Shown here: in pieces, positions 1-53,223 of the stretch | Numbering within the stretch: the first letter of the stretch is position 1 | Layout of the letters: every line of letters begins with the position of its first letter | NCBI GenBank assembly: GCA_020348865.1 | Contig: CP070754.1 | Coordinates: 808,612-861,834, forward strand | Length of the DNA stretch: 53,223 bases | Source: Candidatus Bathyarchaeota archaeon | GTDB lineage: Archaea > Thermoproteota > Bathyarchaeia > Bathyarchaeales > Bathyarchaeaceae | Direction of reading: 5' to 3' | Position numbers and translations under genes: made by a program | Notes under the pieces: model-generated | Seen by the model: the letters and a program-made list of their open reading frames with translations, nothing else | Database searches by the model: none | What the model was told of the DNA's origin: nothing

Positions 1-240
1 TTCGCTGGGATATCCGCCATCGCGTCCTACAGATTGGAGAAACCACCGCTCTCTTACCTCTCTACCATTCTAGGGATCATGTCACTTGTAGCACTGGTTC
101 TACTCGGTTCCGGTATCGATCTGGGACTGGGGATGGGTGGAATGGAACGCATGATCGCCTATCCCCTTTTGCTCTGGGCGATGAGCTTCAGTGGTCACTT
201 GATGACCGGCAACAAGAGAACAAGGACGTCAGAAAAATAG
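1..240 (+). CDS. 3' end of a membrane-protein gene that starts left of the window
   Basis: Frame 1 is open from base 1 to TAG 238-240. The tail translates to hydrophobic helices (LSTILGIMSLVALVLLGSG, MIAYPLLLWAMSFSGHL). Family not assignable by eye. Confidence 0.35.
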   Translation, partial: FAGISAIASYRLEKPPLSYLSTILGIMSLVALVLLGSGIDLGLGMGGMERMIAYPLLLWAMSFSGHLMTGNKRTRTSEK

Positions 241-396
241 CCTAGGTTGGACAGGAAAAACCTTTCTTTTCGAATTGTGAGTGTACACCAAAGATCAGTT
301 CCTCGCTCTCCATGCGTATGCCTATCGGCTTGTGCATGAAATTGAGATCCCAATTCCTTTTCATCAGCTTTATATGATTCCGCCACGGTTATCCAC

Positions 397-876
397 TTGG
401 GGAAAAGTGCTTTGTCAGAGTGGACGTTAGAGAGAGCTCTAAGGCTTGCGTTGAGGCGAGAGGAAGAATCCATCATGCTTTACACGGCTGCGCAAGACAA
501 GGCTTCGAACCGCAGCTCCGTAGAGCTTCTCAAGGAGTTTGTTGTTGAAGAGGAAAAGCACAAAAGCAAGATTCTTGAGGTTCTGGAGCAACAGGAAAAA
601 GTGGAAGAATTAGGAGATTTCGAGACCGAAATTCAGGACCTTAGAATCGTTGACACTTTAGAAGATGTCCCTCTGTCGCCTGACGCGGACTATCAGCAAC
701 TGCTTGTCTACGCGGGAAAGAAGGAGAAAGCAGCCTACAACTTTTACTTGCAGATAGCTGAGAAACACAAAGGCAAACAGATTAGAAAGACGTTCACCAA
801 GCTTGCCCAAGAAGAACTGAAGCATAAGCAAAAGTTGGAACAAGAATACGACGACGTTGTACTGAAGCAAATGTAA
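397..876 (+). CDS. rubrerythrin/ferritin-like diiron four-helix-bundle protein
   Basis: 159-aa ORF with a TTG start. Two E-x-x-H motifs in helical context (VVEEEKHKSK, AQEELKHKQK). Small charged helical protein typical of the family. Confidence 0.55.
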   Translation: MGKSALSEWTLERALRLALRREEESIMLYTAAQDKASNRSSVELLKEFVVEEEKHKSKILEVLEQQEKVEELGDFETEIQDLRIVDTLEDVPLSPDADYQQLLVYAGKKEKAAYNFYLQIAEKHKGKQIRKTFTKLAQEELKHKQKLEQEYDDVVLKQM

Positions 877-896
877 CAATTATGCCTGCATCTGCT

Positions 897-2102
897 TCAG
901 TAAAAGGAAGGTTGACGCTCATAGACTTGTTTTGGAGGTTCCATTCTTCCAGTCTCCTCTGGAGATAATATCTCAATTAGTTCGTACTGGCTTGTTCCCA
1001 AGCCAAGCTGTTCGGAGTATCTTATGACAATGTACGGGTTCTTCATTGCACCCCATAAGCGTTCAAAAGGGTGAAGACTAACATTGGGGTCAAGGTTGAC
1101 GTGCTTGAAATATGGCGGAATGCTCTGTTCTATGAGTCCTACTCTTCCAATAAGATCTAGGGTTGCTGATTCGACGGCGACGATGTCGCGGCTGCCCAAA
1201 ACCCCAATCTCCGGAATGACGCATGGCTGAGCCATCCCCATGCAATCGCAGTGAGGGGTAACCTGTAGGGCGAAGTTCAGGAAAAACCTTTTGTCTTCGT
1301 CAAAAGTCTCCAAAACCTTTTTTGTGGAGATCGCCATTAGTTCTTGAAAAGAAGCGAAGAACTCTGGCATTATTTGTAGGCAGCCGACGTCCTTGTCAGT
1401 TTCAAGACACTGCATGCAGTTTTGGTTCATGCACGCATACATTAGCAGCGTCAACTTGTGCTTCTCAGCGTCATATCTTAATGCTTGGCAGGGGCAGGCT
1501 TCAACCAGGGCCTGAGCGTGCTCGGGTGAGCATTTCTCGGAGTCCCAGTACGGGATTTTCTGCTCCACACCGTGGATTTTTTCCCAACGTGATTTAGCTG
1601 AGTATCCGCCCAGAGCAAGATTTTTGATGGCGCCTCCGTACCCAGGGCAAGCATGTCCTTTTGAGTGAGCCAGACTGATGAGAACATCTGCGTCAAGGAG
1701 TGCACCACACATCTGAAGTTTGTCAATGCCCTTGTAGTTCACGGTGACTGGTCGAGTGTATCCATCTTTGACTCCTGAAACAGGAATGATGGGGCAACCA
1801 CATGTTTCTTGGGTGTAGCCTCGATCAACTGCGTTATAGACCGCCGTGGGGTTGTCTGTGACAAATGGCCATCCTCCAGCTCTTTTGATTGCCCTGACAA
1901 TACGTCGGACGAAGAACACAGGTACTGTCTGGTAGCCATCTTGGAAGCCCAAATGCATCTTCACAGCGACCTTGTCCCTCTTCTCGATTGTCGAGAAGTC
2001 CAGCAGGTCAACGAGTTTGTCCACCTTCGCTGCTAGGGCGGCGAAAACAGCATCCCGACCCTGCTGACTGGAACAAAAATACACTTTTGCTTCTTGTTTC
2101 AA
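897..2102 (-). CDS. DUF362-family Fe-S protein
   Basis: 401 aa. Blocks VAVKMHLG, PFVTDNPT and HSKGHACPGYGGAIKNLALGG match what I recall for DUF362/COG2006. Also a Cys-rich insert (CPCQALRY...CMNQNCMQC) and CDCMG. Lies 61 nt downstream of fdhE on the same strand. Confidence 0.6.
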   Translation of the reverse strand: MKQEAKVYFCSSQQGRDAVFAALAAKVDKLVDLLDFSTIEKRDKVAVKMHLGFQDGYQTVPVFFVRRIVRAIKRAGGWPFVTDNPTAVYNAVDRGYTQETCGCPIIPVSGVKDGYTRPVTVNYKGIDKLQMCGALLDADVLISLAHSKGHACPGYGGAIKNLALGGYSAKSRWEKIHGVEQKIPYWDSEKCSPEHAQALVEACPCQALRYDAEKHKLTLLMYACMNQNCMQCLETDKDVGCLQIMPEFFASFQELMAISTKKVLETFDEDKRFFLNFALQVTPHCDCMGMAQPCVIPEIGVLGSRDIVAVESATLDLIGRVGLIEQSIPPYFKHVNLDPNVSLHPFERLWGAMKNPYIVIRYSEQLGLGTSQYELIEILSPEETGRMEPPKQVYERQPSFY

Positions 2103-2163
2103 GCAATCTCACCATTCTGCATTCAGCGAGGGCGTTACCAGATAAAAACTTGATGCTCTCGTG

Positions 2164-3042
2164 CTAGGCTGAATGGTCTGTTTCTCTAATGAGATCTGCT
2201 TCTTTGGCGGAGAAGTCAAGATTCAGCGTCAATATGTCTTCGAGCCCTTTTGGGATGGGGTCTTTCAGTTTTGCTTCATTAATCACTTTTATGTAGCGCT
2301 TGCACTTGGTGCAGAAGTCGATTTGAAAGGCAGGCTGAGCCTCAACAGCCAAATATTTGAGAGTGTATGGATCCTTATTTCCACAATGAACACAGGAGAA
2401 ATGGTCAGAAAGATACTCAGCGCCGCAAAACGTGCACACCAAGTAACGCTTGTTGTGTTTGAGTCTAGCTACTGCAGGAATTCTACCACAGACAGGACAT
2501 GTAGCCTGCCACCATTTGTCAAGGAGAGAGGGGTCACTTTTTCCCGCAATCCTTTCTAGACAAGGCTGAATCAACGCGCCAACAGTGAAAAGAAGGAGTG
2601 CAGGCTGAACGCCTGATTCTTCTGCAACTTTTCCAATGGAGACTATATCTTCCCTCAAAGCTGCCTCAACAAGCTTGAGTATATCAAGCCTTCCGCTTTC
2701 CAGATAACTCAAGAGCTTCTCCAAACCCTTTTTATTGACATTTTGCTCAATGAGGACACGCACAACTTTCTTGGACACCTTAGACGAAACGTCGAGGTTG
2801 AACATGTGTGGATCGAGAAAGTGAATGATTGGTTTCTTTGCATCCAAAGATTTTCGCTGGAGATCGTCAACAACGTTTTGGTCATCGCATTTTATGTTTG
2901 TTCCTTTTGTTGGAGTGTTGTCGATTTCCAGTTGGATCTGCAGGATTTCCTTGTATAATCCCAAGGGATTCTGCAAGTCTTTGCGTTGCTGGATCAGCAA
3001 GGACACCATTTTCAACTGCTCTTGTACTGGAGGATTCCCCAA
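2164..3042 (-). CDS. fdhE: formate dehydrogenase accessory protein FdhE
   Basis: 292 aa with the FdhE cysteine ladder: CPVCG...CTFCG...CVHCG...CTKCKRYIKV. Divergent from the Tat-dependent fdhA. Confidence 0.75.
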   Translation of the reverse strand: MGNPPVQEQLKMVSLLIQQRKDLQNPLGLYKEILQIQLEIDNTPTKGTNIKCDDQNVVDDLQRKSLDAKKPIIHFLDPHMFNLDVSSKVSKKVVRVLIEQNVNKKGLEKLLSYLESGRLDILKLVEAALREDIVSIGKVAEESGVQPALLLFTVGALIQPCLERIAGKSDPSLLDKWWQATCPVCGRIPAVARLKHNKRYLVCTFCGAEYLSDHFSCVHCGNKDPYTLKYLAVEAQPAFQIDFCTKCKRYIKVINEAKLKDPIPKGLEDILTLNLDFSAKEADLIRETDHSA

Positions 3043-3131
3043 CCCTAACGCCCTCTTGAACTACATATTTTATGGTGTCAAAGTTAAAGCACAACAAGAA
3101 TTTATGTTTATTTGGGCTCTCTTCCGTAATC

Positions 3132-3140
3132 TTTATAATA
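3132..3140 (+). promoter_or_regulatory. candidate TATA box for the fdh operon
   Basis: TTTATAATA lies about 50-60 nt upstream of the TTG start at 3191, leaving a short leader with the purine-rich AGGAAGTG. Sequence pattern only. Confidence 0.3.
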
Positions 3141-3190
3141 CTTTCTGAAGCATAGGGTCTAATTCAATGTACCTAGGAAGTGTATGATTT

Positions 3191-6130
3191 TTGGATAGAA
3201 GAGAGTTTGTGAAGGCAGTTGGAGCGGCGTCAGTCGCGTCATTCGCGCTTGGGGATCTCATAAAACTGAGTGGCGTGAAGGCGTCAGCTGTCGAAGCAAC
3301 AAGTGAAAAATGGGACAAATATAGGGTCGGGCAGAGAACCCCCAGCATATGTCCTTATTGCGCTGGGGGATGCGGTCTAATTGTGACAACGCTGGGTGGC
3401 GAACTTGTTGAAATTGAAGGAGACCCAATTCACCCGATAAATCGAGGAGCCTTATGTAGCAAGGCAGCAGCCACTTTTCAGCTGGTCTCAAGTGATCGTC
3501 GTGTTCTTTATCCAATGAAAAGAACGAATCCCAACAAAGGGAAAGACGAGGATCCAGGATGGGAACAGATAACATGGGATGAGGCCTATCAGTTGATTGG
3601 TGAGAAAGTCAAGGACGCCCTGGAGGATTATCCTTACAAGCACGGTGACGATTACTACTACAACGGAAAGGACAACCCTATTTCTTGGCTTGGGTCTTCA
3701 TACTGGAACAACGAAGAATGCTACCTAGGTAGAAAACTGATCTCTCTTCTTGGATCAAACAATGTTGAACATCAAGCTAGAAAATGCCATGCTTCGACTG
3801 TGGCAGCTCTTGCTAGCACCTTCGGATTCGGCGCTATGACAAACCACATTGTCGACGCTAAGAACAGCAAGTGTTTTCTTATCGTGAGCAATCCTGCTGA
3901 ATCCCACACTATGGAGTTCAAATGGGTAAGGGCCGCCATTGAAGACGGTGCAAAAGTAATCGTCCTAGACCCTAGATTCAACAGAACTGGTTCTCAAGCA
4001 CACATCTATGCTAGATACAGATCAGGCGGAGAGGCCGCCATATTTCTGGGTCTAATTCGATACGTGCTTTACGAGCACCCAGAGCGAATTGACGAGAAAT
4101 TCCTTGAGGAGCGAACCAACGCCCCTTACACTATTGATGGCACAGGGCCTTTAATGGACTGGAAGACTAATCCAGATTCAGTATTCAGCAAGCTGAAGGC
4201 ACTCGTTGATGATTACGATCCGGAAGAGGTAGAAAAAATCTCAGGTATCAAGGAAGCTGATTTTGAACAGATAGCTGAAACTTTCTCTTCCATTAAACCT
4301 GGCAACATCTACTATTCAATGGGAACTACACAACACACCAACGCTACTCAAACCATCAGAGCCCAAGCAATACTTCAGCTGATACTTGGAAACATGGGAA
4401 AACCCGGAGGCGGAGTCAATGCATTGCGAGGCATAAGCAATGTACAAGGTTCAACAGACATGAATCTACTGTCTCACCTGATTATGGGCTACAGAGCGCC
4501 TCCCAAAACTGTAGATGAGATTAGACGGTATCAGAAATGGAAGAACTCAGATGCAGAAACCCGTGGTGGATATTCAGGAGGAGCCACCTACACACCCCCA
4601 GACAAAAGTACCGAACAATATGACCTTAGGCATTTCCCAACTTGGAACGCTCTCGAATACCACTGGGGCTTGTATGTAGGCACGTGGCCGGGCAACGACC
4701 CAGACAACGAACCAGTCGTCTGTGATTTGCCAGTCGGTCTTGGAAATCCAATTGTGCAGTTGTTTAGAGCTGTCAAGGATGGCACGATCAAGGTTATGAT
4801 CTGCAATGGGGAGAACCCGGCTGTTTCGGTAGCGAATGCCAATCTCGTTAGGGATGCCCTATCGAGTGAACACCTCTTTCTCGTTGTCGATGAGCTCTTT
4901 GAGACAGAGACAGCACACTACGCTGACATATTGCTGCCTGGAACAACACAAGTCGAAAGAGATGGTAGCATCACAAACACCGGAAGATGGATTCAATGGC
5001 GTTGGAAAGCGGTGGACCCGCCTGGTGAATGCAAACCAGAGCTAACCTACCTGACGGAGCTATACCAAAAGATACGTGCCACTCTAAAATCCGCAGGAAT
5101 AAAACTTCCCTCCGAGAAGTATGAGGACGACAACACAGGCGTAGATGTGAAGAAAACTATAGGCACTGAGGAGATACAGAACGACCCGGAAGCAGCTTGG
5201 CCCTCTAGGTTTGGAGACAGCGCTGAAGGCGTGTACAAGGAAGCAGGTGCCAAGAGCATTCAAGTTGGTGGCGTTACGTTGCCCCAAAGTGCTGCAAACG
5301 TGATTTACAAGAACATCTATGACCTAGATTTAAGGCCCGACCTTGACGGAATTCTTGCAAAGAGACGCGATCCCAACCCTGTTGACCTAGAAGATGCAGA
5401 GTACGGTTACTACAAGAATTGGGCTGTCAGTTGGATGGTCAATCAAAGGATTCTCTATCAGAAAGATGAAAGCAAGAAGGGTGTAGACTACTTCTTCACT
5501 TGGTTCGCCATAAGCCCAGACAAGTGGTTGGGCTACGACAAAGCTGCGATATTCTCAAAGCCACTACAGAAGCCTGGCAAGGCAGACACAAACCCGTTGA
5601 AACATGGAATGCCACTCCATAATGAACCTTTGGAGAGTCCTGACTCAGCACTAGCATCAAAGTACCCATCCATGTGGGATAGTAGGTTCAAAGTGGGAAG
5701 CCCTGACGAGGATCTTATAGGCACCCCTGATGATTACCCCCACGTCCTTACAACATTCCGACTGGCTGAGCATATGCAAGCGGGAGCGATGACAAGGAAC
5801 TTGCCTTGGCTTGTTGAAACTCATCCATCTATGTTCGTTGAGATGAGCCCCGAACTTGCCCAAGACATAGGCGTGAGTGCCGGCGACGATGTACTTGTGA
5901 AGTCAGCAAGAAAACCTGACGGCATCAAAGTCAAAGCCATGGTCACCGACCGAATGCAACCAATCACGGTCAACGGCAAAACAGTTCACGAAGTTGCTAT
6001 GCCGTGGCACTGGGGTTTCAAGGGCATCAGCACGGGACCAAGTGCAAACGAAGTCACTATAGATGCGGTGGATGTAAGCGCAAACATTCCGGAAACCAAA
6101 GCCTGCTTAGTAAAAGTGGAGAAAGCCTAG
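3191..6130 (+). CDS. fdhA: formate dehydrogenase alpha subunit, Tat-exported FdnG type, Cys variant
   Basis: 979 aa, TTG start. Twin-arginine signal MDRREFVKAVGAASVASFALG. 4Fe-4S motif CPYCAGGCGL. Active-site block HQARKCHASTVAALASTFGFGAMTNH has Cys at the Sec/Cys position. Size fits periplasmic FdnG-type enzymes. Confidence 0.9.
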   Translation: MDRREFVKAVGAASVASFALGDLIKLSGVKASAVEATSEKWDKYRVGQRTPSICPYCAGGCGLIVTTLGGELVEIEGDPIHPINRGALCSKAAATFQLVSSDRRVLYPMKRTNPNKGKDEDPGWEQITWDEAYQLIGEKVKDALEDYPYKHGDDYYYNGKDNPISWLGSSYWNNEECYLGRKLISLLGSNNVEHQARKCHASTVAALASTFGFGAMTNHIVDAKNSKCFLIVSNPAESHTMEFKWVRAAIEDGAKVIVLDPRFNRTGSQAHIYARYRSGGEAAIFLGLIRYVLYEHPERIDEKFLEERTNAPYTIDGTGPLMDWKTNPDSVFSKLKALVDDYDPEEVEKISGIKEADFEQIAETFSSIKPGNIYYSMGTTQHTNATQTIRAQAILQLILGNMGKPGGGVNALRGISNVQGSTDMNLLSHLIMGYRAPPKTVDEIRRYQKWKNSDAETRGGYSGGATYTPPDKSTEQYDLRHFPTWNALEYHWGLYVGTWPGNDPDNEPVVCDLPVGLGNPIVQLFRAVKDGTIKVMICNGENPAVSVANANLVRDALSSEHLFLVVDELFETETAHYADILLPGTTQVERDGSITNTGRWIQWRWKAVDPPGECKPELTYLTELYQKIRATLKSAGIKLPSEKYEDDNTGVDVKKTIGTEEIQNDPEAAWPSRFGDSAEGVYKEAGAKSIQVGGVTLPQSAANVIYKNIYDLDLRPDLDGILAKRRDPNPVDLEDAEYGYYKNWAVSWMVNQRILYQKDESKKGVDYFFTWFAISPDKWLGYDKAAIFSKPLQKPGKADTNPLKHGMPLHNEPLESPDSALASKYPSMWDSRFKVGSPDEDLIGTPDDYPHVLTTFRLAEHMQAGAMTRNLPWLVETHPSMFVEMSPELAQDIGVSAGDDVLVKSARKPDGIKVKAMVTDRMQPITVNGKTVHEVAMPWHWGFKGISTGPSANEVTIDAVDVSANIPETKACLVKVEKA

Positions 6131-6190
6131 CAGGAAATGGATTTGGAAAGCACGCATCTAATGTAAGATACATACTGTTTTGCTTCAACG

Positions 6191-6769
6191 ATGAGAGGTT
6201 GCATATTGGTGACCACTGAGAAGTTGACAAGTCCGCCCAAAGCCATGTCAAGAATCTCTGGTTACATATACGTCTCAGATGGATCGAGGCTGAAAGGTGC
6301 CAAAGTTGCTTGTGGTGAGACGGAAACAAGAACACTTGCTGACGGCTATTTTGTACTTGATGCTTTAGTTCCAGGAGACTTGGACGTTACAGCAAATCTG
6401 CAAGGCTTCAAACCGGAAAGCAAAACCATCTCCCTCCATGAGGGAGAAGAGATAAACCTCGATTTTCATCTATCCAAGGCTAAGGGAACCGCTGGAATTC
6501 ATGGTTATGTTTATGACGCCAAATCCAAGAAAACTGTAGGTAAAGGTGGCTCAATCATAATTGTGTTGCCCATATCCAACAAGTATGGATCCATCGACAA
6601 AGACGGTTACTATGAATTCACGAATCTGCCTGCAGGGACATACAAAATACTCACTTCCATCCAAGGATATGCAGACAACAATGCTACTCTCAAGGTGAAT
6701 GATGCTGAAACAAAGGAGCACAACTTCTTCTGCAAAACCCAGAATATAGAGGAGCCACCATGGGGTTAG
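6191..6769 (+). CDS. protein with two carboxypeptidase-regulatory-like (Ig-like beta-sandwich) domains
   Basis: Two ~80-aa repeats: GYIYVSDGS...LADGYFVLDALVPGDLDV...GFKP and GIHGYVYDAKS...DKDGYYEFTNLPAGTYKI...GYAD. Alternative ATG at 6245. No signal peptide seen. Sits between fdhA and fdhB. Confidence 0.55.
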   Translation: MRGCILVTTEKLTSPPKAMSRISGYIYVSDGSRLKGAKVACGETETRTLADGYFVLDALVPGDLDVTANLQGFKPESKTISLHEGEEINLDFHLSKAKGTAGIHGYVYDAKSKKTVGKGGSIIIVLPISNKYGSIDKDGYYEFTNLPAGTYKILTSIQGYADNNATLKVNDAETKEHNFFCKTQNIEEPPWG

Positions 6770-6853
6770 AACAGATGTCCAACATACAGCAGTTAGTTTT
6801 ATATTCATCCAATATTGTAAATAGTGAATTCATGACTTTGGAAGGTTGAAGGC

Positions 6854-7612
6854 ATGGAGTATGCGGTATTAGTTGATCCAGCAAAATGCATTGGTTGTAG
6901 AGCATGCCAAGTGACGTGCAAACGGTGGAACAACCGTCCAGGTGAAGAGACAACATTCAGTAATGAATGGACCAATCCGCCAAAGCTCTCTTTTGATACG
7001 TATACGCACATCCAGTTCAAACTTGAACATGATGAAACCACTGGGAGCACGAAATGGCGTTTCTTCAACTGGAGATGTATGCACTGCCATGAGCCTGCAT
7101 GTGCAGAAGCATGCCCGGTCAGTGCCATCACTAAGCATGAAGAAGGCCCAGTCGTAGTCAACATTAATCGATGTATTGGATGCAAATTCTGCGTGAGTGC
7201 GTGTCCATTTGGCATTCCTAAATTTGACCCAGATACAGGAAAAGTCGATAAGTGTCACATGTGCTACGATCGAGTCCCTCACAAAGAACCTGCATGTGTC
7301 CAAAGTTGCCCGACAGATGCCCTTCTCTTCGGCACGCGAGACTCCATCATCCAGAAAGCTATGAAAAGAAAGGAAGAATTGAACGGCTATGTTTATGGGG
7401 ACATCGACAATAAGCCCTTGGGCGGAACATCCTTCATTTATGTTCTAGACGCGGAACCATCCGTTTTTGGGCTTCCTGAGGTTGGTGAAGCATTACCTGC
7501 AACTGTGCCTGTGATCAAGTATTCTAAATGGTTGCTCGTACCTGCAGCTCTGGGCGGCCTAGCATACTTAGTATCGTGGCGAAGGAGAAGAATGAAGGAA
7601 AAGGAGGAATGA
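6854..7612 (+). CDS. fdhB: formate dehydrogenase beta (4x[4Fe-4S]) subunit with C-terminal membrane anchor
   Basis: Cys clusters CIGCRACQVTC, CMHCHEPACAEACP, CIGCKFCVSACP and CHMCYDRV...PACVQSCP. C-terminal TM helix WLLVPAALGGLAYLVSW, as in FdnH. Confidence 0.85.
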   Translation: MEYAVLVDPAKCIGCRACQVTCKRWNNRPGEETTFSNEWTNPPKLSFDTYTHIQFKLEHDETTGSTKWRFFNWRCMHCHEPACAEACPVSAITKHEEGPVVVNINRCIGCKFCVSACPFGIPKFDPDTGKVDKCHMCYDRVPHKEPACVQSCPTDALLFGTRDSIIQKAMKRKEELNGYVYGDIDNKPLGGTSFIYVLDAEPSVFGLPEVGEALPATVPVIKYSKWLLVPAALGGLAYLVSWRRRRMKEKEE

Positions 7613-7616
7613 ACCT

Positions 7617-8168
7617 TTGACAGGACAGAAAGAAATTTCGGAAAAGAAGTATCCACCTGACGTGAACTACAGAACGGTTTTGAAAGGGTTGGCGCGGTTA
7701 GATCCCTTCTTCCACCTTCTGATGGCCATACTCTTGATAACAGGTTTGATGATAGACCTGCTTGGTCCTTGGTTAGGTGGTTGGCTTTGGTCAATTCGGA
7801 CGATTGCACATGGTTATCTAGGTGCGCTCTTCATATTGGTCTTCATAGTATACATTGTCCAGGTGATCTATTCGAAAAAGATGCGAACAGTGTTGACGGC
7901 TACGAATTATGTAGATTTCCTGTTCTACATCATACTGATCATTACCGGAATGACGACGGCTTCAGCAAACAAACCTTGGATTGACGTCATTCCAGGACTT
8001 TTCCATGCTCTATCTCCAATTGCGGAATTCACTCCAGCGATACACACTGCAGTGACCTATGTTTGGATAGTGTTCTCAACAGTATTCCCCGGCGGCATAC
8101 TTCACGGAATCGCAAGTGTGTATCTGATTTCGCATCTTAAGAAGAAATCTAAAATGGAAAGGTCATGA
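7617..8168 (+). CDS. membrane b-type cytochrome-like subunit (FdnI/HdrE/DsrM-like)
   Basis: 183 aa. TTG start 4 nt after the fdhB stop. 4-5 TM helices with intramembrane His (FFHLLMAILLITG, IAHGYLG, AIHTAV, ILHGIA). Assigned by pattern and context only. Confidence 0.55.
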   Translation: MTGQKEISEKKYPPDVNYRTVLKGLARLDPFFHLLMAILLITGLMIDLLGPWLGGWLWSIRTIAHGYLGALFILVFIVYIVQVIYSKKMRTVLTATNYVDFLFYIILIITGMTTASANKPWIDVIPGLFHALSPIAEFTPAIHTAVTYVWIVFSTVFPGGILHGIASVYLISHLKKKSKMERS

Positions 8169-9361
8169 ATGAGGTGAAATGCATGAAGGCAGAGAAATTC
8201 TTGGGAAATTTCGGAAGATCAGAATCCCTGTGGATGTATGCATGTGCAAGATGTGGAGAATGTGTGGATGTTTGTCCAGTTTATGAAGAAACTGCGGATG
8301 AATACACTGCGCCAGGGTTCAAGATAAAGAAGATGCGGGGATTGGTCGGAAGGAAACTGGGGCTTCCATTTTCTGGAGGTATCAGTGAGCAAGGGATTAA
8401 GAAGATTGTGAAAGGGCTATACGAATGCACCTTATGTGGTCGTTGCTGGTCCGTCTGCCCCTACAATTATGATCTGGTTTCCCTCTGGGAGACCGCTAGG
8501 GAAAGTGCGTTTGAAACTGGCTTCGGGCTGGATTCACATGTGGAAATGATAAATGCAGTGAAGGCGGAAAACAACATTTTCAACAGGCCACACGCGAGGC
8601 GCAAAGATTGGACGAAAGGGTTGGACGTCCCCGTAAAAGAGAAAGCTGACACTGTTTACTTTGTTGGTTGCCTGATGTCTTATAGAGGACAACTGAAGCC
8701 TGCAGCAAAAGCCATGGCCACCATTATGAATGCTGCCGGAGAAAACTGGACAACTCTGGAAAACGAAGTTTGCTGTGGTGTACCACTGAAGTTTTCAGGT
8801 GGCACCAAAGATTTAGAGGAATTGATGGAGATCAACATAAGTGCAATAGAGTCGATTGGAGCAAGGAAAATAGTATTTAGTTGCCCTGGCTGCTTACGCA
8901 TGTTTCGGCAGGAATACTCCAAGGCTTTGGGCAAGAAGGTTCGTATGGTCCACGGAATCGAACTCATCGACAGTTACATTCAATCAGGCAGAATCAAACT
9001 CAAGGATAAATTGGCAGAAAGAATGACATATCATGATCCATGTGAGCTTTCAAGACTGGCCGGAGTGATAGAAGAACCCAGGCGGATATTCAATAGCGTG
9101 ACAAGCGGGTTTGTTGAGCTTCCTGGAAACAAATTCAATGTAGTCTGCTGTGGCGGAGGAGGACTGTACAAAGCAGTGGACCTAGACAAGTCTCTTGGGA
9201 TAGCAGGAAAGAGGATTGGGCAAGCAGAGGAGATTAATGCAGCAGGCTTGATGACAGCATGCCCTTCATGCTACATGACCCTCAGCCAAACTGCCCGCTC
9301 CAAGAAGTCTAACGTGAAAGTTAATGATTTTGCTGAGGTTGTTGCGCAGCAAATCGAATGA
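8165..9361 (+). CDS. HdrD/DsrK/GlpC-family Fe-S oxidoreductase with two CCG domains
   Basis: ATGA overlap with the cytochrome b gene. Ferredoxin motifs CARCGECVDVCP and CTLCGRCWSVCP. Two Cys-rich CCG modules (YFVGC...VCCG...SCPGC; YHDPC...VCCGGGGG...ACPSC). Confidence 0.75.
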   Translation: MNEVKCMKAEKFLGNFGRSESLWMYACARCGECVDVCPVYEETADEYTAPGFKIKKMRGLVGRKLGLPFSGGISEQGIKKIVKGLYECTLCGRCWSVCPYNYDLVSLWETARESAFETGFGLDSHVEMINAVKAENNIFNRPHARRKDWTKGLDVPVKEKADTVYFVGCLMSYRGQLKPAAKAMATIMNAAGENWTTLENEVCCGVPLKFSGGTKDLEELMEINISAIESIGARKIVFSCPGCLRMFRQEYSKALGKKVRMVHGIELIDSYIQSGRIKLKDKLAERMTYHDPCELSRLAGVIEEPRRIFNSVTSGFVELPGNKFNVVCCGGGGLYKAVDLDKSLGIAGKRIGQAEEINAAGLMTACPSCYMTLSQTARSKKSNVKVNDFAEVVAQQIE

Positions 9362-9382
9362 AAGAACGGAGCCTAAGCTGTT

Positions 9383-10171
9383 TTGGAGAGAGCGGAAGCC
9401 TTTGTCAGTTTAGTTAGGCCTAGGCATACAGCTCAAATTGTGGGAATAGTCGCAATCGTCAGCATTGCAAGTCATGGTTTAACCACAACTTCTCTGTATG
9501 CCATCATTTCATCTCTTTTCCTATCAATCTCCATTTTCTTTCTTGATGATGCCCATGATTATGAGAGCGACCGGGTAGCGCACCCACGACGACCGGTTCC
9601 AAGAGGGCTGATTACAACTCGACAAGCCTACACAATTAGCGCCATCCTGATGCTCTTGGGAATCTTGTCGGCCTCCATGCTCTTCTTTTATCAGTTCGTC
9701 ATCTTCCTTACATCAACAATTGTTGCAGTCGCAATTAGTGTCCTTAACATCAACTCTCTATTGAGAGCCTCACTCTCTGCTTTTCTAATCTGGACATTGT
9801 TTCCTTTCGGCGCTTTTCCTGATCTGAAGACTGCGCTTTTCGGATTAATAGTAGCACTTCCTCATGTTGGAGGCTCCATTACAAAGGATTTCATTCACTC
9901 GCGAGGAGACATAATTCAAGGATTAAAGCCTCCACCAGATTGGTCGAAATACCTAGCAAGTACTATATTCTTCTTGTCTGGCTGCATCGTTTGGGTACCT
10001 AAAATGCTAGAGTTTGTCACCTGGCTTTACATACCACCCATTACCGTCACTTGTGTAAGCTGCATGGTTCTTGGAGTCAAGATTTCGAGAGGACACTATG
10101 AGAAGGTCTACATCTATGGAGGCATTGGAATGTGTTCAACCCTAGCTGCGTTTCTCCTGGGGGGATTCTGA
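9383..10171 (+). CDS. UbiA-family prenyltransferase
   Basis: Polytopic membrane protein with the Asp-rich motif FFLDDAHDYESD followed by RRPVPRG. Substrate (quinone, lipid or haem) cannot be told from sequence. Confidence 0.7.
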   Translation: MERAEAFVSLVRPRHTAQIVGIVAIVSIASHGLTTTSLYAIISSLFLSISIFFLDDAHDYESDRVAHPRRPVPRGLITTRQAYTISAILMLLGILSASMLFFYQFVIFLTSTIVAVAISVLNINSLLRASLSAFLIWTLFPFGAFPDLKTALFGLIVALPHVGGSITKDFIHSRGDIIQGLKPPPDWSKYLASTIFFLSGCIVWVPKMLEFVTWLYIPPITVTCVSCMVLGVKISRGHYEKVYIYGGIGMCSTLAAFLLGGF

Positions 10172-10220
10172 CACCAAACTTAAATATGAAAAAGAGCATC
10201 CAACGTTCTAAGGGATTTCT

Positions 10221-10532
10221 ATGATTGGAGTGCAAGAATTGATTCTCATTCTTGCAATACTCCTGCTAGTTTTTGGCCCATCGAAGCTCCCAAAAATCGC
10301 AAGAGAACTCGGAAAAGCATGGCACGAATTCAACAAAGCAAGCTCTGGAGTAATTGAAGCAGTGAACTCACAGACCACAACCAAGAAAGAGGAGACCAAG
10401 AAAGGGGATAAAAACAAGCTTCTCTTAAAAGCTGCAGAAAAACTGAATGTGAACGCTGAAGAAAAGACAGATGAGCAGTTGACAAGAGAGATCTTGACGA
10501 AAATGATAAATAAGGAGGAAACTTCTAACTAG
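10221..10532 (+). CDS. tatA: twin-arginine translocase TatA/E
   Basis: N-terminal TM helix plus hinge plus amphipathic helix: ELILILAILLLVFGPSKLPKIARELGKAWHEF. Confidence 0.85.
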   Translation: MIGVQELILILAILLLVFGPSKLPKIARELGKAWHEFNKASSGVIEAVNSQTTTKKEETKKGDKNKLLLKAAEKLNVNAEEKTDEQLTREILTKMINKEETSN

Positions 10533-10546
10533 AAACCAGAGGTGCA

Positions 10547-10819
10547 ATGATGTTTGGTTTGGGCTGGCCTGAATTGGTCATAATTATGGTTATACTTTTG
10601 CTTCTGTTTGGAGGATCAAGACTCAAGGGCTTGGCCAAAGGCTTTGGCGAAAGCATAAGAGAGTTCAAGCAAGCATCTTCAGATCAGCCTGTGAAAGAGA
10701 GCACGGAAAGAGATGCTATCATTGAAGCTGCGAAGAAGATGGGAATCAAGACTGAAGACAAAGACACAGCACAGATCCTCAGAGAAATGAACGAGCAACT
10801 CGTCGAAACGAAAAAATAG
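10547..10819 (+). CDS. tatA: twin-arginine translocase TatA/E, second copy
   Basis: VIIMVILLLLFGGSRLKGLAKGFGESIREFK has the same architecture as the preceding gene. Confidence 0.8.
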   Translation: MMFGLGWPELVIIMVILLLLFGGSRLKGLAKGFGESIREFKQASSDQPVKESTERDAIIEAAKKMGIKTEDKDTAQILREMNEQLVETKK

Positions 10820-10839
10820 GAAACTGCTCTGCGTCATTC

Positions 10840-11649
10840 TTGCTTATGATAGCGGATGATTTGATGAATGAAAAGAAGAAAGCAGAGCTGACTTTTTGGG
10901 GTCACCTGGCAGAACTGCTCAATCGAGTTCGCATGATACTTTACTCGGTCATAATCTCATCAATTGTCGTGATGGTAGTTCCTATCGGCGCGGATTTTTC
11001 CGTCGAAAACCCATTTTACACTACAATCGCGTCTTTTACAATCAAGAATCTGCAAGAGAAATTTCTCCCAGACGGAGCAATGCTATTACCATTGAGCTTC
11101 ACTGCACCATTGGAGGTTTACATCTTTGTGTCGATTATCCTAGGAGTCACAATTAGCCTGCCAGTGATTTCCTATGAACTCTACAAATTCATCAATCCAG
11201 CGTTGCGCAAAGACGAAAGAAAGGCTGCTCTACAATTTGTGGCATCGTTTGCAGGGCTGTTTATTCTCGGTTTTGTCATAGGATATTTGTTTGTAATTCC
11301 AGCGACCATGCGAATGCTCTTTTCGTTTTCGAGCCTGCTAGACCTCCCACCAACATACGATTTTGCCGCTTTCTTCTCAATAGTTGGATTCAGTCTACTA
11401 CTGTGCGGTTTGGTGTTTACGTTTCCAACGTACATTGTCCTGCTCGTGAAGGCTGGAATTCTGAAGACCAGACACATAACCAAGAATCGAAAATACTTGT
11501 ATGGAGTACTCCTTATCATAATCGCACTTCTGGACCCAGAACCTGGTCTCATAACTGAGGGCTTCGTGTTCATACCTCTCGTAATACTAACAGAGATAAG
11601 CATAATAATCTCAAGGCGGATTGAAAAATCTCGTGAAATGTCAGGGTAG
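10840..11649 (+). CDS. tatC: twin-arginine translocase TatC
   Basis: Six predicted TM helices. N-terminal box LTFWGHLAELLNRVR. The more likely start is ATG 10864 (MNEKKK...). Confidence 0.85.
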   Translation: MLMIADDLMNEKKKAELTFWGHLAELLNRVRMILYSVIISSIVVMVVPIGADFSVENPFYTTIASFTIKNLQEKFLPDGAMLLPLSFTAPLEVYIFVSIILGVTISLPVISYELYKFINPALRKDERKAALQFVASFAGLFILGFVIGYLFVIPATMRMLFSFSSLLDLPPTYDFAAFFSIVGFSLLLCGLVFTFPTYIVLLVKAGILKTRHITKNRKYLYGVLLIIIALLDPEPGLITEGFVFIPLVILTEISIIISRRIEKSREMSG

Positions 11650-11762
11650 TTTTAATGACTACCTGTGAGAGGATCAAACCTTGCCAATAGTTTCAACATG
11701 CATGAGATTTTTAAGAGATAACGATGGGTTAGTTATTTGCACAGACCTGCAAACTTTCAAGG

Positions 11763-12092
11763 ATGATTGATTCTATGCCAGGAATCGCCCTCATAGCGGA
11801 CAGGAAAACTGCAACAAGCTTCAAGCTAGCAGGTCTGAAGGATGTTTACCATGTGAAGAACGCTGAAGAGGCCGAGAATCACATACGAAGGCTTTCGGAG
11901 AAACCTGGCTTGGCGATCATTCTTGTTGAAGAAAGCATAGTTGACCAAATCCCCGATGTAATTGAGAAAGTCGCCGAGCGCAAGTACCCACTAGTTGTCC
12001 CCATTCCAGGAGCTCGAGGCTCGATTGCGATGAAAACAGATCTCATAGTCGAGCTCATCAGACGCAAAGCCGGGATAGAGGTCAAGCTTTGA
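11763..12092 (+). CDS. atpF: A-type ATP synthase subunit F
   Basis: 109 aa. IALIADRKTATSFKLAGL and IILVEESI blocks. Immediately upstream of atpA. Confidence 0.8.
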   Translation: MIDSMPGIALIADRKTATSFKLAGLKDVYHVKNAEEAENHIRRLSEKPGLAIILVEESIVDQIPDVIEKVAERKYPLVVPIPGARGSIAMKTDLIVELIRRKAGIEVKL

Positions 12093-12125
12093 CAAGGTTT
12101 GAGCGAAAATAAACGGTGATTTGAT

Positions 12126-13910
12126 TTGTCAAGTGTTGGAACGATCTCGCGGGTCGCGGGTCCATTCCTCCTCGCCAAAGGAATGGCTGGTTCTCGGATG
12201 TACGAGTTGGTGCGGGTAGGCGAAGCTGGTGTGATAGGCGAAATAGTACGCCTTGATGGAGAAAAAGCAGCAATACAAGCCTACGAGGAGACAATTGGGA
12301 TAAAACCTGGTGAGAAAGTTGTGGGAACTGGCAAGCCCTTATCCGTGGAACTTGGTCCTGGGCTCGTCGGGCAAATATATGATGGAATTCAGCGTCCCCT
12401 CTCTGTTATCCAGGACTTGATTGGACCACGAATCCGTAGAGGAGTGGCTCCTCCAGCTCTGGATCACAAGAAGAAGTGGTCTTTTCAACCCATGGTGAAA
12501 GAGAAAACGAAAATCCTCAGTGGAGACGCAATCGGAATGGTGCAGGAGACTCCACTAGTCAAACACTGGATTCTTGTTCCACCATGGATCAAAGAGGGAT
12601 TTGTTGAGAGCATAGTTCCTGAGGGCAAATACGAGGTGACCCATCCGATAGCCCAGGTCAAGACGACAGAAGGCTCGGAGAAACTGCATTTGATGCATAG
12701 TTGGCCTGTACGACAACCTCGACCCTACAAAACAATGTTACCCACAGACGTCCCGTTGCTAACTGGTCAGCGAATAATCGATGCTTTCTTCCCCACGGCC
12801 AAGGGTGGAACGGCTACGATACCTGGGGGCTTCGGAGCTGGAAAGACTGTTATGTTACAGTCACTTGCACAATGGGCTGATGCAGATATAGTTATACTTG
12901 TAGGTTGTGGCGAACGTGGAAACGAGATGGCTGACGTCATTGAGAAATTCCCGAAACTGAAGGACTACCGTTCCGGAAAGCTACTAATGAACAGAACTGT
13001 CATAGTAGCAAATACTTCGGACATGCCAATCGCTGCTCGAGAGTCAAGCATCTACACTGCCATAACGCTAGCTGAGTACTATAGAGACATGGGTTATGAT
13101 GTTGCGGTGATGGCTGATTCTACTTCGAGATGGGCCGAGGCCCTTCGCGAGATTTCCGGTCGGCTAGAGGAGATGCCTGGTGAGGAAGGTTACCCCGCAT
13201 ATCTTGCGTCAAGGCTAGCTGAATTCTATGCGAGAGCGGGGCGCGTCACGACATGCGGTAGCGACGAGAAGTGTGGATCAATCACGGCAATAGGGGCCGT
13301 CTCGCCTCCTGGCGGTGACTTCTCAGAGCCAGTTACAGGACACACACTCAGGTTAACAAGGGTTTTCTGGGCGCTTGACTTCTCTCTAGCGCACCGTCGC
13401 CACTTTCCCGCTATCAACTGGTTCATGAGCTATTCAGAGTATATGCGTTCGTTTGAAAGTTGGTATGAGAACGTTGGTCCAGACTGGCCGAAACTTCGCG
13501 AAGAGGCAATGTCCCTGTTGAAGGAGGAGGAAGAGCTGAAAGAAGTAGTCTCGTTGGTCGGAGCAGAGATCTTAGGAGATAAACAACGCTGCGTCTTTGA
13601 AGTCGCAAAGATGTTGAAAGAGTATTTCTTGCTGCAGAACGCTTTTCATCCCGTTGACATGTATTGTCCGATTAAGAAAACCTATCAAATGCTCCGTTTG
13701 ATACTAGAGTTTTATGAGAGAACAAAGCAAGCGGTGGCCCGAGGCGTGCCCTTGACTCAGGTGCTTTCACTTGGAGTGAAGGGGGAGCTTGCGCGAATGA
13801 AGATTGTGCGCCCTGAAGAATTCGATGAAACAAACCTAGCAATCACGAAGAAGATGAGTGAACAGTTCGGCCAGCTTGCAGAGGAAACACCGGAAGGCGA
13901 ATCAGTATGA
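12126..13910 (+). CDS. atpA: A-type ATP synthase catalytic subunit A
   Basis: 594 aa. Walker A GGFGAGKT. Blocks [14 protein letters not shown] and [32 protein letters not shown]. Normal length, so no intein. Confidence 0.95.
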
Positions 13911-15331
13911 GCGAAGTAACTAGAACCGGTCGGAAGTTCTTCACAATTAGAGAGATTTCCGGACCCTTGCTTTTTGTAGAAGAGGTGAGCGGTGTCGGGT
14001 ACGGAGAACTCCTTGAGGTACTTACTGCAGACGGTGAAGAAAGGACGGGGCAGGTCATTGACGTGAGCGAGGGGATTACCACTGTTCAAGTTTTCCAGGG
14101 GACCTCTGACCTTGATGTCAAGGCATCCGCTGTCCGCTTCACCGGTGAGACCATCAAGTTGCCAGTTTCGATGGATATGCTGGGGAGAGTGTTCACCGGA
14201 GGTGGCAAAGTCGCCGATGGCGGACCGGAATTAATTCCCGAGGATTACTGGGATATTCATGGAGCCCCTATCAATCCATATTCAAGGGAGCATCCAATTG
14301 ACTTCATTCAGACTGGAATCTCGGTCATCGATTGTATGAACCCGTTAGTGCGAGGGCAGAAGCTTCCTCTCTTCTCAGGATCAGGCCTTCCGCACAAGCT
14401 CATTGCATCTCAAATAGTCAGACAGGCAAAAGTGAGAGGACAGGAAGAAGCTTTCACAATAGTATTCGCGGCGATGGGCATAACTGCTGATGAAGCTAGA
14501 TTCTTCAGAGAGGACTTCATGAGTATGGGTGTGCTCAGCCGAGTAGCGATATTTATCAATCTGGCTGAGGATCCCGCCATCGAGAGAATAATAACCCCCC
14601 GGCTTGCACTCACTGCTGCGGAGTACTTCGCATTTGAGCAGGGTATGCATGTCCTCGCAATCTTGATTGATATGACAAATTATTGTGAAGCACTGCGTGA
14701 AATCTCTGCTGCCCGCATGGAAATCCCTGGTAGACGGGGCTATCCAGGATACATGTACACTGACTTGGCAAGCATATATGAAAGGGCCGGTAGAATTCGA
14801 GGGAAGAGTGGATCCATAACACAAATGCCAATCTTGACAATGCCGGATGATGATATTACCCATCCAATTCCGGATTTGACAGGCTATATCACAGAGGGTC
14901 AGATTATTCTGGACAGGAAGGTACACAAAACCGGCCTATATCCGCCCATAGACCCTTTGCCATCCCTCTCTCGGCTAATGGACAAAGGAATTGGCCCTGG
15001 CAAAACAAGGGAAGACCACAAACAGCTGTCCGACCAGCTTTACTATGCCTACGCTGAAGGAAAGGTTCTCCGAGAGACGGCACTGGTCTCTGGTGAAGCA
15101 GCATTAACCAAGGTTGACAAACTCTACTTGCAATTCGCAGACAGATTTGAGAGAGATTTCATAGGTCAAGGGACAAGCGAAAATCGCGACATAGAGAAGA
15201 CCCTTGATCTGGGATGGGAGTTTTTGTCGGTGCTTCCTGAATCCGAGTTTTCCAGGATTGATCCAGATATCATAAAGAAGTACTCTCCTAAACATACGCG
15301 TAAGGATGCTGATAATAGCCTTGTCAGTTGA
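13907..15331 (+). CDS. atpB: A-type ATP synthase subunit B
   Basis: 474 aa. ATGA overlap with atpA. Blocks [28 protein letters not shown] and [28 protein letters not shown]. Confidence 0.95.
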
Positions 15332-15977
15332 GCTTACAGGCATACATCCAACGCGCCTAGAACTTCTAAGGCTTAGACGTCGTAAGAAGATGGCTGAAGG
15401 GATAGTTGATATCCTGAAGAAAGATTTGGATGCACTGACAGTGACGCTTTTCGAGTTCTTGAAAGAAATACCCTCCTTGCGAGGCCAAATTCATGAAGTC
15501 TGCAATGAAGCCTATGGCTTATTCGTCGAGGCTGAGATGATCGCAGGCTCAAAAATCGAAGAAATCTCACTGGTCTCTCAATCAATCGACTTTGATGTCG
15601 ACATAGATGAAAGAAGTGGGATTCTTGGGATCTCACTCCCAACTTTTCAGCTTACTGATGGATCAGCTAGCAACTTGCGACCTCGTTTCAGCCTAATAGA
15701 TACCCCAGCAAAGCTAGATGAGTCGGCTCTGAAGACTGAGGTTGCGCTCACTCACGCTGTAAAACTTGCTGAAATAGAGGCATCTATGCGAGAGATTCTT
15801 GACGTCATTTCGGTTAAGAAGCGGCAAATAAACAGGATTCAATACAAGATTCTGCCACAACTAGACGCCTCAATACGGTATATTGAGCTGATTCTTGAAG
15901 AAACGGAACGGCAAGACGCCATCAGAGTAAGAGTTCTGCAAAGAAAAAGAAAGGAGCGGGCTTTGAGATCGAATTGA
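15306..15977 (+). CDS. atpD: A-type ATP synthase central-stalk subunit D
   Basis: N-terminal [18 protein letters not shown] and C-terminal coiled coil. Start uncertain (ATG 15306 overlapping atpB, or TTG 15321). Confidence 0.85.
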
Positions 15978-16010
15978 GCGATCAGTAAGTGAATGTCACG
16001 GTGGTTTTGA

Positions 16011-17096
16011 GTGAGCGCATGGAAATATAAGAGCCTAACGTCTAAGGTCATAGTTCGTAAGCTTAGGCTTATCAAGCAAGAGGATATGGCTGACCTAGCT
16101 GGACGAAGCCTCCAGGATATTCTCCCGGTGTTGAAACGTACACCGTATCAGACTGAGATTTCGGAGATTCCTGTTGAACAGCGCAATTCTGTTTCCCTGG
16201 AAAAGGCTTTCCTGAAGAATCTCATCAGAACTTATAGGGGAATCATGAGAGATTCACCAAAAGATATTGCCCTCCTACTCTCTGCGGTTCTCATGAAGTT
16301 TGAAGCGAACAATGTAAAAGCCATACTCAGAGCAAAAAACGCTGAACTAGATGTTGGTGAGGCCTTGAAATTCATCACGCCCACAGAAAGACTAGATGAG
16401 ATTAGGTGCCAACAGATTTTACATGACTGCAAAAATATTCGCGATGTAGTTGAGTCTCTTTCAGACTTCGAATATAGACCAGCGCTTGAAGAAGCGCTGA
16501 GAGAGTATGAGAAGACAGGGGTCTTCCTTATACTCGAAATTGCCCTGGATAAATATGTGTACGGCAAGATTTGGAGGGCTGCTAGAAAGCTCAGAGGCTT
16601 GGACGGAAAGATTGCGAGAATGGTTCTCGGGATTGAGATAGATTCCATAAATGTCAAAGTCATCCTAAGATGCAAAGCAATGGGGATTGGCGAGGATCAG
16701 ACAAGACGTTGCCTTATGGTTGTATCTGAAGTATTTGGTGAAAAAGAATGGGAGGACGCTTTAAGGGCAGCTGACATAAAATCTTCTATTGAATATTTGA
16801 TGGCAGCAGCCAGACTTGCCTCGGCTAGAGATTATGGGTATATACTGACGGACCTCCAGAAGGGATATGCAGCGTCCCCAGTACTGTCACGACTGGAGAC
16901 AATTCTTGACAGAGGTTTGCTTAAGACCAGTCTGAAGATGGTGAAGAGATATACTCCCTACTACAATATTGGATTGATATTGGCTTTCTTGAACCTGAAA
17001 TGGTTCGAAGTCAAGAATTTGACGGCGGTTACAAGAGGAGTAGAAGCGGGAATCGCTCCGGAGAAAATAAGGAAGTTGCTGATTCTTCCTGGGTGA
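16011..17096 (+). CDS. atpC: A-type ATP synthase subunit C (V-type d homologue)
   Basis: 361-aa all-helical protein directly after atpD. Size, position and the N-terminal pattern (RLIKQEDMADLAGRSLQDILPVLKRTPY) fit subunit C. Confidence 0.75.
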   Translation: MSAWKYKSLTSKVIVRKLRLIKQEDMADLAGRSLQDILPVLKRTPYQTEISEIPVEQRNSVSLEKAFLKNLIRTYRGIMRDSPKDIALLLSAVLMKFEANNVKAILRAKNAELDVGEALKFITPTERLDEIRCQQILHDCKNIRDVVESLSDFEYRPALEEALREYEKTGVFLILEIALDKYVYGKIWRAARKLRGLDGKIARMVLGIEIDSINVKVILRCKAMGIGEDQTRRCLMVVSEVFGEKEWEDALRAADIKSSIEYLMAAARLASARDYGYILTDLQKGYAASPVLSRLETILDRGLLKTSLKMVKRYTPYYNIGLILAFLNLKWFEVKNLTAVTRGVEAGIAPEKIRKLLILPG

Positions 17097-17133
17097 GTGA
17101 CCGCTTGAGAATGTGTTTTCATCTTTCATTAAG

Positions 17134-17661
17134 TTATAGGCTAAGAGTTTTTTGTTTGCGACGTTTCCTGTGGCGACCTTGAATCCATTCTCTCAAGGCC
17201 AAACCGGTTTCTGCTTTTTCCAATGACCTCAGGTCATGGAGAGATGGAGGAAAATCGATGTGAATCACTCTACGGGCGTGCGCGGAAAATTCCTGCAATG
17301 TGCGCGTGATGCGACTCTTCAGAGTGTTGATGCCAGCGCGCCTGCGGAATATCGCCTCTTGTTTGCTCTCGCCATGAATTCGTTTTAGGATGCGTTCTTT
17401 TCTTAGCTTCGCTTTAGTAACGTTTGTTTCTCTTTTTATCTGAAGCCTCAACGAACTCCTTTTCTCGGATTTCAGTTTTTTCTCTAGTCTTTCTATTTTC
17501 CTTTCTAGTCTGATTGTTTCAGCGAGATGTGGATATCGCCTGCAAAAAGGTCGGTATTCAGCGGTTTCCACCATTGACCGTTCAAGCTTCATCTTCATGA
17601 ACTTCTCATAATATAAACCGTATTCCGCCTTTTCTTTCATCAGGCTTGTTTCCGATATCAT
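17134..17661 (-). CDS. hypothetical Arg/Lys-rich coiled-coil protein, tightly linked to atpK
   Basis: 175 aa. The start is 12 nt downstream of the atpK stop on the same strand. Highly basic helical repeats (RLERKIERLEKKLKSEKRSSLRLQIKRE...). No family recognised. Confidence 0.5.
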   Translation of the reverse strand: MISETSLMKEKAEYGLYYEKFMKMKLERSMVETAEYRPFCRRYPHLAETIRLERKIERLEKKLKSEKRSSLRLQIKRETNVTKAKLRKERILKRIHGESKQEAIFRRRAGINTLKSRITRTLQEFSAHARRVIHIDFPPSLHDLRSLEKAETGLALREWIQGRHRKRRKQKTLSL

Positions 17662-17673
17662 GAATTGCGTGTG

Positions 17674-18120
17674 CTATATTTGGCCAATAATCATAAATGC
17701 TATCAACAAACCGTATATTGCCAAGGCTTCAGAGAGAACAACGCCTATGACATTCGATGAAAACGTTTCAGCTCTTTCTGCCGTTGCACCGATTAGCGAA
17801 GATCCACAATAACCGATTCCAGCTGCAGCAGAAACCGCTGCGACAGCTATGATTACCCCTGAAATGAGAGCTTTGTATGCAGCTTCAATCGCTGTGATGT
17901 CAGGTAGCTTGGACAACAACATGAAGGCAATAAGCAGGCCATAGATTGCCAGTGCTTCACCTAATACGACAGTAATGATTAGCCTACTGAGTAGCTCGGG
18001 TTTCTCTGTTCCAACTCCGGCTAGGGCAGTTCCGCAGACTATGATTGCAAAGGCAGCTGAGATGAGGGGTCCACCAATCGCCAACGCTATACCCATTAGG
18101 CTAATGAGACCGGGATCCAC
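17674..18120 (-). CDS. atpK: A-type ATP synthase proteolipid (c/K subunit), duplicated 4-TM form
   Basis: 148 aa forming two hairpins. Both second helices keep the carboxylate motif (VVLGEALAIYGLLIAFM and VVLSEALAIYGLLIAFM). Confidence 0.85.
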   Translation of the reverse strand: MDPGLISLMGIALAIGGPLISAAFAIIVCGTALAGVGTEKPELLSRLIITVVLGEALAIYGLLIAFMLLSKLPDITAIEAAYKALISGVIIAVAAVSAAAGIGYCGSSLIGATAERAETFSSNVIGVVLSEALAIYGLLIAFMIIGQI

Positions 18121-18138
18121 TTCAATTTCCTCCCTGAC

Positions 18139-20208
18139 CTACTGAGTACTTCTAAACGGTTTAAAAGGAATTCCCTCTCCTGAGTGGAATTTTGAGAACC
18201 ATTCAACCCAATGGAGACGGAGAGTGTGCACAAACACAACCAACCCTTCAATAATCATTACGAGGATTGTTCCCGTGACTACTATAGGGATGCTCTCAAG
18301 CGGGAAGTGACCATGGTCCACTCCGCCTAGCACCAGGAACATGTAGTTCATCGCGCTGTGAATGAGGCCTAGGGCCATTAGTCGACCGTAGGACATGGAG
18401 TGGCTCAGAGTCTCAGCGAAAACCTCAACGGTAAACCCAACGCCTTCCATAAAACCTTCAGCCATCGCAGTAAATCCAAGTATGAGCACTAGTGGCAGTA
18501 TGACGAGTCCCGCAAGCATAATATTGCCCTCAGCGAACCACTTGGAAATGTTTGATATGCCGCCCCAGTACACCCACATAGACATGCTGCCCCAAAGCAG
18601 CCACAACCAGCAGATTGGTATTGGAGCAAGTTTATGGTGTTTGTGTCTTATTTCGTTCAGAAGCCTCAGAACTAGCCCTAGACTTGTATGGATTGCTCCA
18701 ACAAGTATGGCGAACCTTAGGATTCTCATAGGCTCCTCTGTGGGCTCAAATCCACCAAAGTAAAAGGGTCCGATTCTACCAAGAGATATCGGGTGAATGA
18801 CACCTGATGGACCGAAAAACTCCCCAAAGAGGAAACCAAAGAATATGGCGGAAATCCCTAAGAACACAAACATCTCACCGCTGATAAGAAGGTATTGAAT
18901 TATGTCCCCTGCTTCCTCTAATTTGACCCTTCTACGAGCCAGAGTCAAGAGAATTCCAATTATTACGAAAATCGCGCCTTGTCCAACATCTGCAAACATT
19001 ATTCCGAAAAGCACAGGAAACGTTATTGCGAGAAGACGAATAGGATTGATATCTCCATAGGATGGATATCCAAACGCGTAAACTAGCTTCTCAAAAGCTG
19101 CAATATAGTTCGGGACTGGTCTGAATATTAATGGTAGTTTATCATCCTGAGCAGGCGACTCGTCTGCTATTATGCTTTGTCCATCGGTGGCTTTTTTTAT
19201 CCTTTCCGTGGCTTCTTCAACGTTGAATTCAGGCACCCAAGCCTCAAAATAGATAGTTTTGGCGCTTTTGACGAATTTTTCTTCTTCCTTTGCTATGCTC
19301 TTCTCCTTCTCAACAGTTTTTCGCAGAGTCAGAAGTGTTTTGCGTATCTCCTCGAGTTCGGTCTCTATCCCGATTGATTCACCTACTGCCCCAACAAGGT
19401 TCTTCAGCGTTGAGAGTCTTTCCATGAAAAGTCTTTCACTTTCAGTGACAGAATTCCTAAGCCCAAAGATCTTTCTGCCCAAGTCAATTTTGTCCTGGAT
19501 GATGAGATTCTTCATCTTTTGCATCAGTGCAAATTCATCTGTTATGCCCGTAGTCTCGGTCGCCTTTTCAATCTCAGACAGCCTGTATTCAACTTCAGCA
19601 AGAACCTCTGCTATCGGTTTCTCCAGTCTAACCTGTTCAACTTCTACTTCTTTTGACTTCACTCCAAAGGCTTCAATCAATTGGTCGATTCTTGAAGCAA
19701 GAGTTAAGCACTTGGAAAGGGTTTCAGCAGGCAGTTCTGCTAGTTTCTGCTCAACTTCAGCGAGAACCTCTGCTATCGGTTTCTCCAGTCTAACCTGTTC
19801 AACTTCTACTTCTTTTGACTTCACTCCAAAGGCTTCAATCAATTGGTCGATTCTTGAAGCACAAGCTAGGCATTTAGAAAGAGTTTCGACAGGCAGTTCT
19901 GCTAGTTTCTGCTCAACTTCAGCGAGAACGTCGCACACTGGTTCCTCTGTTATCGGTATCTTCTCTGAAGGAGGCCCCTCAACTGTTAGGCCAAGGTGTT
20001 CAAACGAAAGCTCAATTTTTGAAAGAAGGTCTGAGCATCTTGCCAGAGCTTCCGTTTGAACTACGCGGGAGACTTCAACTCCTTTGCTGATTTCCAGCTT
20101 TTCTGGCATATGAATAAACTGAACCAAACCCTTCTCGCCAAGAGACTCTACGACAGCGTCAACGTCAGTTTCAAGGATAATGGCTTTGAGCTTTCGTATC
20201 TCTGGCAT
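18139..20208 (-). CDS. atpI: A-type ATP synthase subunit I (a-subunit)
   Basis: 689 aa. Soluble coiled-coil N-terminal half. Polytopic C-terminal half with the conserved Arg helix ETLSHSMSYGRLMALGLIHS. Confidence 0.85.
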   Translation of the reverse strand: MPEIRKLKAIILETDVDAVVESLGEKGLVQFIHMPEKLEISKGVEVSRVVQTEALARCSDLLSKIELSFEHLGLTVEGPPSEKIPITEEPVCDVLAEVEQKLAELPVETLSKCLACASRIDQLIEAFGVKSKEVEVEQVRLEKPIAEVLAEVEQKLAELPAETLSKCLTLASRIDQLIEAFGVKSKEVEVEQVRLEKPIAEVLAEVEYRLSEIEKATETTGITDEFALMQKMKNLIIQDKIDLGRKIFGLRNSVTESERLFMERLSTLKNLVGAVGESIGIETELEEIRKTLLTLRKTVEKEKSIAKEEEKFVKSAKTIYFEAWVPEFNVEEATERIKKATDGQSIIADESPAQDDKLPLIFRPVPNYIAAFEKLVYAFGYPSYGDINPIRLLAITFPVLFGIMFADVGQGAIFVIIGILLTLARRRVKLEEAGDIIQYLLISGEMFVFLGISAIFFGFLFGEFFGPSGVIHPISLGRIGPFYFGGFEPTEEPMRILRFAILVGAIHTSLGLVLRLLNEIRHKHHKLAPIPICWLWLLWGSMSMWVYWGGISNISKWFAEGNIMLAGLVILPLVLILGFTAMAEGFMEGVGFTVEVFAETLSHSMSYGRLMALGLIHSAMNYMFLVLGGVDHGHFPLESIPIVVTGTILVMIIEGLVVFVHTLRLHWVEWFSKFHSGEGIPFKPFRSTQ
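19591..19940 (-). repeat. 162-bp (54-codon) in-frame tandem repeat inside atpI, about 2.2 copies
   Basis: Units start at 19591, 19753 and 19915 (partial). The first ~108 nt of units 1 and 2 differ at one position. Peptide unit: VLAEVEQKLAELP(V/A)ETLSKCL..ASRIDQLIEAFGVKSKEVEVEQVRLEKPIAE. Confidence 0.9.
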
Positions 20209-20254
20209 GAGAACCCCCCTTCAAGGGCGAGGTTCACAGTGTGCACAGGCGTAG

Positions 20255-20262
20255 TATAAAGG
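20255..20262 (-). promoter_or_regulatory. candidate TATA box for atpI-atpK
   Basis: The minus strand reads CCTTTATA 47-54 nt upstream of the atpI ATG (20208). A G-rich SD-like GAAGGGGGG lies just before the start. Pattern only. Confidence 0.3.
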
Positions 20263-20356
20263 TTTCGCGCAAACTCAAGCGTCTTTGATCAGCTCAATGA
20301 CCGTCCAAACGAGGGGAAACTCTTAAAGCTCTTCGTTCAAAATTAAACATGCTCTG

Positions 20357-20686
20357 GTGGCAGCCTTGCTTGAGGCCTTCAAAACGGTTATGGATAAGGA
20401 GCAAGAAGCCAACAAAATAGTACGAGAAGCACAGGTGAAGGCAGAGAAGATTATGAATGAAGCGAAAGAAAAAGCAGAGGACGCTTATAGAAAGACCTAT
20501 GAACAAACCGTCGCCGAGGCGAAGCGCAAATCCATGGAATTGCGGAAACGAGCGGAGGCAGACGCTGAGCGTGAGGCTAAGATTTTCCTTCCCCAAGCCG
20601 AAAAACAGGCGAGAGAGACTCGAAAAGAAGCAGCGAAGAAATTCGGCGAAGCAGTCAACACCGTTCTAAACGAGATTCTGTCTTAA
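20357..20686 (+). CDS. atpH: A-type ATP synthase peripheral-stalk subunit H
   Basis: 109 aa, GTG start. Single long Ala/Glu/Lys helix (EQEANKIVREAQVKAEKIMNEAKEKAEDAYRK). Directly upstream of atpE. Confidence 0.7.
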   Translation: MAALLEAFKTVMDKEQEANKIVREAQVKAEKIMNEAKEKAEDAYRKTYEQTVAEAKRKSMELRKRAEADAEREAKIFLPQAEKQARETRKEAAKKFGEAVNTVLNEILS

Positions 20687-20698
20687 GCTGGTGGACAC

Positions 20699-21331
20699 AT
20701 GGAATCAACAGTCCAAAGATTTACTGACCGAATTCTCAAAGACGCAAGAAAAGAAGCGAAATCCATTATAGATAAAGCCAAAAGGTCCGCTGAAATGCTA
20801 CTGGAAGATCGAAGGCAATCAGGTCACCAAAAAGCAAAGGAAGACACATACTCCCTTCTGAAAAGAGCTGAAAGCGAGGCCGAGATTGTTAGAGGAAGAA
20901 TAGCTACTGATACCAAGAAAAAAGCAAGTTGGCTTGTCCTATCCGAAAAGGAACACTTAGTAACCGACGTCCTAGATGAAGTGAAACGCAAACTCGGGGA
21001 TCTGCAAAAATCAGAGAAATACGGCTCGATACTTGAGAGAATGATAGTTGATGCTGGAGAGATTTTAGGTGGCGGAAGGTTGGAAGTCATGTTGAACAAA
21101 AACGACTCAACCCGACCATTGAAAATCGACATGTTAAGTGAGGCAATCACTGAGAAAACTGGAGTGAAGACGCACCTTAGACCCTCGAAGCAGAAAATCG
21201 AAGCTATTGGCGGTGCCGTGATCAAAACAGTTGGTGGCAGAATAATCGTGGACAACACCTTTGAAGCCATACTCAAGCGACGTGAAAAAGAACTAAGGTT
21301 CAAAATAGCAAGGATTCTGTTCAGCAACTAA
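20699..21331 (+). CDS. atpE: A-type ATP synthase peripheral-stalk subunit E
   Basis: 210 aa. N-terminal long helix RILKDARKEAKSIIDKAKRSAEMLLEDRR and C-terminal globular block GGAVIKTVGGRIIVDNTFEAILKR. Confidence 0.8.
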   Translation: MESTVQRFTDRILKDARKEAKSIIDKAKRSAEMLLEDRRQSGHQKAKEDTYSLLKRAESEAEIVRGRIATDTKKKASWLVLSEKEHLVTDVLDEVKRKLGDLQKSEKYGSILERMIVDAGEILGGGRLEVMLNKNDSTRPLKIDMLSEAITEKTGVKTHLRPSKQKIEAIGGAVIKTVGGRIIVDNTFEAILKRREKELRFKIARILFSN

Positions 21332-21351
21332 GTGAACGTTTTAGAAAGGCA

Positions 21352-21690
21352 TCAAGAGAACCCATACCATTTCCAAATCTCTTTGACAACTCTATCAGAG
21401 TATCCCCTTTGCTTGAGCAAAGCTCTGCATACGCGCATCCAGTCATAAGTAAAATGAATTCGTTTCTTCACTGCTTCAACTTGACGTCCGTTCATACTCC
21501 ACACAGATTCGAAGAAGAAGTAGTACGCCATCTGAATCAAGTCCACAGCCAAGATGGTAGCGTTTATCTCAACTCTGTGAAAGAATATCCAGGACAACAG
21601 TTGTGCGAGGCTGGAAGCGGTGAGACGATAGACCAGCGTTTTCAAGAGTTTCCCCTGAAACTTAGTCCCCAACTCATCAACCTTCCACAA
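21352..21690 (-). CDS. small membrane protein, DUF2061-like
   Basis: 112 aa. KTLVYRLTASSLAQLLSWIFF...AVDLIQMAYYFFFESVW resembles the two-helix DUF2061 pattern as I remember it. Confidence 0.45.
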   Translation of the reverse strand: MWKVDELGTKFQGKLLKTLVYRLTASSLAQLLSWIFFHRVEINATILAVDLIQMAYYFFFESVWSMNGRQVEAVKKRIHFTYDWMRVCRALLKQRGYSDRVVKEIWKWYGFS

Positions 21691-21809
21691 TCTCGACTAC
21701 ACACAATATTATGTCGTAAGATGTAATAAATCTTTTTCACATGTACAGCGCACACAACAGCACAAGAGAATATTTTCATCCTGGTTTCGCTCATTTGTAG
21801 GCACACGCT

Positions 21810-22361
21810 TCAGACCTGGGCATACTGAACTAGAAACCTCTTCCACAGGAAGGATGCGAGATAGCCAGCTGCGGCCCCATTAACAATCCCAACCACGATT
21901 ATGACTTGATACAGAAAAGGCATAATCGTCATCAACGGCATCAATTCTAACAAGACAGCTATGTAAGTTGACAGTAGGCCAATCGCTGCTGTACTCAAGG
22001 TCAAAGATGCAACCAGTCTACCGGTCTTAACGTCTCCATGAGGCGCTCTGACATGTAACACGTGAAAGAACCCGTCTACGAATACTCCATACACGACGGC
22101 GAAGATCAGGCTGAACGGAGCAAAAGCAACCCTCCATACTGTCATGAGAAGGCCACCTACAGTCGCTACGTATGTGGCACCCATCCTTCCCAAAAGAAGC
22201 GAGCCTAACGCAAGAAAAAGAGCTTCAACGATGACAAACATCTTGTCTATTGGAGTAGGCAAGCCCATTTTGAGGATGAATATTATGGTGCCGAAGATTG
22301 TTGTAATCGCTATTCTCTTCGTCTTAGGCATACGATTGGACAATCCCGTCTTCCTCTTCAA
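21810..22361 (-). CDS. polytopic membrane protein of unknown function (possibly ECF S-component-like)
   Basis: 183 aa with 5-6 hydrophobic helices. The start is 6 nt downstream of the mobA stop, so it is probably co-transcribed with fdhD-mobA. Confidence 0.55.
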   Translation of the reverse strand: MKRKTGLSNRMPKTKRIAITTIFGTIIFILKMGLPTPIDKMFVIVEALFLALGSLLLGRMGATYVATVGGLLMTVWRVAFAPFSLIFAVVYGVFVDGFFHVLHVRAPHGDVKTGRLVASLTLSTAAIGLLSTYIAVLLELMPLMTIMPFLYQVIIVVGIVNGAAAGYLASFLWKRFLVQYAQV

Positions 22362-22367
22362 ATGGCA

Positions 22368-23078
22368 TCAATTATCCCTGGCAGGAGTTGGCATGTCTCC
22401 TTTCTGTGAATTCACACTGTTGCGAGCATGTCGAAGCATACCTTCCGCTTTTCTCAAATCCTCGGGTGAATTGACGTTGAAGAAAGTCGTTAGCTGCGGA
22501 TCCATCTGTTTGAGTGCTGAAGTAGATATGTAACGCACTTTCTCCAGATAGCTGATCACTGAATGAACGCTCATTCTCTTGTCCTGTAATGCTTTGTGTG
22601 TCGCGTTCAGAGCTGATTCCGTGCAGTAGGCAGCTTGAAGGGGCTCAGTGTAGGTGTTTGGCCACCGAGGAATGACCGCATCCTTGCCGACACACAATTC
22701 CAGCAGAAGCGTAGCAATTCTGGTTGAAATGAACGGGGTGTCACATGGAAGTAACAAAGAATGTTCGCCATGAACATTTTCAAACCCTGTCAATGCACCA
22801 ACCAGAGGACTTTGAACCTTGTATTTGTCAACAACTACTCTTGCCCTGGGCTTCAAATGTGCGTAGGCTTTTTCTTGGCTCTCTGAACTCACTATAAGCA
22901 GAACCTCATCGACAACGGTTGATACCCCGTCAAGAACATGATCTACGAGAGGCTGACCAGACAATTCGAGTAACCCCTTATCCTGTCCGAATCGATTAGA
23001 ATGCCCGCCTGCAAGAACTATCGCGGATCTTTTCACGAGGTGACACCTTAGCCTCAATAGGTAACTCTTTCTGGACAC
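22368..23078 (-). CDS. mobA: molybdenum cofactor guanylyltransferase MobA
   Basis: AIVLAGGHSNRFGQDKGLLELSGQPLVDHVL and LLLPCDTPF blocks. The likely true start is GTG at 23036, which removes the overlap with fdhD. Confidence 0.8.
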   Translation of the reverse strand: MSRKSYLLRLRCHLVKRSAIVLAGGHSNRFGQDKGLLELSGQPLVDHVLDGVSTVVDEVLLIVSSESQEKAYAHLKPRARVVVDKYKVQSPLVGALTGFENVHGEHSLLLPCDTPFISTRIATLLLELCVGKDAVIPRWPNTYTEPLQAAYCTESALNATHKALQDKRMSVHSVISYLEKVRYISTSALKQMDPQLTTFFNVNSPEDLRKAEGMLRHARNSVNSQKGDMPTPARDN

Positions 23079-23872
23079 GTATAGATGTTCATGCGTCTCC
23101 CTCGCACGAATCCTATCAACGTTATTTTGCAGTGTTCAGCGACCTCGATTCCGGATTTTATGGCAGTGGCGTGAGAAGCTATCATAGGCAATCCTATCCT
23201 CGCCGCCTTCAGAACGATATCACCAGTCAAGCGCCCACTCAGGGCAAGGAAAAGATCGCCGAAATCAGCATTCTCTGAAGCTCGCATACCAATCACCTTA
23301 TCCACAGCGTTGTGTCGCCCAACGTCTTCTGCAAGAGCCACCAAATCACCATTATCCTCATATAGGGCTGCAACATGAACGCCACCAGTTCTTCTATAAG
23401 TTTCAGCAACTGCATTTAGATTCTTGACGCAATCTGAAATGAGCGAAGCATCTACAGTTAAACATGAGCCAACTCTTGGCAGCTTGAGTCTATCGATAAG
23501 TCTTGGAAAAGGCCAGTAAACCGATGAACCGCAAGAGGAAGTTATCAGGCGAGAGAATGGTTTTGCGAGCTCAATTTTCTTTTTCAGGTTTATACTTGGT
23601 TTGAACTGGATACGACACAAATGCTTGTCTTCTTCGAGACGTATGTTGTGAATCTCGTTGCGTTTTTTTATGATCCCCTCTGAAAGTATGTGCCCGACAG
23701 CGAGTTCCTCCAACAGAGAAGGTGAACAAAGAATAGTTACGAAATGAGTGTTGTTGAGAAAAACGTGAAGGGGTTTCTCCTCAGCCACCAAATCAGTTGT
23801 GTGTTGGGCGTCTCCTGCAGAAATGTCAACCTTCCAAATCTTGATCCTTGGCATCTTCCCAGCATTTCCCAC
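23054..23872 (-). CDS. fdhD: formate dehydrogenase sulfurtransferase/accessory protein FdhD
   Basis: 272 aa. Blocks SSCGSS, GGVHVAALY, DVGRHNAVDKVIG and LSGRLTGDIVLKAARIGLPMIAS. Confidence 0.85.
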   Translation of the reverse strand: MGNAGKMPRIKIWKVDISAGDAQHTTDLVAEEKPLHVFLNNTHFVTILCSPSLLEELAVGHILSEGIIKKRNEIHNIRLEEDKHLCRIQFKPSINLKKKIELAKPFSRLITSSCGSSVYWPFPRLIDRLKLPRVGSCLTVDASLISDCVKNLNAVAETYRRTGGVHVAALYEDNGDLVALAEDVGRHNAVDKVIGMRASENADFGDLFLALSGRLTGDIVLKAARIGLPMIASHATAIKSGIEVAEHCKITLIGFVRGRRMNIYTCPERVTY

Positions 23873-24215
23873 TTATTGTCATCTTCCGAGGAGTACGCAC
23901 TGAAATAGTTCTCAATCATTGTTCAGAAGTAGATGTGATTTAGGTCTGAGTTATTTAGTCTTTTCCACTCACTAGATGACTTTGCATGTGTCTCCTTTGG
24001 GGAAAGAGGCATTTGTGACTTCACAGGTTCTACATGTGCACTCATATCAAAATCGATTGTTGCGGAGCATCTACGTTTTGTGTTATTGAACCTGAACTGC
24101 CAAGACCGGAGCCAGTCTCTATTCAGAGGCAACAGATTCGCAATCATTATTAAGGACTTGGTGAAGGAGATTACGAAACTCGAATCAAGCTCGTCAAGGG
24201 CTGGGGGCGAGACCA

Positions 24216-24767
24216 ATGGCTAAAGCGGAAAAAACGCAAGATGAAAAGGCGAGACAGAGGACAGTGCTCAAAGCATCCGAGATGGACCCTAAATTCAAGT
24301 ATGAGATCAGCAAGCTTCCCGGCGCAGAGGAGGTTATGTTATGCTTCCAGTGCGGTACGTGTACAGCTGACTGTCCAATATCACGGTTTGACGATTTCTA
24401 CAGACCCAGAAGACTCATCCGGATGACTCAACTGGGCCTAAAAGACAGACTTCTCTCAAACGACGTCATCTGGCTTTGTTCCACCTGCTTCACATGCATA
24501 GACCATTGCCCACAAGGCGTAGGAATCGCCAGCATCGTACGAGCTCTTAGAAACCTAACTGTAAAACGCGGACATATGCCCGCAGGCTATAAGGAACAGG
24601 TCTCCAATATCCTAAAAACGGGATATGCATACGTGATTTCAGATATGCGACTTAGAAAGAGAAAGGAGAAAGGACTACCTGCCCTGCCAAAAACCAACCT
24701 AAAAAGCGTCGCTAAACTCTTCAACGCCACAGGATTTTCAAAGACGCTTGAAAAGGTGAAGACATAG
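24216..24767 (+). CDS. hdrC: heterodisulfide reductase subunit C
   Basis: 183 aa. CFQCGTCTADCP and CSTCFTCIDHCPQG motifs. Directly upstream of hdrB. Confidence 0.8.
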   Translation: MAKAEKTQDEKARQRTVLKASEMDPKFKYEISKLPGAEEVMLCFQCGTCTADCPISRFDDFYRPRRLIRMTQLGLKDRLLSNDVIWLCSTCFTCIDHCPQGVGIASIVRALRNLTVKRGHMPAGYKEQVSNILKTGYAYVISDMRLRKRKEKGLPALPKTNLKSVAKLFNATGFSKTLEKVKT

Positions 24768-24768
24768 A

Positions 24769-25650
24769 ATGGACAAACCAAAATACCTGTTATTTCTGGG
24801 ATGTGCTATTCCGTACAGACTCCCTAGCTACGAGATTTCCACTAGAAAAGTTCTCAGGAAACTGGGTGTAGAACTAGTCGAGATGCCCGATTTCAATTGC
24901 TGTGGATTCCCAACAGATCCGGTAAGCCACGATACGATGCTCACCTTGGCAGCACGAAATCTCTGTCTGGCGGAACAACGAAATCTGAACATCGTGGCTT
25001 TATGCAATGGGTGTTTCGGGATTCTAAATCATGTAAACAAAGAGCTCAAGGAAGACAAGGAAGTCAAGGAGAAGGTAAACGGGTATTTGAAGGAAATAGG
25101 GATGGAGTTCAAGGGAACTGTGACTGTTAAGCATCTTATTCACGTTCTAGCTGAGGATGTTGGCTTAGAAAAGATAAAGGAGACTGTTCAGAAGCCGCTT
25201 AGTCAACTTCGCGTGGTCCAGCATAGCGGATGCCACGTCAATCGTCCTAGAAAGTACATTGGTCTTGAAGATCCAGAAAACCCCACGATTCTTAAGAAGC
25301 TGATTGAGGTGACCGGCGCAGAATGCTTGGAATACATGGATGAACCGGAGTGTTGTGGTGCACCGATACTTGGTGTGGATGAGAAGATTCCTCTTCAGTT
25401 GACTAGAGACAAACTTGATCATGTCAAAGCTGTTGGGGCACAGGCGATGATTACTGTTTGCCCGTACTGTCACATAATGTACGATCTCAATCAACCCAGA
25501 ATAGAAAGAGCTTTCAACGAAAAATTCGGGATACCCGTCCTTCACTACCCACAGTTGCTAGGCCTAGCTATGGGCATCACCCCAGACAAACTAGCTCTGA
25601 AAGATCTTAGAGTAGATGCAACTGAAATCGTGAATGTTTCCAGTCAGTGA
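24769..25650 (+). CDS. hdrB: heterodisulfide reductase subunit B (two CCG domains)
   Basis: 293 aa. FLGCAIP...NCCGFP...LCNGCFG and QHSGCHVNRP...ECCGAP...VCPYCH. Confidence 0.85.
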   Translation: MDKPKYLLFLGCAIPYRLPSYEISTRKVLRKLGVELVEMPDFNCCGFPTDPVSHDTMLTLAARNLCLAEQRNLNIVALCNGCFGILNHVNKELKEDKEVKEKVNGYLKEIGMEFKGTVTVKHLIHVLAEDVGLEKIKETVQKPLSQLRVVQHSGCHVNRPRKYIGLEDPENPTILKKLIEVTGAECLEYMDEPECCGAPILGVDEKIPLQLTRDKLDHVKAVGAQAMITVCPYCHIMYDLNQPRIERAFNEKFGIPVLHYPQLLGLAMGITPDKLALKDLRVDATEIVNVSSQ

Positions 25651-25697
25651 CAGTCTCGCGTCCCTGAGTTCTTATATTGCGCAAAGAGAACTGACAA

Positions 25698-26204
25698 ATG
25701 AAAAATCAGTGGAAAGCAGACAACAATAGAATCGAGGGCACGTTGAAGAACTGGCTTACCTGTGCTCGGAAGGTTGTGGTTGTAGGCATCGGAAATCCAC
25801 TAAGAAAAGACGATTATATTGGTGGTTCAGTTGTAGAAGACCTACGTGGAAGAGTTTCGCAACGTGTCTACTTGATAGAGTGTGAAACGGTTCCTGAGAG
25901 CTTCATCGGGTCGATAACCAAGTTCAAACCTACACATGTGCTCCTTATTGATGCAGGATTTTTGAACCGGAACCCTGGATCCTTGGAACTTGTAGACGTA
26001 CTCGGAATGGCAGACCAGACTGCTATATCTACTCATGCACTACCTCTCCAAATATTCTGTGAATACCTCAAGAAAACAACAGGCGCTAAAATCACACTCC
26101 TCGTGATACAGCCAAAAGATACTAGTTTTGGAGAAGGATTAACCACGGAACTGAAAGAAACAGAAGGATATTTGGCTAATCTCCTGTCGAAATCTCTTCC
26201 TTGA
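25698..26204 (+). CDS. [NiFe]-hydrogenase maturation endopeptidase (HycI/FrhD/HoxM family)
   Basis: VVVVGIGNPLRKDDYIGGSVVEDL, HVLLIDAG and STHALPL blocks. No hydrogenase structural gene is present in this window. Confidence 0.8.
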   Translation: MKNQWKADNNRIEGTLKNWLTCARKVVVVGIGNPLRKDDYIGGSVVEDLRGRVSQRVYLIECETVPESFIGSITKFKPTHVLLIDAGFLNRNPGSLELVDVLGMADQTAISTHALPLQIFCEYLKKTTGAKITLLVIQPKDTSFGEGLTTELKETEGYLANLLSKSLP

Positions 26205-26503
26205 TAGAACGAGTTAGTTCGCTTGTCGTATTGATGGCAAACAGATCTTCCAGTTATCGGCTGCAGTGGGAGTCTACGGTTTGGCAGTGCCTGAATGTGA
26301 AGGTCGACGAATAAACCTTTAAGAACGTAGGTTTATGGAATCTTAACACTCTTTGGGAACGTAGGGAGCTAAAGAAATAGTGTCAGAACTTGGCCAGCCT
26401 GATTCAGGATTGGTTGCGGAAGGCAGCAGAACCCTGTCTGCAATTGCCATCTATGCCGACAATGCGTTGTCCAGAGAGTGGAGGCGACGTAAGATGGGAG
26501 AGG

Positions 26504-27811
26504 ATGAGTGTGATGATGGTTCGCAAGACTACCAACGAGACGTTTTTTCAAATCAAAGAGAAGCATACCTCATCTTCTCGGAAAGCCCAGCAAGGCGTTT
26601 TCCGAAGCCTCCTGAGAATTGGTCTAGACAGATTCGCTCAGACATTTAGACAATCCCTCTTTTCGTTGGTCTTTAATCTAGGCGCTATTCTAGCTGGAAC
26701 CTTTCTTGCCTTGTATTTTGAAGTATTCTCCCTAGCTTCATGGACACTCGCTGCGTACCCAGGTATCCTAAGCATGAGAGGGGTCATAGGCGGTCTATTC
26801 AGTGGTCGCCTTAGCACAGGTCTACACTTGGGAACCGTGAGGGTTGGGTTCACCGGAAACACCAGAAATTTCTACTCGCTGTGGCGAGCAACCATCGTAC
26901 TGACATTTGAAAGCAGCATCTTGCTTGGAACAGTTTCTTCGCTATTTGGAATACTGTTTTGGGGAATCAATCCAATAGATACCGTTGCCATTCTGGGCGT
27001 AATCACCGCAACCATGGTGTTGTCACTTGTTTTCATCTCTCCGATAACTGTGGTTGTTTCGGTCTTGTCCTTCAAAAGAGGATTGGACCCAGATATCACC
27101 GTGTATCCAGTCATATCAACGGTGGCTGATATTATTGTCACCGTATGCTACATCATAGCACTAAAAACCTTCTTTTCGCTGAGCCACACAGGACACTATT
27201 TGCTTGGATTCATCAACCTCATTTTCCTATGTCTCGTGCTGTACGTTTTGTCTAAGGACATCAGAAAAGAGGAATTTGCAAGGACAATAAAAGAATCTTT
27301 TCTTACCCTAGCTCTAGTTGCCTTCATCGTAAATGTCACAGGCTCCTTTCTCACTAGGATTTCTGAAGTCATTGGCAGTAGTTCCGAGATGTACATCATC
27401 TACCCTGCATTGATCGATACTGTTGGTAGCGTGGGATCCATTGTCGGTTCAACTGCCACAACAAAGCTGGTTTTGGGAACGCTCAAGCCATCCTTCAGAT
27501 CAATTAGACAACATTCAAGTGAAATCGGTGGTGCTTGGGCGGCGTCTCTTGTACTGTTTGGGCTTTACTCAACAATCTCAAGTGTTACGCAGAGTATGTC
27601 TCTGTTGAGTTTTCTGAGGTTCATTCTGCTCCTCTTTTTCACGAATATCTTGGCTGTCTCATTGATGGTTATTATCGCTTATGCTGTAGGCGTACTCACG
27701 TACCGAAAAGGATGGGATCCAGATAATTTTGTGATTCCCATTGAAAGTTCGTTGGCTGATACAATAACAACTGTGGCTCTTCTTATGGCTCTCAATGTGA
27801 TAGGCCTATGA
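26504..27811 (+). CDS. MgtE-like divalent-cation transporter (tandem MgtE membrane modules, no N-terminal MgtE_N/CBS part)
   Basis: Two repeated modules: YPGILSMRGVIGGLFSGRLSTGLHLG...KRGLDPDITVYPVISTVADI and YPALIDTVGSVGSIVGSTATTKLVLG...RKGWDPDNFVIPIESSLADT. The ORF is open from TTG 26390. ATG 26504/26513 is preceded by GGGAGAGG and seems the more likely start. Confidence 0.7.
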   Translation: MSVMMVRKTTNETFFQIKEKHTSSSRKAQQGVFRSLLRIGLDRFAQTFRQSLFSLVFNLGAILAGTFLALYFEVFSLASWTLAAYPGILSMRGVIGGLFSGRLSTGLHLGTVRVGFTGNTRNFYSLWRATIVLTFESSILLGTVSSLFGILFWGINPIDTVAILGVITATMVLSLVFISPITVVVSVLSFKRGLDPDITVYPVISTVADIIVTVCYIIALKTFFSLSHTGHYLLGFINLIFLCLVLYVLSKDIRKEEFARTIKESFLTLALVAFIVNVTGSFLTRISEVIGSSSEMYIIYPALIDTVGSVGSIVGSTATTKLVLGTLKPSFRSIRQHSSEIGGAWAASLVLFGLYSTISSVTQSMSLLSFLRFILLLFFTNILAVSLMVIIAYAVGVLTYRKGWDPDNFVIPIESSLADTITTVALLMALNVIGL

Positions 27812-27897
27812 TCTAGGCGCTATTCGCCTACAAAGAATGATCATAGTGCCATGCAAGCAGCGCGAAAAGAGAGCTGGTAGTTTGGTCTCTCCTAATC

Positions 27898-28401
27898 TTA
27901 TACAGTTTTTATGGTTTCTTGGAACAGTTTTTTCACTGCGGTTCTTCTCGCCTTTTGCGCAAGAAGGTCAGAAGTCACAAGGTCCAATGCTTCTTCAGGG
28001 CACCATTCAATACACTGGGGTTTGCCTTCGTCCTGACAGAGATCACATATGTAAACCACTTTTGTCTCTGGGTGCAACATGATGGCTCCGTAGTCGCATG
28101 CTTCAATGCACCAGCCACATCCGTTGCAGGCATCTTCATCCACCATGATTGTGCCGGTTTCTTCAGATTGTGTCAAAGCGTCTCTTGGACATGCAGCTAC
28201 GCATGGGGGGTCTTCACAAAGTCTGCAAGTAACCGCAAGGTTGGCGAACGGGTTCAGACGCACAGCGCGTATCCTAGACTTTGTTGGATTGTAGGTTTTT
28301 TCTTTCGTCATTGAGCATGTGTATTCACAAACAGCGCAGCCGACGCATTTGTTTGGGTCTGCAGAGACGAATTTCTTCGACTGGGTTGTAGGCATTTTCA
28401 T
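27898..28401 (-). CDS. 4x[4Fe-4S] polyferredoxin, partner of AOR
   Basis: CVGCAVCEYTC, CRLCEDPPCVAACP, CNGCGWCIEAC and CDLCQDEGKPQCIEWCP. Abuts the aor stop with no gap. Confidence 0.8.
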   Translation of the reverse strand: MKMPTTQSKKFVSADPNKCVGCAVCEYTCSMTKEKTYNPTKSRIRAVRLNPFANLAVTCRLCEDPPCVAACPRDALTQSEETGTIMVDEDACNGCGWCIEACDYGAIMLHPETKVVYICDLCQDEGKPQCIEWCPEEALDLVTSDLLAQKARRTAVKKLFQETIKTV

Positions 28402-30291
28402 TCACCTCTTTCGCTTCGCTTCCTTCTTTGGCTTCTCAGTTTTTCCTTTTACAATGTGAGCGAAGTCGTTCAAACCTAGTTCATTAAGTTTCTTCACTGT
28501 AGGAATGCCGTTCTTAGTCCATCCACGAACCTCGTAGTAGTCATCAAGACCCACGTCAAACTCTCTCTGGTTGACGCAGCTTCCCTTTGCAGCCCCCTTG
28601 TCTGGTATTGGCACAGACATTATTTTCGGTGGCAAAGTGTCATATTCTCTCGTTCCTTTGCCCTCTCTGATGTTGAAAAGCCTTGCTAGGTTGTTTATTC
28701 TTTCGCCGGCCAATCTCAACTGTTCGGCCGTCATCTTGATCCCCGTAGCTAAGCTGTAATATCTTGCCATGTCTTCAAGCCCATCGTAGTATACGCCTCT
28801 TGAAAATTTGCACAATATGAGCGAGTCGATAACGTTGTATTGATCTTCCAGATCCATGACTATTGCTCCTCTTCCCTTCTCAAGCTTGTAACGGTCAACG
28901 CTTCCTTTTATGTCAGGTGAGTAAGCTCCAGATCTGAGGTGGCATGCCCCACGGAAGGAAACAGCGAATCCCAAAGCAGCGGTTTTTAGCCCTCTAAGGT
29001 CATAACCTGGAAGCTCCAATCCCTTTATATGATTGGCAAATTTCACTGCGCCTTTGCCGATTTCTTCCGCAGCTCTCATAGTTCCCTCTCCGAGTACATT
29101 CCCCAACCCATCCTTTCGAGAACCGATTCTCTTGACCATCTCCACCAAGGCTTTATGATTGCCAAAGCGTAGGTCCAAGCCTTCTGTATCTTTCTTCGTC
29201 AGGATACCGTTCTCGAAGCAGTCCATAGCAAAGCTCACAATAACACCTGTGGAGATGCCATCCATACCGTAGTAGTTGCATTGGTTGATTGCCTCGATAA
29301 CCGCATCTAAATGATCGACACCACAGTTGGGTCCGAGTGCCCACAAACACTCAAATTCCACCCTCGTAGTTGTCCCCTTGTATGGGCCCTCAGGAATGAA
29401 TGCAATGTGGTCGCATCGCATGCCACATGTTGCGCATCCAAGGATTTTCTTGATGTAACGCTCATTCAAGTATTCTCCGCTAACTTTCTCTGCGCCTTCA
29501 AAGGTTGCCTGAGTGAAATTCCTCGTAGGTAAAGCCGCTAAGGCGTTCATAACAAGAACGTTCTCTGGAGTTCCTAAGGTTCTGTATTTCCTTGTTTTTG
29601 GGCCTTTCATGCGTTCGTGTATCATTTTTATGAATTCTTTGAACTCCTCAAGGTTCGCCACGTTTACATCTTTTGTTCCTCGAACAGCAATAGCCTTGAG
29701 GTTCTTCGACCCCATCACGGCGCCCATACCAGTTCTTCCTATTGCTCTAAACTCGTCGTTTAAGATGCAAGCGACTCGGACAAGTTTTTCTCCAGCTTCA
29801 CCAATCGACGCCACGCGGATGTAGTAGTCACCAAGCTCTTCTTTGATTGCTTCTTCAGTCTCATGGGGAGACTTTCCCTTCAGAGTTTCAGCGTCCATAA
29901 GCTGGACTGAATCGTCGTCGATCCACAGATAGATCAGCTTCTCAGATTTACCTGAGATAATGACGGCATCATAGCCAGCTCTTTTCAACTCGGCTCCAAA
30001 GAAGCCATGAGCTTTTGATTCAGCTACTCCTCCGGTTGAAGGTGACTTCGAAACGACTGCGTAACTGTTTCCTGCGGAAGGCGCCATAGTGCCGCTAAGA
30101 GGTCCAGTAGCGAGAATCAAAGGGTTCTTGGGACTGAAAGGATCAGTGCCAGGCTTGGAATTATCAAAGAGTAGGCGCATTCCAAGTCCTATGCCTCCTA
30201 TGAAATTCTTTGCTAGCTCAATGTTCAGAGGCTTAGTTTCAGTCTTTCCACTTGTCAAGTCTATGTGAAGTGTTTTTCCTGCGTAGCTCAT
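28402..30291 (-). CDS. aor: tungsten-type aldehyde:ferredoxin oxidoreductase
   Basis: 629 aa. N-terminal GKTLHIDLTSGKTE...FIGGIGLGMRLL, cluster motif GCATCGMRCDH, and LILCKF...YY..RGW-type C-terminus (YYEVRGWTKNGIPT). Confidence 0.9.
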   Translation of the reverse strand: MSYAGKTLHIDLTSGKTETKPLNIELAKNFIGGIGLGMRLLFDNSKPGTDPFSPKNPLILATGPLSGTMAPSAGNSYAVVSKSPSTGGVAESKAHGFFGAELKRAGYDAVIISGKSEKLIYLWIDDDSVQLMDAETLKGKSPHETEEAIKEELGDYYIRVASIGEAGEKLVRVACILNDEFRAIGRTGMGAVMGSKNLKAIAVRGTKDVNVANLEEFKEFIKMIHERMKGPKTRKYRTLGTPENVLVMNALAALPTRNFTQATFEGAEKVSGEYLNERYIKKILGCATCGMRCDHIAFIPEGPYKGTTTRVEFECLWALGPNCGVDHLDAVIEAINQCNYYGMDGISTGVIVSFAMDCFENGILTKKDTEGLDLRFGNHKALVEMVKRIGSRKDGLGNVLGEGTMRAAEEIGKGAVKFANHIKGLELPGYDLRGLKTAALGFAVSFRGACHLRSGAYSPDIKGSVDRYKLEKGRGAIVMDLEDQYNVIDSLILCKFSRGVYYDGLEDMARYYSLATGIKMTAEQLRLAGERINNLARLFNIREGKGTREYDTLPPKIMSVPIPDKGAAKGSCVNQREFDVGLDDYYEVRGWTKNGIPTVKKLNELGLNDFAHIVKGKTEKPKKEAKRKR

Positions 30292-30364
30292 CCTATTTCA
30301 CCTATTACTCATGATATGATGTTTGGAGAGAGTAATTAGGAAGAATGGATAGATATTAATTTTC

Positions 30365-31576
30365 CTAAATCTCCAAACAAGTTTCCATAGTTGTTAGGTT
30401 GTTGCATCCACTCTTCGTGACTTCTACAATGTCTTCTATTCTGACTCCACCTACTGCGGGATCGTACAATCCAGGTTCAATCGTGACTATGTTGTTTTCT
30501 TCTAGTGGAAATTTGTAAAGTTCGCTGAGGCTTGGTCCTTCATGTATCTGTAGCCCCACTCCGTGTCCCAAGCCGTGGATAAAGCCTTTTTTCACTCGTT
30601 TTCCACCTCTTATCGTCTTGAAGCCTGCTTTCTCTAACACGTCACAGCATACATCGTTTACATCGTTGCCGAGGACCCCTGCGTGAAGAGCGTCCATCGA
30701 AGCGTTTTTTGCTTCGTAAACCGCATTGAACATTTTCTTCACTTCGTCTGAGGCTCTTCCCTTCACAATCGTCCGGGTCATATCTGACCAGTAGCGTCTC
30801 CTTTCACTTCTCGGGAAGACATCCATAATGATGGGTGTATTCGCTTTGAGTTTGTCGTCTGGGTTACCCGTGTAGTGTGGGTCTGCCCCAGGTGGACCAC
30901 ATGCTAGTATGGCTTCTTCTTCATTGACGATTCCTTGGTCAAGAAACTTATGTCCGATGAGTGACTTCACTTTTCTAACTGTTAGAGGTTGCTTTCTCCC
31001 GTCGACCTTGGAGATTAACGTTTGGTTTGCGTCCACATCGGTTTCTGCTATTGTGTCTATTGCTTCGGACACGGCTTTCTCAGTAATCATCTGCACCGTC
31101 TTAATCACCTCTACCTCGCTCGAATCTTTGGTTTCTCTGGCTTTTTCGATTACGTCGAACATGGGTTCGATGGTCAGACCTTCCTTCCTCAGCACATCCG
31201 CAGCAAATGTTGGGAAGTTGGGAGGTACATAGATAGCTGTTCCTTTGCCAAGCTCCTTTTCTGCGACTGAGGCTATGAATTTCATGCCTCCGAGTTTGAG
31301 GTCTTTTCCGGACTTCACCACTTCCAAGTAGTTGTAGTCCATGTAGGAACGTACGTCTCTGACGATTGATTCCTTTTGTGCACGCGGATACTCCATTGAA
31401 TTGATGACTATCATTGGTTCTGAATCGACTCTTTTGAGGAGTATGAAGCGGTCTGGAGCCAGAAACTTGGTCAAATAATACATGTTGGCGTCCCTGTAAC
31501 TTTCTGCATAGAGGAGCAACGCTTCTGCTCCTTTCTCAGCAAGAATGTTATCTAAATCCTTTCTCAAAACGTTCAC
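30365..31576 (-). CDS. M24-family Xaa-Pro peptidase
   Basis: 403 aa. Creatinase-like N-domain. Metal-ligand blocks HGLGHGVGLQIHEGP, VTIEPGLY and GGVRIEDIV. Confidence 0.85.
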   Translation of the reverse strand: MNVLRKDLDNILAEKGAEALLLYAESYRDANMYYLTKFLAPDRFILLKRVDSEPMIVINSMEYPRAQKESIVRDVRSYMDYNYLEVVKSGKDLKLGGMKFIASVAEKELGKGTAIYVPPNFPTFAADVLRKEGLTIEPMFDVIEKARETKDSSEVEVIKTVQMITEKAVSEAIDTIAETDVDANQTLISKVDGRKQPLTVRKVKSLIGHKFLDQGIVNEEEAILACGPPGADPHYTGNPDDKLKANTPIIMDVFPRSERRRYWSDMTRTIVKGRASDEVKKMFNAVYEAKNASMDALHAGVLGNDVNDVCCDVLEKAGFKTIRGGKRVKKGFIHGLGHGVGLQIHEGPSLSELYKFPLEENNIVTIEPGLYDPAVGGVRIEDIVEVTKSGCNNLTTMETCLEI

Positions 31577-31660
31577 ACTCTACTAGCAGGTCCCATTAGA
31601 CTTCTAATGTATCTCAAATGGTTACCTTAATTTAAGTTTAAACCATGAATATCTCCATTT

Positions 31661-31957
31661 GTGAACATCGAATCCACAAGTTCACGTCAAAAAATTACAA
31701 TAAAGGTTTTCCGTCACAAGCGGGCAATGGAGGTGAAACAATTGGAAATTGTGATTGGAAAAACCTTTAAGAATACGACCGTGAATCTGGATTTTTCGAC
31801 TTATGATAAATGTAGCTTCATCAACTGCACAATACACTCAGACTACGGCATATTCAGGCTCGCCAACAACGACTTCACCCACTGCAAGCTTTCACTGGGG
31901 CAACCCGCCAGAAACATAGCCTACCTAGTCAAGCAGTTTTCCGAAAAGCGTTCATGA
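31661..31957 (+). CDS. hypothetical protein
   Basis: 98-aa ORF with a GTG start (internal ATG at MEVKQLE...). No recognisable motif. Confidence 0.3.
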   Translation: MNIESTSSRQKITIKVFRHKRAMEVKQLEIVIGKTFKNTTVNLDFSTYDKCSFINCTIHSDYGIFRLANNDFTHCKLSLGQPARNIAYLVKQFSEKRS

Positions 31958-32159
31958 CCCCTTACGCGCGCTCTAGTCGAACCATTCGTCGTCGCCTGTC
32001 AACCTCTTCTGTATTCTGAGTCGCTTCTTCTTTTTCTTCTTCCGCTGTTCAGGTCCCATAACGTTTCCCGCCCAAAGCTATAATTACTTCTTGAATCAAT
32101 GAATAGTTCTCATATTCTTGGCTAACTCGATGTGGGCACATATATGCAGGCTGAGACCC

Positions 32160-33089
32160 TCAATTCGCCGTTTTTCCAACTACACCTTTGGAGATTGAGT
32201 GACCGTGATAGTCGAGAAGTTGAATGGACTGTTGCAGGTCAAGCTTATTCTTGTCGTAGAGACAAAGTCCACACATGTCATAAGTAGATCTTCTGCCAAG
32301 TTCTGCTTCGTATCTAAGAGCCTCTTTGCTCTTTCCGTAGTCAAAGAACACTCCCATTTCGCCAACAGCACGCAATCCCGTAAATCCAGTCTTTTTCTTT
32401 TCTTTAAGTAGTCTCAGCCAGTTGGCAACGATAGTTTTAGCTCGGGCTTTCCCTTTTTTTAGATACCATTCGCGAGCAGACATAATTGTAAGTGCTCCTG
32501 CGCGGAATCGGTCAAGGTCTATTCCATATCTCAGGATTGCTTGGTCCTCTGAGCTCAACCTATGTTCTGATGCTAGATAGAAGACGGCATCGTTCTTTTG
32601 CAGCCCCGCTTCTATGAAAGGGAACAGCATTTTGTGTTTGAAATCTTCCGTCTTGTAGAAGCCGACAGCATGGTCTCCAAGTCCAAGATGTTGGATGCAA
32701 TCCGTGAGTCTTCTTCCTACAGAGGTTACGAAGCGAAAATTCTGAATACTTGCATCCAACAATCTTCCTGTGTGTGTTAGACAATATTTCTTTGTTGACG
32801 GTTCAAGTTCAACAAAGCCCTTCAGATCCCTCAAATGATGACCGAATTTGTCATGGTCGCCATCGGTGACCGCATTGAAAAGCTCTGTATATGATAAATC
32901 TCCATCTGCCAAACACTCAATGATTCTTCTCTTAATGCGATGTGACATCGCTCTATAGATTTCAGCATCCCATGCGTTCAAACAATGCACAAACCGAATA
33001 CGGCTGTTACAAAGAGACTCGGTGTTCCACTTATCTCTTTCGTGTGGAGAATTTCGAAAATAATGAATTATTCTACAAGGATACAGCAA
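32160..33089 (-). CDS. wHTH (ArsR-like) plus MEDS-domain regulator
   Basis: N-terminal RIKRRIIECLADGDLSYTELFNAV. The C-terminal part HAVGFYKTEDFKHKMLFPFIEAGLQKNDAVFYL...CLYD matches my recollection of the MEDS sensory domain. Confidence 0.55.
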   Translation of the reverse strand: MLYPCRIIHYFRNSPHERDKWNTESLCNSRIRFVHCLNAWDAEIYRAMSHRIKRRIIECLADGDLSYTELFNAVTDGDHDKFGHHLRDLKGFVELEPSTKKYCLTHTGRLLDASIQNFRFVTSVGRRLTDCIQHLGLGDHAVGFYKTEDFKHKMLFPFIEAGLQKNDAVFYLASEHRLSSEDQAILRYGIDLDRFRAGALTIMSAREWYLKKGKARAKTIVANWLRLLKEKKKTGFTGLRAVGEMGVFFDYGKSKEALRYEAELGRRSTYDMCGLCLYDKNKLDLQQSIQLLDYHGHSISKGVVGKTAN

Positions 33090-33171
33090 GGAAGGTAATA
33101 GATTTTTGCCGGGAAAACAGCATAAGATTACACATAAAAGAAGGCACTCCTTACAGTGAGATCAAGAGTAG

Positions 33172-33279
33172 AAAGATATTCAGAACATAGAAAAAGAAGG
33201 ATTCTCCATCAAAGAATTGGATGTATCAGAGTTCCGCAAGGGAGATGGTACCCTAACATGTCTGTCAATAACCTGGTAG
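33172..33279 (+). pseudogene. 3'-terminal remnant of an amidinotransferase/DDAH/arginine-deiminase-superfamily gene
   Basis: A 35-codon open frame ends ...EKEGFSIKELDVSEFRKGDGTLTCLSITW*. This is the characteristic C-terminal catalytic-Cys block of that superfamily, yet no upstream body or start exists. Confidence 0.35.
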
Positions 33280-33351
33280 TTGTTCTGAATCCAGGTGACT
33301 ACTGACATCTTCGCCTATGCACGAGCTATTATGGATTGGCATGTTTTTGTC

Positions 33352-34329
33352 CTAAGGGGTTTCTTGTCCCATAGGTACGAGATATGTTAGGTCATCTTGG
33401 CCCAGAATGACCACAAAATTCTGGGTTTTACTTGAAATCTCCTTCAAAGCCTCCAAAGTCAAGTAGAGTTTAGTCAGTTCTGTCGCATTCATATCAGTGT
33501 TCTCACCTATTATTCGAATCGATTCAGCAGTTCCATTGGCAATGATTAACCGAGACGAGGCTTCACCCTCAGCCTTAATAATGTTCTCAGTCGCAGACGC
33601 GTTGGCTAGAATGAGGATTGTTTCCCTTTCAAATTCTGCCTGCAGTTTCGCTTGTTGTGCCGCCAATTTGCTTTCAATGGCAAGCAGAAAGTCGGTCGGC
33701 GGGGCTATATCTCTTAAATCAACCTCAACGCTTTTGAGTGAATCCACCAATGATTTTTCAGCATACAGTGAAGCGGTGATTTCAGTGCTCAAATCGCTAG
33801 TTATTGTGGATCTATTCTCGATTATTTGAATCGCTGTGTATTGCCCAACGACGTCCCTCGTAATTTCTCTGACAACTGATGAAACAGACTGGGCCTTCCA
33901 ATCTAAGTTAGGAAATGTTTGATATAGCTCTTTCAGCTTTGTGTAGTCCAGACTCCATCTTACCAGCAGATCTACTTCTATCCTCAATCCGTCTTTGCTT
34001 ATGGGCGTAATTGCTGGGTAGTCACCTTGCACTAGACCTTCTGTCCACATGCCAACACTGTCCAATGCATAGTAGATGTGAATGTCAGATACCCACGGCG
34101 CCTTAAAGAACCAAGCAGGGCCAACAATCGGCTCTGAAACGGTTCCACCGAGGGGGTCAACAAGGACGGCCCCATAACCAACACCGACAGTCCTAAAGAC
34201 TGTCAGCGGGACTACAATCGCGAGAATTATCAACACAATCAACAATATCACCCCTCCTCTCAACAGCCAACTTCTCTTTCCAATTCCAAATCTAGGCTCC
34301 TCCTCTTCCACGCAATCACCTCCTTTCAA
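33352..34329 (-). CDS. SPFH/band-7 (prohibitin/stomatin-like) membrane protein
   Basis: 325 aa. N-terminal TM helix (GVILLIVLIILAIVVPL), an SPFH core (VVREITRDVVGQYTAIQIIENRSTI) and a coiled-coil AQQAKLQAEFERE. Confidence 0.8.
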   Translation of the reverse strand: MKGGDCVEEEEPRFGIGKRSWLLRGGVILLIVLIILAIVVPLTVFRTVGVGYGAVLVDPLGGTVSEPIVGPAWFFKAPWVSDIHIYYALDSVGMWTEGLVQGDYPAITPISKDGLRIEVDLLVRWSLDYTKLKELYQTFPNLDWKAQSVSSVVREITRDVVGQYTAIQIIENRSTITSDLSTEITASLYAEKSLVDSLKSVEVDLRDIAPPTDFLLAIESKLAAQQAKLQAEFERETILILANASATENIIKAEGEASSRLIIANGTAESIRIIGENTDMNATELTKLYLTLEALKEISSKTQNFVVILGQDDLTYLVPMGQETP

Positions 34330-34357
34330 GTTTGGTTAGAAAACAACTAATACATGG

Positions 34358-34729
34358 ATGTATTTTACACTTCGTATAGATAATTTCAGGAGAACCTTGA
34401 TGAGGCGCGTCAGGAACAAACGGGATGCGAGGTTGAAGCCGTTCAAATCCTTTCCCAGATACATTATTTTCACAGAGGATGAGTTGCTTTTTCTCATAGT
34501 CTGCATAGCATTAGACATCAGTGAATATATAGTTACGATTCTGCTTCTCTCCGGAGTAGGTGATTTTCTCGACATAGTTGGAATTATCGCTTGCCTTGTT
34601 ATGTTTCGCTTGATTGGAATAGTTTCTGTGTTTGAGTTGATCCCAGGTGCAGACATACTCCCTACTTTCGTTATTACATGGCTAATATGGTATTCTCTCA
34701 AAAAACGAAAGGCGCACATGCCCACCTGA
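34358..34729 (+). CDS. small hypothetical membrane protein
   Basis: The 123-aa ORF has hydrophobic helices (LLFLIVCIALDISEYIVTILLLSGVGDFLDIVGIIACLVMF...). The overlapping minus-strand ORF looks random. Start possibly ATG 34400. Confidence 0.4.
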   Translation: MYFTLRIDNFRRTLMRRVRNKRDARLKPFKSFPRYIIFTEDELLFLIVCIALDISEYIVTILLLSGVGDFLDIVGIIACLVMFRLIGIVSVFELIPGADILPTFVITWLIWYSLKKRKAHMPT

Positions 34730-34814
34730 ATCTTCATCTACAGTTGAAAAGACACAGCAAGCATTTTAACGGGATACCAAGTAACCTAGACCAAGGTAGA
34801 CAACATTCCAGAAG

Positions 34815-36944
34815 GTGATGAAAATGCCGATTGCCGAATACAAATACAATCTGGGAACAGTTGAGAAAGGATACAACAACCGAACACTCTACATAAACCT
34901 CACAGACAATAGAATCACAAGTAAGACAGTCACCAGAAAAATGAAAGAAACCTTCATTGGTGGGCGAGGCTTCAATCTATGGTTATTGTGGAACGCTCTG
35001 CCCAAGAATCAGCTCGTCAAATGGAACGATCCAGAAAACGAGATATGCATTGCCTGTGGTCCTCTAGGTGGCACAACCCAATTCCCAGGAAGCGGAAAAA
35101 GCATCGCCGTCTCAATATCCCCTCTCACAGATTCCATAATAGACTCGAATGCTGGCGGATATTTCGGATCCTACCTTAAATTCTCCGGATGGGATGCACT
35201 GGAGATTCAAGGAAAAGCGAAGTCTGAAATAACGATATTCATTGATGGAGATAAAGGAAGCGTCCAGATTGTGGACGCCAAAAAATCTCCATCCGAAACC
35301 CACATACTCGGTGAGATTTTGACAGAAAAGTATGGTGGTGCAAATAAGCGCAGTGTTACGACTGTTTCCTCAGGTCCAGGCGCAGAGCATACGCGATTTG
35401 GAAGCCTCAACTTTTCATGGTTTGATTCCCAACGCAAAATCGTCAGATACAAACAAGCCGGAAGAGGCGGAATCGGCACAGTCTTCCGAGACAAGAAAAT
35501 AAAATCAATTGTGATCAAATTCTCTGGTCTCAAACCAGATAGTAATCACCCCGCGGATCCTGACACTCTCAAACAGGTTGGTCCTGCATATAACAGAGAA
35601 ATCAGGACACTTGACCCCAAACAGAACGAAATGTCAGTTTTGGGAACAACCCACTTAGTTGACATTATGGACAAATTCGACCTTCTCCCTACACATAACT
35701 TCAAGTTTGGACGTCATCCCAGAACATCTAGTCTCAGCGCAGAAGTATACCGGAAAAGATTTGATCCAGGCTTTGATGGATGCTGGATAGGATGTACAGT
35801 GGCGTGTTCACATGTAGTCAAGGATTTCAAACTCAAAACAGGTCCATTCAAAGGTAAGCGAGTCAACGTGGACGGACCAGAATATGAAACCATAGCTGGC
35901 GTCGGCAGCAACTGCGGAATCTTTGATGCAGACCATGTGATCGAGATGAACTTCTATTGTGACACCTATGGCTTAGACACGATTTCAGTTGGAACAGCGA
36001 CAGCTTTCGCTATGGAATGTTATGAGATGGGATTGATAGACAAGACGATCACTGGTGGTCTCGAATTGAATTTTGGAAACAAAGAAGCTGCGGTGAAGCT
36101 TGTTCATCAAATGGCTGAGGGAGTGGGATTTGGAGCGATTGTTGGTCAGGGCGTCCGCAGGATGAAGAAACTGTTTGCAGAGAAACACAGCGTCAAGCCT
36201 GAAGTTTTGCGGGATATTGGAATGGAAGCTAAGGGACTGGAATTTTCTGAGTATGTTACCAAAGAGTCCTTAGCACAGCAGGGTGGATACGGACTTGCGT
36301 CAAAGGGGCCACAACATGATGAATCATGGCTGATATTCTTGGATATGGTACAGAATTTGATTCCAACTTTCGAGCAGAAGGCAGAAGCCTTGCACTGGTT
36401 CCCGATGTTTCGAACTTGGTTTGGTTTGAATGGTTTGTGCAAACTTCCTTGGAACGATATCATACCTGAAGACAATAGGAATACGCCAGAACCCGCAAAA
36501 ATCATCGGTCATGTCGAGAACTACACGAAGTTTTTCCATGCAGTTACCGGCCGAAAAACTTCAGCGGATGATCTCATTCTGATGAGTGAAAAAGTATACA
36601 ATTTCCAGCGCATCTTCAATTTGAGGATGGGATTCGGTACGCGTGAGCACGATGATATACCTTACCGTGCAGTCGGACCTGTGACCGAGGAGGAATATGA
36701 GAGTCGGATGAAACGTTATGACCAGCAGCTCGAAGACAAGGTTGGGTATGACCCAACAGGCAGGCCGACAAAGGAGAAGCTGACCTTGTTGAGAAAATTC
36801 CGTGAAGGTGAATATGAGAAGCTCAAGGATGCAGTCTACGCGAGAAGAGGCTGGAATTCAAACGGTGTTCCGACCCTGCGCAAAGTGATGGAGCTAGGGA
36901 TAGATTTTCCTGATGTAGTTAAGCTTGTTGAGAAGTTTCAATGA
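34815..36944 (+). CDS. aldehyde:ferredoxin oxidoreductase family protein, long (709 aa) paralogue
   Basis: N-terminal TLYINLTDNRITSK...FIGGRGFNLWLLW, Cys motif GCWIGCTVACSH, GLCKLPW, and C-terminal YARRGWNSNGVPT. Roughly 80 aa longer than the 629-aa aor in this window. Confidence 0.85.
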   Translation: MMKMPIAEYKYNLGTVEKGYNNRTLYINLTDNRITSKTVTRKMKETFIGGRGFNLWLLWNALPKNQLVKWNDPENEICIACGPLGGTTQFPGSGKSIAVSISPLTDSIIDSNAGGYFGSYLKFSGWDALEIQGKAKSEITIFIDGDKGSVQIVDAKKSPSETHILGEILTEKYGGANKRSVTTVSSGPGAEHTRFGSLNFSWFDSQRKIVRYKQAGRGGIGTVFRDKKIKSIVIKFSGLKPDSNHPADPDTLKQVGPAYNREIRTLDPKQNEMSVLGTTHLVDIMDKFDLLPTHNFKFGRHPRTSSLSAEVYRKRFDPGFDGCWIGCTVACSHVVKDFKLKTGPFKGKRVNVDGPEYETIAGVGSNCGIFDADHVIEMNFYCDTYGLDTISVGTATAFAMECYEMGLIDKTITGGLELNFGNKEAAVKLVHQMAEGVGFGAIVGQGVRRMKKLFAEKHSVKPEVLRDIGMEAKGLEFSEYVTKESLAQQGGYGLASKGPQHDESWLIFLDMVQNLIPTFEQKAEALHWFPMFRTWFGLNGLCKLPWNDIIPEDNRNTPEPAKIIGHVENYTKFFHAVTGRKTSADDLILMSEKVYNFQRIFNLRMGFGTREHDDIPYRAVGPVTEEEYESRMKRYDQQLEDKVGYDPTGRPTKEKLTLLRKFREGEYEKLKDAVYARRGWNSNGVPTLRKVMELGIDFPDVVKLVEKFQ

Positions 36945-37125
36945 GTTAGCGTAGTTCATTACAGAATGAAATCTCTCTCAGTTTCTTTTCTTCTCCAGGT
37001 CAGTTTGTGATGTTATGTATGCATGCAGGTCTCCAGCAAAACCCCAAGAACCCTCTTGGAAACTAGTCAAACTGAGTGGTCTGTGTTTATACGCTTTGAT
37101 ACAAATGTCGTTGATTGGTCAATTG

Positions 37126-40059
37126 CTACCAGAATCTTCTTTTCAATGCGTTTCGCTCTGCTTCTATCACCAACTCGAAGAACCTGTTTGAAAGTGTCTT
37201 CTCCACCTTCAAAACTTCCTTCACATCACCAACCCGCAATCTACGCCCGCAAAAAGCTGCAATTGCCGGGAGACCAAACCTATCCACCAAGTTCGCTGTT
37301 TTGACAGCTCGCCCCCGGATTTTCTCTTCCTCTTTCGTCAGCCTCTCATCTTTCTTATCAATCAAGAACAAAGCTTGCTCCTCCTCCCCACGCAACACAC
37401 CCAACCTGCCAGAGCCACATCTCGGACAAACCGGATGCTCAGGCAAATCAATCACACGCAACATCTCCACGTAGTCCCAACAGCTGCAGCACACAAGAGT
37501 TCGAACTTCATTCAGCAATCTGGCTCTCGTTGACTCTATCAGAATCCGTTTCATACGCTCCGGCCGGATCAGATCGGTCTTCATGCTCATCTTCTCTATA
37601 CCAACTCGAGCAACAGGACTCGCCTCTCCCTCAGTTTCCAACTTGGCTACGGTAACTTCGCCGCTTCGAACTTCGCTCAGAATACGAAGTAAATGCTCTA
37701 AATCCAAGTCCTTCGTGAAAACCTCTTTCAAAGCCTCATCATAAATTGCAGTTCCTTCAAAACTTTTCATCAACTTCGAAAGACTCACACGACTGAAATC
37801 AACCCACTTCATCAAGGCCCCAAAACGACGGGCAACATGGACCATACGACGCTTGAAAATGCCAGTCCGAACAGCAGCCTTCGCTAGAAGATCCCGAACA
37901 GCCAACTCCTCTAGCTGACTCAACTCCCCAAGCAAAGCCACAATGCGTTCCGAAGTCGCCTGTCCCCCAGTTTGGACAAGAATACGATACGGATCGTGTT
38001 GAACAGCTACACCAGCTCCAAACTCCTCAGACAAAAAGTGTCCAACCAGCTGAGCCAAAGCACGATTCGCCAAAGAACCGAAATGGCAGTGGGCGATCAC
38101 GAAATCCTCCCAGTCCTCAACCAAAATTCGCCTGTCAGAAGGAACTAGGAAACCTTTCTGCACATGCTCAACTGTCTCCGCCAAAGCTCTCAAAATTGTA
38201 TTTCGGTCGGCTGGATATTCCTCTGTAAATCGAATAGCGATCTCTTCAGGCTGCGCTCCAACTTTTACCTGTTTTTCTACTTGTCCTCTTATTCGCCCAA
38301 CCTCTTGTGCTACCATAAAGGGAACAGGAATCTCTTCTCCGACCCAGCTTGGAATAGCTCCGGTCGGGTCGTCGACAGCTTTCACGTATATGTGGTCACC
38401 TGTCACATTCAAGATTTTCCATGGGGTCCCACGGATGATAAATTTCACGCTGGGTCTGCCGTATTCCGCCACAAAAGCTTCATCAAGGACCCCTACAGCT
38501 CCGTCCGAGGTTTCCTCTACCACTAGGTACTTCTTTTCTGCTGGAATCATGGACAGGTTCTCAAAGTAATACTCATACATAGCCTTCGTCCGGCGAGGCT
38601 TAATTGCCACTTTATCCTCAAACGAAACCCAAGCAAACCTTGGAAAACGCTGGTGCATGTACGCCAAGACTTTCTGAATGTCTTCCACCGTCAAGTCGGC
38701 ATAAGGGTAGGCGTTCCTAAACAAATCATGGATTTCATAGAAGTTCCAACGCCTCTTTTTCATTAACAATCCGATAATCTGGTGCGCTAAAGCGTCATAG
38801 GGTTTATGTGGAACGTCTACAGGTTCCAGGTCCTCCTCGCTAGCCATACGAGCGATAGTCATGGCCTCCAGCGTATCATCAGAATCCATGGTGATGATGA
38901 TTCCTCTGGCAGTCCGCCCTATTCGGTGTCCGCTTCTGCCCACTCGCTGTATCAACCGAGTAACCTGTCGAGGGCTCATGTACTGAATGACCATATCAAT
39001 GCGACCGATATCGATTCCCAACTCCAAAGACGAGGTGGCGACGAGTCCTCGCAGCTCTCCGCTTTTCAGCCCCCGTTCGGCTGCAATTCGTGAAGGCTTG
39101 GCCAAAGACCCATGATGAATAGATACGGGGAATTTTATGTCCCAAACTTTAAATCTACTTGCCAGCACCTCCGAGACAGCACGGGTGTTGGTGAAAAGAA
39201 GAACGGATTTGTGGCTCTCAAGGAACTTGCGGATTATGCGAAGACGGGCAGCAACCTCTGGGTGAGTGAAGAGCGTTGAAGCGAGTTCATAGTCTCTGGA
39301 TTCAGGTTTTGGGAAGAGTATTTTCAGCTTTGTGAGTCGGGTAACGGAAACCCTTACAATTTCAACATCGCGTTCATTACCTACAAGGAATTGAGCCACC
39401 CTCTTTGGGCTACCGATTGTGGCAGACAGGCCGATCATCTGGAATTCCCTTCCTGTGACCCATCGAAGCCTCTCAAGAGCTAGGGACAGTTGGCTTCCTC
39501 GTTTGCTGTCCGCCATCTCATGAACTTCGTCTACGATTACCCATCCGACGTTGCTGAGGTGTTGGCGCATCAATCTACCCGGCAGAATTGCTTGTAGCGT
39601 TTCTGGTGTGGTGATTAGCATGTCTGGCGGGCTGCGAGCTTGTTTTGTGCGCTCTTTCGTGTCAGTATCACCATGTCTGACGGCTAGTCTAATGTCTAGG
39701 TTGTTGCACCACCATTCGAGTCGTTCGAGCAGGTCTCGGTTTAATGCTTTCAGTGGTGTAATGTACAGAATGTTGATTCCGCGTGGTCTCTCAGCTTTCT
39801 TGATAAGCATGTTGAGGACCGGTAGAACAGCTGCTTCGGTTTTTCCTGTGGCTGTCGGCGATATAAGAAGAACATTTTTTCCTTCCAAAATCTTCGGCAT
39901 AGTCTTCTTCTGAGGCTCTGTTGGAGCCTTGAATCCTCTCTGTTCTATCAATCGGCGAATAGGTTTGAGTAGGTTCTTGAAAGGGTTGTTCAGATTTTCG
40001 TTCAAGAAGGCCAGCAGCCTGGAAGCACAGAAGGATAGAACGAAAGCGTGTAAAAGCAT
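37126..40059 (-). CDS. lhr: Lhr-type large DEAD/DEAH-box helicase
   Basis: 977 aa. Motifs SPTATGKTEAA, DEVH, GLSATIG, HHGSL and QRVGRSGH. Long C-terminal domain with a CxxC...CPRCG zinc ribbon. Alternative TTG start at 40005. Confidence 0.85.
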   Translation of the reverse strand: MLLHAFVLSFCASRLLAFLNENLNNPFKNLLKPIRRLIEQRGFKAPTEPQKKTMPKILEGKNVLLISPTATGKTEAAVLPVLNMLIKKAERPRGINILYITPLKALNRDLLERLEWWCNNLDIRLAVRHGDTDTKERTKQARSPPDMLITTPETLQAILPGRLMRQHLSNVGWVIVDEVHEMADSKRGSQLSLALERLRWVTGREFQMIGLSATIGSPKRVAQFLVGNERDVEIVRVSVTRLTKLKILFPKPESRDYELASTLFTHPEVAARLRIIRKFLESHKSVLLFTNTRAVSEVLASRFKVWDIKFPVSIHHGSLAKPSRIAAERGLKSGELRGLVATSSLELGIDIGRIDMVIQYMSPRQVTRLIQRVGRSGHRIGRTARGIIITMDSDDTLEAMTIARMASEEDLEPVDVPHKPYDALAHQIIGLLMKKRRWNFYEIHDLFRNAYPYADLTVEDIQKVLAYMHQRFPRFAWVSFEDKVAIKPRRTKAMYEYYFENLSMIPAEKKYLVVEETSDGAVGVLDEAFVAEYGRPSVKFIIRGTPWKILNVTGDHIYVKAVDDPTGAIPSWVGEEIPVPFMVAQEVGRIRGQVEKQVKVGAQPEEIAIRFTEEYPADRNTILRALAETVEHVQKGFLVPSDRRILVEDWEDFVIAHCHFGSLANRALAQLVGHFLSEEFGAGVAVQHDPYRILVQTGGQATSERIVALLGELSQLEELAVRDLLAKAAVRTGIFKRRMVHVARRFGALMKWVDFSRVSLSKLMKSFEGTAIYDEALKEVFTKDLDLEHLLRILSEVRSGEVTVAKLETEGEASPVARVGIEKMSMKTDLIRPERMKRILIESTRARLLNEVRTLVCCSCWDYVEMLRVIDLPEHPVCPRCGSGRLGVLRGEEEQALFLIDKKDERLTKEEEKIRGRAVKTANLVDRFGLPAIAAFCGRRLRVGDVKEVLKVEKTLSNRFFELVIEAERNALKRRFW

Positions 40060-40131
40060 TTTGGAAATCTAAAGCATTTAGGTACCTCGCACGCGCACTA
40101 CAAAAAGACTGTAGTTCTTTTTCCATGGATT

Positions 40132-40165
40132 GTGGAGATGTCCCCCTCATTTCCCCTCTTTTTTT
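40132..40165 (+). repeat. intergenic C-rich/oligo-T element, copy 1
   Basis: GTGGAGATGTCCCCCTCATTTCCCCTCTTTTTTT, between the lhr start and the nitroreductase start. Confidence 0.8.
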
Positions 40166-40225
40166 ATATGCATTGTTACAAAAGTCTTAAGCAATCACTC
40201 CGAAATTAGATGAAAAACATGGACG

Positions 40226-40852
40226 GTGAATTACTATATGGAGTTCTATGAAGCTGTCAATAAGCGACGAAGTGTCAGGGAGTTTCAGACAAGACCTGTG
40301 GAAAAAGGGAAACTTCGGAGAGTCTTAGAAGCAGGGCTAAAAGCCCCTTCCCACAATCATCTGAGAGAATGGGAATTCATTCTCATCAAAGACATTGATA
40401 GACGGAAAGAAGTGTTTAAGTTAGAGCCAAGCAGTCGTGATTTTACAGATGAGATGGTGAACGAATGGGCTAAGGATGCACCGAATGAATCAGTGAAAGA
40501 TATGTATCTTAAGGCTTTGCCAATCCAGAGAAGAATGCTGATGAATGCACCTGAACTGCTTGTAGTCTGTTTTCGATTGAAAAAAACCCTTAAGGAGTGT
40601 AGGACACTTTTTGACCTGAATTGCTTTGCTTCTGTGTGGGCTTGTATCGAGAATATTCTGCTAGCAATGGCAGCAGAGGGCTTGTATGGTGTGACCAAAA
40701 TACCCTACGAGACTATTTCCCTCAAAAAAGCATTGCGTCTTCCAGAGGATTACGAGGTTGCAGCCATAATCCCCATAGGATACCCCGAAGGTCATTTGGT
40801 GAGGCAGAAAACGGTCTCGCTACAGGAAAAAACGCATCATGACAAGTGGTAA
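40226..40852 (+). CDS. nitroreductase-family protein
   Basis: 208 aa. FYEAVNKRRSVREFQTRPVE...LEAGLKAPSHNHLREWEFILIKD. Confidence 0.8.
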   Translation: MNYYMEFYEAVNKRRSVREFQTRPVEKGKLRRVLEAGLKAPSHNHLREWEFILIKDIDRRKEVFKLEPSSRDFTDEMVNEWAKDAPNESVKDMYLKALPIQRRMLMNAPELLVVCFRLKKTLKECRTLFDLNCFASVWACIENILLAMAAEGLYGVTKIPYETISLKKALRLPEDYEVAAIIPIGYPEGHLVRQKTVSLQEKTHHDKW

Positions 40853-41580
40853 TACTCACATATATGCGAAAAGGAACGTTGTGTAATTCAATGATAATGA
40901 GGTCAGAACGTATGAAAGAGAGTGGATATACAGAAGGACAAGTGCTTGATCTGGCCAGAAGAGCTTACGAAGAGGGAACCGCTAGCTTTGACGTTGCCCC
41001 AGAGAAATGTGCTCTACTCGTCATTGATATGCAAGATGAGTTTGTTAAACCAAACTGGACACCGGATTGGGTTCCAGAAGCAACTAGACAAGTCCCACAC
41101 ATCAAGAGACTCATAGAACATTGTAGAAAAAAGGGGATACCCGTCATCTTCACCGTATATTCAAAGACACACAAATGTCTTGACCGCCCAAAAACCGGTC
41201 CTTTGATGCCTGGGCGCTACTCAGATCTGGAAGTGGACAGGTCGAGGTTTTTTGTGGAAGGCCATGTTTGGCATGAACTTGCACCAAGGGATGATGAAAT
41301 AGTAATCCACAAACCCTCCTATGGCGCTTTCTATGATACTCCGTTAGAGACCATTCTCAAAAATCTTGGAAAAGATACCGTCATAATCTGTGGAACGATA
41401 ACAAACTATTGCTGCGGGACTACAGCTCGGCAAGCCTACGAAAGAAGCTTCAAAGTCGTGTTCGGAAGCGACGTAACGTCATCCGACGTTCCGGATATGC
41501 AGGAACCTGAATTGAAGATGTTGAGGAAGGGGTTTGCAAAGGTTCTGACTGCTGATGAGATCATAGAAATGTTGGAATAA
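40846..41580 (+). CDS. isochorismatase-family cysteine hydrolase
   Basis: CALLVIDMQDEFV and VIICGTITNYCCGTTARQAYE blocks. The likely start is ATG 40912, preceded by GAGGT. Confidence 0.8.
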   Translation: MVILTYMRKGTLCNSMIMRSERMKESGYTEGQVLDLARRAYEEGTASFDVAPEKCALLVIDMQDEFVKPNWTPDWVPEATRQVPHIKRLIEHCRKKGIPVIFTVYSKTHKCLDRPKTGPLMPGRYSDLEVDRSRFFVEGHVWHELAPRDDEIVIHKPSYGAFYDTPLETILKNLGKDTVIICGTITNYCCGTTARQAYERSFKVVFGSDVTSSDVPDMQEPELKMLRKGFAKVLTADEIIEMLE

Positions 41581-41778
41581 ACTGGCGTCTACTTGCGTGT
41601 ACGGCGTCTACGGGATACATTTGCCGAAATGTACCATCACATTGTTGCTGAACATTCTGTTTTGGAAACGATCCCTCTTTTTTCCGTAGGATGCATAAAT
41701 GTGAAGATATCTAGAGGATTGTTCCAGAAACGAAAAATACTCAGAGCACACTTAGTTTCATATGGAACAGTGAACGGA

Positions 41779-42318
41779 ATGAGACTGCAGGCAGTTCTAG
41801 GAATATTCATGGCAATGTTTCTTATCAACATTGTAAGCGTGATGCCCGTTTCTGCCCGACCAACGGTTGGAAGTGGCGCTTTCACTGCTTCGTATATGAA
41901 ATACTACCCACCAGACTTCGGTGCCAACGCATATTATGGCGATGACATGTGTTTGGAGTACACGGTCACAGTTCATTGGACTAGCATAACTTACTTGAAT
42001 GGTGATGTCCGACAGACCCTTACGGCAAGTGGAACCGTAGACGTTTACTACTTGACAAATCTGACTAACTCGATAGACACAAGAAGCTGTTCAGCTTCAT
42101 TGAGTTTCTATGATGCGGGAGGAGACGCTTGCATTGGGGAAGCAGGAGCCTTCTATGAGGTTGACTGGGATCCTTCATCATTGCAGAAGATGGAAAGACT
42201 CCATCACCTTCATCAAGTTTCAGGCGTCTACGTACGCATAGCTTGGATACGGAACGGGGTAGGATGGGGAAAAGCGGTTGCGTTCACCCACCCCCCAACA
42301 ATTTTGATAGTGGACTAA
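41779..42318 (+). CDS. hypothetical secreted protein
   Basis: The ORF is open from 41593, but ATG 41779 gives a signal-peptide-like N-terminus (MRLQAVLGIFMAMFLINIVSVMPVSARP). No family recognised. Confidence 0.5.
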   Translation: MRLQAVLGIFMAMFLINIVSVMPVSARPTVGSGAFTASYMKYYPPDFGANAYYGDDMCLEYTVTVHWTSITYLNGDVRQTLTASGTVDVYYLTNLTNSIDTRSCSASLSFYDAGGDACIGEAGAFYEVDWDPSSLQKMERLHHLHQVSGVYVRIAWIRNGVGWGKAVAFTHPPTILIVD

Positions 42319-42364
42319 CGAGCACACTACGAAAAGACCATAGAAAGTTTTTTTTCCATGTGCA

Positions 42365-42396
42365 GTGGTGACGTCCCCCGCAATTCCCCTCTTTTT
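42365..42396 (+). repeat. intergenic C-rich/oligo-T element, copy 2
   Basis: GTGGTGACGTCCCCCGCAATTCCCCTCTTTTT, 47 nt after the stop at 42318. Confidence 0.8.
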
Positions 42397-42519
42397 CTAT
42401 GCTGTTGTTCGCTTCATAGCGAATGTATGCATGTTATAGAACTTTCTTTCTCAAATCTTAACTACAAGTTCCAGTATTGAATGATGTGATAATAGAGGGA
42501 GAATGGAGATGATGATGAA

Positions 42520-43854
42520 ATGATAGGAACTAAAGTAGTAAAAGCTGTGATCCTATTGCTTATACTCGGCGTCTTGCCTAGCACCACCCTTGTTATGCCT
42601 GTATCGGCCACTCCAGACTTTGTGTGGGCCGTTTGTGCTGCGGAAGAACCTACAATTCTTACAGGTAGCGCTGGAGGTGATTTCTACCAGGAAAATGGTC
42701 AGCAGTACATGCGAGTGGATGTTAATTATGGCATTGTAGGCTGGTCTATCCTTTGGACAGGTGTGATTCCCTTTGCAATAGGTAAGGAATTCGACATAGT
42801 CGAGTCGGATGCTCCTAGTGTAGTACATCACGTAGATGGTCCATGGTGGACGAATCCGTTCGTTCCCATACAGGGGGAGCAATCCTGCGCCACTGGCCCC
42901 CTAATAATTTCCCCCATCGGAATGGAATCATTCTATGTTATATGCCAGAGAATAGACTATGGAAGCGATATAGCGTGGTCTCAACTCGGTGCAGTCTTAT
43001 ATACGGGCTATCCTGTAGCTTGGGACTATGACTTTCAAGTATTAGATCTCCCTGGAGATGCAGGAATATCTGGCGATGCGGGTGATACCTTCAATGATGC
43101 AACTCCGATAAGTCTAGGTCACCATGGGGGAGGTGCAGACAAAGACAATGACCCAGACGATTACTATAGGTTCAACGTAGATTCGGGGCGGCGATTATAT
43201 ATAGGAATGACACCACCGAGCCCTTATGACTACGACCTCTACCTTTACGATCCTGCGGGTACTCTGAAGGCGTCTTCAGCCAACACCGGATCTGCATCTG
43301 AATACATCCAGTTCGACACAGACTCTTCAGGTGATTGGAGAGTCCGAATCAGAGTATGGAGCTACGGTGGAGTTGGATTATATTCTTTCTACGTTTCAGC
43401 TGGTGGCGGAGGTGGATGTCCTGTGCTCTCAGTTTACAACGGAACAGGATACGTTGAAGAGGGATTACTCGACATACACAACCCTGATGACATAGATGAA
43501 ATCACAAGCCATACTCTAATCCATACACCTGGACCTGTGGAAAACAGATACTTGCTGCGGCTGACAGAGCATCCCCAGACCTACAGTCACCTGGACCAGG
43601 TGCGACTATTCGCCATGTTGACGAACGGAACTGAAGTCAAACTGCCGTTGGTTTCGGCCATTCATTCAGAAGATGGAACTGTTAAGCAGGAACTGCTTGT
43701 GAGCGACGACGTGAGAGCGGTCATGTTAGGGGAAGACTGGAACAACGGCACAAGCCAATATATAGACCTAAAGTTTGTAGCGCCAGAAGAACTTGAAATC
43801 GAAACGTTCACATTCATCATTGAAGGACACAACAAACCTTTGAAAATTCCTTAG
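42520..43854 (+). CDS. secreted protein with a pre-peptidase C-terminal (PPC)-like beta domain
   Basis: Signal peptide MIGTKVVKAVILLLILGVLPSTTLVMPVSA. Central block DPDDYYRFNVDSGRRLYIGMTPP..YDYDLYLYDPAGTLKASS...GDWRVRIRVWSYGG is typical of PPC domains. A Gly5 linker precedes an unassigned C-terminal domain. Confidence 0.7.
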   Translation: MIGTKVVKAVILLLILGVLPSTTLVMPVSATPDFVWAVCAAEEPTILTGSAGGDFYQENGQQYMRVDVNYGIVGWSILWTGVIPFAIGKEFDIVESDAPSVVHHVDGPWWTNPFVPIQGEQSCATGPLIISPIGMESFYVICQRIDYGSDIAWSQLGAVLYTGYPVAWDYDFQVLDLPGDAGISGDAGDTFNDATPISLGHHGGGADKDNDPDDYYRFNVDSGRRLYIGMTPPSPYDYDLYLYDPAGTLKASSANTGSASEYIQFDTDSSGDWRVRIRVWSYGGVGLYSFYVSAGGGGGCPVLSVYNGTGYVEEGLLDIHNPDDIDEITSHTLIHTPGPVENRYLLRLTEHPQTYSHLDQVRLFAMLTNGTEVKLPLVSAIHSEDGTVKQELLVSDDVRAVMLGEDWNNGTSQYIDLKFVAPEELEIETFTFIIEGHNKPLKIP

Positions 43855-43973
43855 TAAACTAACAAAGAACAATGACCTCCCCAAATCTCCTTTTTGTGTT
43901 TAATATCAAGCCTACACGAAAGCAGATGCTGGTTTCTTCTAGAAACCCTAGATTTCCGGGATTTCGCAGTCGA

Positions 43974-44005
43974 GTGGAGATATCCCCCGCAATTCCCCCT
44001 TTTTT
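43974..44005 (+). repeat. intergenic C-rich/oligo-T element, copy 3
   Basis: GTGGAGATATCCCCCGCAATTCCCCCTTTTTT. Confidence 0.8.
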
Positions 44006-44132
44006 CTTCTTTTCCTCAAAATCACATACAGACAAGCAAAGAGATTGAGAAAATCAAACGAATCTACGACAAGGCTAACCTCAAAGTGTTATCTTAACCC
44101 GCCCGCATTCTGAACGAAAGATACAAGCCAAA

Positions 44133-44726
44133 TCAATCTTCTTCCATGAGTTGCTCATACTCATCTTTCAAGTGCTTCTCTTCTTCGCTCAGCTTCTCAT
44201 ATTCTTCTTCAGTGGGTTCCTGATGCTCTTCCTTTGAAAGCTTCTCTTTTCTCTCTGAAATCCGCTTCTTTCCAAAGTAAGCTTTCACCTCTGGTCTTGT
44301 CAAAGAATAAATCACTACAATACTCAGAACGATGTCAGCCACATCCATAAGGCGGTGCCCAAACCCTGCAACAATCATCGCAACGAGTGATACGCCTCCC
44401 TGGACAAGTAAAGGAAGACCCAGCACCGAGATGACAATTCCCAGTATCCGAGCCCACCCCTTAGCCAGCAGAATGCCATAAGCAACGGACATATTGACCA
44501 AAGCACCAGCCAACGAAATGATAAACATAAGGAGAATCAGGATGACAAATCCTCCAGGTGTATATCCTGGTTGACCAGAACCTCCTTGCATGAGCATCCA
44601 CAGAGAAATGAATGTAAGAACGAAAAAAAGTGCGTGTGACCCATAGAAGAGCACGAGCAACTTGACAAGTCTTGGTCTCCCAACCAAGCTATGTCCCACT
44701 CCATTCATTTTCATAAAGTGAAGCAC
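44133..44726 (-). CDS. hypothetical membrane protein with an acidic C-terminal tail
   Basis: 197 aa. About 5 TM helices, then EEHQEPTEEEYEKLSEEEKHLKDEYEQLMEED. Confidence 0.6.
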   Translation of the reverse strand: MLHFMKMNGVGHSLVGRPRLVKLLVLFYGSHALFFVLTFISLWMLMQGGSGQPGYTPGGFVILILLMFIISLAGALVNMSVAYGILLAKGWARILGIVISVLGLPLLVQGGVSLVAMIVAGFGHRLMDVADIVLSIVVIYSLTRPEVKAYFGKKRISERKEKLSKEEHQEPTEEEYEKLSEEEKHLKDEYEQLMEED

Positions 44727-44868
44727 CCATTTCTTTCACTAATGAATGAAGCACACTTAAGATTTGGGTAATCTGCGTTCAGAATCTGTTGAACTCATGC
44801 GACTGTTAGCTCATTTATGGTGAATCTGATACTACTGAAGCGGCAGCGTCTGTTCTAACGTTCCTACT

Positions 44869-44900
44869 GTAGAGATATCCCCCGCAATTCCCCATTTTTT
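44869..44900 (+). repeat. intergenic C-rich/oligo-T element, copy 4
   Basis: GTAGAGATATCCCCCGCAATTCCCCATTTTTT. Confidence 0.8.
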
Positions 44901-44957
44901 GCAAGTATCCTAACATGGATTCGAATAAGGTCAAGATTTCCATAATTTTCTTATCAC

Positions 44958-45749
44958 ATGAAATATCGAACCCGAAAAAATTTAAGAATAGAATCTAGGT
45001 TTTTCGTCAGGGTGTGTTGTTGCTTGCCTCCTATTTTCGGTAGAAAGAGAGAGCCTAGAGATGTCTTTGACGAACATATGAAAAAAGCAGATGAGCTCTG
45101 GAAATCCCCAAGTGGATTGAAAACCTCAGAGTGTAAGAAGATTATGAAACACATTGAGAAAGCACTAGAGATTGCAGGAACAGTTGAGGTAGATCAGGAA
45201 GATATTGTTCGGCTCTGGGCTAGGAAGGGGAGTCTTTTCCTCACGGTCTATCGAAGATTGGATGATGCGCTGGAATGTTACGACAAAGCCTTATCGATAG
45301 ACCCAGGACTTGCCAAAGCATGGATCAACAAAGGTTCTCATCTGCTAGATATGGGCAAACCTAAAGAGGCTATGAAGTGCATCGACACCGCACTGGAAAT
45401 CAACCCGAGATACGCCAAAGCATGGCTCAACAAGGGGGTGGCTCTGGAACAGTTGGGCAAACCTGGAAAGGCTATAGAATGCTGTAAGAGAGCACTGAAG
45501 ATAAACCCGAGATACGCCTTTGCAGGGGCAACAATGGGAGCTTTTCTGCTAAAGCTGGATAAGTTTGAGGAGGCTATGAAGTGCATCGACACCGCACTGG
45601 AAATCAACCCCATATCTGCTATCGCATGGTTCTACAAGGGAATGGCTCTGGAAGGAAAGGGCAGGCATGAGGAGGCTAAGAGATGCTTCAATAGGGCCAC
45701 ATACATAGACCCTAGTTTGCAGAAAAGGATAAAGATTTCATCTGATTAG
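44958..45749 (+). CDS. tetratricopeptide (TPR) repeat protein
   Basis: About five 34-aa units with the A..C(Y/I)..AL.I(N/D)P..A.AW..KG pattern. The start may be ATG 45078 (MKKADELW). Confidence 0.75.
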   Translation: MKYRTRKNLRIESRFFVRVCCCLPPIFGRKREPRDVFDEHMKKADELWKSPSGLKTSECKKIMKHIEKALEIAGTVEVDQEDIVRLWARKGSLFLTVYRRLDDALECYDKALSIDPGLAKAWINKGSHLLDMGKPKEAMKCIDTALEINPRYAKAWLNKGVALEQLGKPGKAIECCKRALKINPRYAFAGATMGAFLLKLDKFEEAMKCIDTALEINPISAIAWFYKGMALEGKGRHEEAKRCFNRATYIDPSLQKRIKISSD

Positions 45750-45783
45750 CTGAAACCCCGCCAAACAACACATCATTTAGTAA

Positions 45784-45817
45784 GTGGGCGATATCCCTCA
45801 CAAATCCCCTTTTTTTC
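45784..45817 (+). repeat. intergenic C-rich/oligo-T element, copy 5 (most divergent)
   Basis: GTGGGCGATATCCCTCACAAATCCCCTTTTTTT, 35 nt after the TPR gene stop. Confidence 0.7.
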
Positions 45818-45918
45818 TCTCCGAGGTTCAGATTAAGAAGTATTCCGAGTTTTTGAACTCTTACACCAAAACATATACGTGCATTGTATAAAGACTAGTT
45901 GAAGCCTATTAGAAGGGA

Positions 45919-46179
45919 CTACTTGGAAGATCCCAATTTTACTTTGGCTTGCTCAATCATTTCAACTAGATGAAGAGGAATAGGATCAACTTGCATCTCA
46001 AGCTCTTTGATCTTTCGTTTAGGAGACCGCTTGAGAATCTTTGGTGTAAGAATACTTGGTTGGCCAGATGTGCCCTCTGTTTGCTTAACAAACTGTCTCA
46101 CAAATTCTGTGCTCTTTATCAAATCTGGTAGCTCATCCTCAAAGAGCGTGAGATAAATTTTGTCGAGGCATTTCATCAC
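45919..46179 (-). CDS. hypothetical protein
   Basis: 86-aa ORF with protein-like composition. No motif recognised. Confidence 0.35.
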   Translation of the reverse strand: MMKCLDKIYLTLFEDELPDLIKSTEFVRQFVKQTEGTSGQPSILTPKILKRSPKRKIKELEMQVDPIPLHLVEMIEQAKVKLGSSK

Positions 46180-46368
46180 CAGAGTTACAAAGAGTGTTGA
46201 AGGATGCCGTCGCCTACTAGAAGCTGGATTTCAGTATGTTACAGAGCTTAAGGGCCTGAAAGTCTTCAAAAAGCCGAAATAGTACATGGATAATGTCAAA
46301 AAACCATGGAAAGTTTTTTATTCAATATCATTCCAAACATGATGAACGTTCATGATGGAGGAAAGCAT

Positions 46369-46539
46369 ATGGCAAAATGTCCAAATTGTGGAGCAGATGT
46401 TGCCAATAAAAGAAAGTCTTGGAAGATGGCCGGCCGCCCAGACAAAATGGGAAAGAGAATCGAGCTAACCATTGGTCTCTTCGACTGCCCCAAATGCAAG
46501 AAAACCTTCAGGACTGTCTTGGGCAAACAAAAGATCTAA
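46369..46539 (+). CDS. small zinc-ribbon protein
   Basis: 56 aa from ATG 46369, with GGAGG 8 nt upstream. CPNCG...CPKC pairs. The ORF track starts earlier, at 46306. Confidence 0.55.
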   Translation: MAKCPNCGADVANKRKSWKMAGRPDKMGKRIELTIGLFDCPKCKKTFRTVLGKQKI

Positions 46540-46673
46540 AGCACTCGTGCTGTTGTTGCCAAGATCAGCTAATAACCCCCTCCTTTTTATCTAGCCAAAC
46601 AATAACTTTTTAGCGTTCAACAACCAACAAGACACTTTCCAAGGATACCCTTAGGCTACGTAGCAAATAATCG

Positions 46674-47294
46674 GTGAAGCAATTGGAATTACGAGAGATA
46701 TTAAAGAAAGAATATGTGAAGACCGCTATTCTACTTGCAGTAGTAATCATTGGTGTTTTTGCTTTCTGGATTGGTCTGACAACGGCTTTGAAAACTGAGT
46801 ACCCAATGCTGGCGGTTGCGTCAGGAAGTATGGAACCTGCCTTGTACAAAGGCGATCTTATCATGGTTCAGGGGATAGCAGACGGTGGTGACGTTGTAGT
46901 CGGTCGGGATGTGGATGACCCACCCGGTGACATAATTGTCTTTCACAGCCCCAGGGTCCGCAGTGAGCTTATCGTGCACAGAGCTATAGGTAGTGAACGT
47001 AGGGGTGGAACGTGGTACTTTCAAACTAAGGGAGACGCTAACAGTGGTGCAGACAACTGGGATGGCGACTGGAGCACTGATTATGACCTTGCAGAAGAAT
47101 ATGTGATCGGCAGAGTTTTTGGCCAGGTATCGACTATAGGTTATATTCCATTGTTTCTGCGAGAGTTTTTATGGACTCCTGTCGGAATGATGCTAATTGT
47201 CACGTTGCTACTTGTTTTCCTGTTTTACGACTATCTTCCCTTGCCTTGGAAGAAGGACCGACTCGACGCCCCTGAACCAGACAAAGAGATCTGA
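46674..47294 (+). CDS. signal peptidase I, archaeal/ER (Sec11) type
   Basis: N-terminal TM helix. Nucleophile box SGSMEP, His box LIVHRAIG, then TKGDAN. C-terminal TM helix. Confidence 0.85.
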   Translation: MKQLELREILKKEYVKTAILLAVVIIGVFAFWIGLTTALKTEYPMLAVASGSMEPALYKGDLIMVQGIADGGDVVVGRDVDDPPGDIIVFHSPRVRSELIVHRAIGSERRGGTWYFQTKGDANSGADNWDGDWSTDYDLAEEYVIGRVFGQVSTIGYIPLFLREFLWTPVGMMLIVTLLLVFLFYDYLPLPWKKDRLDAPEPDKEI

Positions 47295-47437
47295 ATTTCT
47301 TCGAAGTGATGGAAACCTGACTCAAAGGCTTTGATGTGCACTTACTTGATGTTTGGACTGCTCATGTTCACTCATGCACATCGCTCCGGTGAGAGTAGTC
47401 TGTGGTTGATGAGAAAGCTGGCGTTCAGAACCAAGCC

Positions 47438-47445
47438 TTTATAAA
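47438..47445 (+). promoter_or_regulatory. candidate TATA box for tbp
   Basis: TTTATAAA lies 45-52 nt upstream of the GTG start at 47490. AAGGGGTG sits just upstream of the start as an SD-like element. Confidence 0.35.
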
Positions 47446-47489
47446 CAACTCCTGCAAGAAGTCTGATGTTCTTATAAAGGGGTGCTCAG

Positions 47490-48050
47490 GTGCCGAAGGT
47501 TCAAGCCTCAATTAACATCGAAAACGTGGTTGCATCCGCAACTTTGGATCAAAGGGTTGACCTGAACGCTGTGGTCAAAGGCCATCCTGGAGTTGAATAT
47601 CGCCCAGAACAGTTCCCAGGACTTGTGTTTCGTCTGAAGAAACCGAAAACAGCTACTCTGATTTTCAATTCAGGAAAGATGGTGTGCACAGGCGCCAAGT
47701 CAGAAAAAGAGGCAAGAAGAGCTGTGATGAAAGTCGTGAAAGAACTGAAGAAGAGCGGAATAATAATCATCAGCAAGCCGAAACTGAAGATACAGAACAT
47801 CGTTGCATCGGCGGGTCTAGGAGGAAACATCGATCTTGAAAAAGCGACGTACGCATTGGGAAAAACTATGTATGAGCCTGAACAATTCCCTGGGCTCATC
47901 TACCGAATGGCAGAGCCCAAAGTCGTGATTCTTCTTTTCGCTAGCGGAAAACTCGTATGTACAGGCGCCAAACACGAAGAAGACGTTTACGAAGCAGTCA
48001 ACAAACTCCATCTTAGACTTGAAGACGAAGGCCTGATATATTACGAATGA
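47490..48050 (+). CDS. tbp: TATA-box binding protein
   Basis: 186 aa, GTG start. Two direct repeats: NIENVVASATL...PEQFPGLVFRL..P..TATLIFNSGKMVCTGAKSE and KIQNIVASAGL...PEQFPGLIYRM..PKVVILLFASGKLVCTGAKHE. Confidence 0.95.
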   Translation: MPKVQASINIENVVASATLDQRVDLNAVVKGHPGVEYRPEQFPGLVFRLKKPKTATLIFNSGKMVCTGAKSEKEARRAVMKVVKELKKSGIIIISKPKLKIQNIVASAGLGGNIDLEKATYALGKTMYEPEQFPGLIYRMAEPKVVILLFASGKLVCTGAKHEEDVYEAVNKLHLRLEDEGLIYYE

Positions 48051-48423
48051 GCATACGTAGAATATTTAAAGACGAACCCTCCATGAGCTAAGCCACGCTT
48101 TTACACCATTACTTGAGGACTTACCATCTTTCTTTTCTGAAGCAATTGCTGAAGACTGCTCCTATGAAGCTCTCAGGAGAACGAGTCTAAACAAAACCAC
48201 TGATCTCCTTGAGGAAGGAGGATTTGATGATGCTTACAGGTACGGCGTACAACGAAATCTGCTAGACCACATATGGATATGGAAGTGGAATGACACCATA
48301 TACGACAATTCAACCATAACAAGCGCATGTTACGGTACATCCTCCTTTATTGGCGACTATGTTGTCCATCATTGGGGATACTCTGCACTCAACAAACTTA
48401 ACACCCTTTTCAACAAGACAGAA

Positions 48424-48810
48424 ATGAATAGTCTACCTGAGAGTCAACGGCTTACGGTATTCATAGAATACATGACTATGACTTGTGGATACAATATGTC
48501 ATCAATATTCAGTAATCTCACAGGTTTGATCACTCAGTGGCACGATGCCCACAACCAGCGCGATTTAGATTACACAATTGATGTGATTGGTCCATTTACG
48601 TGGCACATCAACCCACGGTTGAAGAACTTGGTGGAGGATGCAAACGATGACTATGATAACAGAAACTACGAACTAGCAATCAGTGGATTTCAGGAAGCCA
48701 GAGCTTTCGTAGATTCGAGATTTTGGCAAACGCTAGATTATGTGTTCTTCATCATGATCCTATTCGCAGCGGCTGGAGGTATCATTTTTCTACTCCACTC
48801 CAAGTCATAG
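48424..48810 (+). CDS. hypothetical C-terminally anchored protein; possibly the remnant of a longer gene
   Basis: 128 aa from the first ATG, with a C-terminal TM helix VFFIMILFAAAGGIIFLL. The same frame is open for 118 further codons upstream (from 48070) with no ATG, GTG or TTG. Confidence 0.4.
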   Translation: MNSLPESQRLTVFIEYMTMTCGYNMSSIFSNLTGLITQWHDAHNQRDLDYTIDVIGPFTWHINPRLKNLVEDANDDYDNRNYELAISGFQEARAFVDSRFWQTLDYVFFIMILFAAAGGIIFLLHSKS

Positions 48811-48892
48811 CCGATGCACATGTTTTTGGCGTGCACATACGCTACAAACACTTTTGAACTGAACAAACAAAGACAGTTATGAGAGAAATCTA

Positions 48893-50146
48893 ATGGCAAG
48901 CCGAGCTGGCAAACTAAGACTCTATATCTTCTTGGCACTGCTGATTCTGCTTTTGATTCTCATTGTTCGACTCATATCAACTGCCTGGGATTCCATCGTA
49001 ATCTTAATTCTATTTACTTGTGCGAATCTTCTGGCGGTCTACCATCGGCGGAAGCATGAACTGGGGAAGGTTGAGCAAGAATTCAAGGCGAAACTAGAGG
49101 AAACGCAGACCTTCTACTTTGTTCGAATTGTTGAACGACTGGTTGGACGCAATGGATACTATATCTTTTGTGCAGTAATCTCAATGCTATTCTCCGTTGC
49201 AAACTACAAGTTCTCAGCTGTTAACTTGCTGTTAACTGACCAGATGGCTATTTTTTATGCACTAACTACTGCCAACATTTCCCTTTTCTTGGGATTTGCC
49301 TTTTGGAAGCTGGTGACAGAAGACTTCTCAAAGCTTGTCAAAGCGTTCTATCGGCAACACAAAGCGAAAGAAAGAGTCATGCTCCAAGGAAAAGAGACAA
49401 GTCACGTAACATCAGCCCTGCTCTTTCACAAACTTGTGTTTGATGTCAAATTCTCACTTATGTGGGGGGCATTCTGGAGCCTTCTTGCCATCTGCTGGAT
49501 TGGATACCCTTCAACGATGATGCAATCGATATTTGATGTCTTTGGTACAGGTCTGAATTTTTTCGTGCAATCAATTACAGTTGCCATATCAGCACCCGCG
49601 ATTCTTGCGATTTTTCAAATAGGCCGTTCATCATCAATTCTTGTGGCTGACGACACAGCAATCTTCAGCAAGAGCTTTGGCGAATTCTTCAAAAATCTTG
49701 AGAAGGCTGTTCTGAAAGTGACTCTGATGCAGCTCCTTGTCCCCGGGGTAATATTGCCGAATATTTTCTTCCTTCGTGGACTCTACATACAGTACGACAT
49801 AGTCATAATACTGGGGGTTTTCTGCTTCGTCTTAGGGCAGTTGGGCATCCTGTTCTTCGCAATCTACGGAGCTCATATAGCCATGAAAAAGCTGAAAGAA
49901 AGAGAGGGGAAAAAACTTAGAAAGAGGATTATCGAGAAGAAGAATCTCCTAGAAACAGTCAACAAAGACAGCTTCTTGTATATTGGTGCACTCTGGGATT
50001 ATCACCTGCTTCTACTGAAAACTGAGCATTTGGAATCCACAGGCACGTGGCCGATAAGTACAAAGGGAGTGGTCGTGTTCGCTACGTTGCTGGCGGGAAC
50101 CATCCTCAACGCTCTTCGAGACTACCTGCTAACACTCTTTTCATAG
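48893..50146 (+). CDS. hypothetical polytopic membrane protein
   Basis: 417 aa with at least 8 hydrophobic helices and charged loops. No family recognised. Confidence 0.6.
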   Translation: MASRAGKLRLYIFLALLILLLILIVRLISTAWDSIVILILFTCANLLAVYHRRKHELGKVEQEFKAKLEETQTFYFVRIVERLVGRNGYYIFCAVISMLFSVANYKFSAVNLLLTDQMAIFYALTTANISLFLGFAFWKLVTEDFSKLVKAFYRQHKAKERVMLQGKETSHVTSALLFHKLVFDVKFSLMWGAFWSLLAICWIGYPSTMMQSIFDVFGTGLNFFVQSITVAISAPAILAIFQIGRSSSILVADDTAIFSKSFGEFFKNLEKAVLKVTLMQLLVPGVILPNIFFLRGLYIQYDIVIILGVFCFVLGQLGILFFAIYGAHIAMKKLKEREGKKLRKRIIEKKNLLETVNKDSFLYIGALWDYHLLLLKTEHLESTGTWPISTKGVVVFATLLAGTILNALRDYLLTLFS

Positions 50147-50183
50147 GTATGCAAAGCTTAAGTGAAGGTATTTACCACTATTA

Positions 50184-50987
50184 GTGGTGTCAAATCCCAC
50201 GCAGACGACAAAAAGCACCAGAAAAACTGTAGCCACCCCAGGAAACAACATGGTTGCTTATGATGAATTTTGTCACAAAATTACACATTTTCCATTCAGA
50301 CAACCGGGTCAACAGGTGGAGATATTAGGTTTAGTTGACGCTTTGCGGAAAATAGGCTATTTCCGGAGTTTTCGAGTCTCAGAAAACGGTGCGTTCGATA
50401 CAGAAAAAGACACAAAAAGGCATGGCAGGAAGCTGAAGAGACATCGTAAGGCAGCTTATAGACGTGTTAGGAAGTATTACAAGTCAGTTCGCCAGTACAA
50501 GAAGGAACGGTTACGGCGCAAACTCTGCTGGCTGCTTTCCGGGAAATACCGGGAAACTGAAATAGCTGACATGCTGGGAATAAGCGTCCGAACCGTCATA
50601 CGTGACATAAACAAGATCAAGCCCTACTATGTCAGGATGAGTCGAGCCTACTTCAATCGGATGGAACAAGACAGAATCAAAGAAATGAACCTGAAGCTAG
50701 AAGGCAAATCCCTGTTTGAACGTTTGGACATATTGACAACCGCTATGATTGAGTGGCGTAAGCGGTTCAAGCTACGGCCCTATAGACGGCATTATCAAAT
50801 CATCACCATCGACATGACCCAGCAGAAAAATGTTATCCCTAAAATCACGTTTAGCGGTGGCAAACGTTCGACACTTGCATTTCCGCATAAGATTAGGATT
50901 CATGTGAAAGCGGTGCATGAAGGTCGAGAGTTCACGACTGACGTAGCTGGTATTGAGTTAACGCAGACAACAGAGGGTCTGTGGTGA
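50184..50987 (+). CDS. hypothetical basic protein with a helix-turn-helix
   Basis: 267 aa (GTG start; ATG at 50250). Very basic stretch KRHGRKLKRHRKAAYRRVRKYYKSVRQYKKERLRRK, followed by the HTH-like ETEIADMLGISVRTVIRDINKI. Confidence 0.5.
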   Translation: MVSNPTQTTKSTRKTVATPGNNMVAYDEFCHKITHFPFRQPGQQVEILGLVDALRKIGYFRSFRVSENGAFDTEKDTKRHGRKLKRHRKAAYRRVRKYYKSVRQYKKERLRRKLCWLLSGKYRETEIADMLGISVRTVIRDINKIKPYYVRMSRAYFNRMEQDRIKEMNLKLEGKSLFERLDILTTAMIEWRKRFKLRPYRRHYQIITIDMTQQKNVIPKITFSGGKRSTLAFPHKIRIHVKAVHEGREFTTDVAGIELTQTTEGLW

Positions 50988-51129
50988 CTGTCATGTTTAT
51001 GCATGCAATGCACTCCTAGAAGACTGTTTCAGAAATTATTAATACAGCCAGCATTGATAGGTGTCTAACGCAAAGCAATGCGTTGCACAAAGGATGAATT
51101 GAAAGAAGAATGAAAGGAATGTGCATAAA

Positions 51130-52431
51130 ATGAAAGGAAAAAGCACGTTGTGGCTGTTCTTGATGGCAATGCTGCTGAACACAATCATGGTGAATATCGG
51201 GACAAGCCCAGTGACAAACACCAAACTGTACATAGATCCAACAACGGCCATAATAAGTCTGGATATTATCGGAGTGGGTAGCGAAACAGTAACGCTCACA
51301 GGTCCAACTGAAGTTAACAGGTCAGATCCCTATGATCCTGACGATGGGCAACGGCACGCATATGTAGACAGTTTTGCGCCAGTATACGATGAGTGGTCGC
51401 ATGTTGGTACAGATCCGTATCTGAATGCTACAGGAGACGGAAATTACATTGAAGGGACCTTCGACGGTGCGGTAATGGCTTGGTTCACCTTTGAAGACGT
51501 GGTTCTAGAACCTGGTGAGTACATTAAGAGCGTAACACTCTTTGGCTATACTGATGGACCATACGATGAGGGCTGTGACTTCGACATTTACGCCAACGAC
51601 TTCACTTGGCTTGGATCGTTGTATGCAACTGGAGCTCCAAACTGGGTGACTCCAAGATGGGTGGGCGATGCGACCGTATCAGACCTGTATCCTGTCGCAA
51701 AGACTGAGGATGGACTCAACGGCATGGAAGTTCTAGCGTACTTCTATGATCCAGCCGGAGCTGGCGGTCCAGGCAACATCATCGACGCTTTGAAGTTGGA
51801 AGTGATAGTTGGCGATGATCGCTTGAAGATTGACACAGAGATTATGTACATGAACTTGGTGGGAACAGGTGATTTGTTGGGGCCAGTCACGATCGCCGAA
51901 AGCCCTTCCAAAGCATCCAGTGGAGCAATACAGCAACAAGTTGTCGGCGAAGACTTTCCAGCTGACAGTTTTTTTGATGTCTTCATTGAAATTGAGACGA
52001 CATTACCGTATCCGTTAAGCACTCTTCACAATGACGACCCGCACCACTTGAGTGCAGTGATCCTTGGGGTTCCGCCACTGGGAACAAGTTACACTACCCC
52101 TTTATCCGTAGACAAGCCTCTCAAAGATGAGTTGGGCAACATTGTCGGTTATATCACGAATGTCATCCTTGTATTCCCTACTCCAGAAGAAGTCCTACAA
52201 CACCTAATAACGACCATCGAATCATGGGACTTGCTACGAGGAATCGAGGATAGTTTAACGCCGAAATTGGAGGCAGCCATCGATCTTCTCAATAAGAATA
52301 ACATAAACGGAGCAGTACATATACTGGAAGCTTTCATCAACCAGGTTGAGGCAATTACCAAAGGGCTCTTTGGTAACAGAATGAAGGTAATGCATGATAC
52401 CGTAAAGTCAGTCATCAATAATTTGCGGTAA
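51130..52431 (+). CDS. hypothetical secreted protein
   Basis: Signal peptide MKGKSTLWLFLMAMLLNTIMVNIG from ATG 51130. The C-terminal helical tail LTPKLEAAIDLLNKNNINGAVHILEAFINQVEAI resembles a tail seen on many extracellular proteins (FIMAH-like, from memory). Confidence 0.6.
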   Translation: MKGKSTLWLFLMAMLLNTIMVNIGTSPVTNTKLYIDPTTAIISLDIIGVGSETVTLTGPTEVNRSDPYDPDDGQRHAYVDSFAPVYDEWSHVGTDPYLNATGDGNYIEGTFDGAVMAWFTFEDVVLEPGEYIKSVTLFGYTDGPYDEGCDFDIYANDFTWLGSLYATGAPNWVTPRWVGDATVSDLYPVAKTEDGLNGMEVLAYFYDPAGAGGPGNIIDALKLEVIVGDDRLKIDTEIMYMNLVGTGDLLGPVTIAESPSKASSGAIQQQVVGEDFPADSFFDVFIEIETTLPYPLSTLHNDDPHHLSAVILGVPPLGTSYTTPLSVDKPLKDELGNIVGYITNVILVFPTPEEVLQHLITTIESWDLLRGIEDSLTPKLEAAIDLLNKNNINGAVHILEAFINQVEAITKGLFGNRMKVMHDTVKSVINNLR

Positions 52432-52812
52432 AATGCGCGTGTAACAACGCCCAGAAATGCATGCACTGGGCATGGTAAGTCTTTGTTTGATAAGTCATTG
52501 TCTTGGCGAACAGAAGGCGGGTTCAAGATGGAACGAACAGCAGGGAGCTTGTGGTGGTATGTATGTTTACGCATGGACACTTTCCATTAGAAGCATCTGT
52601 GGTGGACTTGTTTAATACATGCATTTTCTACATCTTCGTAAATCCACGCGTTCCATCTGCGCCACCTTTTGATGGTCGAATAAGCAGATTTATCAATTGA
52701 CACATTTCTGACGAGAACAAGCTCTCTTTATGTCAATAGAACTTGCTTTCATAACACATTAATACGTGTTGCATAGAATGCTTATTCCATAAATCGAAAG
52801 GAGAAAAGAAAA

Positions 52813-53223
52813 ATGTTAGGATTGAAGAATAGAGCAGCGGTTACGCTTTATCTACTAACGTTGATTGCATCGATGTTCATCTTAGTACCCATAGCCCTGT
52901 CAAGTCCTGAGACGTATGGTCCACGCCTAGACACTCTTTACGGCCTATTCATAGAGTCATCTTCTGCACAAGAGGCAATGTTGTATGCTGGCCAGGCTGA
53001 CATTTGGTTTGACGTTACAGACCCTGTGACTCTCAGAGGTCTTCAGGATGACGGTTTCGCCGTGACTTCAACCCCCGAGGCATTTCGCTATGACCACATT
53101 GACTTCAACGTAAGGGATCAACTGAATCCCAGTGGTGGAGGTTCCCCGTGGCGGACAGGACCCGAAGAACCCCCTGTCGAAATCGACGAAGTAGTACTGG
53201 AAGGTTACACTGATGGACCTTAC
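52813..53223 (+). CDS. 5' part of a secreted or substrate-binding-like protein gene (runs off the window)
   Basis: Not in the ORF track. ATG 52813 is preceded by AAAGGAG. I translated 137 codons to the window end without a stop. Signal/anchor AAVTLYLLTLIASMFILVPIAL. GPRLDTLYGLFIESSSAQEAMLYAGQADIW resembles N-termini of family-5 solute-binding proteins (weak). Confidence 0.55.
   Translation, partial: MLGLKNRAAVTLYLLTLIASMFILVPIALSSPETYGPRLDTLYGLFIESSSAQEAMLYAGQADIWFDVTDPVTLRGLQDDGFAVTSTPEAFRYDHIDFNVRDQLNPSGGGSPWRTGPEEPPVEIDEVVLEGYTDGPY

Follow-up and report, generated by a model that had tools for sequence, protein, structure and literature searches.

Archaeal and bacterial integrative elements of the lambda/pNOB8 type are moved by an intact tyrosine recombinase with a PF00589 catalytic domain. 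Direct repeats of a core taken from the host mark their ends; they frequently target tRNA genes, carry the integrase gene beside one att site, and stack into islands that then decay. To our knowledge, the arm sites of these systems are element-specific. CALINs are attC clusters from which the integron integrase is missing. In Thermococcales, pTN3-like elements use the 5′ half of a tRNA gene as attB (PMC8371274). Their SSV-type integrases are split on integration because attP lies inside the int gene. From a related archaeal lineage, the Thaumarchaeota, small integrase-bearing cryptic integrated elements have been described with tRNA, intergenic and gene targets and short att repeats (median 17 bp), sometimes in tandem (Krupovic et al., 2019; PMC6563490).

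The window, that is, the whole stretch of 53,223 bases analysed, carries five copies of a short motif, here called E. It is probable that E is a conserved cis-acting end sequence (attL/attP arm) of integrative elements specific to Bathyarchaeia and moved by a tyrosine recombinase. The features of the locus are as follows.

37126..40005, − strand: left host flank, Lhr-type helicase gene (959-aa product P0001, starting 54 nt inside the longest ORF)
40074..46301: insertion (genomic island, 6.2 kb) with five E copies and eight cargo ORFs
40096..40127, + strand: direct-repeat copy a, CACTACAAAAAGAC..AGTTCTTTTTCCATG, degenerate target promoter plus element right-end sequence
40132..40165, + strand: E1, GTGGAGATGTCCCCCTCATTTCCCCTCTTTTTTT, left-end (attL-side) motif of unit A, 5-10 nt right of copy a
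40226..42318, + strand: unit A cargo, three genes (Pfam, ORFs)
40226-40852, + strand: nitroreductase, unit A (Pfam)
40846-41580, + strand: isochorismatase-family protein, unit A (Pfam)
41593-42318, + strand: hypothetical protein, unit A, with a hydrophobic N-terminus suggestive of secretion
42325..42360, + strand: direct-repeat copy b, CACTACGAAAAGACCATAGAAAGTTTTTTTTCCATG, at the unit A/unit B junction
42365..42396, + strand: E2, left-end motif of unit B, right of copy b
42520..43854, + strand: PPC-domain (pre-peptidase C-terminal) protein of 444 aa, after E2 (Pfam)
43974..44005, + strand: E3, internal copy, with GATTTCGCAGTCGAG just before it
44133..44726, − strand: 197-aa hypothetical protein, after E3 (ORF, no family match), which looks membrane-embedded from its sequence
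44869..44900, + strand: E4, internal copy, GTAG in place of GTGG
44958..45749, + strand: TPR-repeat protein, after E4 (Pfam)
45784..45817, + strand: E5, which has diverged furthest (1 nt inserted, CCCTCAC for CCCCCGC)
46157..46282, + strand: tyrosine recombinase C-terminal remnant, 41 codons ending ..LLEAGFQYVTELKGLKVFKKPK and a stop
46298..46322, + strand: direct-repeat copy c, AAAAAACCATGGAAAGTTTTTTATT, right junction of the island
46369..46539, + strand: small Zn-ribbon gene on the right host flank, its promoter being the integration target
46674-47294: S26 peptidase gene, after the Zn-ribbon gene
47490-48050: TBP gene, after the S26 peptidase gene

E has the layout GTGG-GAYRTCCCCCGCAWWTCCCC-T5-8. 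Searching the window for GATATCCCCCGCAATTCCCC at up to 3 mismatches returned exactly these five co-oriented + strand sites, with none in the remaining 47 kb; 0 are expected by chance, and 100 dinucleotide shuffles gave 0 matches. The five repeats and their confinement to one stretch, as reported in the initial annotation, are therefore confirmed. A repeat finder grouped the same five sites, spaced 2233, 1609, 895 and 916 nt apart, the last value differing by one base from the earlier value (915) because copy 5 has its 1-nt insertion. The ORF map bears out the described placement: all copies are intergenic, copies 1 and 4 lie in divergent regions, and copies 2, 3 and 5 follow + strand stop codons by 47, 120 and 35 nt. 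The near-palindrome seen around GATATC is real and spans 12 bp (GGNGAYRTCNCC), and E also carries two ATCCCC-like direct repeats 11 bp apart. Conservation extends slightly beyond the proposed core of ~32 nt, running from TGG (−4 from the G of GAYRTC) to the T-run (about +27), which is often followed by CTGTTT. Upstream of E, copies 1 and 2 are alike over another ~35 nt, and the GATTTCGCAGTCGAG preceding E3 also precedes E at two loci elsewhere (L085 and L199). A suggested weak sixth copy at 46572-46588 has no TGG, GAYRTC or CCCGCAAA and is a mere oligo-T tract after the Zn-ribbon gene.

Comparison with relatives revealed the nature of the E-bearing interval. In six relatives' contigs (L231-L236) the lhr gene directly adjoins the Zn-ribbon, S26 peptidase and TBP genes, with a gap between lhr and the Zn-ribbon gene of 43-160 nt, and by blastn their homology to the window stops at 40066-40073 and restarts at 46302-46308. 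Positions 40074-46301 are therefore an inserted island. Alignment of the lhr-to-tbp interval, suggested in the initial annotation, was decisive: the E-bearing interval is an insertion absent from the relatives, whose ~85 kb of orthologous DNA yielded no E when searched. The left junction is unclean, with ~40-190 nt of the relatives' intergenic sequence replaced. A repeat resembling the Zn-ribbon promoter is present in triplicate, before E1, before E2 and at the right end of the island. From GGAAAGTTTTTTAT on, copy c corresponds to the Zn-ribbon gene's BRE/TATA promoter, which the relatives have too. Within copy b, 42332-42353 is identical to 46298-46319 at 20/22 positions, and two blocks of copy a match 42325-42338 (13/14) and 42346-42360 (14/15). 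At least two units are bounded by direct repeats, one from E1 to 42331 and one from E2 to 46297, the second containing three more E copies internally. The integrase remnant, which stops 15 nt short of the right direct repeat, was matched by tblastn (E=5.8e-5) and by the family HMM (E=2.3e-9), its only match in the window. The island is probably a stack of mostly decayed insertions, and the window fits the layout of a wider family.

That family was found to extend across Bathyarchaeia, the source of all of the ~149 further unique E copies. The wider search used a pattern that omitted the TGG, and another pattern omitted the T-run. TGG is conserved at 91-95% though it lay outside the search pattern; every Bathyarchaeia match of the T-run-free pattern has the full TGG...T-run block, and its bacterial chance matches are without it. 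Neither of the outcomes that the initial annotation named as refuting it was seen, as E occurs in related genomes and does not sit at many gene 3′ ends. The elements have a duplicated piece of host sequence at their two ends, which may be the 5′ part of a tRNA, the 3′ part of a tRNA or a gene promoter, and E lies 7-13 nt inward of the left copy. At L196, positions 1-23 of tRNA-Val are followed by 13 nt and then E, and the intact tRNA lies 5.3 kb rightward. At L111 the tRNA-His promoter plus first 16 nt is present twice, 4.8 kb apart, and at L207 a promoter repeat of 19 nt has copies 4.1 kb apart. L139 and L210 have different elements, 2.7 and 1.09 kb long, in one and the same host promoter.

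A co-oriented tyrosine recombinase gene stops just before the right repeat of E elements. This + strand gene, immediately left of the repeat, encodes a product ending ..GFEYV..FRKRK that carries HxLRHWKAT...LGH..NT..Y, matches PF00589 (1.6e-23) and has an IS1-type Zn domain. It is present at 31 of the 129 E-bearing loci, co-oriented with E each time, either at the right end or, at an attP-type junction, 50-100 nt upstream of E. Viewed from the integrase side, intact tRNAs begin 45-55 nt after integrase homologues, and 5′ fragments of these integrase-adjacent tRNAs precede E elsewhere (L136, L171, L215 and L220). Loci ascertained through the integrase with 10 kb of upstream sequence (L238) showed neither E nor a left repeat; either some family members are without E, or the elements extend past the retrievable flank. 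Of the four roles that the initial annotation listed for E without choosing, the data as a whole support the recombination or att-type site: what stays constant just within the left attachment site of elements carrying an integrase is E.

From this arrangement, a model for the family can be proposed. The mover would be the tyrosine recombinase, with its IS1-like N-terminal zinc ribbon, Phage_integrase catalytic domain and conserved tail. In the excised (attP) form the predicted order is integrase 3′ end, a host-derived core of 19-55 bp, 7-13 bp, and E with its T-run, and recombination inside the core would bring E to a position immediately within attL and the integrase to one immediately within attR. 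The targets would be protein-gene promoters (with the cut right behind the TATA box), a tRNA promoter plus 5′ part, or a tRNA 3′ part; as a copy of the core comes with the element, the host gene or tRNA would be rebuilt at attR. In the window, the five E copies would mark the left ends of elements that stacked up at the Zn-ribbon promoter beside lhr and afterwards lost their integrases save for the 41-aa remnant. Judging from its position and sequence form, E may be an arm-type site bound by integrase or a host factor, and its oligo-T may halt transcripts from the host promoter or tRNA 5′ fragment displaced at attL. On the favoured reading, E is probably an integrase-binding site plus oligo-T stop.

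The arrays themselves place a demand on any model. At multi-copy loci E is co-oriented in 19/19 cases. Adjacent copies almost never have an upstream core in common; none is shared by E3, E4 and E5, nor by adjacent copies at 16 further multi-copy loci. Successive insertions into a single regenerated att site therefore cannot alone explain the arrays, and recombination at or beside resident E is also needed. Both observations are what an integron-like cassette platform would produce, in which E is the crossover site, small integrase-less circles of E plus cargo are captured one-way at resident E sites by an integrase acting in trans, and the array in the window is made up of gene cassettes, not of whole elements that have decayed. 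Such a platform would also account for the cassette-sized units (0.9-2.2 kb here, with E-E gaps elsewhere down to 87-173 nt), the 1.09-kb L210 unit with direct repeats at both ends and no integrase, the single integrase remnant at the end of the array, the varied cargo, which at the two other loci checked includes the defence-type genes DarT-macro and OLD nuclease, and the fact that E is the only DNA that the units in the window have in common with the remaining 128 loci. Like integron arrays and CALINs, the island has co-oriented short recombination-associated sites, no recombinase within the array, and 1-3 unrelated accessory genes between sites. However, at mappable boundaries the host core is duplicated rather than E, and empty sites are without E; E has no attC-like long imperfect palindrome or hairpin; the integrase is no IntI, scoring 76 bits against a cut-off of 265 bits for integron integrases; cassettes here hold genes on both strands, some of which appear to have their own promoters; and a search for the same cargo between different E neighbours found none. 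The cassette platform is a possible but rather unlikely explanation. E could also be only a transcriptional stop or insulator at the element edge, with no role in recombination, its C-rich tract and oligo-T halting polymerase from the attL promoter copy or ending the integrase transcript of the circular form. In support, T5-8 is found in every true copy, even when the pattern omitted it; moreover, a BRE/TATA-like box or tRNA 5′ fragment 10-13 nt upstream points into most E copies, and at attP-type junctions the integrase stop codon directly precedes E. Archaeal intrinsic termination, however, requires little beyond oligo-T, a need that would not keep 24 specific upstream bases at ~90% identity across thousands of diverged elements, and some copies follow antisense tRNA 3′ fragments without an obvious incoming promoter, so that a stop acting alone is improbable. 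Of the termination role put forward in the initial annotation, a stop may stand as a property of mobile-element ends, but the lineage terminator does not.

A host regulatory element, whether regulon operator, ordinary lineage terminator consensus or small-RNA gene, could draw on the palindromic core and on the spacing from the upstream TATA-like box, which would place E over the transcription start site. It is contradicted by the distribution of E, which is missing from the other 47 kb of the window and from the ~85 kb of the relatives and is confined to the insertion; the neighbouring genes are unrelated and the strand of flanking ORFs relative to E is random, which leaves the shared operator unsupported. 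The small-RNA module fares no better: RNA folding of E gave nothing beyond shuffles, the aligned copies gave no covariation, and no Rfam family was matched. Without fold or covariation, E fits a duplex-DNA site better than RNA, and a host regulatory origin is very improbable. Equally hard to credit is a split-tRNA system as in Nanoarchaeum, with E(+) and E(−), complementary by definition, as trailer and leader pairing the halves for trans-splicing. In 24 of 152 copies the 3′ part of a tRNA (T arm, acceptor strand, CCA) does lie in antisense at a fixed distance, and ~10 copies have a sense 5′ part. The geometry of the fragments contradicts this reading, however, as the 5′ fragments repeat a stretch of a tRNA gene that stands intact at the element's other end (L196, L111). 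The fragments span ~1-23 or ~42-76, neither of which includes the anticodon arm; most E copies, the window's five among them, have no tRNA piece; the A-run abuts E(−), leaving no space for a leader promoter; and a literature search on the subject yielded no paper.

As integrative elements, the E family shares with the lambda/pNOB8 type the features given at the outset. It differs in keeping one ~30-nt non-coding block nearly invariant whatever the core, in the IS1-like Zn ribbon and conserved C-terminal tail of its integrase, and in the many gene promoters among its targets, cut just after the TATA box. As in pTN3-like elements, the tRNA promoter plus 5′ part is duplicated (L111, L196 and L237-L245), so that the rebuilt attR tRNA would be expressed from element-supplied sequence beside the integrase gene; unlike theirs, the E-family integrase ORF remains whole, its end lying 15-55 nt ahead of the core. 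The Thaumarchaeota elements, likened here by description, resemble the family in size, integrase carriage, tRNA, intergenic and gene targets, short att repeats and occasional tandems, but their host lineage differs and no shared family-wide end motif was reported (PMC6563490). The conservation of E is ~90%, compared with 40-60% identity for the integrase. Were E bound solely by the element's own, diverging protein, this difference would be unexpected, and it could indicate a conserved host partner.

The five intergenic + strand copies of a ~30-nt repeat (E) that the initial annotation had reported in the window were recovered at the following positions:

40132-40165, + strand, first copy of E (E1)
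42365-42396, + strand, second copy (E2)
43974-44005, + strand, third copy (E3)
44869-44900, + strand, fourth copy (E4)
45784-45817, + strand, fifth copy (E5)

The feature is real and is well explained as the end of a tyrosine-recombinase integrative element. The elements have the geometry core, E, cargo, integrase, core, where the core is a host-derived direct repeat bounding the element (attL side on the left, attR side on the right).

A search for the 20-nt core of E itself, allowing up to three mismatches, gave exactly five sites in 53 kb and no match in 100 dinucleotide shuffles of the window, and a repeat finder independently recovered the same family. E1 and E2 have ~35 additional upstream bases in common. 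The weak sixth copy suggested at 46572-46588 was not upheld, as it has an oligo-T tract only and none of the defining blocks of E. The consensus of E is TGGNGAYRTCYCCCGCAAAYYCCC followed by T5-8, and the conserved block begins with a TGG at -4 and ends with the T-run at about +27; the TGG is conserved in 91-95% of copies even though it lies outside the search pattern. Besides a 12-bp palindrome, GGNGAYRTCNCC, E contains a pair of phased ATCCCC-like direct repeats, 11 bp apart. No inverted repeat longer than the palindrome is common to the copies, and those found around E1 and E2 are complementarity between A-runs and T-runs. Folding of E was no better than that of shuffled sequences on either strand (z -1.6 to +0.8), and no compensatory variation was detected. 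No Rfam family was matched in the window and ARAGORN found no tRNA there; in the E-bearing loci only ordinary tRNAs reached the Rfam gathering score, none of which overlies E. Sub-threshold Rfam matches (tmRNA in L130 and gyrA in L158) were dismissed as chance, the tmRNA-model match being to an acceptor/T-arm fragment only.

The genes of the window include those for TBP, the Lhr helicase and other archaeal proteins, and every Lhr homologue is labelled Bathyarchaeota or Bathyarchaeia. A look-up of the exact TBP sequence of the window gave no record. A scan of one genome per species with the pattern GAYRTCCCYCNCAWWTCCCC, which leaves out the T-run, produced 110 matches, ~22 of which are Bathyarchaeia contigs. 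All of these ~22 contain the whole block, TGGn-GAYRTCCCCCGCAAATCCCC then T5-8; the bacterial matches are without the T-run and look like chance. A metagenome scan added at least 120 E loci, and after de-duplication there are at least about 149 unique copies. The initial annotation had asked whether E exists in any related genome, and these Bathyarchaeia contigs and metagenome loci, which carry the whole block, show that it is conserved lineage-wide. A viral origin was also tried, and the E pattern had no match in IMG/VR. The idea that E is merely the terminator consensus of the lineage was not borne out: it is absent from the remaining 47 kb of the window and from ~85 kb of orthologous DNA of relatives, and the ORFs flanking it occur in all four orientation combinations at similar frequencies. 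Based on this rarity and these mixed orientations, E is neither a lineage terminator nor the promoter or operator of a gene set. The copies of E within one locus all share the same orientation (19 of 19 multi-copy loci).

Comparison of the lhr-to-tbp interval among relatives, a check proposed with the initial annotation, revealed that the segment with E is missing there. Six contigs were located through Lhr homologues of 70-86% identity, and in all of them lhr adjoins tbp, an S26 signal peptidase gene and a small Zn-ribbon gene. In blastn alignments with the window, homology ends at 40066-40073 and restarts at 46302-46308, and the gap between lhr and the Zn-ribbon gene is 43-160 nt in the relatives vs 6.2 kb in the window. 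The six contigs thus represent the unoccupied target, lacking the 6.2-kb segment, and no E is found at these sites. The inserted island (40074-46301) holds all five copies of E and eight ORFs, which include the following:

nitroreductase
isochorismatase-family protein
PPC-domain protein
TPR protein
hypothetical protein whose hydrophobic N-terminus suggests secretion
hypothetical protein that looks membrane-embedded
small ORFs

The DNA between lhr and the Zn-ribbon and TBP genes is recently acquired accessory DNA and not core genome. In other Bathyarchaeia (L199/L204 and L087), several copies of E and tRNA fragments are found in the region upstream of lhr; in L199/L204, Lhr on the - strand is followed by E at 3100, 3273 and 4090. 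From this, the intergenic DNA beside lhr may be a hot spot of recurrent integration. At 40005-40059 of the window, the longest Lhr ORF has 977 codons vs 959 aa for the database product from this same contig (P0001), and the true start is probably at 40005.

Each locus was examined for a further occurrence of the sequence that precedes E. In the mapped loci, which comprise L196, L111, L207, L139/L210 and the E1 and E2 units of the window, direct repeats bracket segments that start with E:

L196: tRNA-Val positions 1-23, 13 nt, then E, with an intact tRNA-Val at the right; 5.3 kb bracketed
L111: ~55 nt duplicated, consisting of the tRNA-His promoter and the first 16 nt of this tRNA; 4.8 kb bracketed
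L207: 19-nt BRE/TATA promoter sequence duplicated; 4.1 kb bracketed
L139 and L210: one host promoter (AAACCYATACGAAAAGGTTTWTA) with two different inserts, of 2.7 and 1.09 kb

In each locus of this list, 7-13 nt separate the left repeat from the start of E on its right, and the duplications are host-specific and 19-55 bp long. None of the sampled loci have the same element in two different sites. Cargo in other loci includes a DarT-macro protein, an OLD-family nuclease and a HAD hydrolase. In L128, L130 and other E-bearing loci, the genes adjoining E include those for a DarT-macro fusion, in which an ADP-ribosyltransferase toxin acting on ssDNA is joined to an antitoxin-like domain, and for an OLD-family AAA/TOPRIM nuclease; both are of defence type. 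Separately, three co-oriented units were found in L138 (oriented coordinates 56, 3338 and 7754), each after CCCGTAAAGCCGCATTTAYGTACAC, and two of the three have badly decayed copies of E. Upstream of E in L029, L100 and L208 the sequence is related to this one, suggesting that a further core type recurs. Upstream of many copies of E, and at 46309-46322 of the window, the local promoter type appears to be one in which a T-rich box comes after a purine-rich BRE (GGAAAG-TTTTTTAT or AAAAGG-TTTTTAG). The box lies ~45-60 nt before start codons, and these starts are preceded by GGAGG.

The same layout can be read in the window. The Zn-ribbon gene has a BRE/TATA promoter, GGAAAGTTTTTTAT, which is common to the relatives and forms the right junction of the island. 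At 20 of 22 positions, 46298-46319 is identical to 42332-42353, a stretch immediately preceding E2, and the DNA leading up to E1 agrees with that leading up to E2 in two blocks. These matches indicate at least two repeat-bounded units, from E1 to 42331 and from E2 to 46297. For E3-E5 no direct repeat is detectable in the window; the 15-19 bases upstream of E3 (GATTTCGCAGTCGAG) are also found upstream of E in L085 and L199. The whole window contains one integrase remnant, at 46157-46279 on the + strand (E=2.3e-9 with the family HMM). It is a 41-aa C-terminus encoding ..LLEAGFQYVTELKGLKVFKKPK and a stop, and it ends 15 nt before the right repeat, in the same place as the integrase end in intact elements. 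E is the sole DNA common to the window units and the other 128 loci.

In intact elements, a + strand ORF just left of the right repeat ends in ..GFEYV..DG..FRKRK before its stop. Longer versions show HTLRHWKAT...LGH..NT..Y, the catalytic RHR..Y region, and identify the protein as a tyrosine recombinase: it matches PF00589 at 1.6e-23 and has an IS1-type zinc-binding domain at its N-terminus. The member in L111 has 406 aa. Similarity to XerA stays below the threshold (100 bits, cut-off 220). By tblastn the recombinase was found in 31 of 129 E-bearing loci, next to the att site and co-oriented with E in all 31; the window keeps only its remnant. It takes one of two positions. One is the far (right) end of the element; in the other it precedes E by 50-100 nt, with a core, often a tRNA fragment, between them. 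The latter arrangement (L001, L112, L138, L146, L166, L198, L202 and L214) is what would be expected of an attP or of a junction of stacked elements. At E<=1e-20 the family comprises 4,640 protein clusters; among the 120 matches listed, those with a source name come from Bathyarchaeia. The integrases are only 40-60% identical to each other, E being more conserved than they are. Integrase homologues have an intact tRNA 45-55 nt after the gene, and 5′ fragments of those tRNAs precede E in L136, L171, L215 and L220. The same order of integrase and intact tRNA is present in L237-L245, loci found from the integrase side whose sequences end short of the left ends of the elements, and no E was seen in them. 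Clustering of flanking ORFs had first given one weak cluster, which was later recognised as the integrase by its C-terminal tail.

A minimal element of ~1.25 kb is found at 3721-4948 of L085, where E is followed directly by the integrase gene with a possible TTG start at the end of the T-run; many integrase contigs are 1.4-1.6 kb long. In many loci, alternating purine-pyrimidine tracts (such as GCATGCATGC or GCGCGCG) lie ~5-15 nt after the T-run. They are enriched there, accompanying 38 of 143 copies where 16.6 would be expected; 200 shuffles reached 28 at most. Their positions peak at +30 to +40. The tract in L085 encodes the start of the integrase Zn-ribbon, and in other loci the tracts are non-coding. 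Those of the window are:

40166-40175, alternating tract (TATATGCATT)
42428-42439, alternating tract (ATGTATGCATGT)

E keeps a constant spacing from the core and the integrase and a constant orientation to both, which suggests how it may act. In the inferred circular form the order would be integrase stop, core, 7-13 bp and E, so that E would occupy the attP arm position. E is likely a duplex-DNA protein-binding site for the conserved Zn-ribbon domain of the integrase or for a host factor, a reading based on its palindrome, its two direct repeats, its lack of RNA structure and its strict orientation to the integrase. The elements have the unusual habit of inserting just downstream of a host TATA box or in the 5′ part of a tRNA gene, with the element's own promoter copy replacing that of the host. 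Since most cores are promoters or 5′ parts of tRNAs, the host promoter copy at attL would be directed towards the element's interior. A TATA box at about -20 to -13 would place the start site within E. Transcripts from attL would be halted by the invariable T5-8 run 10-18 nt further on, which in the circular form would terminate that of the integrase. The T-run is thus a likely transcript stop.

Among the 19 multi-copy loci, neighbouring copies of E share an upstream core only in the E1/E2 pair of the window. Therefore repeated integration at one regenerated att site does not explain the arrays. New units entering at or next to a resident E, by integrase-catalysed exchange or by homologous exchange over the 30-45 conserved bases, would explain them, and arrays may grow by recombination at E itself. 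It was also considered that E itself is the recombination site, at which the integrase family builds co-oriented arrays of small integrase-less single-gene cassettes. The co-orientation in all multi-copy loci and the neighbours without a common core speak for this; however, every mapped duplication is a host core and not E, and E is without attC features, making the proposal unlikely. Such an archaeal gene-capture platform, analogous but unrelated to integrons, would take in units at a resident E and not at the host core. A true integron was rejected: attC is an imperfect inverted repeat of 57-141 nt (R''-L''/L'-R') forming a long hairpin, unlike E with its 12-nt palindrome and no fold, and the integrase is not of IntI type (76 bits with the integron-integrase model, cut-off 265). 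IS elements and MITEs, with terminal inverted repeats and a short target duplication, were likewise rejected, as there is no inverted E pair in the 19 multi-copy loci and the duplications are host-specific and 19-55 bp long.

The tRNA pieces next to E raised another explanation. In 24 copies an antisense tRNA 3′ part (variable loop, T arm, acceptor strand and CCA) lies directly upstream of the TGG at a fixed distance, and ~10 copies have a sense tRNA 5′ part instead. These could be split tRNAs of the Nanoarchaeum or Caldivirga type, with E(+) after 5′ pieces and its complement E(-) before 3′ pieces serving as complementary trailers and leaders. Although the halves adjoin E at a fixed distance, this was rejected: the pieces have no anticodon arm and make no complete tRNA, they are partial duplicates of a tRNA that stands intact at the element's opposite end (L196 and L111), one E sequence serves all of them and is not pair-specific, and most copies of E have no tRNA piece. 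No paper on such an arrangement was found. Intact partners of the antisense 3′ fragments were not found in L128 and L230, where the nearby tRNAs are different ones. In L177 (reverse strand, oriented coordinates 2585-2746), ARAGORN predicted a tRNA-Pro(TGG) with a 76-nt 'intron' at 37/38 that consists of E, the T-run and ~40 more bases; the acceptor strands pair imperfectly. This looks like a solo E left in a tRNA gene, perhaps removable as an intron. If such insertions may indeed act as introns, integrative elements would be linked to the origin of tRNA introns or split tRNAs.

The integrative-element reading agrees with known archaeal systems, for which tandem stacking and both tRNA and intergenic targets are documented (PMC8371274, PMC6563490). 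pTN3-like elements are similar in their 5′-tRNA targeting with promoter replacement, but the integrase of the E elements is not split by integration. In the literature searched, nothing was found that describes an end motif of ~30 nt shared by a whole family, this integrase architecture or insertions placed systematically just behind TATA boxes. Little has been described of the mobile elements of Bathyarchaeia, which rank among the most abundant archaea of sediments. As a diagnostic motif for the left end of elements with one large integrase family, E provides a handle on element borders, degraded islands and hot spots. It can serve as a marker of these in Bathyarchaeia where integrase-based detection fails in fragmented assemblies because the integrase is lost, as in the window.

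Elsewhere in the window, a 162-nt tandem repeat is found at 19589-19947, with two complete copies that are 94% identical and the beginning of a third. They lie in a - strand ORF (18139-20208, 689 aa) whose product is internally repeated.
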